Notes under the pieces: model-generated
What the model was told of the DNA's origin: nothing
The model's input: only the letters and a program-made list of their open reading frames with translations
Database searches by the model: none
In this document: piece after piece, positions 1-64,000 of the stretch
How positions within the stretch are numbered: the first letter of the stretch is position 1
Layout: every line of letters begins with the position of its first letter
Made by a program: the position numbers and the translations under genes
Origin: Phaeosaccion multiseriatum
Taxonomy: Eukaryota > Protista > Ochrophyta, other classes
Assembly: GCA_965112735.1 (NCBI GenBank)
Contig: OZ218960.1
Coordinates: 1,860,001-1,924,000, forward strand
Direction of reading: 5' to 3'
DNA: 64,000 nucleotides

Positions 1-2143
1 AGCAGCAGGAGGAGCAGGAGGAGAGGGAAGAGAAGGAGCAGGAGGAAAGGAAGAGGCCGCAGGAGCAGCAGGAATGAGCGAGGAGCAGTGGGCGGACTTT
101 GCAGGGCTGTGCTCTCGGCGCGCCTTGCACGAGCCGGTGCAGTACATTGTGGGCGAGTGGGACTTCCACCTCATCACCCTCAAGGTCAGTGGGAGTGGGT
201 GAGTTATTTTATAGGGCATTCTTATCGTTTGCGAATGCTATACAAGGGAACCAGTGGGTGGGTGGGTGGGTGGGTGAGCGAGTGACTGACTGACTGACTG
301 AGTGAGTGAGTGAGTGACTCAGGGACTGAGTGTGTGAGTAAGTGGATGATTGACTGAGTGAGGAAGGGAGAGAGGGAATGAGTGATTGAGTTGAGTGAGT
401 GAGTGAGTCAATGAGTGATTGAGTGAGTGACTGTTTGCTTGAGTGAGTGAGTGAGGGAGTGGTTGAATGATTGAGTGACTGGGTGAATGAGTGAATGAAT
501 AAGTGAGTAAGTGAGGGAGTCAGAGGCAATGGGTTGGCATGGCATGGCAAACATTCGTCGGTCAGCGCCGAAGAGCAGGCTGGAAAACAATTTCAAGCGC
601 AGTTCAACAGCAACCAGTGGAGTCATTAGTCAAGCGCTGCTTCCCTTCCTTCCCTCGGTGTCCTGCCTCTTTCTACTCTCCTTCAACTTGCTCATGCGTT
701 GTTTCTGCTGTGCCTCTCCTCCACCTCCCTCCCCTCTCCCTCCATCCCCTCCCCTTCCTCCCTCCCTGCCCCCCCCCACCCTCCTCTGCCCCTTTCACCT
801 CCTTCCCCTGCAGATGGAGGCACCGATTCTCATTCCTCGTCCGGAGACGGAGGAGCTCGTGGAGATGCTCCTGCCTCCCCTGCAGGACCTCATTCATGCC
901 AGGCAGGCACGACAAGCCTCTTCCTCTAGCACCCCTACCACACCCACCACCACCACCACCACCACCAGTACTACTAACACTCCTACCGCTACTACTACTA
1001 CTACCGCTCATGGTAGTGGCGATGCAACACTGAGGCTCCTCGACGTGGGTAGCGGCACCGGGGCCATCGGCCTTGCTCTCCTCAGCGCACTGCCCCCCTC
1101 GGGGAGAAGTGACCCCAGGGGGACAGCGGTGGTGCGCGTGGAGGCCGAGGCGATCGACCCTCATCCGACGGCGATCCGATTGGCGTTACAGAATGCTCAG
1201 GACCTCGGGTTGGGAGACAGGTACACCTGCCTGCAGCAGACCATGAGAGAGTACGCTGCTGCTCGTGATGAGTGGGGCGTGGAGGACGGGGCCGAAGTGG
1301 AGGGGTCCTTTAATGACAGTGACCAGAGCAAGGCCCAACAGCAGCAGCAGCAGCAGCAGCAGCGGGGGGGCGAAAGTTTCCGCGTCGAGGAGGAGAAGGA
1401 GGAGAAGAGCAACCCTAAACTCTTCGACCTCATTGTGAGCAACCCCCCTTACATCCCCGAGGCAGACATGATCGGGCTGGATGCCGACGTTTCTCACTAT
1501 GAGGACCACGGAGCCCTCTGCGGCGGTCAGGATGGTCTCGACGTGGTGAGGGACATTCTCGCAGCGGCACCTCGGCTGCTGAGGGCGGACGGTCTCAGGC
1601 AGGTGTGGATGGAGGTGGATACGTCGCATCCAGGTTGGTGATTGGTGTTTGAGTGAGTGAGTTACTACGTCGGTCATGAAGTTAATGAGTTAGGTAACTA
1701 AGTTAGATGGAGAGGTGAGGAGTTGAAGATGGGGCGGTTAGGGGGCTTGGAGGTTTGGGGTTTGAGGTGGGTGGGGGTGGGGCAGAGTGGGGTCAACGCG
1801 GAGGTGGAGGGGCAGCGAGAGAAGCATTTGTCTCCCCGGTATTTCGGGAAGACGAGGGGGGGGGAGAGGCAGCTTGAATTTTTTTGCTCATTTGGTCCGT
1901 CTGTCTGTGTGTCTGTCTGTATCTCTGTCTGTCTTCTTTCTTCCATACGTGAAAATGAAAGTGTCCTCCTCCCTCCTCTCCTCTCCTCTGTTTGTTCGCC
2001 CCCCTTCCCCCTCCCCTCTCTCTGTCTTGGTGTCGGTGACAGAGGCTTTGGGTGAGGATGGCGCTCTTCCAGCGGCGGTGAAACGGTACGAGTGGTTCAA
2101 CGACCTTTGCGGGAAGCCCCGCTTTGTGAAATTCACATTTTGA
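1..2143 (+). CDS. hemK: HemK/PrmC-family N5-glutamine methyltransferase (release factor methyltransferase), 5' end outside window
   Basis: Exons <1..184 (RRALHEPVQYIVGEWDF), 814..1633 (APILIPRPETEELVE; LLDVGSGTGAIG SAM motif; FDLIVSNPPYI; ALCGGQDGLD) and 2043..2143 (WFNDLCGKPRFV*). GT-AG junctions join in frame. Confidence 0.92.
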
Positions 2144-2570
2144 TGACATCGCTGTGCGGTTGCTGCTGCGTCAGCTGCTGCTGCAAGGCTTCTCGGCGTC
2201 TCTTCCTTGCGAAGGGGTGCAGACAGGCTTGCTCAAGGCATACTATACTGCTAGCTGCCCTCCCTCTCGCCTTTTGTACCCTCAGACTGCGGGGCAGGTG
2301 GGGTGGGGCAGGGCGGCGGAGGCCACTTCCCATTCCAGCCGCTGGGTGCCAGCCAACCCCCCCCCCCACTGTCCCCAGCTGGGGCATCAGCAGCAGCCGC
2401 AGCCGCAGCAGCAGCAGGAACAGAGGCGCTGCATCGGCTGCCTCCTTGGGGCGTCGATGTTTTCCTCCGGTGGCAGCAGAAGCAGGGGTGTGATGGGCAT
2501 GCATGGGGGAGGAGCAACAGGAGCAGCGATCCGAGACGCGCGATTGGGAGGGAGGTCGAGACAGACCTTC

Positions 2571-2752
2571 GATACCAACAAGGCCGCTGTACACCGTCGA
2601 TACCAACAAGGCCGCTGTACACCGTCGATGCCATCAAGGCTGCTGTACACCATCGATACCAACAAGGCCGCTGTACACCGTCGATACCAACAAGGCCGCT
2701 GTACACCGTCGATACCATCAAGGCCGCTGTACACCGTCGATACCAACAAAGC
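2571..2752. repeat. 28-bp minisatellite (GATACCAACAAGGCCGCTGTACACCGTC) x ~6.5
   Basis: Tandem units visible at a 28-bp period from 2571, between the convergent HemK and HMG-box 3' ends. Confidence 0.95.
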
Positions 2753-3407
2753 CGCCACAGAGAATGACTCATCGGGTGCGTTGTGTTCTCTGGCTCAAAG
2801 AGGGGCAAGGCGGGAAGGACCCACGCACGCGTGCACGCACCCATCCACGCGAGCGGCGGCAGCGGCAGCGGCAGCGTCGAAGGAGAGGAGGAGAGGGAGA
2901 GCGGACCAGGAGGGCGGGTGACAAGGCGTGAGGCGAGAGTGAGACAGTGAAGCTCCGCCCAACCAAGTGGGGTGGCCTCCCTCTGGCCTCGGAAGACGGT
3001 CGATGTATGTGTGAAAGGACCTTAGCAGCAGCTAGGAGTTAAAACGCATTTCCTAGGGAAGGAATGACCGGGCGGGATGGGAGGAGGAAGGCAAGGAGCG
3101 AAGGGAGGGAGGGAGGGAGGGAGGGAGGGAGTAGGCCTCCTTCACCCTCGCAAGTCAAGCAGCGTCGCGGCGTCGTTCGTATTTAGGCCCCGGGACCCAC
3201 AGACTACCTCACTGACACACACGTGCGGTGGGGACACGGAAGAACGAAGGCGTATACATTCTATGAACATGCGACTATGGCTAAAAGTGTGCGTTTCATT
3301 GTGTGCTTTTCGCCGTGGAGGTCCGTCCTAAGAACCTCGGATGTAACAACCCTCTGGCCTAACTCCTGCACTGCACAAGGAGGCAGGTGTCGAGCTCTCG
3401 ACCTCAG

Positions 3408-4971
3408 CTAAGACCGAGGGGCACCATCCTCCTCCTCAGCAACCTGCGCGTTGTCGTTGTTGTCATCGTCCTCACAGAGGTCCACTGCGCCCTCCTCCTC
3501 TTTCTCTTTTTGGTCCTCCATGGGGTCTTCGCCGTGCTGGGAGCCGCCACTGCTGCCGCGCCCGTCGGGCTGCGACTCGTCTGCTGCGTCGTCGAAGCCG
3601 CTCTCGGTGGGGATGGGAGCGGAAGAGAAGGCGTTGGTGCTCTCCAGTCGCTGCTGGAGGTTGCGGACCTCCATGGGCGTCTCGCTGAGGCCAGCAGCGG
3701 AGGCATCACTGCTGCCGTGCACAGGGGTGGAGGGCGCCGCTGAGTCTTCCCGGCGCGGAGGGCACGGAGAGGGTGGAGCGGTGCTGGCAGCTGCGGTTTC
3801 CGGATCCGCTCTGCTGCCACGAGGGGCCGCCCAAGACGTCCCCTCGGGGAACCCGTGCTCTCGGACCCAGGCGAACATCTCCCTGGGGAGACAGAGCAGA
3901 GGGGAGCGAGCGAGTCAAAGGGGACCACGTCGTCAGACAAGTGGGATGATGGCAAAGCAGAGCAAAGGTCAATTGAGACACGCGACTTCCCCACAGGACC
4001 AGATACAGAGAGAATAAGAGAGAACGTACCTGTCGAAGCGGGCTCTGTCCACCTTGGCTGAAGCCGCGCACTGCTTGCGCTCCTCCCCCTTGGCGTCGAG
4101 GGCGAGCCACATCTTGCGTAGCTCCTTGTTGGTGTTTTCCTTGTTCGCATTGGTGTCCGTCTCCTTCAGAAGCTCCACCGCACGATTGATGTTGCTTTGC
4201 TTCGCGCAGAAGATGTTGTAGCCGGTCCGAGCCTGGCCAGAGCAGAGCAGGACACGGGCGGGGGGAAGGGGGGCGCGCTCGCTCGCTCACTCACTCACTC
4301 ACTCGCTCGCCAGCACTCACTGACTCCTCTCTCCATGTTTACCTTGATTGGCATGCCTTCGACATGCTTGTACGAGCCTTTGATCTTGGGGATGGACGGC
4401 GTGGACTCCTTGGGCTCTCGGGTGGCCTTCTTCTTGGGTTCAGCCTGAGATGATGAGGCACGAGGCAGGCACCAGCGCAGGGCAGGACAGGGTAGGGCTC
4501 CCGAGATGCAAGAAGAAGGCACAGTCAAAAGCAACACCTATCAAGCAATTGCCTCACCTTGGAGAGAAGGCCCTTGCTGCTGGCCTTGACTGCCTTGACG
4601 GCCTTGCCCACGGCGGCGGAGCCCGTCTTGGAGGCCTTCTTCAGGCTTTTCCCGCCACTCCCCCTGGGGCCCTCCTCTCCTGCCCCGGACGTGTCCACCG
4701 GCATCCGGTCGGAAGCGGCATCAGAGACTCCGAGGCCCTCCTCCTCCGTCGTGTCCGGGAAAGCTCCCTCCAACAGGGACACGGCCGCGTGCTTGAGCTC
4801 CGCAACGCTCCCGCCGGCCGGGGTGAGCGGAGATGATGGGGAGGGTGGGGCGGTGTCGTGAAGCGGAGATGGAGATGACGACCTGGCGGCGGGCTTGCGC
4901 GTGGAGAGCATCGCCACCACGGGTCTGGGGCTCTTGAACTTGGTCTTCCTGCCTTGTGCCGTACGAGCCAT
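3408..4971 (-). CDS. Single HMG-box protein with basic N-terminus and acidic C-terminal tail
   Basis: Exons 4971..4558, 4444..4343, 4232..4030, 3882..3408. Spliced product PIK|ARTGYNIFCAK...NTNKELRKMWLALD...EERKQCAASAKVDRARFDR|EM matches the HMG-box consensus. Confidence 0.8.
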
Positions 4972-5396
4972 GGTGGTTTTGGCGACGCGCGATGTGTGCT
5001 TGAGAGTGGGGGAGACGGTTTGTGAAAAGCATTGGCGGGAGAAGGCTCAGCCAACCCCCCCGGGGGAAACATATAGTGCCATCCTTGCCAAAAATTTGCG
5101 TTTCAATTTACTAATCTTTTTCACCGAAAACACGACGCTACTTGTAAAACAGCTTTTGGGGAAAATATAAGCCCGACGAAAAGGGCCATGTGCCTAACAC
5201 GCACACCACACTCTTATCTCTCCCCATGCCTTGTCCCCAGTCTCCCCGTGGTCAGCGTATTTCGCGCTCCTCGTCCCCTCCTTCACACCGAGGGCAACGC
5301 GAAAGGAAATGGATGGAGAGACCCAGAGGGCAACCCCCCCCCCTTTTTCTTTTTTTGTGATTCATTATTACTTTTTTAAATCTATGCTCAACTGAT

Positions 5397-6317
<921 letters not shown>

Positions 6318-6796
6318 TTACTGCTGAGAAGGCTCCCGCAAAGAAACAAAGCGCTGCTGCTGCTGCTGCTCCTCTTCGCTGCTGCTGCTGCTCCTGCTGC
6401 TGCTGATGCTGATACTGGGGCTGAGTACAGGAGGGAAGTCTTTGGCGACTCCTGGCTTGTGATCTTATAGATGTGGAAGGGTGTTGTGAAGAGAAGAGAA
6501 GGTCTTTCGGCGCTCCTGGAGCCCCGCACCCCCTCGGGTGTGAGGCTCTTTTCGGAGAGCGTTCCTCAGAGCGATGGACATGAAACTGCCTCCAAATTGG
6601 ATTTTCAAAATTAGAGCATAGAGCAGCAGGAAGAAAGAGCGAATGAGAGAGAGATAAGATAGATAGGGAGAGAGGAAGAGATATTTCAAGGCCCGGAATG
6701 GCTCAACGGAGGTTGCACTTGTATACTGTTGAACGGGGGATGGTGAGCTCGTCTTGAGAGCACAGTTCCCTTCACCGAAGAGGCACTGAGGCGAGG

Positions 6797-11179
<4,383 letters not shown>

Positions 11180-12764
11180 GATGACGTACGTCAAGGTACG
11201 ATACAGCGGTCGCGGACTGTCTGGACGTTGATACGATCGATATAATGTATTGATGGATTGATCGAGTTGTTCTCAAACAAAGTGAAACTGAAGGTGCAAG
11301 TGCAGTCTCCCCAGTAAGAGTACGTCGTCGTGGAAGACGGGAGGGGCGACACCCATGAGGAGGCGAAACGGTCGGTGACGTTGAGAGAGACGAATGAACG
11401 GCATTCTAGCATCTCTCTTGTCCTCTGTTTGCCTCTTTCCCTCTCTTCGCTCCAAAGTCCTCCCCAGAGCAGAGGAGTGCTGCGATCTCTTGTCCTCCCC
11501 TCTCCTCTCCGTCTCCTTGCTTAGCTGGGTCAAGAGCGATCCGAATTGTCATAAGTCACCACAAGAGGAGGCGGAAGCGAGCAAGTGGGTGGACGCTGCT
11601 TCACCTCATTGCTGCTGCCCCACAAGAAGCGGAGGGGGGGGCAGTGCGTCGGTGAGGGCCCACTGCCCGGTCAGTAGCTAAGCCACTGCGTCAGCGAGGT
11701 ACACGAGTACCTAACTCACACTCCCCTCAGTCCATCGGAAAGCTTCTACCCCGTGGAACGCTGCTCACATCTTGTTTCCCAACACCCCACCATCATCCAC
11801 TCAGCACAACTCCTCTGCCCACGACAACAAGGGAAGGCGACGTCGCTCGCGAGCAAAGCAAACCAGAAAACGGCCAAACAGGCCCACGATTTGATTCCTT
11901 TCCAAAGAAGGCCCAGGAGGTCTCTGTGGTCCTGCCTTGTCCTCTCCTTGCTTCGGAACGGACGAGCCACCGCATGCGCACTCTTAAGATTTGTGAAGAA
12001 AAGCCTCGATTAAAAGTCAACCTCGAAACCTGTCCAGTGCCGACGAAGAAGGGCACTCGTTCACGATGCACGCGATTCGACTGCCGACAATGCCGTTACC
12101 CACCTACAAGAAACGGAGGGGGAGAGACTGAGAGACGGAGATGGTTTTGGGGTTGTAGTTCCCCATTTGATCCCCGTCCCGGTGTCCCGGTGCTGGTGGA
12201 AAACAGTGTCACAGCCTTTCCTGCTCCTTGCGCACCTCATTCCTCTGGGCACCGCCCCTGTGCTTGTTGGTGGAAATCTTGGCCACCGCGTCGAGTGCCA
12301 TCCCACTCGAAGCCTCAAGTGTCGCAGAGGTAGGGTGAGTATGTGTGTGATCAAAGAAGGAAGACAACACCTCTCCACTGAGGGCCCACGTGCCCGCGCT
12401 GGTAAGGTTCACGTCGTCGCCAACCTCCACGGAAAGCGAAGTCCCAACAGGTAAAGGGGTTGCCGAGCGAAAGGCACGGTCAACTCCCGCTACCACCATA
12501 AGCGTGCGGGAAAATCACACTAGTTTGGTGCTGTGGTGAGACGCAGCAGGACGGTCGCTGTGTCCGTCTCTCGCTACGACCGCTGGAAAGCCCTGTGCCA
12601 CTCTGAGGGGGCGAGCGCGAGCCCTGCCCATCCCAAGAGCGGCCGAGGAAGAGCGCATCAGAGGGAATTCGACCAATCAAGACTCCGCCAATGTCGCGAA
12701 GGGTTGTTCCTATCGTCGTCGTCGTCGTCGTCTTCATCTTCTTCTCCTCCTCCTCCTATTTCCG

Positions 12765-14233
12765 TCACGGGGGGTGATTATGACCATGACTACCCCTTCC
12801 AACACCAACTCTCCCTTGGGCAGAACTCGGCCGATACCGCTGGTGCTCTGGTCTTTCCATCATCCTTCCCATAGTCTCGATAGTTGCCATGGTCGCCCCC
12901 CTCCCCCCTGCCTCTGCACAAGGCATGCACGGTATTGCTGTCACGATGCCATCGGTAGTGCTCGCCCGTTGCACAAGAGATAAATCAACTGAGCCATCCT
13001 CGGCCGTCGCAATGGGGGGCAGAGACCTGCTCCTCCCCACCTGGTCCGGATGCCCAACTGCTTGTGCAGACTCCCCGTCCTGCCCGAGGGGTGCGACCTC
13101 CACCATGCGTTGTACTTGAGCCAGGGGCAGCGGAACGCCAGCTACAATAGCCATGGGAGAAGCGGTAGCACCACCAGGCGCAGCAACAGCAGCACCACTA
13201 TCATCAGTAGAGTCAAAAGCACCCCCACCACCAGCCGAAGCAAGATGGACCGCGACTCTAGTTCCTCCAAAGCCGCTAAAGCCGTTCCAGCTGCCGCTGC
13301 TGCTGCTGCCTCTCCTGTTAGTTGTACCTCGGCGGCCGCTAAGCCCCTCCCTGTCCGCATGCTCCTCCTCCTCTTCTCTCTTGCGCAGCCTCCTTCGGTA
13401 GAGGCAGGCCACTGCTAGTATCAGAGCAATCGCAATAAGAGGAATGGCCACCATACTGAGCTGACTAGCGTCGTTCCCGCTCTCTTTCTCTCTCGTCGAA
13501 GAGCAATCCATGCTGAGGTTAATAGACATGATGCACCCCTCATTGTCCGCCGACTCGTCCAGTATTCGGAAGATCCACGTGCCGGCTGCGTTTTGCCCGT
13601 CGAAGGCAGACAGGGGCTCTTCCGGCCTGTACGTACCGTTATACGGCGGACTGTGACATGCATTCGTGTGTTTGAGTAGCACGCATGATCAGGGACAGGA
13701 AGAAGGGGGGATTGGGAACCAGTAAACCACTCTCCCCCGGAAAGGCGGCATGCGGTACTAGCAGTACTACGAGAGAAAGGGAGGGAAGAAGGGGAATGGA
13801 GCTTCCTCTTAGACGCACCTGCCATCCACAATGCTCTCCTCCGCACTGTCCGTGAAGGTGGTTACAGCAAAGTCGTTCCCCAGCCCGCCGTTGTTCTTGG
13901 AGAGCTGTACCCGAGTTCCCAGCGGCGAAGTGACGGACAAGTTGAGGTCTCTAGTTGCATTGTGGAGCAGATGAGCGCGCACCTGCACCCCGGATAGTCT
14001 GGGGCAGTAGGTCGTCCATTGCACAACCTAGAGGTTGGAGGACAGTTCGGGCAAACAGATAAGAGATCCCCCTTCATCTCTCTCTCTCTCTCTTTCTGAA
14101 ACGGATCTCTGCCCTCAGCCACACTTACGCCATATGGGATATCCCTGTCGTGAGCAATCACGATGGAGCCATCCGGACACGTCGTCCCTGCTGCGAGCAG
14201 CAGCCTGCCTGCCAGGAGCAGCCCCAGAAGCAT
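12765..14233 (-). CDS. Type-I membrane protein with signal peptide, proprotein-convertase P-domain, TM helix and low-complexity cytosolic tail
   Basis: Exons 14233..14129 (MLLGLLLAGRLLLAAG signal), 14027..13819 (HNATRDLNLSVTSPLGTRVQL..GGLGNDFAVTTFTD), 13650..12765 (PPYNGTYRPEEPLSAFDGQNAAGTWIFRILD..NEG; TM VAIPLIAIALILAVACLYRRR). Pattern matches P_proprotein (PF01483). Confidence 0.78.
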
Positions 14234-14309
14234 CAACGTGGTTGAACTATTTTTTTTTTGTTTTTTTCGTTTTTTCGATTACTTTGATGAGGTTTGATGA
14301 TGACGACGC

Positions 14310-14439
14310 TTGAGCCCCCCCTGTTTGACGCTCTTTGACGCACTTTGACGCCCTTTTTCGAACAGATTTCATCATCTGACTCTGAACACGTTACGTAAAT
14401 TAAGGCGAATGAAGATAAACTGGGGGGGGGGGGGGGTCA

Positions 14440-14491
<52 letters not shown>

Positions 14492-14543
14492 CATGTAAAG
14501 TGCGTCAAAGTGGGTCAAACGGGGGTTCAAAGGGGGTCAAACG
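14310..14543. mobile_element. Foldback-like element with TTTGAC/GTCAAA inverted arrays, containing G-run and (TG)n
   Basis: Left ttgagcccccc..gtttgacgctctttgacgcac is approximately the reverse complement of right gtgcgtcaaagtgggtcaaacgggggttcaa. No TSD identified. Confidence 0.5.
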
Positions 14544-14648
14544 TTAGGCCCTCGGCCTATTTATATGAGGCCCTCGGCCTATTTATATGCCGCCGCCTAG
14601 GCGGCCTAGGGCAGACGCCAACTGCCGACAACTAGGCGGACGGTGGGA

Positions 14649-14935
14649 TCGGCCCTGGAAGAGGTTATCAGATTACTGATTACGGCCGGCGCAGCCGGCC
14701 TGATTACTGATTACTGCCGGCGCCAGCCGGCCTGATTACTGATTATGGCGCCAGCCGGGCCTGATTACTGATTATGGCCGGCGCCAGCCGGGTCTGATTA
14801 CTGATTATGACCGGCGCCAGCCGGCCTGATTACTGATTATGACGGGCGCTAGCCGGCCTGATTACTGATTATTGGCGCCAGCCGGCCTGATTACTGATTA
14901 TGGTCGGCGAATACTGTAACCTCTTCCAGGGCCGA
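14649..14935. mobile_element. MITE copy A (287 bp), 19-bp perfect TIR, 6-bp TSD GTGGGA
   Basis: TIRs TCGGCCCTGGAAGAGGTTA (14649-14667) and TAACCTCTTCCAGGGCCGA (14917-14935). GTGGGA at 14643-14648 and 14936-14941. Interior is 8x GATTACTGATTA separated by GGCCGGCGCCAGCCGGCC-like units. Confidence 0.92.
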
Positions 14936-15718
14936 GTGGGAGTGCCCAGAGTGCAAAGAGTAGTCGGTTTTAAGCAAATGTATTGCATGGGATTGGAAGT
15001 GAGGAGTAGAGTAGACTTGGTTCGTGTTGTGTCTTTCCGCCTCGCTGGCCCTACGAGGAGTGCAGGCCTACAGGTGTGCTGCTACTGCTACCCACTCGCT
15101 GGGCGGCACCACGCACGCGCCCACGGTCACCGGGAGGCTGCCTAGACACAGGCAGGCTAGAGCCGGCCTAGGACTGAAAAGTGAGCGGCCTAGAGCGGCC
15201 GAGGCCGCCGGCCTAGGCCTATATCGGCCGAAGGCGGAGCGGCCTAGCGGCCTAGAGCAAAAACCGCTAGGCGTGCGTGGGGCTGAAAAATAGTCGGCGT
15301 AAAAAAAAATTCACGGGCGCGTCACCAGTGCCACAAAAGAAAAATAAGAAAGTTCAGGAGAAAAAGAAGAAAACAGAAAAAAAAGGGGGCCCTTCAAAAC
15401 TCAAAACTCCTTGGCTCCGCGCCATAAATAATACATAGAGCCTGACGCAGTCCTTCACTCTAGGTAGGTACTGCTGTGATCAGCAGGCGTGTGTGCTTTG
15501 GCGTCAGCGTGTGTGTTGCTGCAAGTTGCGGGTGAGAGATAAAAGGGGAAGAATTTACCCTGTTTCCCTGCGCTCCGCATTTTTCAATCCCCAGAAGCTT
15601 CCCCCCCTGCAAACGTAAACGCGAAGCTCGCTTCCACAACGGCCAGAGACTGAACCGAATGGTCTGTTCTGCGTGTGGGGCATGAAGAGAGTGTGGGGCT
15701 GTCTTCTTCATAAGCAGC

Positions 15719-17533
15719 ATGGCGTTCCCGGCCCCGCAACTCGTGCATGTGGAAGTTGAGTGTGTGTCCTACGGAGGAGGGGAGGAGGACAGACTTGGAG
15801 AGGAGGAAGAGCTTGAGAGGTTTGCATGGGATGCTCTCCGGCCAGCTGGAGTGCTCGACGAGGCGGAGCAATTGCGGGAGAAGCATGTGGGGGGTGGAGG
15901 TGAAGACGGAGACGGAGGAGGAGGTGGCAAGAGGGGGGGAGAGTGGGGAAGTGAGGCGCCTGGGTGGACGACCCCGTGCCAAGGTAGCACTCTGAACCTC
16001 ATCACGATGGACCAGGTACGTGTGTGTTGAGAAGAAATATTAACGTGTAGTGTTGCCCATCTATGTACTCCGACAAAAGCCTAATCGCTCTCGTGTGTGT
16101 GTGACCAACTTGCCCTCCCTCTCTTCTCACGCCACCCACCTCCCTCCCTCCCTCTTCCTCCCTCCTACCCGCAGTTCTTCGACCTAGTTGGCACGGACAG
16201 AATGAAAGAGGCGAAGAGGAGGAATGAGGAGGTGAGGCAACGGCAAGAAGGGGAGACGAAGCAGGACTTGGGTGTAGCCGTTCCTGCTGCTGCGGCTGCG
16301 GCGGGGGAAGGAGAAGCAGGGGCAGGGCGGAGGATTGGCCCGGTCTTAAAGCCGTCCATCCTGCTGCCGAAAAGCCCGCCGTTTCTCTCAAGCTCGAGGA
16401 GCAGCAGCGTGCGTGCGAAGAGCGCGAGCAGCAGGGCAGCGAGGCAGTGGGGCGACATCATTCACCAACCGCTCAGCAGCAGCCGCAGCAGCAGCGGCGG
16501 CAGCAGCACCAGCAGCAGCAGCAGCACCAGCACCAGCACCAGCTTTAGTAGAAGCGGCTTCAAGAAGGGGCCTGGGGGTGCTAGGCTGCACGACTCTGCT
16601 GTAGTACGAAGTGCGAGAAAGGTCGCGGCCGCAGCGGCGAGGGCGAAGGACGAATGCTCATCTGCACCACAACAACAACCACCACCACCACCAGCAGAAG
16701 GAGGGGGACGAGGAGGAGGAAGACGGCAACATGGAGGAGCGGCGGGAGGACTTTCGTTGAGTGGTCTGGCTTCAGTTCCATCCTCAGCAGGGGCGGCGTT
16801 CTCGCCCCCCTACCTCACCTCCTGCGGCGCACACTGCCCACCACCACCGCCGTCTCTCTGCTCTCCCATCGTGTCGACAGCGGCGAAACAAAAAACGAGG
16901 CTCCTTCCCACGGTGGAGATCAATCCGTGCAATAGCGAGGAGGAGGAGCAGCAGCAGCTATGGGAGTCGCCGTTATCGACGAGCAGCAGCGATAGCAGCA
17001 GTAGCAGCAGCAGCAGTAGCAGTAGGAGGAGGAGCAGCATCCGCCGAGGTCATTTCCCCTTCAACGGAGCGGCCGCGGCGCGGACAAGAGGGGCAGGGGG
17101 AGAAGTGAGCGGTGTCTCCCCCTGTCTCTCCGCCTCCGTCTCGTCGTGCTCCTCGGCGGTCCCCTCGCCGACGTTCTCTCCCTGCTTCTTCGCCGCCAAT
17201 CGCGAGCAGCAGCAACAGCAGCAGCAGCAGCAGCAAGAGCGGTACACGCGGTATTGGAAGCTGCAAACGCAGCAGCAGCAGCAGCGGCAGCAGCGGCAGG
17301 CGCGGGAGAGCGACGGCCAGGCTGGCGAGAGTGGAAGCGTGTACTTTGCAGAGAGCGGTGCGGCTTTGAGGGGAGGGTCCTCTGAGTCTGACCACGCCGT
17401 TTCTCCCCACGAGAGCAGCAGCGGCGGCGGGGGCAGCCCGAATAGCAGCAGCAGCAGTAGTAGTAGTAGGAGTAGCGGCAGGAGGAAGAGGAGACTCGGA
17501 TTTCATGACAACATGGTTCCAGTAGCTCTGTGA
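15719..17533 (+). CDS. Hypothetical low-complexity (S/Q/G-rich) protein
   Basis: ATG 15719, GT-AG intron 16016..16173 joins in frame (ITMDQ|FFDLVG) to a 450-aa open exon. No recognisable domain. Confidence 0.6.
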
Positions 17534-18535
17534 GTGCGCGGGGAGCTAAGGGGGGGGGGCAAGAGAGACGCTTGCCACCCACCCACAAGACTTCGCCTGA
17601 CACGGAATGTTCCAGAGTAGGGAGAGATGCAACGAGAAGGGAGGAAAGACGGGGAATTCAGGTGAAATGGTCTGGCCGTACTCTGGCGGGTGGTTGGGAA
17701 GGACGTGCGTGTATGTATGGAGTATTTAATTTAGAAAGAGAGGCTTTTCCTTAGAAGAGAAGGCTTCAAATGGGGGGTGGGGGGGAAGGGGTTGTTTTCC
17801 TTGGAGAACGCCGTCGTCCAGGCCAATTGTAAAGGCTGCGAAGTCCCTTGTTGGACGGTTGGACAGTGGGGCTTGGTCCCCCTCACCGAGTCAATCTGCA
17901 ATTCAGTTTCAGTTTCAGCTTCAGTTTACACCTCTGACCCCGCTGTCTGCTGGTGTACTATGCGCGATAGCCAGTCTTTCCTGCCCTGATGCCCTCAAGC
18001 AAGGGGGCAACCCCCACCACTGAGGAGCAGCGTCACGTTGCCTGTCGAATCCAAGGGCTCCCCACAACTTATTCAGCCCGCTGGTACCTCCACGACACTC
18101 CCTACTCTGTTCTTCGACATGTCCTGTCTCACTCTCGTTCTCTGTCTCTCTCATTCGCGCTCCCTCTCACACTCCCTTTGACCCTCTGTCGTCCTGTGTC
18201 GTTCCACCAAGCGAACTTCAGACTTCAGACCCTTGCGTGACCGTTGGCTCCATCTCGCCTTCCAATGAAAAGGCGCCGTGCCTTCCGCGCCCCACGGAAG
18301 GCGCCGTGCCGGCCAAATATCAATGTCAATGTACCGCCGGATCGTGCCCCCCCCGCGTCGTGGGCCACGCCTCGCCACAAGGGTACTTAAAGTAAACAAT
18401 TTACTTTTAAGTACCCTATAAGTACCCTTGTCGCCACACACATTTTTCGCCACTCTGAAACTGAAACTGAAATCTGATGTAACCGATTTTACTTTTATTC
18501 CCATCCCCCTTATTTATCACCCACAGGACACAGGC

Positions 18536-19290
18536 ATGACGAGTACCAGCAGCAGCGCCGCCGAGTTGGTGGAACGCCCCGAGACGCGGATATTCGGAAT
18601 GGGAGTGGGCATATTTCTGTTTGGCTTCCTGGGGATGCTTTCCGTGTTCGCTTGCTGCGTGGGTTGTGCAGCCGCTCCGAGGCCATGGTAGGTGGGGCGC
18701 AAGTAGACGCAAGCAGCGGTGCGATCATGCTCGTCGGGTGCGTAACGGCCGTCTTCTCGCTCTTGCTAAAGTGCCGCTTTCAACTACTGCCCCTCCTCGG
18801 CTGGCAATGAGCGGGGGGGAAGGAGGACCACAGCCAGTCCTCCCGACCACTTCTTTCCATTCTTGTCTGCGCCGATCGCCGCGTTGTTCCTCACCATTGT
18901 CCCTCCCTCCTCTCCCCCCACCCCCAAATCAAATTGCTGCAGCGGGATTGCCACGATGGCCACGCTCGCCTACGCAGTGGTGCTCGTCATCCTTCTGACT
19001 ACTGAGCGAGAGTCCCGATACGAGGAAGACCTTGGCTACATGCTGGAGGTTCGTGTTTGTTCTTCTGGTACCACAAGGAAGAGTCGCTCCTTTCGATGCT
19101 TTTGCACTCCTGGTCTTTCTCTGGTTCCCTTTCCCTTCTCGGTCCCTTCTCCCGGCCGCGCCCTCTCACGTCCTCTTTCGCCCCCCTGCCTCGTCCCTGT
19201 CCCCCCCCCCCCCCTTCTTCCCCTTCTCGGCCTCGTCTCCCACCTTCCCGCGGCGAACACCGCCCCCAACCACTTAACTACCACTGTACC

Positions 19291-19346
<56 letters not shown>

Positions 19347-20035
19347 CAGGAGTACGACGGTACTTTCTGGACTCGCTTGATCATGGTCATCCTCACTGCA
19401 GGCGGGGTGGCGGCAGTGCTGGGCTGGATGATCTTCTTCGACTTGGGAAAGCCCATCCACGTACGTACCAGCGAGCAAATAGAAACCCCACTCCATATCG
19501 ATGGATGTATGTCGCACTTATACCACTCGATCAAGTTTGTTTTGTGACGTAGTGTTGTCTGGCTGTAAGAGGAGAGGGAGGGGCTTGAGAGCTGCTGCAG
19601 CAGAAGACACCCTTTGTACGAGGAGCAGGGGGGGGAGGTGTCAGAGGGACCCATGACTACTTGCCTCTGCTGCCTGGGATATCTCGCTCGCTTGCTTCCT
19701 TCACCATCGCGATTCACGATGCTTGACAGCATGAAAGAAAGACTGTACGATACTCGTGTGTACCACATACGTGCATTTAAGCGTCGGATTATCTTCCAAA
19801 ACAAGCTCTACGACTCTCTTATATTCCAACGCATGCCTACTCTATTACCACACCTGACTTGATCCGTGCTCCCTCGCTTCGCCCCTTCCGCTGACACCCA
19901 CCCAATCCGAACTCCCCACCTATGTCACCCATCACCATCACCATCGCTATCCCGTCTCGTACTGTGCTGTGCTACAATATGCAGGCTCAACTCATCCCCG
20001 AGAACCCCGGCCGCCGAACGGTCCCTCTCTTCTAA
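18536..20035 (+). CDS. TMEM218: Ciliary transition-zone protein TMEM218-like
   Basis: Exons 18536..18687 (RIFGMGVGIFLFGFLG), 18943..19048, 19350..19460 (EYDGTFWTRL...KPIH), 19985..20035 (AQLIPENPGRRTVPLF*). Three TM segments arranged like TMEM218. Confidence 0.72.
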
Positions 20036-20778
20036 GTGAGTGAGTGAGCTCCACCTTCCATCGGATGAAACGACATTCCGAATCATCGGATGCAGACACA
20101 TTGCTACTCGGGACATGAAGTACAGAGGTCCAGGTACACAAGCAACTGCTGGGCCTGTACTTGGTCCTTGCACGAGCCAGAGGCGAGCGAAGCACACCGG
20201 AGCACCTGGGTCGGCGGGCATGGCCCATCCCAATCCCCTCACGTCCTGACACAACCAACCCCAGCCCCTATTAGTCCAAGCAGCTCGGCCTCGCACTGCA
20301 CGCGTCAGCACACCGCCTGCCTGCAGCATCCTGAGAAGCGCAACCCTCCTCGATGCATCAGCATCAGCATCATCAGCAGCAGCATCAGCAGCAGTATCAA
20401 CAGCAGCAGCAGCAAGAAGTCAAGCGGGAGCTGAAACCCAGCTTGCTTGCGCAGAGCAGAGTGTAGAGGCACCCCGACAAGCACTACCTGACGCTGCTGC
20501 CCGTCGTGAAGGGCGCTGCTCCTCTTCGTGTCTGCCTGCTTTCTCTGTGTGAGGGAATCAGTTACCGTAGGTCCAAGGCCGGCAGGGGGGCGGGTATAAG
20601 GGTAGCCCTGAAGTACTGCAGAGCGAGGCATACCATACAAGACCCTGCCCTTCTTGCTCTCTGTGGACCACGTTATGACATCCCAGCACGGCGCGGCACA
20701 GCAGATACATGTTCAGTACATGAACGCATCCACGGTCTCTTGCCCCCTCTCATCTCAAACAGATGAAGGGCAGCCCCC

Positions 20779-21944
20779 TCATCTGAACCAGATGAGGTAA
20801 ATGGAGAGGCCTATAAAGAAGGCGAGCCATTGCTTTAGGAAGCCCCCGACGCTGATGTAGGTCCCTCGAACAAAGACCCAAAAGCAGAGAATAACCATGT
20901 TCCACCGGGTGAAGCCTTTGAGCCTCATGAGGTCCAGGGCAGTCGCCACGTGGGAGTGGCAATTGTCGCACAGCAGACTGCACGGAGGCGAGAGGGAGGG
21001 TAAGCATACACACACACATACAGAGGGCAGGTGGTGGAGGCATGAGTGTGTATCTATAACGCATGCAAACGTGAACGTCCATGCCTACGTCCACACACGT
21101 CCACACCTGCACACACCCACATACATATACGCATACGCACACAACCCACACACGTACCAACATACATACATACAATATGTATATACAAACAAACAATTTA
21201 TATATATAATACATACTTGTGCATCCTCCCGTTGTAAATCTCCGACGCCTGGTAGGGTAGATTTGTGGGGTTGCACAGGCAGAGAGAGACAGAGAGGGTT
21301 TTAATTAGGGCGGTCGTTCGGTACACTCGTTTTGACATGAGGCCCGTTGAGCAGAGGAGTGAAGGTGTTCATTGCAGGGATGAATAGGGCGCGCGACTTT
21401 GCTCTCGCCAAGTTCGCGAAGGGCAGTGATGCACCCCATCGTTCCATGACTCAGTCCAGTAAGTGCTGCCACCTCTCGTTTCTCCTTTCATTAGTCAAGA
21501 CACGCTTTCACTCACCCTCGCTACGGCCTCATCCCACTCATCTGGGGACACCTCCCCTGGGTCGAGACGGAGGTATCGGGTGGGTTTGCCGAAGGCCATG
21601 TGGTCCACTGTCACAGCGTACGGTCCCGCAAAGTCGAAAATCACGCCAGAAGAGTCAGCGATGCCCATATGTCTGAGTACCAGGTAAGAGGTAGCAGTGC
21701 GAACAGGCGGATCGAAGACGCAGGCTTCGGTTATCATTGTGCGCTGAGTTTGAGTGCGTGAGCCGTGGCGAGGACGTGAAGGTTCAATCAAGCCAACCAC
21801 TAGAATTAGAAAGTATTACCCGATGGGAGGAAGGAACCACGTGATGATGGGCAGAGGGGTCCAAACGATACAGTAGGGGAATCTAGACCGGCTGACATCG
21901 ATCTCCGCACAGCTGCTGCTGTCCTCGTCGCCAAGTCGGCTCAT
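20779..21944 (-). CDS. TMEM222: TMEM222/RTE1-like (DUF778) protein
   Basis: [22 protein letters not shown]|[27 protein letters not shown]|[11 protein letters not shown]|[15 protein letters not shown] across 4 exons. Confidence 0.93.
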
Positions 21945-22001
21945 TTTATAGATGAAGATATGGTTTATTGTATAAGAAGAAGAAGAAGAGAGGGAAGCAT
22001 A

Positions 22002-22042
22002 TATTGACTTAAGAGGAATCACCTGAGAAACTGAAACTGAAA
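22002..22042 (+). mobile_element. Short dispersed repeat ending in (GAAACT)n, probable retroelement 3' tail, copy 1
   Basis: TATTGACTTAAGAGGAATCACCTGAGAAACTGAAACTGAAA, near-identical to 38031..38065. Confidence 0.55.
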
Positions 22043-22466
22043 GTGTGTGTGTGGGTGTGTGTGTGAGACGAGAGTGTCAAGGTGGGGAGGAGGGGGGACG
22101 CGTGCACGATTGGAGAACCAAGAGTAGACCCCGAACGGCGGAGGCCGCCGAAGCGACTGCCGCCGAACAAGGGAGAACGATGGATCGAGCGCCCATTTGT
22201 GAATCGAATGCCCAACTCGCCCACTTGGCGACCTGAAACTGAAATGCCCCCTACCTCACCTGACCCCGAAAGGGTGTAATTGACCCCTTCCCCCGCTAAA
22301 CCGACGGTGGCAGCTGAGTAGCCGAAGCCGCCGAGGCAGAGCGTGAAGGGCGCGGCCACAGCAGCAGCGGGAGCAGCTGAAGCAGCTGAAGCAGCCGCAG
22401 CAGTCCAAAACAGAAACAGAAGAGAAGAGAGAAGGAAGAGTTAAGAAAGTTAAAAATAGAGTCAAG

Positions 22467-23468
22467 ATGGAGAAAGAGGAGGATAGGGGAGTTGGGATCT
22501 ATGCCTGTGCCGAGGTGGTTCCATCATTTGAGGCTTGTAAGAAGGCGTTGGCACAGGGTATGGGGGAGGTGCTGGCCAAAATCATGAGCGATATTGGCGA
22601 AGGTCATGACGCATTCATCGCGACGGTGAGCAAGGAGTGGAAGTACTACTACAGACGTGCCCATCGCAGCAAGAAAACATCGGAGAAGAGTGTGGTGGAG
22701 TCCGCCGAGCGCTTGCACTGGGCGAAGCGCTTCGGCTGTAAACTGACCGTGGAGACTTTTGTGGCCGCCGCCAGGCACGGGGACGTGACGCTGTGTAAGA
22801 TTCTCCACGGCAAGGGTTGTGAATGGAATCAGAGGGTGTGTTACGCAGCTGCAGAGAATGAGAAGCATGGCCTGAGCATCCTCCCGTGGCTGCGATCCGA
22901 AGATCTTCCTGGGAAGGAGAGGTGTCCGTGGGATGAAGACATGTGCGGCTGGGCTGGACAAGAAGGGAGACTGGAGATACTGGATTGGCTGCTGTCGGAG
23001 CAAGGAAATGCTCCATTTCTCAGCTCCTGCTGGAGCGAGGTTTGTCAGGGGGGGCACATTCCCGTCTTGAAATACCTGCTGAATCATGCCCGCACGAGAG
23101 CGTTGCTTGAAGAGAATAGAGACGGAGAATGGCGTAAGGGGGCCATGATGGCTGCGATGCTGGGGCACCTTGGGGCACTCAAGTTCCTCCACGCCAATGC
23201 CTACCACCTCTGCGATTGGGATGAGGGAGTCTGCGAGACTGCAGCCGAGTCCAAGAGTCTCGCAATGCTCAAGTGGCTCCGGTCCGAGGCGGTGCTGTGC
23301 CCATGGGACGAAATGTCGTGCCCGCAGGTCGTCCTGACCAAATGGAAGGGCAGCCTGTCTGGCAGAGGCAGACTGGGACAATTCAGTTTTCATATGGACG
23401 CTGAGACCTTCGAGAAGACCAAGCAGTGGGTGCATCGGAATGGCCACCCCTGCAACTGCCACGACTGA
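22467..23468 (+). CDS. Intronless CPWD-type ankyrin-repeat protein with degenerate F-box-like N-terminus
   Basis: 333-aa ORF with repeats AA..G.LEIL.WL...CPWDE (RCPWDEDMC, LCDWDEGVC, LCPWDEMSC) and N-terminal VLAKIMSDIGEGHDAFIATVSKEWK. Confidence 0.85.
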   Translation: MEKEEDRGVGIYACAEVVPSFEACKKALAQGMGEVLAKIMSDIGEGHDAFIATVSKEWKYYYRRAHRSKKTSEKSVVESAERLHWAKRFGCKLTVETFVAAARHGDVTLCKILHGKGCEWNQRVCYAAAENEKHGLSILPWLRSEDLPGKERCPWDEDMCGWAGQEGRLEILDWLLSEQGNAPFLSSCWSEVCQGGHIPVLKYLLNHARTRALLEENRDGEWRKGAMMAAMLGHLGALKFLHANAYHLCDWDEGVCETAAESKSLAMLKWLRSEAVLCPWDEMSCPQVVLTKWKGSLSGRGRLGQFSFHMDAETFEKTKQWVHRNGHPCNCHD

Positions 23469-23886
23469 GAGGATGGTGAGGGATCCACTCTGTGGGCCGC
23501 TTCAGAGACTGCTTCTGCTTCACCCATCAGCTGCAAGGACATTCTCTGATAATACAATCGAGTGTATCTGTTACCATGCGGAAAAGGAAATGGGAAGAAT
23601 CCGGAGTGCCGCAGAGAGGGAGCTGAGCCGCCACCGCCTGCGTTTAGCGTGTGGGTGCGTATCACGTTCAGCGAGGCCATGAGGAACCCCACTCATTGGT
23701 AGAGATGGAATGGATCCTGGATGTGGACGGAAGCACACAGAGACAGAGAGAGAGAGGAGGTCACGAGGAAGCGGGCGGGGGAGGACGCCCCACCGTGGCA
23801 AGGGAGGCAGCAGTAGTAGCAGTAACAGTAGCAACTGCAAGTACCGCTGGGCCTTGCGTGACACCACCATCAACCGCGTTTGATTT

Positions 23887-24087
23887 TCGGCCCCCCGCGA
23901 GGTTTCTCTGGCTCCTGGCTTCGGGCTTCTGGCCGCAGGCCAGCGCTGGCTTCTCGGCTTTCGGCCGTAGGCCGCCTCTGGCTTCTGGGTTGCCACTCTT
24001 TCCCAGTGGTGACTGGCTTCCGCTGGTCGCAGCCCAGCCCCTGGCTTCTCGGCTATCGGGGGCCAGGGAAGCCTCGCCTGGGGCCGA
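23887..24087. mobile_element. MITE copy B (201 bp), 20-bp imperfect TIR, 6-bp TSD TGATTT
   Basis: TCGGCCCCCCGCGAGGTTTC / GAAGCCTCGCCTGGGGCCGA. TGATTT at 23881-23886 and 24088-24093. Interior GGCTTC arrays are homologous (inverted) to copy C. Confidence 0.9.
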
Positions 24088-24371
24088 TGATTTGGTTGTT
24101 GTTTTTTTAAATTTTTTATATATATATACATATTATATTTATATATATATGAGATGGAAGATCATGAGGCCCTAAGATGCAGCGCCGCAAGCAGCTTCAC
24201 ACCTCTTGCTCGCAGTGCGAGTTTCGGGTGGGACGCCGCACGCTTCACCGGCAAGCGCCCGGGCAGAGCGAGGGTCAAGGGTCACGAGTGAGCAACGTGG
24301 TCCTTCCCCTGTAGAGAGGGCATGGGCTGGTAGGTGAGTTGGGGAGGGTTTCAACCCCTGATACACTATCA

Positions 24372-24610
24372 TCGGCCCCTGACATGCTTCTGAGACAGGC
24401 CAGCCCAGAAGCAGGAAGCAGGCCGGCCGGCGCCGGCCAGAAGCAGGAAGCAGCCTTGGCCCTCGTCATTGCCTTATTACATGGCTTTCCCCCAGAACCT
24501 CGAACCTGCCTGGCCGGCTGGCGCCGGCCAGAAGCAGGAAGCAGGGTCACCTCAGAAGCATGTTCGCCCACATTCTCTCGGAAAGCGCGCCGGCTGGCGC
24601 CGGCGATGCG
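24372..24610. mobile_element. Truncated MITE copy D of the same TCGGCC family
   Basis: Left end TCGGCCCCTGACATGCTTCTGAG. Inner IR ACATGCTTCTGAG (24382-94) / CTCAGAAGCATGT (24551-63). CCGGCTGGCGCCGGCC core shared with copy A. Outer right end and TSD not found. Confidence 0.65.
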
Positions 24611-24756
24611 GAAGGTTTCCCCCTTACTTTTACACTTTACTTTTTGGCGGGGATTAATTCTTCCCCCTCTCCCCCCCCTAGTGGAGTTGGGGCACCTGCT
24701 CTATCGAACTCGAGGAGCAGAGAGAAGCGCGGGGAGAAGGAGGGGAAGGTGTTCTC

Positions 24757-25233
24757 ATGGACAGGCCAACAAGACAAGGTTCGCCAGGAAGGAGCGGGGA
24801 ATTCCTCCAGCAGCAGCCGCAGCAGCCGCAGCAGCAGCAGCAGCAGCAGAAGAAGAAGAAGCATTCGGGAAAGGAGTGGGGCAGCAGGGCGGTACGCAAA
24901 CGGTCAAGGTCTTTGACGCCGTCGCCCCCTACTGTTGCTACACAGCAGGCCTCAACTGTCCCAGCAACAGCAAGACGCCACACATTTTGTCTGGGTTTGG
25001 ACATATCCTTGATCGACCGCACGCATCAGCCGCTTGGGGGCCCACAGCCTCCCCAGGATCGACGCCGTCATGCTCAGACTTTGAACTTGCCACTCTCGGA
25101 TGGATCCCCTCTGCCTCTCCTACTGTTTCACGGAATGCGCATCCACGAAATGGGGCTGTCGGAGTATGAAGCGCACCAGCTGAGCAAGGGAGACCGGGTG
25201 GACAACGAAAGCAGCAGGACAAAGAGCAGCTGA
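24757..25233 (+). CDS. Possible hypothetical Q/K-rich protein
   Basis: 158-aa ATG ORF with polyQ and a basic NLS-like stretch. No homology recognised. Confidence 0.3.
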   Translation: MDRPTRQGSPGRSGEFLQQQPQQPQQQQQQQKKKKHSGKEWGSRAVRKRSRSLTPSPPTVATQQASTVPATARRHTFCLGLDISLIDRTHQPLGGPQPPQDRRRHAQTLNLPLSDGSPLPLLLFHGMRIHEMGLSEYEAHQLSKGDRVDNESSRTKSS

Positions 25234-25355
25234 CGACCCACTGGCAGCAGTAGGCAGACGGTCCTTCCTACAGCCACGTGCTGGACTCGGTGGCGTCGAC
25301 CAGAGGGGGGCGGGCATCTCACGGCCGAACGTAATAATAGAGCTTCTTATGAAGC

Positions 25356-25391
<36 letters not shown>

Positions 25392-25719
25392 AGCAGTAGT
25401 AGTAGTAATACTTTATTCGCGGGCAGAGAGGACACTGCATTGTAGGTACAGAAACAGGAGAGCGACAAAGGCTAATGTACTATCCGTTACTCAGTCCATA
25501 ACTATCTCTCAGACAACCCCTATGTATGTTTTGCGGACACTCGCCTTCGCCACAGATCCGTCTACCCGTATGTACGGCACAGAGATGCAAGCAGCGACAA
25601 CGGACGCCAGGCCAACATCGAGACAGTTGGTTATACAGCATCCTGTGACTCAGACTTGCTGCGGCCCCAACTACAGCGCTCAAAACGCGCCCACGACGAC
25701 CCCCCGAACACCCCCACTC

Positions 25720-25774
<55 letters not shown>

Positions 25775-26268
25775 GCAGAAGAGCTGCCAAGCTGCTCGAT
25801 AGATACACTAGGTAACTCCCTCCTCCACCGCTGCAATCACACCTGCCAACCGCTGTTGCCGTGTGTCAGTTGTGAGTATGAGAAGAGAGAAGGTAGCACC
25901 GAAACCGCACACTCACTCATCCACCCTGCCCCAAGATCTGAGCAAGAGGCCCCCTCCCTCCCACGTCATGTTGTGCTTCCTCCCGCAGCCCTTGCTGCGC
26001 TATTGGCAGCCACCGCTGCTGCCACACCCGCGGAAATTGCCGAAGCCCCCCCCCCCCCCCCCCTCCTCCTCCTCCGCCGCCGCCGCCGCCGCCGCCATCG
26101 CCGCCGTCCGCACCTGCTCCCTGCTGCTTACACACATGCGAGAGGAGGGGGGGGCATGCAGTAGGGGGAAAGTCGATGAGAGGGGATGGAGCAGCAGGCG
26201 GTACGGCATGAATGATGGCCTAGCATCCTCTTCAGCTTGACCGCTACCCACTCGGTGGGACAGCGAAT

Positions 26269-27313
26269 TCATCTCGCCTACGAGAGAGAGGCGTAAGGCG
26301 GGACTTCTGTTTCGGGAATATCTATCTTCTCATGCTTTTTTTACCCTCGCTTACGAACGCATACTTGCTTGCCCACTGAAGAGGGGGGGGGGCAGTCGTA
26401 TAGCATCCTTTAATACGATTCTGACCCTGACCCCGACTCTGACCTTGGCCCTGACCCTGACCTTCACCCGTACCCGTAGCCGGACCCCGACCCTGACCTT
26501 GGCCCTGACCTTCACCCCGACCCTGCCCCTCCCCCTGATACCCTGACCTTCACCTGGAGCCTGACCCTAGCCCTTATACCCTGATACCCTGAGCACCACA
26601 ATGCGCACTAGTCCCATCCATCTATGTGTGCCCTTCCCCGCGTCAACCCAACCCAACCCAACCCCAGGCAGGCACTCCCCAAATCACCTCACACCTCACC
26701 TGTTGTGCATCCGACGGTGCTCCCTTCTGCATGAGGTGTATCTGCTGCTCCATGAGGTAGTTAAAGGCCACGATTTGGTCCCGTAAGCGAATGCGGCAGG
26801 CAAACGAGTAGAAAAACTCTGGGTTCTGTGGGTGGAGGAGGAGATGGAGGATACACAAAGGGGTTGAGGAGTTGGAAGGGGAGAGGGTAAACGAGCAGCG
26901 GGATGGGGGGGGGAGGAGGGGCAAGAGAGTAAGCGAGAAGGGCCTTGCGGAGATGAATTTTCTATCGCTTTGACCTACTAAAACTAAATGCCGTGTTGCA
27001 TCCATCTTTGCGGCTTACTTCCTCACTGACTGACCTGCTCCTCCAGTTTGGACCACACCAGACAGGTGAAGGAAGGCTCGATGTTGGCCTGGATCTGCAG
27101 AGCTTGTATCACCTCTTGGTACGTCATGAACTGCTGCAAACATCGCTCAATCAGGTTTTGCACTACCTTGATGTCGTTCCAGGAGACGTTGGCGTCAGAC
27201 ATTGCATCCTGCTGCTGGTGGGCTTGAGCTTGGGCCTGCTGTTGCTGTTGCTGCTGCTGCTGCCGTTGACTGCGCTGCTGGCTGGCCCTCGCCGACTGCT
27301 TTCGCCCGCTCAT
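26269..27313 (-). CDS. A_thal_3526 (TIGR01589/PF09713) family protein
   Basis: IKVVQNLIERCLQQFMTYQEVIQALQIQANIEPSFTCLVWSKLEEQ|NPEFFYSFACRIRLRDQIVAFNYLMEQQ. Exons 27313..~27035, ~26827..~26699 and a probable last exon 26277..26269. Confidence 0.85.
26424..26592. repeat. Degenerate (CCCTGA)n hexamer array, intronic
   Basis: Repeated gaccct/gacctt/gacccc units. Confidence 0.85.
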
Positions 27314-27749
27314 CTTGACAGGTTTGGAGGCGGGTCAGGCAGCCCAACTACCCCGACTTTCCTTTAATTCCTTGGGAAGGGAGAGGTTGCGAAAGCCTTC
27401 CTCACTACTCTTCCTGTCACGCTACTGATGGTGGCCACAAGCGTCCCCCAAGCTCTGCTGTCTCCGCTGTGGCAGGGTTAAACGATTCTGTGCTTTCACC
27501 TTCCAGCGGTCCAAGTCTTGAGGCTTGTGATGCTACAGAGCGCGGGAGGTATGGCTTTGAAGGAGCTCACGACTTCGTCTTACGTTTTTCTCGTGCTTTG
27601 TGCAACAGGGGGGGGTATGTGAATGAAGGGGAGGGGGGCATATATATGAGGGGGGACAGGGACGGGGGGGGTGGGGAGAAGGATGGTTTCCAGCCTCACA
27701 TGTGCGCGTACTTCTCTCTGCTGTAGAGACTTTTGAGAGGAAGCAAAGA

Positions 27750-28679
27750 ATGTGGGTCTTCCATGGTGTTTGCCTCGTCCTCTTGCTCGGACAGGAGGCG
27801 TTGCTTGCAAGTGCTTTCGGCCTAGGTGCGCCTCTTGGAAAACAGGTGTCCTCGCTTCAGAAGCAAGTGAGCCCGAGCAAGGTGAGGGGGAAGAGAAGGG
27901 ATGCAGTGTTGAAGAGCTTGACACCTTCTCATAGCATCAAGAAGGAGAGGGCACAAGGCGAGTCGCTTCGCCGCCTTACTACAGTCTCAAGAAGAAGTAG
28001 GCACAAAGAGAGAGGCGAGTTGCGTCGCCTTGTGTCTTCTCCTTCTTGAGGCTGCGAGTAGGTGTCAAGCTCTCCAACGTGTGTGCCGTGCCTCGGGTAG
28101 CATCATGCCTTTCCCCCTGGATTCGCAGGCACCTCTCGTCTCGCTTGCGGTGCCTCTCTCGCCGCTGCATCGCCTCCCTCTTGCATATTGACAGCTGCTG
28201 CAATTCCCCCCCCCCCCCCCCCCTCTTCTACTGCAAAGGCGAAATCCGTCCTGCAATGGCAATGCCGCAGCAGCGCCACCAGGAACAGCAGACCTGGCGG
28301 GAGGACCAGCCCCGCACCGGCTTCCTTCACTCGACTGGAAATGGCAGGAGGGGCGACTCGAAGCTCTGTCAAGAGGGCATTCCAGCGCTTCCGAGGGGCA
28401 GAAAGAACCGACGATGAGCTGCGGATTGGCATTGCAGGCTTTTACGACCAGTCCAGCCAGATCTGGGAAGAGATGTGGGGTGAGCACATGCACCACGGCT
28501 ATTACGTCCAGGGAGAGAAGCCGAAGACGGTGAAGGACCACAAGGTGGCACAGGTAGACATGATCACTCGGTCCTTGGACTGGGCGGGGGTCAAGGTGGG
28601 CCCGGACGCGCCCAAGACCGGCGTGGACATCGGCTGTGGCATCGGAGGATCATCTAGACACATCTGCAGGACATACGGT

Positions 28680-28755
<76 letters not shown>

Positions 28756-30502
28756 TTTTCCCCTCCTCCTGTCTGAAACTTGGCACTGCTGCTCACTGCT
28801 GTTGGGATCGCGTCGCATCCCTTGCTCTTGTGTACTCTCGTGTGGTCTTGTGTGTTGTTCTCTCGTGTTCTGTCGTGTGTGTCGTGTGTAGGCACCTCCA
28901 TGACCGGGATCACACTGAGCCCCGTGCAGAGGCAGAGAGCGGAGGACCTCACCAAGGAGTTCGGCCTTGACGACGCGGTTGACTTCAAGGTACGACATAC
29001 AGATGGATGAGTACGAGGGGGTGCTTTTTTTAATGAAGTAGGAAGCGTGGCAAAGCCAACACTGTCCGTATGACAATCAACACCATAAGCCTTGAAGCCG
29101 AGTCTAGGAGGCTTTTTGTAACTGCAACTACACATAAACTGGAAAGTGATTGGGCCTAAGAAGCGGTATCTTTCCCCTCCCCCCCTCCAAGCGACCTTCC
29201 CAAATCCCACCAATGCCGAACCATTTATGTACATGGCCTCTTACCTTGTGCAATGGATTGTCCACCCCACGACTCTTGCCTTGTGTGTTGACTGTACACC
29301 ACGCGACTGTCTCTCTCTCTTTCTTTCTCCCTCTTCCTCTCTCTCCCTCCTCATCCTCTCTCTCTCTATCTTGTCAAGGTCATGGATGCTCTCAACACAG
29401 ACTTCAAAGACGACTCCTTCGACCTCGTGTGGAGCATGGAGAGTGGGGAGCACATGCCCAACAAGCCTCGCTTCGTCAGCGAACTTGCGAGGATATGTGC
29501 CCCCAACGGCAAGGTGTTGGTAGTGACTTGGTGCCACAGAGACTTGGAGGAAGGGGAAGAGGGGCTTTCACCCAAGGAGGAGAAGCTACTCAAGCGGTGA
29601 GTTAGTGAGGGAGGGAGTGAGGGAGTGAGTGAGTGAGTGAGGGAGTGAGTGAGTGAGTGGAGGTGGTCCGTACTTTTCCTACAGCCCTTGCTTCCCCTTT
29701 CAAACCTGATGCAAACCAACCGCCTGTCTAAGATCACCCCCCCCCTTCCTTCTCCCTTCCTTCCCCCTTCCCCCGCCTCCCTGCCTTAGCATCAACAACG
29801 CGTACTACCTCCCCCGCTGGTGCTCTATAGGGGACTACGTCAAGCTGTTCGAGGAGTCGGGTTTGACAAATGTCAGGGTACGTACGTACACGTACGGTGT
29901 GCTGTTTCCACCCCAGCCTACCCCACCCGACTTTGTGTGTGTGAAGAGTGACCTCCGTCCGTCCCCCCTTTCCGTCCCTCCCTCCCTCACTCACTCACTC
30001 ACTCACTCCCTGTTGCCGCTGCTGCTGCTGCTGCTGCTGTTGCTGTACTACTCCTCCCCTCCCCCTGTGTTGTCCGGATGGCCAACTTCCCCACTTTAGA
30101 GGGAAGACTGGACGGACAACGTGCAGGAGCTGTGGCCGGGCATCATCAAGTCTGCCATCTCTTTCCAGGGTATCTTCGGCCTCCTCAAGTCGGTGCGTAT
30201 GTGTGTGTGTGTGTGTGGGCTGTGTTAGCCGGGTATTCCTTCCCTCCTTCGTGCCTTCAATCAGTGCGGGGCGCTCTCCCCATAACCCTTTTTTTATAAT
30301 CTCCCTCTCTCTTCTCTCCCCCCCCCTCTCCTCCATACATACTACCTATTGCGTCGTCGTCAATCCCACATCTGCACATCAACACGTGCAGGGCCCCACC
30401 ACTCTCCGAGGGGCGTATGCGATGGCCTACATGGTGCGCGGCTTCAGCACAGGGCTCATCAAGTTCGGACTCATCACGGGCGAGAAACCCTCGTCCCCTT
30501 GA
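27750..30502 (+). CDS. VTE4: Gamma-tocopherol methyltransferase, plastid-targeted
   Basis: Presequence MWVFHGVCLVLLLGQEALLASAF. Motifs GIAGFYDQSSQIWEEMWGEHMHHGYY, VDIGCGIGGSSR, GITLSPVQ, FDLVWSMESGEHMPNK, VTWCHRD, YYLPRWC, GLIKFGLI. Exons ~27750..27845/27881, 28239..28677, 28892..28989, 29379..29596, 29790..29877, 30100..30192, 30392..30502. Confidence 0.95.
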
Positions 30503-31880
30503 AGACTCAGGGCAGAGAGCAGGGAGCAGATGGCAGCAGAAGGTGGAGAGTAGAGAGCAGAGAGCAACAACCTGGGACGAGACAGGACAGGACAGGAGAG
30601 GGATCAAGGAGGGCGCCCCTGAGGCACCCACTTGCTTCTTTGCGACTATGGTACCTTCCTGGCTTGGTTCGGTGGGTTAGCAATCGGACTGGGGGTTTGG
30701 GGCTGGGTAGGGACATGGGCGTATATGCACTGGTGCCTGTCTATGTTTATGAACAGGGAGCACGAGATGGGCTGACAGCCAGTCTGTCTGCTGAGTGGGT
30801 GGACTTTTCTTCACACAGCGGTGCACTCCAGCAGCACGCACGCCGAGAAGGAGGAAGCATACGTGTGCAAGCAGTGCGGGTGAGAGAGAGAGAGAGGGGG
30901 GGGGGATGAAAGAGAGACGGAGAGAGGGAGGGAGAAAAGCTTCCACTCTTGCAGTGCTCTCCCTTTTTTCTCTGCCCTCCGCGGCAAATTCTCGTGGGGC
31001 CAAGGAAGAGAAAAGAGAGAATCTTTTCGGTTTGGGATGGGAAGGGGGACTGCAGTCCACGGGTGCTCACCGACACCGAGGTCTATCGGCAACGAAGTGT
31101 CGGAGGTTGCGGCAAGGGGGTGGATGGATGGATGGATGGATGTTTGCTCTGTAGAGTATTTCTCCTCTTCCTCCTCCTTCTGCTGACAGTCTGAGTAGAA
31201 GGCGAGGGACGAGAGACAAACGAACGAGAACGGACCAACCCCACGCTTTGGCGTGAAATGCTTGAGGGAGGGCGTTTCTGATTGAAGTCTTTGGGTTCCT
31301 CGACGGGCGAGGCAGATGGCCGCCCCTCGGGCTGCTTCATTTAATTTTTTTTTTACACCCTACACTCTCTGCACTATTCACTCAGACTTTCAACAGGAGT
31401 GGAGTTGCTTAACCCTTAGTACACATGGAAGCGCAGCGTAGCCCATCTCTATGCCTGTCTCGCTCTCCCCTCCTCGCTTCTCTCCCTGTATGTGGTGGTG
31501 GTCTCTCTCTCTCTATGTGTTACTCTACGGTGTCTGTCGGGCCGCTCACTCACTGACTCTCGGGCAGCGGCCTAGCAAGACATGAAGAAAATGTATCAGC
31601 CCCACAGCACACAATACGGCACCACCATCAAGTGACAAAAGCGTTGAACGAAGCCAACAGGGAGAACCGTGTGGGTCGACTTGCTTCCTTTTTTTCCGCC
31701 AACAGATAACTGTAGACAACCACACCACACCACCACACCACACCACACCACGCCATGTATAGTGCTATATAGCTCTATCCTACTGCCTTTCTCGATAATC
31801 AAGAGGAGAGTAGGGCAAGGGACGGGGGCTTTGGCAGTGAAGAAAAGGGGGGGGGGGCTTTGGGTTGTAGTGTTGCTGTG

Positions 31881-33077
31881 TCACGTGCTTCTCAGGATAA
31901 CCCTTGCCTTCCCGTTATCGAAGCGGCCGTTACAGAAGTCTCCTTCCCACTTGGCTCCCTCCTTGTCGATGTATGTGCCCGGACCGTGCATCCTTAGGAG
32001 AGGTGGAGGGAGAGAGGGGGGTAGGGGGGGGAGGAAGAGAGAGAGAGAGAGAGAGACAGAGGGAGACAGAGAGGGAGGGGAGACAGAATCAGAGAAATAA
32101 GAGACAAGAGAGAATCCGGCAGAGAGCGCGAGAGGAGACACAGAGACAAGACGGGGATGCTAATGCTACCAAACTCCCTGCTTTCCTCCTCTTTTTCTCT
32201 CTCTCTCTTTCCCCGCCTCTGCTCTCCACTGCTCCCTCACTTGTTCTCCCTCCACGCGCCCACGTGCGTCGCCCCGTCTGGCCAGCTGTAAGTTCCTTGG
32301 CCCTCAAAGTAATTGGCCGCAAAGCCGCCTTCATACGTTGCGCCGGATCGAAAGGTTATCTTTCCCTGCAATACAGCCAACCAGGTTTGGGGGGGGAGGG
32401 GGAAGGAGTGGGTAGGCAGCGTAGGGCAAGGGCGGGGCAGAGTAGAGGCGTCGGTTGGGAGAAACGGGACCACGAATGTATGGAGGGATCTTTGAGGACA
32501 GGGGGAGGCGCCGTGACCGAACGAGCGCCATCCACACTTTCTTCTTCTTCTCCTCCCTTCTTGGTCTGTCAGTGGTCGCACACAGGGATGTAAAGAAGCG
32601 GCATCAAATGCATTACTCTTACCTGCCCCTCCATGGTATCGTTGGCCCACTCTCCCTCGTACTCCTCGCTGCTATTGGTGTACTTCCCTGTGCCGTGCAT
32701 GTGCCGAACATCGTTGTCGAGTATAAAGTCTCCCTCTGGAAAAGAGGGGCGGGGGGGGCAGGGGGGGGGGGGGGAAATTGGGGGGTCATGATGAGACACA
32801 AGAAGACCAGCGACAGAGGGACACAGAAGGATGAGGCCGTTCTGAACGGTACAGCACTGAGCGATGGCTTTAGCAGGATAGTCAAAGGCCAGGAACGAGG
32901 CCCGTCCGCCGGAGTGTGACTTGCAGGGAGTTTCGCTGTGTCCATCTTACCATATCTCGAGCCGTCCGGGAAAAGGAAGGTCCCTGTGCCCTTTTCGACG
33001 GGCTTCGCCTGCTGCGCCTCTTCCAAGCCCTCCTGTGGGGCTGCTTCTCCTTTATCATCAACCACTTCCTTCTTCAT
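31881..33077 (-). CDS. MORN2: Small MORN-repeat protein (MORN2-like)
   Basis: Four exons: GTGTFLFPDGSRY|EGDF..MHGTGKY..YEGEW..MEGQ|GKITFRSGATYEGGF..GQGTYSWPDG|MHGPGTYIDKEGAKWEGDFCNG. Confidence 0.85.
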
Positions 33078-33313
33078 CGTTCCTCAATTCCTTCCCCTTC
33101 CTCCGCCTCTCTCATCAACGGAGTGTCGCTGGATTAGATTCAGACTCTGCTGTGCTTCTGTAGGCACCGGTGCGCTGCTGCTGTTGCCGGCGCCGCTCTT
33201 TGTGCCCTCGCCCTAAGAAAAAAAACAGCGGTTATCTCTAAAAGTAAAGCCCCCCCCCTGTGTTGGTAATTCACTTGATGTATGATGCCCCAGGTTGTGG
33301 GTGTAATATATGA

Positions 33314-34402
33314 ATGATGCTCCAGGTCGTCCCGCTCCTCTTGCTGCTGGTGCATTACGTAGTGGTGACGTTCGCGACCGTCGAAGTGACCGAAACCTGC
33401 GCCGGCGTTGGGGTGCCCTCGTGCGGGGATGCAAAAAGAGGAGGGCCCCATTTGCCCCACCCACCTGGTGGGCCCCACCTGACCTCACCTTTACACTATC
33501 TTCACATTCCAAAAACGGGCTCTTCCTTCGGCGCGATCTTGCTATGCTATGGATGCGAGCGGGAAACGCTCGTTCGCATTATCACCGAGAAAGGGAAGAA
33601 AATGCCGAGATTTATGGAGCCCATAATGTTGCTGACTCTGGCCATGAGAGCCACGGACAAGCAGTGGTACTCTTTCTGTTTGAAAGAAGCTTTCGCCGAC
33701 AGCAATAATCCTGACCTATACACGCGGGTTGGCGGAAACGCAAGTGCCAGGCTTCCCACCGGCCTCCGGCTCGGACACCCGCCACTTTCAGAAAAGGCTC
33801 GGAAGGCCACGGCAGGGAATCTGGTCATGATGCTGAGAGACCCACTGGACCGTACTGTGTCGGCCTTTCTGCACAATTTCCACGACTGCCGGTCAATGCA
33901 GGAGAAGTACGGGGTCAGGGAGAACGAGAAGAAGGGAACCATGCGCGTTATACAAGGGGGGAAGGGAGAATACAAGGACAAAGAAGCGACCCAGAAGAGG
34001 ACCACAGAGCTGCTGCTGGACTACGCCCGGTGCGTAGACGGGATAGCAATCAAGATGATGGTGCCGGACGTCGATATGGCGGAGTACCTCCGTCCGTCTC
34101 AGGCCCAAATCGAAGAAGCAGTGCACATGACTCGAACCGAGTTTGCCTTTATCGGACTCACTGAGCGCTGGGAGGAAACTGCCTGCCTCTTTCGAAGGAA
34201 GTTTGGAGGCACATACGTCCCAGACATCTTTTACAACTCAAGACCAGCAGCGGGGGGCGGGGTGACCACGAGTGAGGGCCTGAGAGAGGGCCTGAGGGAG
34301 GTCCTCGTGGCGAACAACTTTACTGACGCTGATCAGAGGGTTTACGATGCAGGCAAGCACATCTTTGAGCAAGCCTTAGCCGCCCCGTGTGGGGCCACTT
34401 GA
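33314..34402 (+). CDS. Membrane/secreted PAPS-dependent sulfotransferase (carbohydrate sulfotransferase-like), intronless
   Basis: N-terminal hydrophobic segment, 5'-PSB YLHIPKTGSSF, 3'-PB MLRDPLDRTVSAF, FAFIGLTERW, D..VYD. Confidence 0.88.
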   Translation: MMLQVVPLLLLLVHYVVVTFATVEVTETCAGVGVPSCGDAKRGGPHLPHPPGGPHLTSPLHYLHIPKTGSSFGAILLCYGCERETLVRIITEKGKKMPRFMEPIMLLTLAMRATDKQWYSFCLKEAFADSNNPDLYTRVGGNASARLPTGLRLGHPPLSEKARKATAGNLVMMLRDPLDRTVSAFLHNFHDCRSMQEKYGVRENEKKGTMRVIQGGKGEYKDKEATQKRTTELLLDYARCVDGIAIKMMVPDVDMAEYLRPSQAQIEEAVHMTRTEFAFIGLTERWEETACLFRRKFGGTYVPDIFYNSRPAAGGGVTTSEGLREGLREVLVANNFTDADQRVYDAGKHIFEQALAAPCGAT

Positions 34403-35470
34403 TGCTTAACGCTTGGTACTTGATTGGATTGGATTTTGATGGAAGTCGTTGACTGGACTTGTATATTGATCGGGGTGCAGGCCGAGCAGGCTTCGCGCAG
34501 CTCCAGTGCGAGTACAGCACTGACTGACATACTGAGTTGGGGACTTACTTCTCCTTGACTGGCAGCAGCAGCAGTTTGCGGCCAGGCCAGCCCCAAGCAG
34601 CGCACACGACTCCCAGCGATCCACCGAACGAGCAGCAGCGGAGCACCACACAAAAGTGTACTTGTACCTCACGGTGTATTTGGGTGGTTGGGAGGTTGGG
34701 AGGTTGGGTTGTTCGTCGCGCCCACCCGGTACGAGCTCGGCTGAGCTTTGCCCAATGCGACAGAGCAGGCGTGCGCCTGGTCCCATGGGTTCATGGATAC
34801 TCGTCCACCTTCACCCCCTCCTACCCTGCCGTGCCCCCATTTGGCCCGCGTATGTAGTGACCGCACCGCCCCATGAGGAGTGAGTGAGTGAATGAGAGAC
34901 GGGGGGAGTATCAGGACGAGTGAGGGAGGGTCAGGATGCACATCGAAGGCGCGCCCCCTCGCGGTGGCTCTGGAGCCAGACGAAGGAATCTCGGGGGAGG
35001 GCGGGGTTGGCTCCTTCGCAGCTTGGCTACCTTACCGGCTGGACTCACATTTCGATATCCTCTCGTGGCCATCACTCCTCCCTGCGGCACGGCTAGAGGC
35101 GAATTAGGGGGGAGATGGGCCAGAAGAAGGCAGCAGATGGAGCAGCAGATGCAGAGGGGAAGGACGATCGACCAAGCTTGAGTACGGAGGCGCGAGGTGT
35201 ATGCGTGCGTGCGTGCGTGCGTGCCTCTCGTCCAAAACGGGCCTGTGCTTGCTTTGACTCACTAGATATTGAGCCGGAGGGGCTACTTGATGCTAATCAG
35301 AGATTGTTCACATTTTATCGTACAAGACGAAAGAGAGAGGCGAGAGCGGGCGCAGCCGCCCGCATCCGCTATCGCCGGCGCTAGCCGATCGCAACAACTG
35401 GCGACGGCGATTTCGTAACTGCTCCTCTCGTGGATCGTGCTTTCTCACCCATTTTTTTTCAAGCTACAGG

Positions 35471-36432
35471 ATGAGCACACAGCAGGTGGGAAAAGACGAA
35501 GCGTCAGTAGGCGCTGCGCTGAGCTCTGTGCTTGCCAACGACGTGGCTACACTTCAAAACCTCCTTCAGCAGCAGCAGGAGGAGGTCGCAGCGGCAAAGG
35601 ACGCAGAGGGACATCCCCTTCTCCATGTGGCCTGTAGGCTTGGCCACGTAGAAGCCGTCGCCCTGCTCTTAGGAGAAGATAACGATGATCTGGAGAAGAG
35701 GGATCCTTCAAACTTGTGGACCCCGTTGTACACGGGGTGCTTCCACGGGCAGGTGGAGGTGGTGCAGAAGCTCGTGTCGATGAGGGCAGACGTCACCGCC
35801 GTCCATGAGGTGAGACAACAAGCGGACTGGGAATGGAGGTCGTGAGAGGGGGGAGACGAGAAGTTAAAGCTGCCCTGTGTTCTGACCTCACTCTCGCCTT
35901 CTTCTCTTTTCCCTTCAACGAAAAACAATAGGGTGACACTCTCTGCGGTGAGGTGTACGCTCCCGGAGTGGACCTCAAGGCACAGGGCGACATTGAAGCG
36001 ATCTTAACCAAGCGTATGCAAAAGGTTGGCACTGCGCATATGCTCGTACATCAAGCCGCCAGAGAGGGGGGCGCAGTCGGGTTGCACCGCATTCGGCGGT
36101 TTCTCAACTTCGGTACGCAAAGAAAGGGAGGCAGCCACGAGAGTGCCGCACAAAAGGATGGATAGTGCGCGCGAGTGACGCACGTGACAAGACAATCACA
36201 GCAGAGCCGAGCTCGCCTTGGCTTGCAGCACATACACCGTAGCTTAACCCCTGCCACCCCCTGCCCCCCTCAACCCCCCGACATCCCCTCCCCGTCCTTC
36301 GTTGATTGCCGAAGGGGGTGATGTGAATCTCCGCGACACAAACAGCTTCACTATGTTGCACACCGCTGCTGTCGCGGGGAGACTCGACGTCACTGAGCTG
36401 CTCCTCGACCACTACCGTCAGCAGTTGGTGAT

Positions 36433-36470
<38 letters not shown>

Positions 36471-38772
36471 CACAACAACAGCAGAAGCAGCAGAAAAGCG
36501 CAACCCCTCCTCCTCCTCCTCCTCCTAGCAGCACGCTATTGCAAATCGATTGCCGCGACAATAAGAGCTGGACGCCTCTGTATGTGGCCGCTGGCGAGGG
36601 GCATCTGAAGATCAGCCGAGCGCTGGTGAAGGGTGTGCTGGACGTGCCGGGCGTGGGGGTAGAGGGGGAGGGGTTAGAGCCCCGCGGGGGGGGGCGGGCC
36701 GACGTGGAGGCGTGCACGAAGGATGGACGCACACCGCTCATGGCAGCCTGCAGGTACGCACGCACGCATACACCCACCCACACACAGGCACGCACACACC
36801 AACACACACTCCCACACACACACACGCACACACAATGCACGCGCACACCTACACACACACATACACCTGCACATGCACGCAGGCAGGCAGATAAAAAGAT
36901 GCTAGACGACAGCCTGAGGCCCATTCAGCCTCCTCCTCCTCCTGCTGCTGCTGCTGCGGCTGCAACTGTCACCAGCTGCTGATGCATTGCTCCATCCCCC
37001 TCCGTGTCCATCAGGAAAGGAAGTCTGTCCACTGTGCGCTACCTGCTTGGGCAAGGCGCCAAGGCCGACGGCACTGATGCTCGAGGCAACACCCCCCTGC
37101 ACTGGGTCTGCGAGGGAGAGAAGCCCTCTGTGGAGCTGGTAAGAAACAAGACCGGCCCCAGCCCGTGGGGGGAGGGGGACTTCCCTCTGTCCCTCTTCTC
37201 CTCTCCCCTCATGTCCCTCGCTCCTTCTTTCCCTCCTTCCCTCCTTCACTCCTCTCCCCTCCCCTCACCTTCCTACCTCCGTCCCTCCTCTCATCTCCCC
37301 CACCTCCTCCCCTCCCTCCTTCCTTTCCCCTCACTCCGCCCCTCCCTTCGTCCCCCTTGCCTGCCTGCCTGTCTTCCTGCGTCACTTCTCAACTCGGAAA
37401 CAAACCCCAAACCGACGAACACCGTACCGTACGGTGCCATCCAACAGCTGCGAGAGTTGGTGGACCGCGGTGCAAGCATCAACGTCGCCAACACGGAAGG
37501 CGGATTCACTCCCCTGCACAGAGTATGTGATCGCCAACACCAACAGTTGGGAGACCCGGGCCAAACCACTCGTCCTCCCACACTACCCTCCCACCACCCC
37601 TCCCTCCTCCCCCCCGGCCCAGAAGTGGGTCTAAGCCTAGCCCTGCTGACCGAACTGGTCAGTCGCGGCCCCCTCGGGACGGCTGAGGCTCGTGACGGAG
37701 AGGGCAGGACGCCTCTCATTTACGCGGCCAAGGAGGGGAGGGTCGATATGATAGAGCGCCTCCAGGCCAGGCGGGTAGACGTTAACGCCTCGGACGATCA
37801 CGGCAACACAGGTAACCTTGAAGTAATGTGTGTTTTGGGGGTTGACTGATTGATTGATGGTGTGAGTGAGTGAGTGAGTGAGTGAGTGAGTGAGTGAGTG
37901 AAACTAGTGATTGAGTGAGTGAGTGATTGAGTGAGTGATTCGTGAAAGAGAGAGTAAGTGAGTGAGTGAGTGAGTGATTCATGATAGTGTGGGGGGTTCC
38001 GGAGAGAATTTCGTGGGTGAGGGGTTTATTTATTGACTTAATAGGAGTCACCTAAGAAACTGAAAGTGTGTGCGTGCGTGAGTGAGGGGGTGGGAGGGTG
38101 AGGTACGTCATACGAGTCAGATACGGTGAGAGAGAGAGAGCGCGGAAGACAGGGAGAGTGAGGAAGTGAGTCAGTGAATAGTGAGTAGTGTAAGACGGGG
38201 AGAGACAGAGGAAGTGATGTTTGAGGACATGAGCCAGTGAGTAGTGAATCTTGAGTAGCAAGAGATGTTGAGTGCGTGAGGACGAGTGCCTCTCTTTGGG
38301 GTTGAGTGCTTACGCCCGCCCCCCCCCCCTGCCTTTTCTGCCCCCCCTCTCTCCTTGCCTTCTCTCTGCCCACCCCCCCCCCCCTCCTCCCTGTGACTCA
38401 CGTCTTCTCACTGACCTACTATCTTACTGACCAACCAACCAACCAACCCACTCACCCACCCACCCACCAACCAAAACCACAGCCTTGCACTGGGCCTGTA
38501 TGTACGGGCAAGAGGGCGTGGTTCGACACCTTCTAACCCCAAACAACTCAAACTCAAACTCTTCACCATCATCAAAGCTCTCGCGCATCGACCCATCTGC
38601 TCTGAATCACGACGGCAAAGGAGCAGACGAAGTCATCGGTGAGAGCTTGGCACCGGGGACTTTGAGTCCGTCGGAGAAGCACATGTTGGCCAGGCTGTTG
38701 AGGGATGGAGTCAGACCCACGCTGCCCCAGACACAAGTCGTGGAGACGAGGTGCTACTGTGCTGTCATGTGA
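35471..38772 (+). CDS. Multi-ankyrin-repeat protein ending in CaaX (CYCAVM)
   Basis: Exons ~35471..35808, 35932..36111, 36315..36753, 37014..37138, 37448..37811, 38483..38772 with TPLY/TPLM/TPLH/TALH ankyrin motifs. Confidence 0.85.
38031..38065 (+). mobile_element. Short dispersed repeat ending in GAAACTGAAA, copy 2 (intronic)
   Basis: TATTGACTTAATAGGAGTCACCTAAGAAACTGAAA, matches 22002..22042. Confidence 0.55.
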
Positions 38773-39203
38773 TGGGTGACCATGTGGTGATGAGGGAGTT
38801 GTCATTTGTGAGTTTCATTCCTCTCCCCTTTGGGCACTGGCACTGGACATCGGCAATCTTTGATCGGTAGACGGGTATCCCTCCCTCTCTGTACTGATTG
38901 ATTGATTGATTGATTGATTCACTTGTCAGCATTGGCCTTCATTCATTCCAGCAGCAGGGTTATTAATTAAAATTTTGTTTTTCGTACCAAGTTATGAACA
39001 CGACCAAAACAGGAGGAGGGAAAAAGGTTTTGACACTCTTAACACAGCATATGTATATATATATATACAGACAGACAAGACGATACGCGGGCCTTCCTTC
39101 ATTCACCACTACCCTCTCTCACTTGGCACGGAATGCCTAAAGGGGTGCCGTGCAGCGCCTTCTTTTTCCCCACCCCATCCATCGATAATCCCTCATCGTC
39201 TCT

Positions 39204-39244
<41 letters not shown>

Positions 39245-39247
39245 GCA

Positions 39248-42200
39248 TCACCTCCAGTGATTCTTGCGGGCCACAATGTGTTGATTCACTTCCCGCAGCA
39301 CCGCATTGCAGCACCGCGTCGCCAGACGGAAAATGGGGATGCGGGGAGCGAGGTACAGCACTGGAGGAGCCTTCTCCTCATGCTCCTGCTGCTGCATCAC
39401 CAACTGCTCCTGCTCCTGCTGCTGGTGCTGCTGCTGTTGATGCTTTCTTCTTCCTCCTGCTGCTGGTGCTAGATTAGACGCCTCCTGCGATATCGAAGAG
39501 GTCGATATCGATACCTCAGATCGACATGCTAAAGTGGGGGTGGTGCGTCCCGACACCTCTGACTCGAGGCAGGATTTGCGCTTGCTGTCCAGGGGCTTGC
39601 TGTAGCCACTGCACGTTGCTTGAATGATGCACTGAGACCGACAGGGAGGAGACAAGAGGAGAGAGAGAGAGAGAAAGAGAAAGAGAGTCCAAGAGTGAAA
39701 TGGTAGCAAAACAGGGAGCCGAAAGAGGATTGGAAGAGAGTTGAGCACCTCCTTCACTCGCCCACTGACTTCCTCCCTCCCTCCCTACTTAACCCCCACC
39801 TTTCCCTCGCTCCTATTCCTTCCCCCCTTCCCCCTCTCTCCTCTCTCTTCCCCCACCCCCCTCCCCTCCCTCCCTCCCTCCCTCCCTCCCTTACCGAGGG
39901 GAAGCAGAGCGCGAACATGGCCAGCCCTGCGTAGGTGGAGCAGAAGAAGGATACGAGTGCGACAGGGGTGCCGAAGCCCAAGAAGTAGGGCCAGTGTGTC
40001 TCGATGAACGTCAGGCGGGAGGGAAGGTCCACTCCCTCCATAGACTGAAGGAGGGAGGGAGGGAAGGAAAGGGGGAGGGAGGGAGAGAAGGAAAGGGGGG
40101 GGGGGAGGGAGGGAAGGAGGGAGGAAGGGGGCGGGGGTGGTTTTGGGTCGATTTAAGTCATTTAGCTGATCCACTCACAGAGAGTGACAGGAAGGAAGGA
40201 TCAGAGTCTTTATGAGAGGCCTTGTGGCCTGCATTCCTTTCGATCTGCTTCACTGCCTCACTGACTGACTAACTGACTGACTGACTGTCTGGCTGCCTAC
40301 CTGCATCACTCACTGACTGACTGACTACCCGAGAGACTGACTCACCCACACATACTCGAAGCTGTACAGCGCGTTAATCCAGCACACCAGTACGAAGGAC
40401 AGGAACGACCCCACCACGGGTATCGTCAGGTGCGTCAGGCTTGTCTATGGTGGGGGGGCATACACATCGAGGGGGAGAAGAAGAAGAAGAAGAAGAAGAA
40501 GAAGAAGAAGAAGAAGAAGAAGAAGAAGAAGAAGAAGAAGAAGAAGAAGAAGAAGAAGAAGAAGAAGAAGAAGAAGAAGAAGAAGAAGAAGAAGAAGAAG
40601 GAGGAGGAGGGGGAGGAGGAGGAGGAGGAGGAGGAAATGAGGAGGAGGAGGAGGAGGAGGAGGAGGAGGAGGAGGAAATGAGGAGGAGGAGGGAATGAGG
40701 AGGAGGAGGGAATGAGGAGGAGGAGGAAATGAGGAGGAGGAGGAAATGAGGAGGAGGAGGAAATGAGGAGGCAGGAGGAGGGGGCAGGAGGAGGATGCAG
40801 GAGGAGGAGGCGGCGGGAGGCGGAGGAGGCAGGAGGTGGATGGATTAGGGCAACCGTAGGCGACTCGGGCGGTGCCAGCGAGCACCACATTGCTGTACAC
40901 GCAGCGCCAAGAGCAAGTGCTTGGCCACATGAAAGCAACCCCCCCCCCCACTCTCTCGCTCTCTCGTTCTCTCTCGCTCGCGCGCGCTCTCTCTTTCCCT
41001 CTCCACCTACCCACCCACCCACTCACCTACCCACCCACCCACTCACCTACCCACCCAATCACCTACCCACCCACCCACCCACTTACCCACCCACTCACCC
41101 ACCTACCCACCCACCCACTCACCCACCCACCCACTCACCCACCTACCCACCCACTCACCTACCCACCCACCCACTCACCCACCTACCCACCCACCCACTC
41201 ACCTACCCACTCACCTGTATGACTAGGAAAACGACGAAGATGGCTCGATAGACCCCCTCCGAGAGACTGACACAGAAATCAGAGGAAGCCCTTTGAGGGT
41301 GAGGGCGAGGTCCCTGCCCTCCTTGCCCTCCGTGCTGCAGCTCGTAGGCAGCGGCGGCGATCTTTGAGTACCAAATTGTGTTCATGACCACGCTGAAGAG
41401 GTACAGGGGCACTATCCAAAACACCTGCAGGCGGGGAAGGAGGGAGGGAGAAGGGAGGGACGGAGGGACGGAAGGAAGGGGGTGGGTGGGTCGCTCCTCT
41501 ACTGTGTACAAGTCGCCGTCTCCCCTTCTCCTCACCTCTTCCCTCCCTCACCTCCCTGTCTCGCATCTTTTCTCCCTCACCTGATAGAAGAGGAAAACCA
41601 ATCGATACACGACATAGTGCAGAGGCCCAAAGCCTTCCCCCCCTCCTCCTCCTCCTCCTCCTCCTCCTCCTCCTCCGCCCACTCCAGCACTAGGCACAGC
41701 AGAAGACCCTCTCCCCGCCCCCTCACCGCCACCGCTACTACCGCTGCTGCTGCTCCACTGCTGTTGCTGTTGGTAGGCGGTGTAGCGGAGAAGTAACGCC
41801 CCGAATCTGTGCAGGAGCGGCATGAGGCATCGGTCCAAGAGGAGCAGACTGCCCAGGAACAGCACGCCATTCAACAGGATACATCTACCACCCACACAAG
41901 CGATAGATCAGATGGGCAATCAATCAGCAAATCAGGAGAAATAGGGGCAAGGGGAAAGTGCTTGAGTGAGTGGTTTCAACCACACAACACGCTTTTCGTT
42001 CTTTCGGATGGATCCGTCAAGGCTGACTGTTCCTCTGTCCTACATTCCCTGCTCCACACGGCAGCGGTTGCTACGGCTGATCCTCATCCTCTTCCTATTC
42101 TTCTCCTTCTGCACCGGCTCTACAGTCGACTCTCTTCCGACTGCTCCTACTCACTCTCTGCCTCTTCTCGCCTCCTCCCTCATCCACCCCCAAGCCCACC

Positions 42201-42423
42201 GCCCCGGAACACCGCTCCTCCTATACTGCCAAACTTCTTCCGACCCCATTTCGACCCTCCTCCTCGTGGTCCTTCTCTACCACCTGCCTCACCGTGTGGT
42301 GGCCTTCCTGATGACCTTGCTGCTACACATGTAAAAGACTGTCCAGTAGGGGTTCAGCGCATCTGCCAAGCCGCGGAGGAAGAGCAGAGCAGAGTCCCTC
42401 ATCACATGCGGCACTGGCGCCAT
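39248..42423 (-). CDS. EI24: Etoposide-induced protein 24 (EI24) homolog
   Basis: LRGLADAL..|CILLNGVLFLGS..|VFWIVPLYLFSVVMNTIWYSKIA|..WINALYSFE|RLTFIETHWPYFLGFGTP..FALCFP|CIIQA..RIPIF. Confidence 0.9.
40477..40775. repeat. (GAA)n-(GGA)n microsatellite in an EI24 intron
   Basis: About 40 GAA units followed by GAG/GGA runs. Confidence 0.95.
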
Positions 42424-42962
42424 TATCCACTCGTAGACACGCGCCAGTGATGGTCTTCGTTTCCTGCTGCGTACTTCACCCAGGTGCTTGAACTGCTTCG
42501 CGAGAGTACTTCCGCCTGCTGCCAATGGTCATCACACGATATTATCAGAGAACATCTTCGCCTGCGTGTGTCAGCTCCTGTACTCGCTGGATAGGACGGT
42601 CTGCCTGCTGGCGAGGGAGACGGACGCCCTCGTCCCTATTGAACGAGCGTCCTTTCTCCTCCAAATCGACCTCTTTCCGCCGCGTTGAAGCTTCCTCTCT
42701 TGCTCCTGCACAAACAACACTCTCTTAACAGACCCAATCACGGGGTGTGCTCTTTAGCCGAGGGTTCTTGCGATCAAAGAGAGAGATGAGAGATGCGGGA
42801 GCGCGAAAATCACAGGACGAATAACCAACACGAGAAGATCGAATATCGATACTCGATAATCGAATTCAAATCCACCCCCCCCCCCTTTTGGAACGACTTG
42901 TGTGATTGTGTAAGGCGTACATTTACAGTTTATCCAATAGTGAAGAAAAAAAAACGGGACGA

Positions 42963-45793
42963 TCAATAAGCGGTGGCTTTCTCGGGGTTCTTGATGAGCT
43001 CATTGATGGTGTTGGTGACGGATTTGCAGTCCTCTCGGAGCGTTTCAAAGTCAATCTCTCTGCCCCGAGTCTCTACAAACTCCCTCAGCTGGAACATGTT
43101 CACTTCATGGGACCGAAGCTTCTGTTCCTGCCCGTCCAGGATCTTGTGCGTCTCGCTGGAGGAAAGCTGCAGGGGGATGGAGGGAGGGAGGCAGGGAGTC
43201 AGGGAGGGAGGGAGGGAGGGAGGGAGGGAGGGAGGGAGGGATGGAGGGAGGGAGGGCGGGTGGAGATAATTTGTGGTCGAGGGGAGTTGAGGAGGATGAG
43301 GAGGAGGCGGAGGAGGAAGAGCAGCAACAGGAGGAGGAAGAGGAGAAGGCGGTGGGTAATCGGCAGAACCAAACGACCAAAGCAGACAGGGAATGAGCCA
43401 CTCAAGTTGAAAGTCAAATTACAAAGCCAAAATGAAAGCTAAACTGAATGTGCCTCCTCACCTCCTTCTTGAGGGATTCGTATTTGGAGCTGAGCTGCTG
43501 CACCTGGACCTTGATGGTGTCCTTGCGTTTCACGTATCTGGGGGGGGGGGGGGAGGGGAGAGGGAGAGCAGAGGAGAGAGAGGGAGAGGGAGAGAGGAGG
43601 CAGAGAGAGTGGGAGGGGGGGGGGGGACGAGGGAGGGGAGGGGGAGAACGGAGAGAGGGAGTGAGAGAACGGAAGAAGGGAGAAGGGACGGAGAAGAGAG
43701 AAGAAGAAGAGAGCGAGAGGGAGAAGAGAGAGAATGGAGCGTTACTGAGCGGCCGTGAAGCTCTCTCTCTCTCTCTCTCTTCACATTGTATGTGTGGAGG
43801 CTCGTCGCCGAGAACGCTCATTCTGCCTAAGTGTTAAGTGTGAATCGGTATCATGAGAGAGAAACCAAGCAAGGCAAGGATAGCTGGCCCAAAGCCGGCC
43901 CTAAGGATAGGCAGCCTACTACTGACCTTGATCTCAGCTTGGTGAGGTAGTCTTTGGTTTCCTCTGCTCGCTTTCGAAGCCCCTCCAAGTCTTCGAATTC
44001 GTCCATCTCTGACCGCATGCGCCGAGTCTGAGAATGCATAGAGGAGGTGACATGACATGTCACACAATCGACAGAGGCAACGAATGCACAAACAGACACA
44101 CACACACATATATATATATATATGCATACACGCACATACACGCGCACACCCACGCACATACGCAGGGACGAACAGAAAGAGCATGGAGTGAGGGAGGCAG
44201 CTAAACGGGAGGAAGGGAGGCGGCTAAACGGGAGGAAGAGAGGCAGGTTGGTGTGTGTATTGTGTGTGCGTCTGTACATGTGCATATATGTATGCGTTGT
44301 GTATGTATGCGTGTGTACGTGTCTGTGTTATGTGTGTTCTGTGTGTGGCTGTGTGCCTAAGCGATACCCTCAACTGTACCCGAAGTGTTACCCTAACCTA
44401 CCTTCTCCACTAGGGCCTCCAGCTCCTTGGGGATCTTCTCGTCGAGCGTCGTCAGCTTGGCCATCTCCTGCTCCCTCTTCTCCTTCTCCTGGTGCAAACG
44501 CTTCATCGTCATCTCACTGATACAGCAGTTGGTGATTCAGCAGCAGCATTGGGGGGGGGGGGGGGGTAGGACAGACGGGGTGGGTTGGGGTGGGAGGAGG
44601 AAGGAGGAAGCAGGCGTGTTGAACCGAGCTGAGCGGCAAGTCAAGTTCGACATGGAACCAGTATCGATGTCTCTGTGCCTAATTCCAAGTAGCATGCAGC
44701 AGTCAGTCAGCCAGTCAGTGAGTCAGTGAGTCAGTGAGTCAGTCAGTCAGCCAGTCAGTCAGTCAGTCAGTCAGTCAGTCAGTCAGTGAGTCAGTGAGTC
44801 AGTCAGTCAGCCAGTCAGTCAGTCAGTCAATCAGTCAGTGTTGCTTGCCCTCTCCTGCTCTCATGCCCATAGACGCCCTTCCCCTTCCTCTGCTCCCAGC
44901 TCTTCCTCCCTCCCTCTCCCCCTCCTCTCCCCCTCCTCTCCCCGTCATTGACCTGCTCTTGAGTTGTTTGTCCTTGAAAGAGGCCTCGTCTTGCAGCTCG
45001 AGAAGCTTCTCCTCCCCCTCGGGGATGTTATGCCGGGCCTCCAGACCCTGTTTCAGCACGCACACACACACACGCACGCACACACGCACGCACACACGCA
45101 CGCACACATAGAGAGAGAGGGAGTGAGAGAGGGAGATAAATAAGTCATAAGGAGAGAGAGATGGATCAGAAGCAACGCAGCCGCAGCAGCAGCCGCAGCA
45201 GCAGCCGCAGCAGCAGCAGCAGCGTCACAAATAATGTACCCTACAACAGGGGGGCGGGGGGGGGGGAGGAAGGGGGGAAAGAGACTCGTACCGCCACTAC
45301 TCTGCTCCGCAAATATACCAACAATAGAAACTGTAAATGTACAACAGAAACTGAAACTGTACCTGAGCAATGTGCTCCATGAGGCGCACAATGGTGTCCT
45401 GGGCCCTCTTCTGGTCAGCGATCACGCTCTGCCTCGTCTCGTCGAACTTGGACAGGAAGAGGGTCATCTCCTCATCCCTCTTCTGCAGCAACTCGACCTT
45501 GGAGGGGTCGATGTCACCGCGCTTTCCACTCTGTGGGTGGGAACAGGGAGAGAGACAGGATGGGCATAGAATAAATAGTAAGACAAAGGGAGAATTGGAG
45601 GTAGGCTGGGTCGTTGGTTGGTTCATTGATTGATTGCCATGACGGCATTGATTGAGCTTAAGCGAGTGGGTATGTTAGATGATGGGAGACTGAGCAGAAC
45701 CACAGCCAACAGAGGCAGCAGCAGGGGCAGAACAAGTAGCACCAAGCCCCCAATTGATTCTCTCCCCCCCCCTCCACCCATGCTTGTCCAACC

Positions 45794-45834
<41 letters not shown>

Positions 45835-48800
45835 GTATCAGTGACTAACCTTCAAAGAACTCTCCATGTCGGCGATGGTCTTGGTCATCCGTGTGAGGTC
45901 TTCCTTTGTCTCCTCCAATCGCCCGTCAAGGACGTTGCTGCGTGTTTGATTGCTCTTGACCTTGGCCAGCAGAGAGTCCTTAGCAGACTGAAAGAGAGGG
46001 AGAGGAGACGGGGGGAGGTGGGGGAGGGAGGGGGGGGGGGAGAGGTAGAGATAGATGGGGGGGAGGGGGTAAGGGAGGGAGAGAGAGGGAGAGAGAGAGA
46101 AGAGAGAGGGTCAGAGAGAGAGAGAGAGAGGGAAGGAGAAGATAGCCTCTGTTCATCTGCTACCAAGGCAGGTACTTTGGGGGGTCCATGTACCTTTGGG
46201 GTCCATGTGCATCATATTGAGGTCTTTAAGCCCTTAACTTATCTTCCCACCCACCCACCCATCGCCATCCGCCCGCTCATTTACTGCCATCTGTCCACCC
46301 ATCTGCCCACCCATCTGCTACCATCTCACCTTGGGGTCCATTTGCATCATGTTGAGTTCTTCAAGCACGCCCTCTCTCTCCTTGCGCAGCTTGGCCACCT
46401 TCCTCTCGCTGTCCGAGTAGGCGTCTCGGAGGGAGGAGTCCTGCAACGCGTGTTCGTGCTCTCGCACAGAGGCGGACACTTTGTCCACTGCCTCCTGTTG
46501 TTGGTTGGTTGGTTGGTTGGGTTGTTCGTTACGTGTGGCAGTTGGTGGTACGGCAGTAATATATATAGGAGAGGACAAAGGGTCAGAGAGCGGGTCCAGG
46601 GGGTCAGGGGGTGGGTAGGTGCATGAGTGGGTGGAGCTACGGATGGACAGATCATCGCAATATCGACAAGGAGAGGAAAGGGGCAGATAGACAGAGAGGA
46701 AGAGCAAGCCTTCCCACAACGACTTCATGCTAGAGAATACAGGGGTGACAAAAGGAGGAAACACCACAGACCACGCGGTCAGGCAGGCGGACTGAATAAC
46801 TGATTGACAGATAGACTCAGTGACTAACTGACTGATTGACAATTGACTGACAACTTCCTGACAACTCACGGGACCAACTGGCTACTGGCTGTGACAAACT
46901 TACGGACTGACCGAACTTGACTGACGTAACGGGTCGACACCAAATATGGCCCACTGACTGACCCACGATCCCCTCGTCCTGACCACTGTACCGCTGTAAC
47001 CACTGTACCACCAACGTGCTCACCTGCTTGGCGTGCAGCTCCTGCGTGAGCTCGTGGCTCTTTGCGAGAAGGTCCCTGTACTGCTGCACTCTTTGCGGGT
47101 CAAGCATACCGATCTGCTCCTCCAGTTGCCTGCACAGGTGTGTGGGGTGTGAGGTGCCAGGTGTCAGGTGTCAGGTGTCAGGTGTCAGGTGTTAATTCCC
47201 CCCCCCCCCTCCTCTTCCCGCTCTCTCTCTCTCCGTTTCTCTGTCTCCACGTACGGCTCGTTTGCTCACTCGCTCACCTGTGCAGCCTGTCTATTGCCGC
47301 CTCCTCGTCCTTCCTGGACTGCTCCCGCTGCTGCTTGACCAAGAAGATGTTGTCCAGCACCTGTATGTATAGCGGGTATATCGAAATATCAAGTCGAGTA
47401 TCGAGACATTATGGCGAGTGCGTGTTCGGGGTCAGTCATCGAGCGTCATGATACGAAACCAACTCGACCAACTAGACCCACTACATCCTCGCCCCCAATA
47501 AGACCCACGATACCCCTCCAAACCAGACCCACTATACCTCCACCAACTAGACCCCAAACTAGAGCCCCAACTCGATCCACGACCCCCCAACTAGACCCCC
47601 AACTCGATCCACGACAACCCCCCAACTTGACACCCAACTCTACTCACCTGCGCTGCCCTCCTGTTGCGGTCCTCGAGCTCATGTAGATAGGCTCCCACCT
47701 CCTCGGGGTCTGCAGTGGTGCGTGCTTTGTCCATAGCGAGGTTGTAATCCGCCAGGGTGCCCTCCAGACCCTTAACCTAAGGTAGGGTGGGATGGGGTAG
47801 GGTAGGGTAGGGTGGGGTAGGTTAGGGTAGGGTAGGGTAGGGTAGGGTATAGGGTAGGGTAGGGTAGGGTAGAGAAGGGTAGGGTAGGTAAGGGTAGGGT
47901 AGGGTAGGGTAGGGTATAGGGTAGGGTAGGGTAGGGTAGGGTAGGGTAGGGTAGGGTTGGGTAGGGTAGGGTAGGGTAGGGTAGAGTAGAGTAGGGTAGG
48001 GTAGAGTAGGGTAGGGTAGGTAAGGGTAGGGTAGGGTAGGGTAGGGTATAGGGTAGGGTAGGGTAGGGTAGGGTAGGGTAGGGTAGGGTAAGGTAGGGTA
48101 GGGTAGGGCGGGGTAGGGTAGGGTAGGGTAGGGTAGGGTAGGGCGGGGTAGGGTAGGGTAGGGTAGGGTAGGGTAGGGTAGAGTAGAGTAGGGTAGGGTA
48201 GGGTAGGGTAGGGCAGAGTAGAGTAGAGTAGGGCAGGGCGGGATGGGGTGGGGTAGGATACGGGTAGGGTAGAGAAGGGTGAGGTAACCAGCACCAGTAC
48301 CAGCAGTGGACAGCACCGCAGAGCAAGGATGCTGAGCCTTGGCTGGGTCAAGGGCCAAGCAGTCGACGCTTCGACGGGTGCCAGGGTGGGGTGGGGGAGT
48401 AGGGAAGGGGGGTCGGGGCGGTAGAAGACGCCCACGGCAATTCGATTCGCACTTGTGGCTCATTCAATCATGGACTGGCGGTTAGAGAGACTTACTTCCT
48501 TGAGGAGGCTCTCATACCGGCGCTCCAGGCCTCCATATTGGCTGTTGTCGGTGTTGTGTTGGTCCATCTCCGTACGTAGCCTGACGTACACAACACATGC
48601 ATGCATGTATCCCCCCGTTAAAAAGAGAAGAGGTGAGTGGCGGCAATCAACCGATCAATCGATCAGTTCGTCAACCAGCCAATCAATTCATCCATCAATC
48701 AAAAGGGGTATTTGTGGATAGATTCAAGTCATCGCTCTCAGAGCCGCATTCCCCAGAAAGCGAAAGCAGAGAGAATACGCAAAAGAGTGTATCGTCAACA

Positions 48801-49800
48801 GCAAACCCGCACACACGCACCGCTGGAGCTCCTTCTGAATATCGTTAATCTTCGTCCGTAGCGCACCGAGGTAGTAGCTCCCATCCGCCACCAGCCGGCC
48901 CGGCCCGCTGCTGCCTGCCGATGTTCGCATGCCAGACATACCCTGCTGTGTCACGGGTCTGTCTGAGATCTGCGGGCAGAGGAGGACACGCACGGCCACA
49001 GAGGTACAGGGGGGTACAGATTAGGGGCCGGGGGGGAGGGTGGACAGGTGGAGGGGCGAGCAAAGGCCTGAAGGGGTGCGACCACGATCGGATCGGCAGA
49101 AAGCAGCAGCCTCTGCTGTGCGTTTCTTCTTGCCCCTTTTCCTCTCACTCCCTCCTCGCTTGTATAATTTATGCACCCTTTGGTGCCATCCTCGCTAGTC
49201 TTTCTCCTTCGCCTGTCCTCCGATGCCCCTCACTCCCCCTCCGCGCTTGCCTCTCTCCGTTGCCTGTCTTCTCATCCCCCCGTCTTCCACAGCCACGCTC
49301 TCCTGCCGCTTCTCTTACCTTGACCTCCTGTGCAAGGGCCATGCCCACGGCTGCCTCTCTGCTGGCCGTGCTAGGGACAACACCTGTCCTCATTCCAGAC
49401 ATTGGTCTTCGCGCAATCGGAGGGGTGCACGGGTGGGGTGTATAGATGGGTCATGAGGTTAGTTATCTTGGTGTTGGTACACGGGTGTGTCCACACATAA
49501 GCTCTGCTCTGCCCGCGGGGAAGGAGGGGAGAGTGAGTACTCCCTGTGGCAGACGATCCTACGGTGCGTCTCAAGGGAACAAGAGCGAAGCAACCGAGAG
49601 AGACACATGCAAGAAATCGGGAGAGGTAGAGGGGAAGCCTCCACGCTGGTGTAGCTGCTGCCTCTACTCCTTTTGCTTTTCTTTCTCTTCCTTCCTATCT
49701 TTGCTCACCTCCCCGCCGCCGTGCCCATTCTCGCCCCTGAGGTGCCCAGCCGCATTCCTGTCCCCGGCGGAGCGAACGCGGACCTGCTTGCTGGCCTCAT
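42963..49800 (-). CDS. IFT74: Intraflagellar transport protein 74
   Basis: MRPASRSAFAPPGTGMRLGT.., ISDRPVTQQGMSGM, RLVADGSYYLGALR, LEGTLADYNLAMDK, LLQKRDEEMTLFL, LQDEASFKDKQL, EQKLRSHEVNMFQLREFVE. About 15 exons, stop at 42963. Confidence 0.93.
47455..47645. repeat. Degenerate CCAACTAGACCC minisatellite, IFT74 intron
   Basis: Repeated ccaactagaccc/ccaactcgatcc units. Confidence 0.75.
47781..48275. repeat. (GGGTA)n pentamer array, IFT74 intron
   Basis: About 500 bp of TAGGG units. The same unit appears as (CCCTA)n at ~9150-9250. Confidence 0.95.
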
Positions 49801-50157
49801 GGTGCTGCTGTCCGAAGGTGTCTAGCACCCTGCTTCTCCCTGGTGCTGCTCCCGTCTCCCACTGATCTGTTACCGGCGTTCTTCAGGCGTGCTGCACCCC
49901 TCTCTCCTCTCCCCCGAGTAAAACTCCTCCCTATCCTCAACAGTCTCTCATCCTCGATTCTCTCCGACGAATCCTTTCCCTTCTTGCTGCTCTGCTGCGT
50001 CCTCCTGTCCTTGATAAAATGTGCTGCGTCGGGGCACCGTAACGTGTGAAGATCCCAGTTTGAGTTTTAGGTTGAAAAAGGGGGGGGGCGGGGGGGGCTT
50101 TCTGACTTCATCCGCCTAATCAGTCCAGTCTCAGGCATAGAGCGCGCAAAAGGCCTC

Positions 50158-51135
50158 ATGGCCAAGGCAAAGAACAATCTGGACGCGACGGCAGCGGCCT
50201 TTGTGCCCGGAGGCGGGGGCGGCTCAAGCGGTGGGGCCTCTCTGCCCCCTCCTCCCTCCGATCGGGGAGGTGTGCGACAACACCAGGCGCCACAGCAGCT
50301 GAGTGCTAGGACAAAGGACACGAGACATCAGCAGCAGCAGCAGCATCACCAGCATCACCAGCAGCAGCAGCAGCAGCAGCACTTGAAGACCAACATGTCG
50401 TCCAAAAAGGCCGTACCTCGGGGCGCAAGAAAAGCGAATCACCTCCTCAACTTCCAATCTTACGAGCCGCGTGAGGTGTCCGCTGAGACGGACGAGGACT
50501 TAGGAGGTGGTGGAGGAGGAAGAGGGAGAAGCGGTGGGGGGGACGGGCGGGAGGAGGCGAAGGATTGGCGGTAACTTGATGGGTGGCAGCAGCTACAGCG
50601 GGATGCGTGGAAAGGATCAGTACTTGATGGCGAACTTTCGCTTCATTCTGCACCCCACCGCCGATCGATCACAGGAGAGCTTCTACGACAGCGATGCCAT
50701 CGTTGAATGGTAGGTAGTGCAATGCTGCTGCAACCGTTCCTTAAGGGGTGGGAAAGATGGGTGGCATTGGAATCTAATTTTCCGCGCCCCCCTCTCAGCG
50801 ACTGGAAGAACTTGTATGCATACTGTTGTGACGCTGACGCCCCTTCCTTTTTCTCCTATCCACCTCAAAGGGACGACATTGAGACTGTACGGCTTGAGCT
50901 GGGCTACAAGGCCTCAGCGGACGAGGACAGCGCAGCTTGGCGGTGCCCCGTGTGCCTCGAGGCTCCTCAGATACCTCGGATCACTCGATGCGGCCACGTG
51001 TACTGCTATGTGTGCATCCTTAGGTTAGGAGGAAAGGAGGGAGGGAGGGGTGGATGGATGAAGGAAGAGATGGAAGTGATGGGATGAAGAATGTGACGCT
51101 TCTGCTGCTTGACTGCATGCATCCCTTCGACGTGG

Positions 51136-51171
<36 letters not shown>

Positions 51172-51834
51172 CACTTGAACGGGGAGGGGGCGAGACGCTG
51201 CCCCTGTTGCTTCGAAATGGTCACCAGGCAGGGTCTCAGGAGAGTTGTCGGCAACTGGGTGAAGCTGCCCGGGTTAGGAGGAGGGGAGGGGGGCCAAGCC
51301 AGAGGGCAGGGGAAGGGAAAGGATGACAAGCAACAGCAGCAACAGCAGCAACAGCAGCAGCAGGGGAAGGGGAAGGAGGAGGAGGAGGAAGAGGAGGAGG
51401 AGGAGGAGGAAGAAGAAGCGGAGGAGGAGGAGGAAGAGGAAGAGGAGGAAGAGTCGGGCGGAGGCGGAGGCGGAGGAGCGAGTGACAGCTCTGGTTTTGC
51501 TGGATTTGCGCTCATGACGAGGTACAGGGGGGTCATTGTTCCGGAGATGGTAGAGAGGGGGAGGGAGCGGCCGGAGGATGTGACGGGGGCAGAGGATGGT
51601 TTTGCTTCCTGCCCCGTGGAGGGACACCGCCTGGAGCCCTTTTCACGGCTGTGTTTGGCCACACCAGAGGCGCAACGGCAGCGTCTGGAGAGGGAGGAGG
51701 GAGAGCTTTCGAGCTTTAGGGAGAACTGTTTGAGCGAAGGGGACACAGAGTGGATTCCTTTCGCCTCGGAAGCCAGAGAGCTGCTGGGGAAGGAGCGGCA
51801 GAGAGTAGTGGAGCAGCTGGTGATGCATCAGCAG

Positions 51835-51876
<42 letters not shown>

Positions 51877-52466
51877 AAAGTAGGACGGCATCCAGGAGCG
51901 GGCGAGCTGAAGGCAGCATGTGTCGCTAGTGGCGCACATGTCGGGAAGGGGGAAGGTGAAAGTCAGGGGGAAGATAGAGAGTTGCCTTCATCAGCTACAG
52001 CAGTTGGTGGTCCAGCAGCAGCAGCAGCGGCAGCGGCAGGGAAGAGAGACCGATCACGTTCCATTTCTTCATCGGCTTCGGCAGAGGGCGGAGGAGGAGG
52101 AGGAGGAGGAGGAGGAGGAGGAGGAGGGGCTCTACAACAGGAGTACCTCTTCTATCAGTGGGGAGACGGACAGAGAGTGTTTCTGCACCCGGTAAGTAAG
52201 CGCCGACTCATAAGTGTGGAAGGGTTAAGACAAAGCGCGCTCTGTGTGGTTTTGTGTGCGCGTGTGTGTATGTGATGTGTGCGTGGGTGTTGAGGTGGGG
52301 GTACAAGGGTGTGAGAAGGAGCAGTGCAGAAGCGCGAACTGTGCCTTCTCCTGCGTGTGTGCGTGCGTGCATCCGTGCGTGCGTGGATGTTTGTTGCATA
52401 ACTTCCTCCTCATCTGTGCATCTGCCTCTGTGGCATGCTCCGCCACCCCCCCCTCCCCGCACAAAC

Positions 52467-52520
<54 letters not shown>

Positions 52521-54037
52521 CACGACTCACGGCCCCATCTCGTGTGCACAGCTCAATATGAAGTGCCTCTTGGCGGAGTTTGGAAACAGCAAAAGCACCC
52601 TGCCGAAGCGCCTCCCCGGAAAGGTAAGACGGGCAGGGCAGCCTGGCTTGAATTGAAGGGGTCTCAAGGGTCAACGGCAGCAGCAGTAGAGTAGTGGTAG
52701 TAGCAGCAGCAGTAGTAGTAGTAGTAGTAGTAGGAGGAGGAGGAGGAGCGGACTCACTCACTCTCTCTCTCATACACACACTTGCACACACACACTCTCT
52801 CTCTCTGACACACACACGTGCCATACAGGTGTTGGAGATTGAAACGATGAAACTGTCAAGAGAGCTCCGGCGGCGCTTTGCCTTTCTAAGCCACCTCCCC
52901 GAGCACAGCAATGTGACCTTTGTGGAGCTCGACATTCGCCACCTCCTTAGCGACACCACATTAGCCAAGTTTAGGCCCGAGATGCACAAGCGGCAAAAGC
53001 AGAGGCGCCTCATTAGGAAGGAGGAGCACAGAGAGAATGTGGCTGCTGAGCGAGCGGTGAGTGAGGGAGTGAGGGGGGGGGGTGTGGGTGAGTGAGTTGA
53101 TTCTGTGGGTGGGGAAGGGAGGGAGTGCGTAATTGAGTGGGTGGGTAGGTGAGTGAGTGAGTGAGTGAGTGAGTGAGTGACTAAGTGAGTGGGTGAGTGA
53201 GTGAGTGGGTGGGTGCATGAGTGAGTGGGTGCGTGATTTGGAGAGTGCTCTGACACATGGCTGCCGCTGGCCGTGGTTAAGTCTCGCTGCATCTAATCTT
53301 TCTCCTCCTTGATGGACTCTGCTGTATAACAGGCTGCAGACAAGGCCGAGCGGATGGCTCTCTTGCGCTCCATGACCATAGATTTGTATGGGCCTCTCCC
53401 CGGTACCAGCTTGGCCAAGGGGGGGGATGGAGAGGCAGGTGGAGATAGCGAGGATCAGTCAGCAGCAGCAGTAGCAGTAGCAACGGGAGAAGGAGGAGGA
53501 GGAGGAGGAGGAGGAGGAGGAGGAGGAGGAGGAGGGCTTGGTATGCCTCCTGGCGGGATGGTCGGAAGAGGGGCAGAGGAGGAGGCAGCAGCAGTGAGCG
53601 ACAGCGGAGGCCTTTTTCTCGACAGAGGAGCAGAGCGAGATGCCAGCACAGCCCACACATCGACCCCCGGCGGGTGGGGACGGGACAGGCCGGGAGGCCC
53701 CAGCAGCACGGATGCACAAGCGATTTCCTTTGCCAAAATTACTCAAGCAGGGGGGCATTTCCCCACGCTGACGTCGTCGAAAGGGCCTTCGAGTGGTGGT
53801 GGTGGTGGTGGTGGTGGTGGTGGTGGTGTGACTCGCACGGCAGGGGGGGTGTGGGGGAAGGGTGCTCGGAGCAGCAGCATGAGCAGCAATAGCAGCAACG
53901 GTGACGGTGCTGCTGCTGCCCCCATTGATTGGGCGACGGCGGCGGAAGGAGAGGCGCTGGGAGAAGGCACGAAGAAAAGCAAGAAGAAGAACAAGAAGGT
54001 GAACGTGTTTGCTACCGGTGGAGCTCGAGGGCGGTAG
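50158..54037 (+). CDS. RNF10: RING finger E3 ubiquitin ligase RNF10/Mag2
   Basis: ANHLLNF, KDQYLMANFRF, D..VEW|DDI, CPVCLEAPQIPRITRCGHVYCYVCILR|..RCPCC, FYQWGDGQRVFLHP|LNMKCL, RRRFAFLSHLP, KKKNKKVNVFATGGARGR*. One frame break near 50476-50542. Confidence 0.92.
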
Positions 54038-54764
54038 CGCCCGCCTCCAAGGACAAGTTCACACAAATCGTGTGTGTTTGTTCCTTGGTGGAGAGGAAGG
54101 CACGGCCCCACAAGGCGCAGAGAGAGGGGGTGGGGGGGGGGGCAGCATCGTAGCATGAGGCCCGGCCCTTCGCCTTCAGTAACTTGCCTTCCTCAGTAAC
54201 TCACCAACTCAAAATATATTTTCGGTCGTCCCATGTTTCGTAAGCCAACGCGTCTTCTCCAATCACTGCCAGGCATGAAGTGGGGCACAGCCCTCCTGTC
54301 GGAAGTGCTTCAGATGCACACCGCATAACACGGCCTTGAGCAGCAGGAGGAGGTGCTCCGTGCTCCTGGCCCCCGCGTGCTTTGCGCTGCTGACGAGGCC
54401 CGAAGCCCGAGGACTCCCACTCCTTTGTGCCCTCAAACCTCTCGCCTACGAAACGAGTGGTCTCCTCAGCAGATGCCATTGGTGGTGGGTGTATGGGTGT
54501 TATTGCACAGTGGTACAAGGAGCGAGAGATGTGCAGAGGGGGGCGAGTGGAGGCCCCGCCTGCGTCCACTGTGAAGAATCTGGAGAGCCAACATGGGCAC
54601 TTCCGAATCAATTTTCTGACTTCTGACAGGCAGAGGCCAAGGAGACGGAGAGGAACCACTCTCTCTGGCGCTATGTTTGTGCGTGTGTGCGTGGGTGCGT
54701 GTGGATGTGTGTGTGTGCGCGTGCATGCGTGTGGATGTGTGCGCGTGCGTGCGTGTGTGGGTGT

Positions 54765-54996
<232 letters not shown>

Positions 54997-56244
54997 ATGA
55001 GGTCCATGAGGTCCAGGAGGGCCAGCAGCGGAGCGATGGGGCAACGAGTCGGGCTCGGTGAGGCAAGCGGTACACGGCTTGGAGTTTCGATCATACGTAT
55101 TAATTTCGGTTTACCCTTCACCAAGAACGTCACCCTCCCTCCCTGCCTTTCTGCCTTGTGTGTGTTTGTGTGTGTGTGTGTGAGTATGTGTGTGTGTGAT
55201 CGAGGGCCTCAAGCAGTGCAGACTTGCTTCTCCCATGCCCTCTAATTCATGATGCTACTCCTCGGGCATCGGGCATGCCCGTAGCACACAACGTCACCCA
55301 CGCCCTCATGGAAACCACGCGTCGCTACAGCCTCTCTGAGACGAATGGCACACTAGCTAGGATTAGGATTGACTCAAATAGGCCAGCGAGTGGGACTGAG
55401 TAACGCCAACGGCGGACGGCGAGCCAGCCTGCATCTTCACGCATCCGGTTCTTATTCTATTCTCGCTTCCCCTCATGTTCTCCCGATGCCTCCTTACCCT
55501 CTTCTCTCTCCGTCTCCTTGCGTGTGTAAGGAAGCCCCTGCTCCATCGCGAGGCCATAAAGGCGCACAGTCTTGCTTCTCTCCATCTCCACCCCTCCTCC
55601 TACTTCCAAGATACTGCGCATTCGTCTCACCCTTTGAAGCCAACGCCGCCCACGCCCGCATCCAAGCCTATCATCGCAACAGTATCTCTCAGCCCAGCTT
55701 CGCACTACATCCACTACTCAATGGAACCTGCGGAATCGCTTGGGCAGCTGGACCTCACCCCCAACACGGAGTGCCTTCCCGTTCTTGGGGCACTGGGCAG
55801 GGAAGACAGGGAGAGAGCAGCGGCGACGGCGGCGGCGGGACCAGAGGCGGTGCGCGGCTTCCTTCTCTCGCTCCTCGCTTCGTACGCTTTCCTCCCATGG
55901 ACGCCTCCTCCTCCTCACGGCCAGCACCGGGGGGGGGGGCTGTAGCGTAGGGCTCGTTGCGCACCACCACTCTCCTCGGCCTCTTCCCTGCCTGCTGATG
56001 CGCGCATGCCTGTTGCACATCCCGCTCATCCGTCCCTTCGCCTGCTCGTCACACTCTCCAACGCTTCAGCGCTTTATTCTGGGCCCCATGGGAGATGCGG
56101 ACGTCTCCTTTGGCCACGTGCTGTTCGCAACCCTCCACGTGACAGAGTAACAGAGCTTGACCTGCTCCCCTCACCCCGTGTGTGTGAGTTGTGTGTGTGA
56201 GCTTGTAGCTAGCGGTACCGCGCGACAGAGGATCTCTCTCTCTG

Positions 56245-56289
<45 letters not shown>

Positions 56290-56311
56290 CTCGCTCTCTT
56301 CCCGTGCCCGA

Positions 56312-58948
56312 TTACAGAGAACCCATCTCCCTCCCCTCCCGCACCACCCTCCGTACGTCATCAGCTGCGCACAAGGCCCGACCCAGACTCCCCTCCTTCT
56401 GCTGCTCACTGCTGCGGTCATCGCCCCCTTCTTGCCCTTCTTGCCCTGGTTTCCCGTGTCGTCCTGCTGCTGCTACTTCGGCCGCATCCACCAGCACTTC
56501 GGCAGCGATCCTTGCTTCCTCGTTGTTGTGATGGAGCATCCTCAGGGCCTCCCCCCACCGCAGCAGCTCCGAGAGGAAAGCGGAAGCTCCCACCCGGCCC
56601 AAGGGAGGCTCCCTGCCTGTTCCTCCTCTTCCTCCTCCTTCTGCTCCTGCTGCAGCTGCTGTTGTGGTTTCCTCCTCTGTGGTGAGAAGGGCGTCGGGAC
56701 AGGCAATCAAGGGAGGAGGTGGGGGGAGGAGGGACTGATTAATCGGAGCGAGAAAGCAGGCTCACGGACACGGAAGAGAAGAGAAGAGAAGAGAAGAGGA
56801 GACGAGAGGAGGAAGAGGAGAGGAGAGGAGGAAGAAGAGGAAAGGGAGAGGGGAGGGCGCTGGGACCTAACTAGCTGTGGGCCGCTTGAGCGAGGGAGCG
56901 CTGGTGGCAACCACGCAGCCAACCCACGTACCGGCTGAGGACAGCCCTGGGGGAGGAGGGGGTGCGAAGGGGTTGCAGAGTTCGGTGAGTAGCCAGCAGC
57001 AGTAGACGCACAGGGCCGCGTTATCGGGCCACCTTCGAAGGGCTGCTAGGGCGTTCTCGTGCAGTTTCAGTTTTATTGCCGCCTGGGGGGGGGGGGGGGC
57101 GTCCGGACAACAATGGGGTGGGGTGGGTGTTAGGACAGAGAGTGGGAGAGTGGGCAACGGTCACACAGGCTCGATGCGGTGTCCGTAGGGAGAGGTCGGC
57201 GGCGTATGGTGTCATGGTGGGAAAGCCGAGGCAAGGCAAGGCGGGCCTGCCCTGGCTGCTTCCCAACGAGCGCTTCCCAAGCGGCTATGCCTTCCTTCCT
57301 TCCTTCCTTCCTTCCTTCCTTCCTTCCTTCCTTCCTTCCTTCCTTCCTTCCTTCCTTCCTCCATCCCTTTCTGGCCGCGCGTACTGTACAGTTCTTCTCT
57401 ACTCGCCCTACTCATGCACGCACGCACGCACACACACACGCACGCGCGCACACATACACACACAGACACACACACGTACGTACCCTTTGCGCCGCCTCCT
57501 CCCGCTCCACTGCAGCGAAAAGCGTGCTAATGACGTACGTGTGAAGCTCCCCGTCGTCGGAGTGCCTCTCCAGCATACCCTTCAACACCTCTTGCCCGCC
57601 CGCCCCGAGGAGATCGAGCTGAAACTCAGGCACCTCTTGCACTGGCGGGGGAGGGGAGGAGCGAAGAAGGGAGGTGGGCGTTATGTGTTGGTTGTTGGTC
57701 ATTGGGTTTGGGGTGTTGGAAGTATTGGGTAGTGGGCGTTTGGGCATTGAATGTGCACGTCACCGCCGGTCAGCAACAAAGGGGATTCTGTTGACTTGTA
57801 GGAATCTACCTAAGAATTACGAGTGTGTGTTGTTCTGTGTGCAACAAAGGGAAGGGGCAGCCAGGGACGGCCTGTCGTATCACCAATCGCCAATGAATTT
57901 CCTTCCGTTTGCCAGCCAACGCAGCCAGCGAACACAGCACTCCCACTCACACTCAACACTCACACTCACACTCAACACTCACACTTCCACTGCCACTGCC
58001 ACTGCCACTGCCACTCCACTCTCACTCACCATAGGCGTTGACTGCCCAGCAGCCGTACTTGCAAATATCCCTGTCCGCCTGCCACTTGCGCACGACGTGC
58101 AGCAGCAGCCCCACCCCTCGCTTGTCCAAGACCTCACGACGGGAGCGCTGCTTCCCCTCTTGCTGCCCCTCTTTCCCCTCCTCGTTCTCTTTCCTCTCCT
58201 CTATCCTCCCCTCTCTGCTTTCCGCTTTGCCCTCCTCCTTCCCCTCTTTCCCCTCCCCCACCCCTGGTCCTTTCCCTTGCTCTTGCTCTTGCCTCCTGCT
58301 CCGCTCCTCCTCCTCTCCATCATCGTCCTTCAGCATAAGCGCAGCCAAGCCCCTTAACGTGGCCTTGTGCACCGCCACCTCCTCATGAACGCCCCTTGCG
58401 TTGATGAAGTACCTCTCCTCACACAGGAACACGCCGAGGAAGTCTGTGGTGCTTCGTGCCGAGGTAGCATGTGCCATGCGTTGGAGGGGAGTGAGCTCCA
58501 CCTCGGACGAACGCCGGACGACTCGCGTCAACGCCTGCGCGGCCAGGGCAAGGGGAGGGGAGGGGAGGAGAGGGGGGGGTGTCAACACATTTGACAGACG
58601 GATAGGCAGACCGGTAGACAGACAGGTAGACAGCGTGCTACCATTCCGTTTGATGCTTCTCGAACTCCAGTGGCTTTAGCCCTGTCCCGTCCCGTTACCG
58701 TCCCGTCAGAGAGGGGGGGGAGAGGGGGTGAGAGAACAGGTGTGAAGGCCTCTCCCTGCTTCCATCTTTGTGTCCCTCTTGCGCTTCTCTCCCTGCTTCC
58801 ATCCATGTGTCCCTCTTGCGCTTCTCTCCCTGCTTCCATCCATGTGTCCCTCTTGCGCTTCTCTCCCTGCTTCCATCCATGTGTCCCTCTTGCGCTTCTC
58901 TCCATCTTACTCTCCCTCTCTTCTTCTCACTCTCCCTATCTCTCTCTC

Positions 58949-58990
<42 letters not shown>

Positions 58991-60450
58991 AAGTCCCCAC
59001 GTCTCCCCCGGAAACACATGAGCTCACCCAGCCCCACCCTCACGCCCACCCTCCGCCCTCGGCCCTCAACTCACCCCTCTATCCGCCGTGTATCCCCGAC
59101 GCGGGTGCACCACTCGAAGCACCTTGTCATTTGGAATGGCCTTTCGTGTCTTAACCTCAGCCCTTCCGTCCAGAACATGGGCCTGAAGCTCGTCCTTCGC
59201 CTTCCCACTGCTGCTGTCGCCCCCTCCGCCGGCCTTCTTCTTTTTCGTTCCCCCCGGGGCGGAGCTCGAGATGGAGCTTAAGGCCTGCTCTCGCGTTGGG
59301 AAGATCCTGCATACGCGGCCTACCTTCACCACCCATATCCATGCCTCCTCCTCCTCCCGCTCCTCCCCCTCCGAGGCGTCTGCTTCTGGGTTGCTGCTCT
59401 TCTTGTCTGCTGCCTGAGAAGCCGGAAGAGGGGGGAGGCGAGGGAGAGTAGAGTGGCTGGAGCGTGAATGACAGATTCATTGATTGATGTCAATAGAGAT
59501 GGCACCTGCCCCCATCCTGGCCTCGTTGCTTTCGGCCACAACACTCATGACTGAAAGAGAGAGCATACAATATAGTACTTCATGCACTGCTAAAGTATAC
59601 GCTGCCAAAGCTTCATTAAGCATGGCAGATCATACCCCCCTCTCCCCCCGACACACTTCCTATTACTCTTCCCCCTCTCCACCTCCCTTTCAATTCACAT
59701 ACCTCATCCTGGGCCTGTTCAGGCAAGCCGCCCCACTCCTCGATGGCCAGCTGCAGAGCATGCTTCGCTTCCCTCCCCTCTTCGACGGATGGCCATGCCG
59801 GGTACTGCTCGCGCTCCGATATTATCAAGCTACGCAGTAGCGAGCACGTCTGAGTGGAGGAGGGGGAGGACAAGCATTAGCCTTGGAATTGCTAATAGCG
59901 AAGACCAAGGACAACTTTGTGAAGATGTAGCTCGAATGCTCACTCCCCAAGTGGCAAGAAAAGACCCTGTTATCGTACCAGTCTCGTCTCCTCTCCTCTG
60001 CTCTAGTAGCCCACTACTATCTATCCTGCCACCTCACCTGCTCTCCTTTCCCCCTCCTCCTCTCCTCTGCTCTAGTAAATGCTTCAGTCCGCTACTCTAC
60101 AATCCTGCCGCTTCACCTCCTCTCCTCTCCCCCTCCTCTCCTCTGATCTGCTCTAGTATCCCTGTGTTACTATCCTGCCTCCTCACCTCCGTAGGGCGGG
60201 CAAAGTACATGGCTGTATCTTTGAGACTGGCGATTCGGATGACGGGGGCGCCCCCAACATCCTCGTACACCCCCTCAATCTCTGCAATGTCTAGAGCAGC
60301 GCCTACGTCGAGCAGAAAGTTCGCCCACTGGGACTGTGCATGACTCAATTGCACCGTCACTGGAATAGGCACTTGTTTCGGCCTGTCGCCCTCTTTGTAA
60401 AAGTAGACCACGATTTCTCGCTTGAGCTCCTTCTTCTGCTGACCCATCAT
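56312..60450 (-). CDS. Hypothetical protein with small N-terminal globular domain and ARM-like helical repeats
   Basis: Multi-exon: MMGQQKKELKREIVVYFY..., VAVHKATLRGLAAL, VGLLLHVVRKWQADRDICKYGCWAV, VLKGMLERHSDDGELH, ALAALRRWPDNAALCVYCCWLL. 3' end uncertain. Confidence 0.6.
58750..58905. repeat. 37-bp minisatellite x4 (CTCTCCCTGCTTCCATCCATGTGTCCCTCTTGCGCTT)
   Basis: GCGCTT recurs at a 37-bp period (ending 58786, 58823, 58860, 58897). Confidence 0.95.
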
Positions 60451-60653
60451 GGCTCGCCTCCTGCCGCTTGCCACAGAACGTCGTGCAGCGGAAGGGGTGT
60501 ATGCTTCTCAGGTCAGCCACATGTGGAAGGGTCGGAAGCTAACAGGAGAAGGGGGGGGGGAAGAGAGAAAAACAAAATACAGTTTCGTTCATGAAACTCA
60601 AACTTCAAACCCCATTTTCTTTTCTTTTTTCTTTTTTTGGCTGCTCTCCTCCT

Positions 60654-60863
60654 TCGGCTCCCCGCAGGGCTTCTCTGCCCCCCCCGATAAGCAGAAGCCT
60701 GAGGCGGCCTGTGGCCGAAAGCAACAAGCCCGGGGTTGGCCTGCGGCCAGAAGCCTGCATAATTTCTCCCCCCCCCTGAGCCCCCCTGAGAAGCCTGAAG
60801 CCCAGACCGCTGGCCTGCGGCGCAGAAGCCCGAAGCCTGAAAGGCAAGCCTGCGGGGGGCCGA
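60654..60863. mobile_element. MITE copy C (210 bp), imperfect TIR, 6-bp TSD CCTCCT
   Basis: TCGGCTCCCCGCAGGGCTT / AAGCCTGCGGGGGGCCGA. CCTCCT at 60648-60653 and 60864-60869. Interior cagaagcctgaggcggcctgtggccgaaagc..ggcctgcggccagaagcc matches the reverse complement of copy B. Confidence 0.9.
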
Positions 60864-61099
60864 CCTCCTCTCCATCCAGAGACCCTGGAAGCTTCATTTA
60901 CATAAGGAACCTTTCCACTTGGTCGCTACCTACCTTACGTACCTACCCGTCCCAGCTCCAGGGGTTCTTTCAGTCCACCAAAGACCCACGCTTCCGAATC
61001 CCCACCCCCCCCCCCTCTCCCCCTCCCCCCTCCTTCACACGATGTACTTCCCGGAGAGTCCTTCAGATCTAACGATATCAAGGGGCCGACTATCCCTTC

Positions 61100-62191
61100 T
61101 CAGCTTGGAGGGGCTGTTCCTGGACCCCCAGCAGGACCATTCTGGCTCTGATACTCTGCAAATCTGCGGAGAAAGGGGGAGAGAGAGAGTAGGTGTGTGA
61201 GTGATGGAGAGAGAGAGAGGGATAGAAAGACGACAGGCCAGAGGCCAGTTCGAGAGAGGGGGGGAATCAAGCGTTTTGGCGGAAGGGCAAGGGAAAGGGG
61301 AAACCAAAAGCGAAACACCAGCGAGTGAGCCAAGCAATACTCCCACTTCTTACACACTTAGGTTGATTCCTTAAGTGAATAAAACATTCCCAATGGACAT
61401 GAAAGGGATACAGATAAGGAACAGGAAGGAGCCGCGGCGGTTTGCGGTCGGGCCTCGGCCACGAAAGCACCAAGTCATGAGGCAGTGAGGCATCGTCACT
61501 TCAGCAGGAGGGAGAAGGAAGTCGCCCACACATGCCGAGCGGGCCACCCACACTGGACAACAAGGAGTCATTAACTGACCTGTAGCCTACCCTCTGCGTG
61601 AGCTTGATGAATTTTTCGGAGCACTCGTTTATGCACTTCTCTTCCTTGGGGTCGAGCTTCTTCGTCTTGAAGTTCTGCGGAGGAGGAGGAGGAGGAGGAG
61701 GAGGAGGAGGTGTACCCAGGGTCGGGGACAGGGAAGGGCTTGAAATGAGAAGGGGGATGGCCAGCATGTCACCTTTCATGCCCGCAAGGCAGTCAAACAA
61801 ATATTCACCCTCCCTCCCCGCTTCTACTGAGTCCAGCAGCCCCCAACTTGCAAATCTGAGCCTCACTCGACCCTTCGTCCCTACTTCTGCTTCTTCTTCT
61901 GCTTCCCACGTCCGCTCTGCTCCCTTTTTTGCGTTTCCTTCGCGAGGCCATCGTTCCTCTCCACCCTCACCCACACCTCCAAAAGCGCACGGCCGCGTCT
62001 CTGCCTTCCTTCCACACGTCTGCCTCTCGACGCCCCTGTCCATCGGCCTGCCTGCCAGTGTGTCTCACCCGTGCGCACTCGTTGAAACACTTGTGCACGA
62101 GAGAGTTGTACATCCGTAGCGAGTCGCGCTGCTGAAGCTGTTGGATCTGGCCCATTACTTCCTCCTGCATCTGCTGCGGGTTGGGGTTCAT
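61100..62191 (-). CDS. TIM9: Mitochondrial IMS small Tim chaperone Tim9
   Basis: QQRDSLRMYNSLVHKCFNECAR|NFKTKKLDPKEEKCINECSEKFIKLTQRVGYR|FAEYQ. Twin CX3C motif. Confidence 0.93.
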
Positions 62192-62211
62192 CTTGTCCAC
62201 CCTTCTCTTAA

Positions 62212-62212
62212 A

Positions 62213-62284
<72 letters not shown>
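62212..62284. repeat. (CTA)n microsatellite just upstream of the TIM9 ATG
   Basis: About 24 units. Confidence 0.9.
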
Positions 62285-62285
<1 letters not shown>

Positions 62286-62891
62286 CTCCTCCTCCTCCTC
62301 CTCCTCTTCCTTCTGTCTCCCTTCTGTGGGCCTGCTGCTGCTTGGGAAATAGGTGAATTACTTTTAGTTCCCTCCCTCGCCCTCTGTCCTCCTCCTCCTC
62401 CTCCTCCTCCTCGTCCTCCTCCTCCTCCTTTCTAAGTAAAACTGGTAAGTAGGGGAGAACCGATGGCTTCTAAAGCAGCTCTTCTCTGCTGCTGCTATGG
62501 GTCCTGGCGCTGTCTCGTGAGTGATGATTATCTCGAGGGAAGAGGAGAGAGAGAGGGAATGCCCTAATCCCTGGGTATCCCTTTTCCGTCTTACCTTCAT
62601 ACCTCGGATAGATGCGTTCCCCCTCGACGGCCGGCCACCGTAATCCTGGTCTCGCGACCCCTTCTGCGCTACTGCCTTCATTCCGTCAGGAGGGGCTGTA
62701 GGTGCAAGCTGTGCACCCATTGCACGTACTCTAAGGTGGTTGCATATTGGGTGTTCACCCATAAACGGTGGGGACGATCTTTTGGGATTTGCTTGCCTCT
62801 CTCTCCCTCCACAGCTTGGTGAGCCTTGCGGAAGGGCATAGAAGAAGCTGGCAACAGCAACAACAGCAGCTGGGAGCATTACTCGGTAGCC

Positions 62892-64000
62892 ATGGCGGGC
62901 CGGGGTAGGGGAAGGGCCAACACACTCCCGGCATGGATGACCGCCGAGGGCAAGGGAGGAGTAGAGGCCCAAGCCCCACAGCCCGGAGGACTGAACGGAG
63001 ATAGCCATGAAGGATACCGTGGAGGTGGAGAGGCCTCCTACCCTGCTGCCGCGGCTGCAGATCAGCAGCAGCAGTTCGCGGACGCCCCTTCTGGACCTCC
63101 CAGCGGCGGCGGTGGTGGCAGGGACGGTGGCAGGGACGGTGGCAGGGACGGTGGCAGGGACGACTATCGAGACTCACGGGGAGGGGACGGGAGGGGGTAC
63201 GGAGGAGGGGACGCGAGGGGGTACGGGGGAGGAGGGGGGAGGGGCAGAGACTTCGATCGCGGGGGCGGTGATCGGTACAGAGGAGGGGGGGACCGAGGAG
63301 GAGGAGGGGGCTACCGAGGTGGGGGAGGAGGGCATCGAGGAGGCTTCCGGAACAGGCGTCCTCGGAGCCCGAGTCGCAGCACTAGTCGAGACAGGGAGCG
63401 ACGAGCCGCAAGAAGGGAGCGAAGGGCGGCGCGAGGCAACATGTGGGACATGAAGCCTGCGGGGGTGGACGATGAGACCGCAAAGCAACTCATGGCGGCG
63501 GCCATTCTGCAGCAAAACGCACCCGCCTCCAACCTCAGCATCTCCGGAGGGCACCTGAACAAGTCGGGAGGGGGAGGCGGGGGAGGGGGTGGGGGAGGAA
63601 GGGACGGGGGGATGATGGGGGTGAGCATGCAGCAAACCCGCCACGCCCGGAGGCTCTATGTCGGAGGCGTGCCTCCGGTGGACGACGAGGAGCTGAAAGC
63701 CTTTTTCAACGAAACCATCCACAAAGCCACGGAGGGGAGGGTGCAATTCGAGGGGGGTAGTCCCGTGGTGGACGTGTACCTCAACCGCGATCGGGGCTTT
63801 GCGTTTGTGGAGCTCCGAAGTGTGGAGCTCACCTCAGCGGCGTGCGGGCTGGACGGCATTTCCTTCCGCGGTCAGCAGATGAAGGTCCGGCGCCCCAGTG
63901 ACTACAACCCCGCGCAGGTGCCCCCCACCAGCGGCCCGCCCGTGCATTTCAACATGGCGGCACTAGGGGTGGTATCAACGACTGTCCCCGACGGACCTGG
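62892..64000 (+). CDS. U2AF2: Splicing factor U2AF large subunit (3' end outside window)
   Basis: Open frame from ATG 62892: RGG-rich region, RS domain (SRSRSTSRDRERR), WD..P motif, TRHARRLYVGG, FAFVELRSVE, LDGISFRGQQMKVRRPSDYNP, GVVSTTVPDGP. Confidence 0.95.
   Translation, partial: MAGRGRGRANTLPAWMTAEGKGGVEAQAPQPGGLNGDSHEGYRGGGEASYPAAAAADQQQQFADAPSGPPSGGGGGRDGGRDGGRDGGRDDYRDSRGGDGRGYGGGDARGYGGGGGRGRDFDRGGGDRYRGGGDRGGGGGYRGGGGGHRGGFRNRRPRSPSRSTSRDRERRAARRERRAARGNMWDMKPAGVDDETAKQLMAAAILQQNAPASNLSISGGHLNKSGGGGGGGGGGGRDGGMMGVSMQQTRHARRLYVGGVPPVDDEELKAFFNETIHKATEGRVQFEGGSPVVDVYLNRDRGFAFVELRSVELTSAACGLDGISFRGQQMKVRRPSDYNPAQVPPTSGPPVHFNMAALGVVSTTVPDGP

Follow-up and report, generated by a model that had tools for sequence, protein, structure and literature searches.

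A putative miniature DNA transposon with exact 6-bp target duplications and a modular heptamer/hairpin interior

Genomic context

The analysed stretch of DNA, 64 kb long and from here on referred to as the window, is eukaryotic nuclear DNA of ~57% G+C that is very rich in microsatellites, and the genes it carries are split by long introns. Neither an Rfam RNA family nor a tRNA gene was found in the window. Its main landmarks, together with the element at the center of this study (E1), are as follows.

5397–6314, minus strand: polyubiquitin gene, intron-less, composed of four repeats of 228 bp with 97% DNA identity; an exact look-up of its product in the contig collection gave no record
6758–11176, plus strand: DNA polymerase epsilon subunit B gene, with pieces at 6758–7180 and 10370–11176
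14649–14935: E1, 287 bp, TSD GTGGGA
62823–63998, plus strand: U2AF large-subunit-like gene whose N-terminal half is rich in arginine and glycine, running off the window end

The introns of the DNA polymerase epsilon subunit B gene are long and full of microsatellites and C-rich minisatellites, and its last exon contains an alanine/arginine/glutamate-rich low-complexity insert. Microsatellite density in the window as a whole greatly exceeds what most protist genomes show, unusually long examples being (GGTAG) with ~99 copies (47781–48280), (TGTG) with ~80 copies (54674–54995), (AGA)/(AGG) with ~120 units (40476–40840) and (AGTG) with ~67 copies (253–520).

Protein comparisons place the host among the stramenopiles. 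The HemK-type methyltransferase ORF of the window reaches 41% identity at best, to brown-algal and other ochrophyte proteins, with brown-algal HemK-type orthologues being ~55% identical among themselves. The RRM region of the U2AF large subunit matches oomycete, Tribonema and Chrysoparadoxa proteins at 57–63%, and a protein word search returned no relative of the sulfotransferase-like ORF. One exon in the window presumably resembles a tocopherol methyltransferase, as judged by eye, which would suggest an alga. As far as these sequences tell, the host of E1 is a stramenopile, and no close relative of it is represented in the protein collection.

E1 lies ~0.4 kb upstream of a minus-strand ORF with a signal-peptide-like start, and several other repeats are found in its immediate surroundings. 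A foldback-like structure just upstream of E1 (14317–14536) has inverted arms of 29 nt at 90% and 40 nt at 75% complementarity, which are built of 10-bp TTTGACGC-type tandem units and flank a G run and a (GT)23 microsatellite. No TSD was visible around this structure, which may represent a further small mobile element. A perfect 22-bp tandem duplication is present at 14546–14589, and clusters of short GGCCTAG-containing repeats are located on both sides of E1 (14546–14640 and 15160–15265). E1 may have inserted into a pre-existing repeat.

Ends and target duplication of E1

E1 is a non-coding, miniature element bounded by terminal inverted repeats (TIRs) and flanked by a short direct target duplication (TSD). 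Its parts are listed below in the order in which they occur.

14643–14648, no strand: left TSD copy, GTGGGA; read directly, identical to 14936–14941 and recovered by a motif-anchored TIR plus TSD search
14649–14667, plus strand: left TIR, 19 bp, beginning TCGGCCC; exact reverse complement of 14917–14935
14668–14916, plus strand: array of eight ~32-bp modules in one orientation, with a short spacer before the right TIR; from TRF, motif matches, core matches and hairpin folds
14917–14935, minus strand: right TIR, the second of the two 19-mer matches
14936–14941, no strand: right TSD copy, GTGGGA; read directly

The two arms pair at all positions (19/19; 100% complementary, with 249 nt between them according to the repeat finder). 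Within the window, the 19-mer has exactly two matches even when up to three mismatches are allowed, compared with an average of 0.01 in shuffled sequences. GTGGGA stands directly outside both arms, and extension of the duplication to 7 or 8 bp fails. When the window was searched for exact TIRs of at least 12 bp flanked by TSDs of at least 4 bp, E1 was the sole structure of MITE size. Reversing a sequence preserves its inverted repeats and is therefore unfit as a control for such a generic exact-TIR search; motif-anchored Markov simulations took its place.

No ORF of more than 39 aa starts inside E1. Folded as a whole, the element reaches −73.4 kcal/mol compared with −44.5 kcal/mol for shuffles (z = −7.6). 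A second copy of E1 itself was not found in the 64 kb, which do hold two intact relatives and one fragment, and comparison of the flanks as they stand revealed neither an empty site nor a paralogous E1 flank in the window. The original prediction, which had described E1 as an intact MITE, is supported by the perfect TIR and TSD and further by these two intact relatives and the fragment, which have the TCGGCCC terminus in common with E1.

The internal array

The interior of E1 is built from a module that consists of two CTGATTA heptamers, a T and a GC-rich hairpin core. The motif GATTACTGATTA is found in eight copies spaced 29–33 bp apart, the motif CTGATTACTGATTA occurs eight times inside E1 and nowhere else in the window, and CTGATTA was counted 15 times in the array. 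TRF reports a period of 32 with 7.5 copies and 88% matches and, above it, a 126-bp higher-order period at 91% matches; the longer period suggests that a block of four modules may have been duplicated.

GC cores are recognizable in seven modules, the eighth being degenerate. When the seven cores were folded as DNA, four gave hairpins with stems of 5–7 bp and energies of −6.6 to −9.1 kcal/mol, while the other three, which are truncated or mutated, folded no better than shuffles. Because three cores have decayed, there is no sign of strong selection on the E1 hairpins. The array had originally been read as eight hairpin/GATTACT units, of which the eight motif copies stand, whereas the hairpins come down to seven cores with only four clear folds. 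The 18-nt core quoted for E1 at that time does not occur exactly in the element, where the best copies are 1–2 mismatches off; the exact 18-mer is present only at 24512–24529 on the minus strand, in the fragment referred to below as F. E1 had also been called recent. This is plausible given that both TIR and TSD are perfect, yet the modules have diverged from one another (88% matches) and three of the cores have decayed.

All modules of E1 point one way, whereas transposase-binding sites typically form subterminal repeats that are inverted and present at both ends. By analogy with several cut-and-paste families, the heptamer repeats may be regarded as candidate subterminal protein-binding sites.

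Relatives of E1 in the window

To identify relatives, the window was searched for inverted pairs of ends with at most one mismatch to the 7-base terminus, 60–8000 bp apart and flanked by an exact 6-bp repeat. Five pairs were found, three of which have a TIR identity of at least 16/20 and correspond to E1 and to two further intact elements, E2 and E3. A one-ended relative, F, was located through pattern matches and BLAST.

23881–24093, plus strand: E2, intact; element at 23887–24087, 201 bp, with TSD TGATTT on both sides; terminus-anchored search
60648–60869, minus strand: E3, intact; element at 60654–60863, 210 bp, with TSD CCTCCT as read on the plus strand; terminus-anchored search
24372–24605, minus strand: F, one-ended relative with three modules and its terminus at 24372; pattern matches and BLAST

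Pairs of the quality of these three were absent from 100 first-order Markov simulations of the window, in which pairs of any TIR quality average 0.66, and the reversed-sequence control for this terminus-anchored search likewise gave 0 pairs. TIR identity is 17/20 in E2 and 16/20 in E3. The TSDs of E1, E2 and E3 are exact and 6 bp long in each case and lie at three unrelated target sequences; that of E3 lies in a CT-rich tract of low complexity, which makes a 6-bp match less surprising. The recovery of two further intact elements, set against 0 of 100 simulations, argues for a real MITE family with a fixed 6-bp duplication. The absence of other genomic copies had been named at the outset as an observation that would refute the proposal, and this point is partly answered by two intact relatives and one fragment within 64 kb.

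The TIRs of E2 begin with TCGGCCCC, as does the F terminus at 24372. Across the seven termini of the group, columns 1–5, 7, 15 and 18 are identical in all seven and column 6 in six. At positions 13–18, the left arm of E2 carries the six bases found in the two E1 arms, with which it also shares positions 1–7. Based on these conserved columns and on the common positions 13–18, the TIRs are homologous and their likeness goes beyond one of composition.

The interiors of the elements are related as well. Allowing for indels, E2 and E3 can be aligned as a single family, and they have an exact 18-nt internal block in common. Each contains five heptamers of the type CTGGCTT or CAGGCTT, the former being found in E2, and short GGCC-loop-GGCC hairpins that are shorter than the E1 cores. 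In F, the GC cores of the modules are 0–2 mismatches away from the 18-mer and thus identical or nearly identical to the E1 core, and in two modules the core is preceded, on the minus strand, by two CTGCTTC heptamers and a T. A module pattern with N at the variable heptamer positions matches E1 and F only, with seven matches found and 0.01 expected, and BLAST ties the E1 units to F with 87.5% identity over 32 nt (E = 3e-5). No convincing second terminus or TSD for F was found in the window. Since F has the same core and E2 and E3 carry heptamers with shorter hairpins, the array of E1 is no foreign satellite and represents tandemly multiplied copies of a building block that E1, E2, E3 and F share. 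It may have grown by replication slippage or unequal exchange, which the hairpins would favor.

E2 is located ~0.4 kb downstream of an ankyrin-repeat ORF and E3 ~0.2 kb upstream of a minus-strand ATG. Insertion near genes is usual for MITEs. Between E2 and F lies a sharply AT-rich island (24100–24152) of T and A runs and TA repeats in a window of otherwise 57% G+C. Within F, a perfect 13-bp inverted repeat (24382–24394 and 24551–24563) encloses two of the hairpin modules.

Searches for a transposase and for copies beyond the window

The 150 longest informative ORFs of the window were compared with Pfam, which gave matches to 34 families. Of these, 25 were listed, the other nine being single-ORF matches with E above 2.7e-6. 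The listed matches represent host genes, namely ubiquitin, ankyrin, DNA polymerase epsilon subunit B, RING and Tim10, and none of the 25 listed families is a transposase or integrase family (rve, hAT dimerisation or BED).

Beyond the window, metagenome contigs contained three single exact matches to the E1 TIR, all of which lie inside bacterial coding sequence without any element structure and were dismissed as chance. Viral contigs yielded 0 matches to the E1 TIR, to the E1 module junction and to a degenerate E2/E3 TIR. In the full texts searched, the TIR and module strings of E1 were found in unrelated primer sequences only.

Discussion

E1 to E3 combine TIRs and a TSD of constant length with a small size of 201–287 bp, and E1 lacks a transposase ORF. 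We consider it highly probable (roughly 0.88) that E1 is a non-autonomous TIR DNA transposon (MITE) and belongs to a group of small elements that have a TCGGCCC-type terminus and an exact 6-bp target duplication in common. A transposase encoded elsewhere would bind the conserved outer TIR positions, that is, positions 1–7 and approximately 13–18, excise the element and insert it at a 6-bp staggered cut, whose repair would leave the target duplication.

That E1 is no transposon at all, being instead a minisatellite flanked by chance by an inverted and a 6-bp direct repeat, or else a solo LTR or a Polinton-like miniature, is very improbable. The interior of E1 is indeed a tandem array, and the Polinton-like viruses of algae, which encode an rve integrase, do generate 6-bp TSDs and occur in ochrophytes (PMC12220804). 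A chance arrangement is, however, excluded by the expectation of 0.01 for the 19-mer pair and by the finding of three independent elements where 100 simulations gave none. The TG..CA ends of LTRs are absent from E1, and chance, solo-LTR and foldback readings were all rejected on grounds that include the simulations and these missing ends. Polinton-like elements measure 14–40 kb, with TIRs running to hundreds of bp (PMC12220804), as opposed to 287 bp and 19 bp in E1, and the three E1/E2/E3 patterns had no counterpart in viral contigs. Dada elements, for which 6-bp TSDs are putative, target fixed positions within tRNA or snRNA genes (PMC8869645); they were rejected as a source of E1, the three target 6-mers being unrelated and the window containing no tRNA or Rfam RNA gene.

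As to the superfamily, E1 might be a miniature derivative within IS3EU/GingerRoot, mobilized by a retroviral-integrase-like (rve) DDE transposase that gives 6-bp duplications, an assignment that we regard as possible though doubtful. TSDs are "usually 6 bp" in IS3EU and mostly 6 bp in GingerRoot (PMC10045372, PMC6839031), and 6 bp is the length seen in all three intact elements here. The outermost bases of the E1 group are T...A as in IS3EU/GingerRoot, and when fungal IS3EU termini (TAYGG..CCRTA) are set beside TCGG..CCGA, little beyond the second base differs (PMC12730594). Complete IS3EU/GingerRoot families, however, always end in TA..TA or occasionally TG..CA (PMC10045372), whereas all seven termini of the E1 group read TC..GA. 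The TIRs of the E1 group, at ~19–25 bp, are also far shorter than the >30 bp of IS3EU (PMC12730594) and the 100–150 bp of GingerRoot (PMC6839031), and no rve-type ORF was found in the window among the Pfam families listed. We have left the E1 group outside IS3EU/GingerRoot because the defining TA..TA termini are absent. A miniature hAT of the 6-bp-TSD kind (hAT6-like) appears unlikely. Short TIRs and short repeated internal sub-motifs are common in hAT derivatives and count in its favor. Against it, the E1-group termini are, we assume, unlike the motif usually cited for hAT, and neither a hAT dimerisation nor a BED domain was present in the window among the Pfam families listed. Families of hAT with 5-bp and 6-bp TSDs have been named hAT5 and hAT6 (PMC12730594), and the E1 group agrees with the latter in TSD length; both nevertheless lie within an animal hAT lineage (PMC12730594), while the host of E1 is, by its sequence, a stramenopile.

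The transposase behind the E1 group could thus be a divergent integrase-type (IS3EU-like) enzyme, a hAT6-like one or something undescribed, with the integrase type as our leading single guess due to the T...A ends and the 6-bp TSD. The original prediction had noted reports of 6-bp TSDs in Polintons, IS3EU and some atypical hATs, and the literature does contain them in hAT6 and in rve-integrase elements. It had further proposed a possibly undescribed lineage; given that 6-bp TSDs exist in these known groups, a new superfamily is no more likely than a divergent branch of one already known.

We also considered an introner-like reading in which the TIRs of E1 double as splice signals, so that an insertion into an exon would be spliced out and leave an in-frame remnant. 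One arm (14661–14667) contains a donor-like GAG|GT with the GT at 14664–14665, and the other (14920–14930) a pyrimidine tract followed by an acceptor-like CAG|G with the AG at 14928–14929. Because the arms are inverted copies of each other, these splice-like motifs hold in either orientation of E1. Introns of the window have the donors GTTGGT, GTGAGT and GTAAGT and pyrimidine-rich acceptors that end in AG|G. The predicted remnant of 15 + 6 nt plus the 6-bp TSD amounts to 27 nt, a multiple of three, and is free of stops in every frame. Introners of MITE type that have TIRs and TSDs and add a length divisible by 3 nt are documented from several algae, among them Aureococcus (PMC9860276). On the other hand, E1, E2, E3 and F all look intergenic or UTR-proximal, with none placed in an intron of a coding region, E2 and E3 have no convincing acceptor tract, and in GC-rich sequence either property of the remnant, its length divisible by three or its lack of stops, is fairly likely to arise by chance. 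We regard an introner-like E1 as improbable, and would give similarly little weight to the wider proposal that the TCGGCCC-ended elements are miniatures of a cut-and-paste lineage uncatalogued in stramenopiles with the E1 TIRs serving as splice signals. If true, this would represent an introner-type element with new transposition chemistry that could be removed from transcripts in either orientation at the cost of a 27-nt in-frame remnant. The splice-like TIRs could tie the element to intron gain in algae, should transcript data agree.

On its own, the MITE reading of E1 matters modestly, since protists that have been little studied routinely yield new MITE families. Its signature, a 6-bp duplication of fixed length combined with TC..GA ends, disagrees with the termini on record for known superfamilies with 6-bp TSDs and is therefore well suited to tracing the transposase responsible within the complete genome. 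The modular interior, common to sibling families and expanded to a minisatellite in E1, is in addition an example of transposons seeding tandem repeats.

Comparison with known systems

Several known systems resemble the E1 group in some respects and depart from it in others. IS3EU and GingerRoot likewise have a 6-bp TSD, a 5' T and a 3' A (PMC10045372, PMC6839031, PMC12730594) and differ in their TA..TA ends, much longer TIRs and integrase-like transposase. hAT6 elements agree in their 6-bp TSD and short TIRs but form part of an animal lineage (PMC12730594). Polinton/Maverick elements and Polinton-like viruses also combine a 6-bp TSD with TIRs and are found in ochrophyte and cryptophyte genomes; in contrast to the E1 group, they are protein-coding, 14–40 kb in size and bounded by TIRs of hundreds to thousands of bp (PMC12220804), and the window contains nothing of this type. 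Dada is similar in its putative 6-bp TSD and differs in targeting fixed sites (PMC8869645). Algal introners are MITE-like elements with TIRs and TSDs, and in some of them both splice sites are part of the element and the transcript retains a length divisible by 3 nt (PMC9860276). E1 resembles them in its TIRs and TSD and in the donor-like and acceptor-like TIR motifs with their predicted 27-nt remnant.

With MITEs generally, the E1 group shares its small size, TIRs, fixed-length TSD, non-coding nature, location near genes and the occurrence of related families side by side. The Stowaway and Tourist groups make TA or 3-bp duplications, whereas those of the E1 group are 6 bp long and at unrelated sequences. 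E1 also departs from MITEs in general in its interior, where tandem copies of a heptamer-plus-hairpin module all run in a single direction.

Follow-up and report, generated by a model that had tools for sequence, protein, structure and literature searches.

Positions 24372-24610 of the window (the whole 64,000-nt stretch of DNA analysed here) raise the question of how one group of small transposons could keep a constant tip and a constant GC palindrome and still exchange the doubled motif that separates the palindromes, and of how many transposases such a pattern calls for. The preliminary description took the whole stretch as a single element, copy D, whose interior motif was echoed in the inner end of its TIR, and proposed that several transposase specificities had co-evolved with these motifs in one lineage. 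We find that the stretch is a damaged member of one non-autonomous cut-and-paste transposon (MITE) group, in which A, B, C, D and at least six further types (A2, A3, E, F, G and H1/H2) make up about ten subfamilies. The constant tip and the variable inner TIR word that matches an interior word extend beyond the first four copies to E, F, G, H1 and H2, and the pattern as a whole probably reflects a single long lineage that cross-mobilises most subfamilies or has relatives of which they are relics.

The window is ~57% GC, filled with microsatellites, and belongs to a 67-Mb assembly of 22 contigs. When 24340-24660 was used as a query against this whole genome, the matched portion was query positions 33-224 only, and copy D stops at 24563 instead of running to 24610 (Table 1). 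Full-length subfamily D copies elsewhere in the genome terminate ...CTCAGAAGCATGTCAGGGGCCGA and have a 23-bp TIR and 6-bp TSDs; because they end in this way, the window copy, whose terminus TCGGCCCCTGACATGCTTCTGAG begins at 24372, can be said to lack its final 10 bases (CAGGGGCCGA), and it also has no TSD. The ends of the genomic D copies likewise rule out a right end at 24610 (GGCGA). The remainder, 24564-24610, aligns to subfamily H from position 19 to position 70 and has lost the outermost 18 nt of the H TIR. Judged by these alignments, the flagged copy is a D+H composite, a truncated D element joined to an H fragment. Its surroundings include an ankyrin-repeat ORF at 22467-23465 (+; Pfam Ank_2, E = 1e-7), downstream of which lie MITEs B and D/H, and an AT-rich (TA)n tract at 24100-24150 that adjoins the same two elements. 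Farther away, a polyubiquitin gene at 5400-6314 (-) consists of four 228-bp units of 97% identity (Pfam ubiquitin, E = 6e-131).

Table 1. Positions and composition of the elements in the window, of the related subfamilies and of the long element.
Feature	Position	Strand	Composition or basis
MITE subfamily D copy, 3'-truncated	24372-24563	+	genome matches to query 33-224
Left TIR of D	24372-24394	+	outer 13 nt TCGGCCCCTGACA, then heptamer TGCTTCT, then GAG; sequence
Inverted 13-nt partner of D left TIR	24551-24563		CTCAGAAGCATGT; inverted-pair search
D linker doublet 1	24408-24421	+	GAAGCAG GAAGCAG, reverse complement of TGCTTCC TGCTTCT
GC palindrome unit 1	24421-24438	unstranded	motif search
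D linker doublet 2	24440-24453	+	
E-type relic doublet	24493-24508	+	CAGAACCTCGAACCTG, adjoining central core ATCATTGCCTTATTACATGGCTTT
GC palindrome unit 2	24512-24529	unstranded	motif search
D linker doublet 3	24531-24544	+	
Degenerate subfamily H fragment	24564-24610	+	alignment with five H left ends
Third palindrome, inside H fragment	24588-24605		
MITE A, intact	14649-14935	+	19-bp TIR; TSD GTGGGA; ~7.5 units of palindrome plus TGATTACTGATTAT
MITE B, intact	23887-24087	+	TSD TGATTT; palindrome GGCCGCAGGCC, GGCTTC doublets
MITE C, intact	60654-60863	+	TSD CCTCCT; TIR word GGCTTCT recurs 4 times inside
Subfamily A			heptamer doublet TGATTAC/TGATTAT
Subfamily D			heptamer doublet TGCTTCC/TGCTTCT
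Subfamily E			TIR TCGGCCCCTGACAAGGTTCTG; heptamer doublet (linker) AGGTTCC AGGTTCT
Subfamily F			TIR ...ACATGGTTCTG; heptamer doublet (linker) TGGTTCC TGGTTCT
Subfamily H1			TIR TCGACCCCTGACACGCTATC; heptamer doublet (linker) CGCTATC CGCTATC
Subfamily H2			TIR TCGACCCCTGACGTGCTATY; heptamer doublet (linker) TGCTATC TGCTATC
Subfamily G			TIR TCGGCTCCAGACTGGCCTAGAAGCC; GGCCTAG doublets, own palindrome
Subfamily A2			TIR TCGACCCTGGACAAGAT; A-type linkers
Subfamily A3			TIR TCGGCCCTGGACAAGGTTA; A-type linkers
Long-element pair	C3:502946-511341		
Long-element pair	C3:601310-609698		
Long-element pair	C4:4892380-4900752		
Long-element pair	C8:349057-357417		
Long-element pair	C8:3447400-3455755		
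Long-element pair	C13:327255-335647		
Long-element pair	C16:2003857-2012206		

The further subfamilies were identified within 90 genomic loci that were retrieved. All share TCGR termini and 6-bp target duplications; the constant outer TCGGCC first noted is thus accurate as to a constant tip, but the window copies begin TCGGCC or TCGGCT and the wider family is described by TCGR. TIRs measure 19-25 bp in A, B, C, D, E, G and H, and 40 elements have exact 6-bp TSDs together with matching termini; a target-site logo built from these 40 gave no consensus. The elements are short (186-299 bp), non-coding and built of repeats, and have the TIRs, fixed TSD length and homogeneous copies by which MITEs are recognised. 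B and C are both intact in the window and multi-copy in the genome. First-look candidates number 405 for subfamily A and 262 for subfamily D; the best 30 of the A candidates are 96-100% identical, almost all with perfect 6-bp TSDs, and A is the youngest and most abundant subfamily. An ORF scan of the 90 loci returned recurrent ORFs only over the MITEs themselves, and no transposase relic was seen in them.

Several repeats accompany these elements. A 1427-bp G-type element (locus L054, 1709-3135), with identical 25-bp TIRs and the TSD AGAGGG, holds nested A2 copies and a microsatellite and has no real coding capacity. GGCCTAG-rich repeat fragments, kin either to subfamily G or to another family, flank copy A (window 14546-14620 and 15130-15270) and an H copy (L080:890-1006), and GTCAAA-type short repeats lie upstream of copy A, as they do around A copies in L010 and L025. 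Long (GGGA)n/(CCCT)n microsatellites border every one of the four A2-type copies seen (L002:2300-2340, L053:750-950, L054:2076-2872 and L065 near 2596), with ~800 bp of (CCCT)n lying between two A2 copies in L054. This adjacency could reflect a target preference or the growth of microsatellites at an element's edge.

The interiors of the elements consist of units of 32-33 bp (28-29 bp with a shortened palindrome), each comprising a GC palindrome and a direct doublet of heptamers. The palindrome GGCCGGCGCCAGCCGGCC, allowing up to three mismatches, matches the window 8 times against 0.18 expected, and these matches are confined to copy A and to 24421-24605, which bears out the proposal that D and A share it; in D it has the form GGCCGGC-NNNN-GCCGGCC, at 24421 and 24512, in alternation with the doublets. 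The distinction first drawn between the linkers of these two copies also holds, in that the GAAGCAG doublet GAAGCAGGAAGCAG has three exact matches in the window (24408, 24440 and 24531), all within 24408-24544, and copy A carries the GATTACT-type TGATTACTGATTAT. B and C do possess the GGCTTC doublets ascribed to them, but not the shared palindrome, theirs being the different and shorter GGCCGCAGGCC. With the asymmetric GCCA loop of the palindrome as the guide to orientation, the linkers of A, D, E, F, H1 and H2 all resolve into aligned heptamer doublets. Linkers and loop keep a single orientation throughout each element, and the inverted part amounts to 19-25 nt only. In E, H1, H2 and A3, the direct-array end has its first palindrome starting 34-37 nt in from the tip; at the same end of copy A the first palindrome has a 1-nt deletion and starts ~36 nt in.

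The palindrome is conserved above the heptamer (14/14 positions between A and H2), and this raises the possibility that it, as a dimer site or an extruded hairpin, is the reiterated recognition element, with the heptamers as tolerated spacers. The core CCGGCGCCAGCCGG shows no change among A, D, E, F, H1, H2 and the long element described below, the heptamers of this set varying, and recognition of this kind would explain how one transposase could move both A and H2. We nonetheless regard it as distinctly improbable, given that B, C and G have other palindromes (GGCCGCAGGCC, GGGGGCCGCAGGYCCCC) and that the recurrence of the heptamer inside both TIRs would be left unexplained. Single-strand folding is stronger than in shuffled sequences (z -7.6 for A, -2.5 for D), which is compatible either with recognition of the palindrome or with neutral homogenisation of the array. 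A metagenome scan for two palindromes 12-20 nt apart gave one match only, L091:3797-3845 (17 nt apart), which lies in a bacterial-looking intergenic region without a TIR and was rejected as unrelated.

In the plan shared by the ends, a ~13-nt tip precedes a heptamer that takes up positions 14-20 of each TIR, and the array comes next. The TIR word is TGCTTCT in D, AGGTTCT in E, TGGTTCT in F, CGCTATC in H1 (CACTATC in many copies) and TGCTATC/T in H2, and in these five subfamilies it equals the second heptamer of the linker. When TIR 7-mers were compared with the interior, against 300 shuffles of the TIR window, the match was exact over 7-8 nt in C, D, E, G, H and H2, with p 0.007-0.023 for exact recurrence in C, D, E, G and H; the echo in H2 and F was judged by eye. 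The interior of G holds 20 further occurrences of its TIR word, GGCCTAG. The statement that each element echoes its linker in its TIR is therefore correct for these subfamilies but not for A, A2, A3 and B, where the echo is not significant: no TIR 7-mer of A, A3 or B recurs exactly in the interior, A2 has one exact interior match (p 0.10), and allowing one mismatch gives p 0.07 for A, 0.80 for A3 and 0.28 for B. What had been read as A's echo is the first linker copy, which directly follows the 19-bp TIR at one end only; the best match within the TIR itself is 6/7. The echo rule holds in most subfamilies and fails to cover every one.

In an independent sample drawn genome-wide, the degenerate TIR pattern CCCCTRACAWGSTTCTG had 287 matches and the doublet pattern CCWGSTTCCWGSTTCTGG had 283, with none for either in the reversed control, and the first 100 of the former and the first 90 of the latter were paired by coordinates. 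Among the matches listed, D-type TIRs accompany D linkers in 24 loci (plus one tie) and E-type TIRs accompany E linkers in 19, with no clear cross between D and E, a pairing that supports this part of the preliminary description. Of the F-type TIRs among these matches, those of 5 loci occur with F linkers and those of 3 loci with D linkers; in 18 of the 19 two-ended loci listed, the two ends have TIRs of one class; and the doublets are concordant in 82/90 cases and hybrid in 8/90. The Fisher p of 1e-11 for the D/E pairing counts copies that share descent, not independent events, and the pairing counts describe subfamily structure, the copies being kin. Countable independent co-changes are few, namely E/F (A to T), F/D (G to C) and H1/H2 (C to T), to which are added the larger steps that separate the A, D-E-F, H, B-C and G groups.

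The strict separation of D from E in both TIR and linkers, among the matches listed, is what would be expected if each motif class had its own transposase, several transposase/binding-site pairs co-evolving around the tip as a shared cleavage site, and there is a precedent in the Galileo subfamilies, whose THAP domains show weak or no cross-binding (PMC3688188). The intermediates, that is, the F TIRs with D linkers in 3 loci and the hybrid doublets, stand against such an arrangement and suggest descent in small steps. All nine two-ended D copies examined read DDD(F)-core-EE DD(DD): an E-type doublet occupies the same central position in 9/9, adjoining the shared core wherever that core is intact (6/9), and the outer units and both TIRs are D-type. 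The number of array units differs among D copies. Because an E-type doublet survives within D copies and an F intermediate exists, the sequences point to a stepwise origin of D from E by way of F.

The same data must be weighed against neutral concerted evolution, by which the array would have grown by slippage from a TIR-proximal heptamer and palindrome, unequal exchange homogenising the units and intrastrand pairing or repair homogenising both TIRs, so that the match would carry no binding function. In E, A and H2 one end has its array directly behind the TIR heptamer, unit number varies among copies, hybrid doublets are present, and folding as strong as that of A would favour both slippage and hairpin repair. 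In addition, the H TIR occurs as ACGCGC, ACACGC, ACGCAC, ACACAC, ACGTGC and ACATGC, and these variants, like the H1/H2 step, look like CpG decay (CpG to TpG/CpA, from ACGCGC); the H1-to-H2 change could be parallel mutation without selection, and the decay series hints at cytosine methylation of the elements. However, the far TIR is inverted and separated by a spacer from the array, yet has the word of the array; D, E and F are set apart by transversions at two positions, which recur in at least six heptamers and both TIRs; and the plan, with its 34-37-nt offset, is conserved across subfamilies and recurs in the long element. On balance we consider it unlikely that neutral turnover accounts for the match.

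The long element was recognised through the H2 TIR. The complete list of matches to TCGACCCCTGACGTGCTATY numbers 59, and all 14 of those that end ...TATT (...GCTATT) form seven plus/minus pairs 8350-8396 bp apart. Of the long element itself, the sequence read is the first 82 bp of one tip, that of the copy at C8:349057 (at the end of locus L079), the remainder being the coordinates of the TIR pairs. This tip runs TCGACCCCTGACG TGCTATT A TGCTATC TGCTATC G, palindrome, CG, TGCTATC TGCTATT, G, palindrome, and thus has the same array of TIR, heptamer and palindrome as the MITEs. Since the 82-bp tip follows the MITE plan, the array architecture is native to the long element and the H2 MITEs are its miniatures. 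The 8.4-kb element is the only candidate enzyme-carrying element found, and its transposase is putative. Pfam PF21787 (P-transposase) had no match in the genome and was also silent in control genomes; PF02902 (Peptidase_C48) and PF01436 (NHL) had 16 and 9 genome matches, respectively, none of them in the seven 8.4-kb intervals.

The A2, D/E/F and H TIR patterns gave no pair of comparable length among the first 100 matches listed of each, which make up about a fifth to a third of the 287-496 matches per pattern, taken in contig order. This scope leaves room for the idea of one transposase per motif class, as partners of the non-H2 patterns may have been missed beyond the first 100. Nevertheless, the one long lineage found, in seven copies, has the H2 TIR throughout, and subfamily A, with at least 30 copies 96-100% identical, has no long A-ended element among those found. 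Moreover, the heptamer of this youngest subfamily, TGATTAC, differs from TGCTATC of the long element, the two being identical at only 4/7 positions. We therefore judge the existence of several co-evolving transposases, as first proposed, to be quite improbable; a single transposase type, named in the preliminary description as the outcome that would speak against it, fits the evidence so far, partners having been sought among the matches listed.

Insertions of the group also lie close to one another. Two of the 30 retrieved B-family loci sit ~1.4 kb to the left of two different 8.4-kb copies (C3:601310 and C8:349057), the B copies being at L071:1442-1905 and L079:1442-1901 and the 8.4-kb tips starting at L071:3125 and L079:3061; the DNA between B copy and tip is unrelated in the two loci, and ~0.01 such loci would be expected by chance. 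This proximity may reflect insertion near existing family members. The terminus of another subfamily occurs within ~1.5 kb of the queried element in 16/87 loci (18%; L002-L090), against a rough expectation of 6-7%, and nested or abutting elements are found in L010, L026 (where an H2 MITE has an A copy nested in its right end), L054 and the window at 23887-24610.

We propose that the heptamers are reiterated docking sites for one transposase and that array and TIR change in concert, a reading to which we assign a probability of about 0.5. The heptamers are probable docking sites because a TIR motif that is reiterated subterminally is, by analogy, the classical signature of multi-site end recognition, as binding experiments have demonstrated for Galileo (PMC3688188), Hermes (PMC10368747) and Emigrant with Lemi1 (PMC1636448). 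They would be bound by a sequence-specific DNA-binding part of the transposase putatively encoded by the 8.4-kb element, with one site inside each TIR and many more in phase in the interior, ~three helical turns apart, so that several protein subunits could load on each end; palindrome and tip would be the constant parts. Subfamilies would then diverge as one-base changes in the heptamer became established across the array and in both TIRs, by array turnover and TIR homogenisation, under the constraint of one protein that reads all sites, and the result would be a graded series, E, then F, then D, instead of one transposase per motif. Several points weigh against this proposal: the mismatch of the A heptamer means either that the heptamer is not the main determinant of specificity or that a partner has been missed; the better conserved palindrome could be the real binding site; the echo lacks significance in A, A2, A3 and B; the H1-to-H2 change may be parallel CpG decay; and the three Pfam searches had no match in the seven 8.4-kb intervals.

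A more radical possibility, to which we give little credence, is that a single unusual P-like transposase mobilises ~ten subfamilies whose heptamers differ at up to 3-4 of 7 positions, recognition residing in the constant tip and the phased GC palindromes (by DNA shape or an extruded hairpin), and the heptamer being a freely evolving module kept identical in TIR and array by a copying mechanism. If true, the group would provide a natural series for how a eukaryotic transposase reads multi-site ends, and possibly a tethering signal that draws new insertions beside old ones.

Transposases of many superfamilies need more than the TIR, and the reiterated sites that they use are usually degenerate and hard to define. 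A single genome here provides a clean natural series, with the same tip and palindrome and at least seven heptamer variants, most of them copied into both TIRs and every unit, with intermediates preserved and one young candidate autonomous element of the same plan. Which module is read by the enzyme, how much mismatch is tolerated in cross-mobilisation, and how array and TIR evolve jointly are now testable, and elements of this group can be annotated in this genome by a TCGR tip, a 6-bp TSD and a first palindrome 34-37 nt from the tip. The literature search, of partial coverage, found no published description of such elements.

Among known transposons, TSDs of 6 bp occur in the superfamilies IS3EU and Dada and in some hAT elements. 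The TSD is 7 bp in Galileo and 8 bp in Hermes, and Emigrant, of the Tc1/pogo group, has a TA target. In the Drosophila P element the TIRs are 31 bp long and the TSD is 8 bp; its transposase binds inward of the tip, and each end has one THAP site besides 11-bp enhancers. The 6-bp TSD described here departs from the 7-8 bp of the P-element superfamily.

Galileo, a Drosophila member of that superfamily, resembles the present group in its internally repetitive ends and in having MITE-like derivatives. Its THAP sites lie in tandem repeats of the TIRs, and its subfamilies, between which cross-binding is weak, combine a conserved ~40-bp tip with a differing binding region (PMC3688188). In Galileo, however, the repeats belong to long inverted TIRs (up to 1.2 kb) and the proximal site is ~70 bp inside the end, outside the conserved tip, whereas here an array of one direction runs through the whole element in 32-33-bp units with a GC palindrome, the motif lies inside a short TIR, and the TSD is 6 bp. 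The long inverted subrepeat TIRs of foldback-like elements (FB, Galileo) are likewise lacking, only 19-25 nt being inverted. Hermes (hAT), although of a different superfamily, also has a short motif reiterated subterminally and inside the TIR: its BED zinc-finger motif recurs 14-17 times towards the tips, with one copy inside the right TIR, and several protomers bind one end (PMC10368747). The Hermes repeats, in contrast, are irregularly spaced, occur in both orientations and form neither a palindrome module nor a regular tandem array. Emigrant/Lemi1 (pogo-like, Arabidopsis) is a further case of a MITE with a motif in both TIR and subterminal repeats; Lemi1 proteins bind the two cooperatively, and interior motifs were considered by its authors to limit cross-mobilisation (PMC1636448). 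Emigrant, unlike the present group, lacks tandem units of palindrome plus doublet, and no series of subfamilies with exchanged motifs has been described for it. The multi-site principle is thus already known, and the novelty of the elements described here lies in a regular unit of palindrome plus doublet that keeps one direction from end to end, in a TSD of 6 bp and in a series of subfamilies with swapped motifs.
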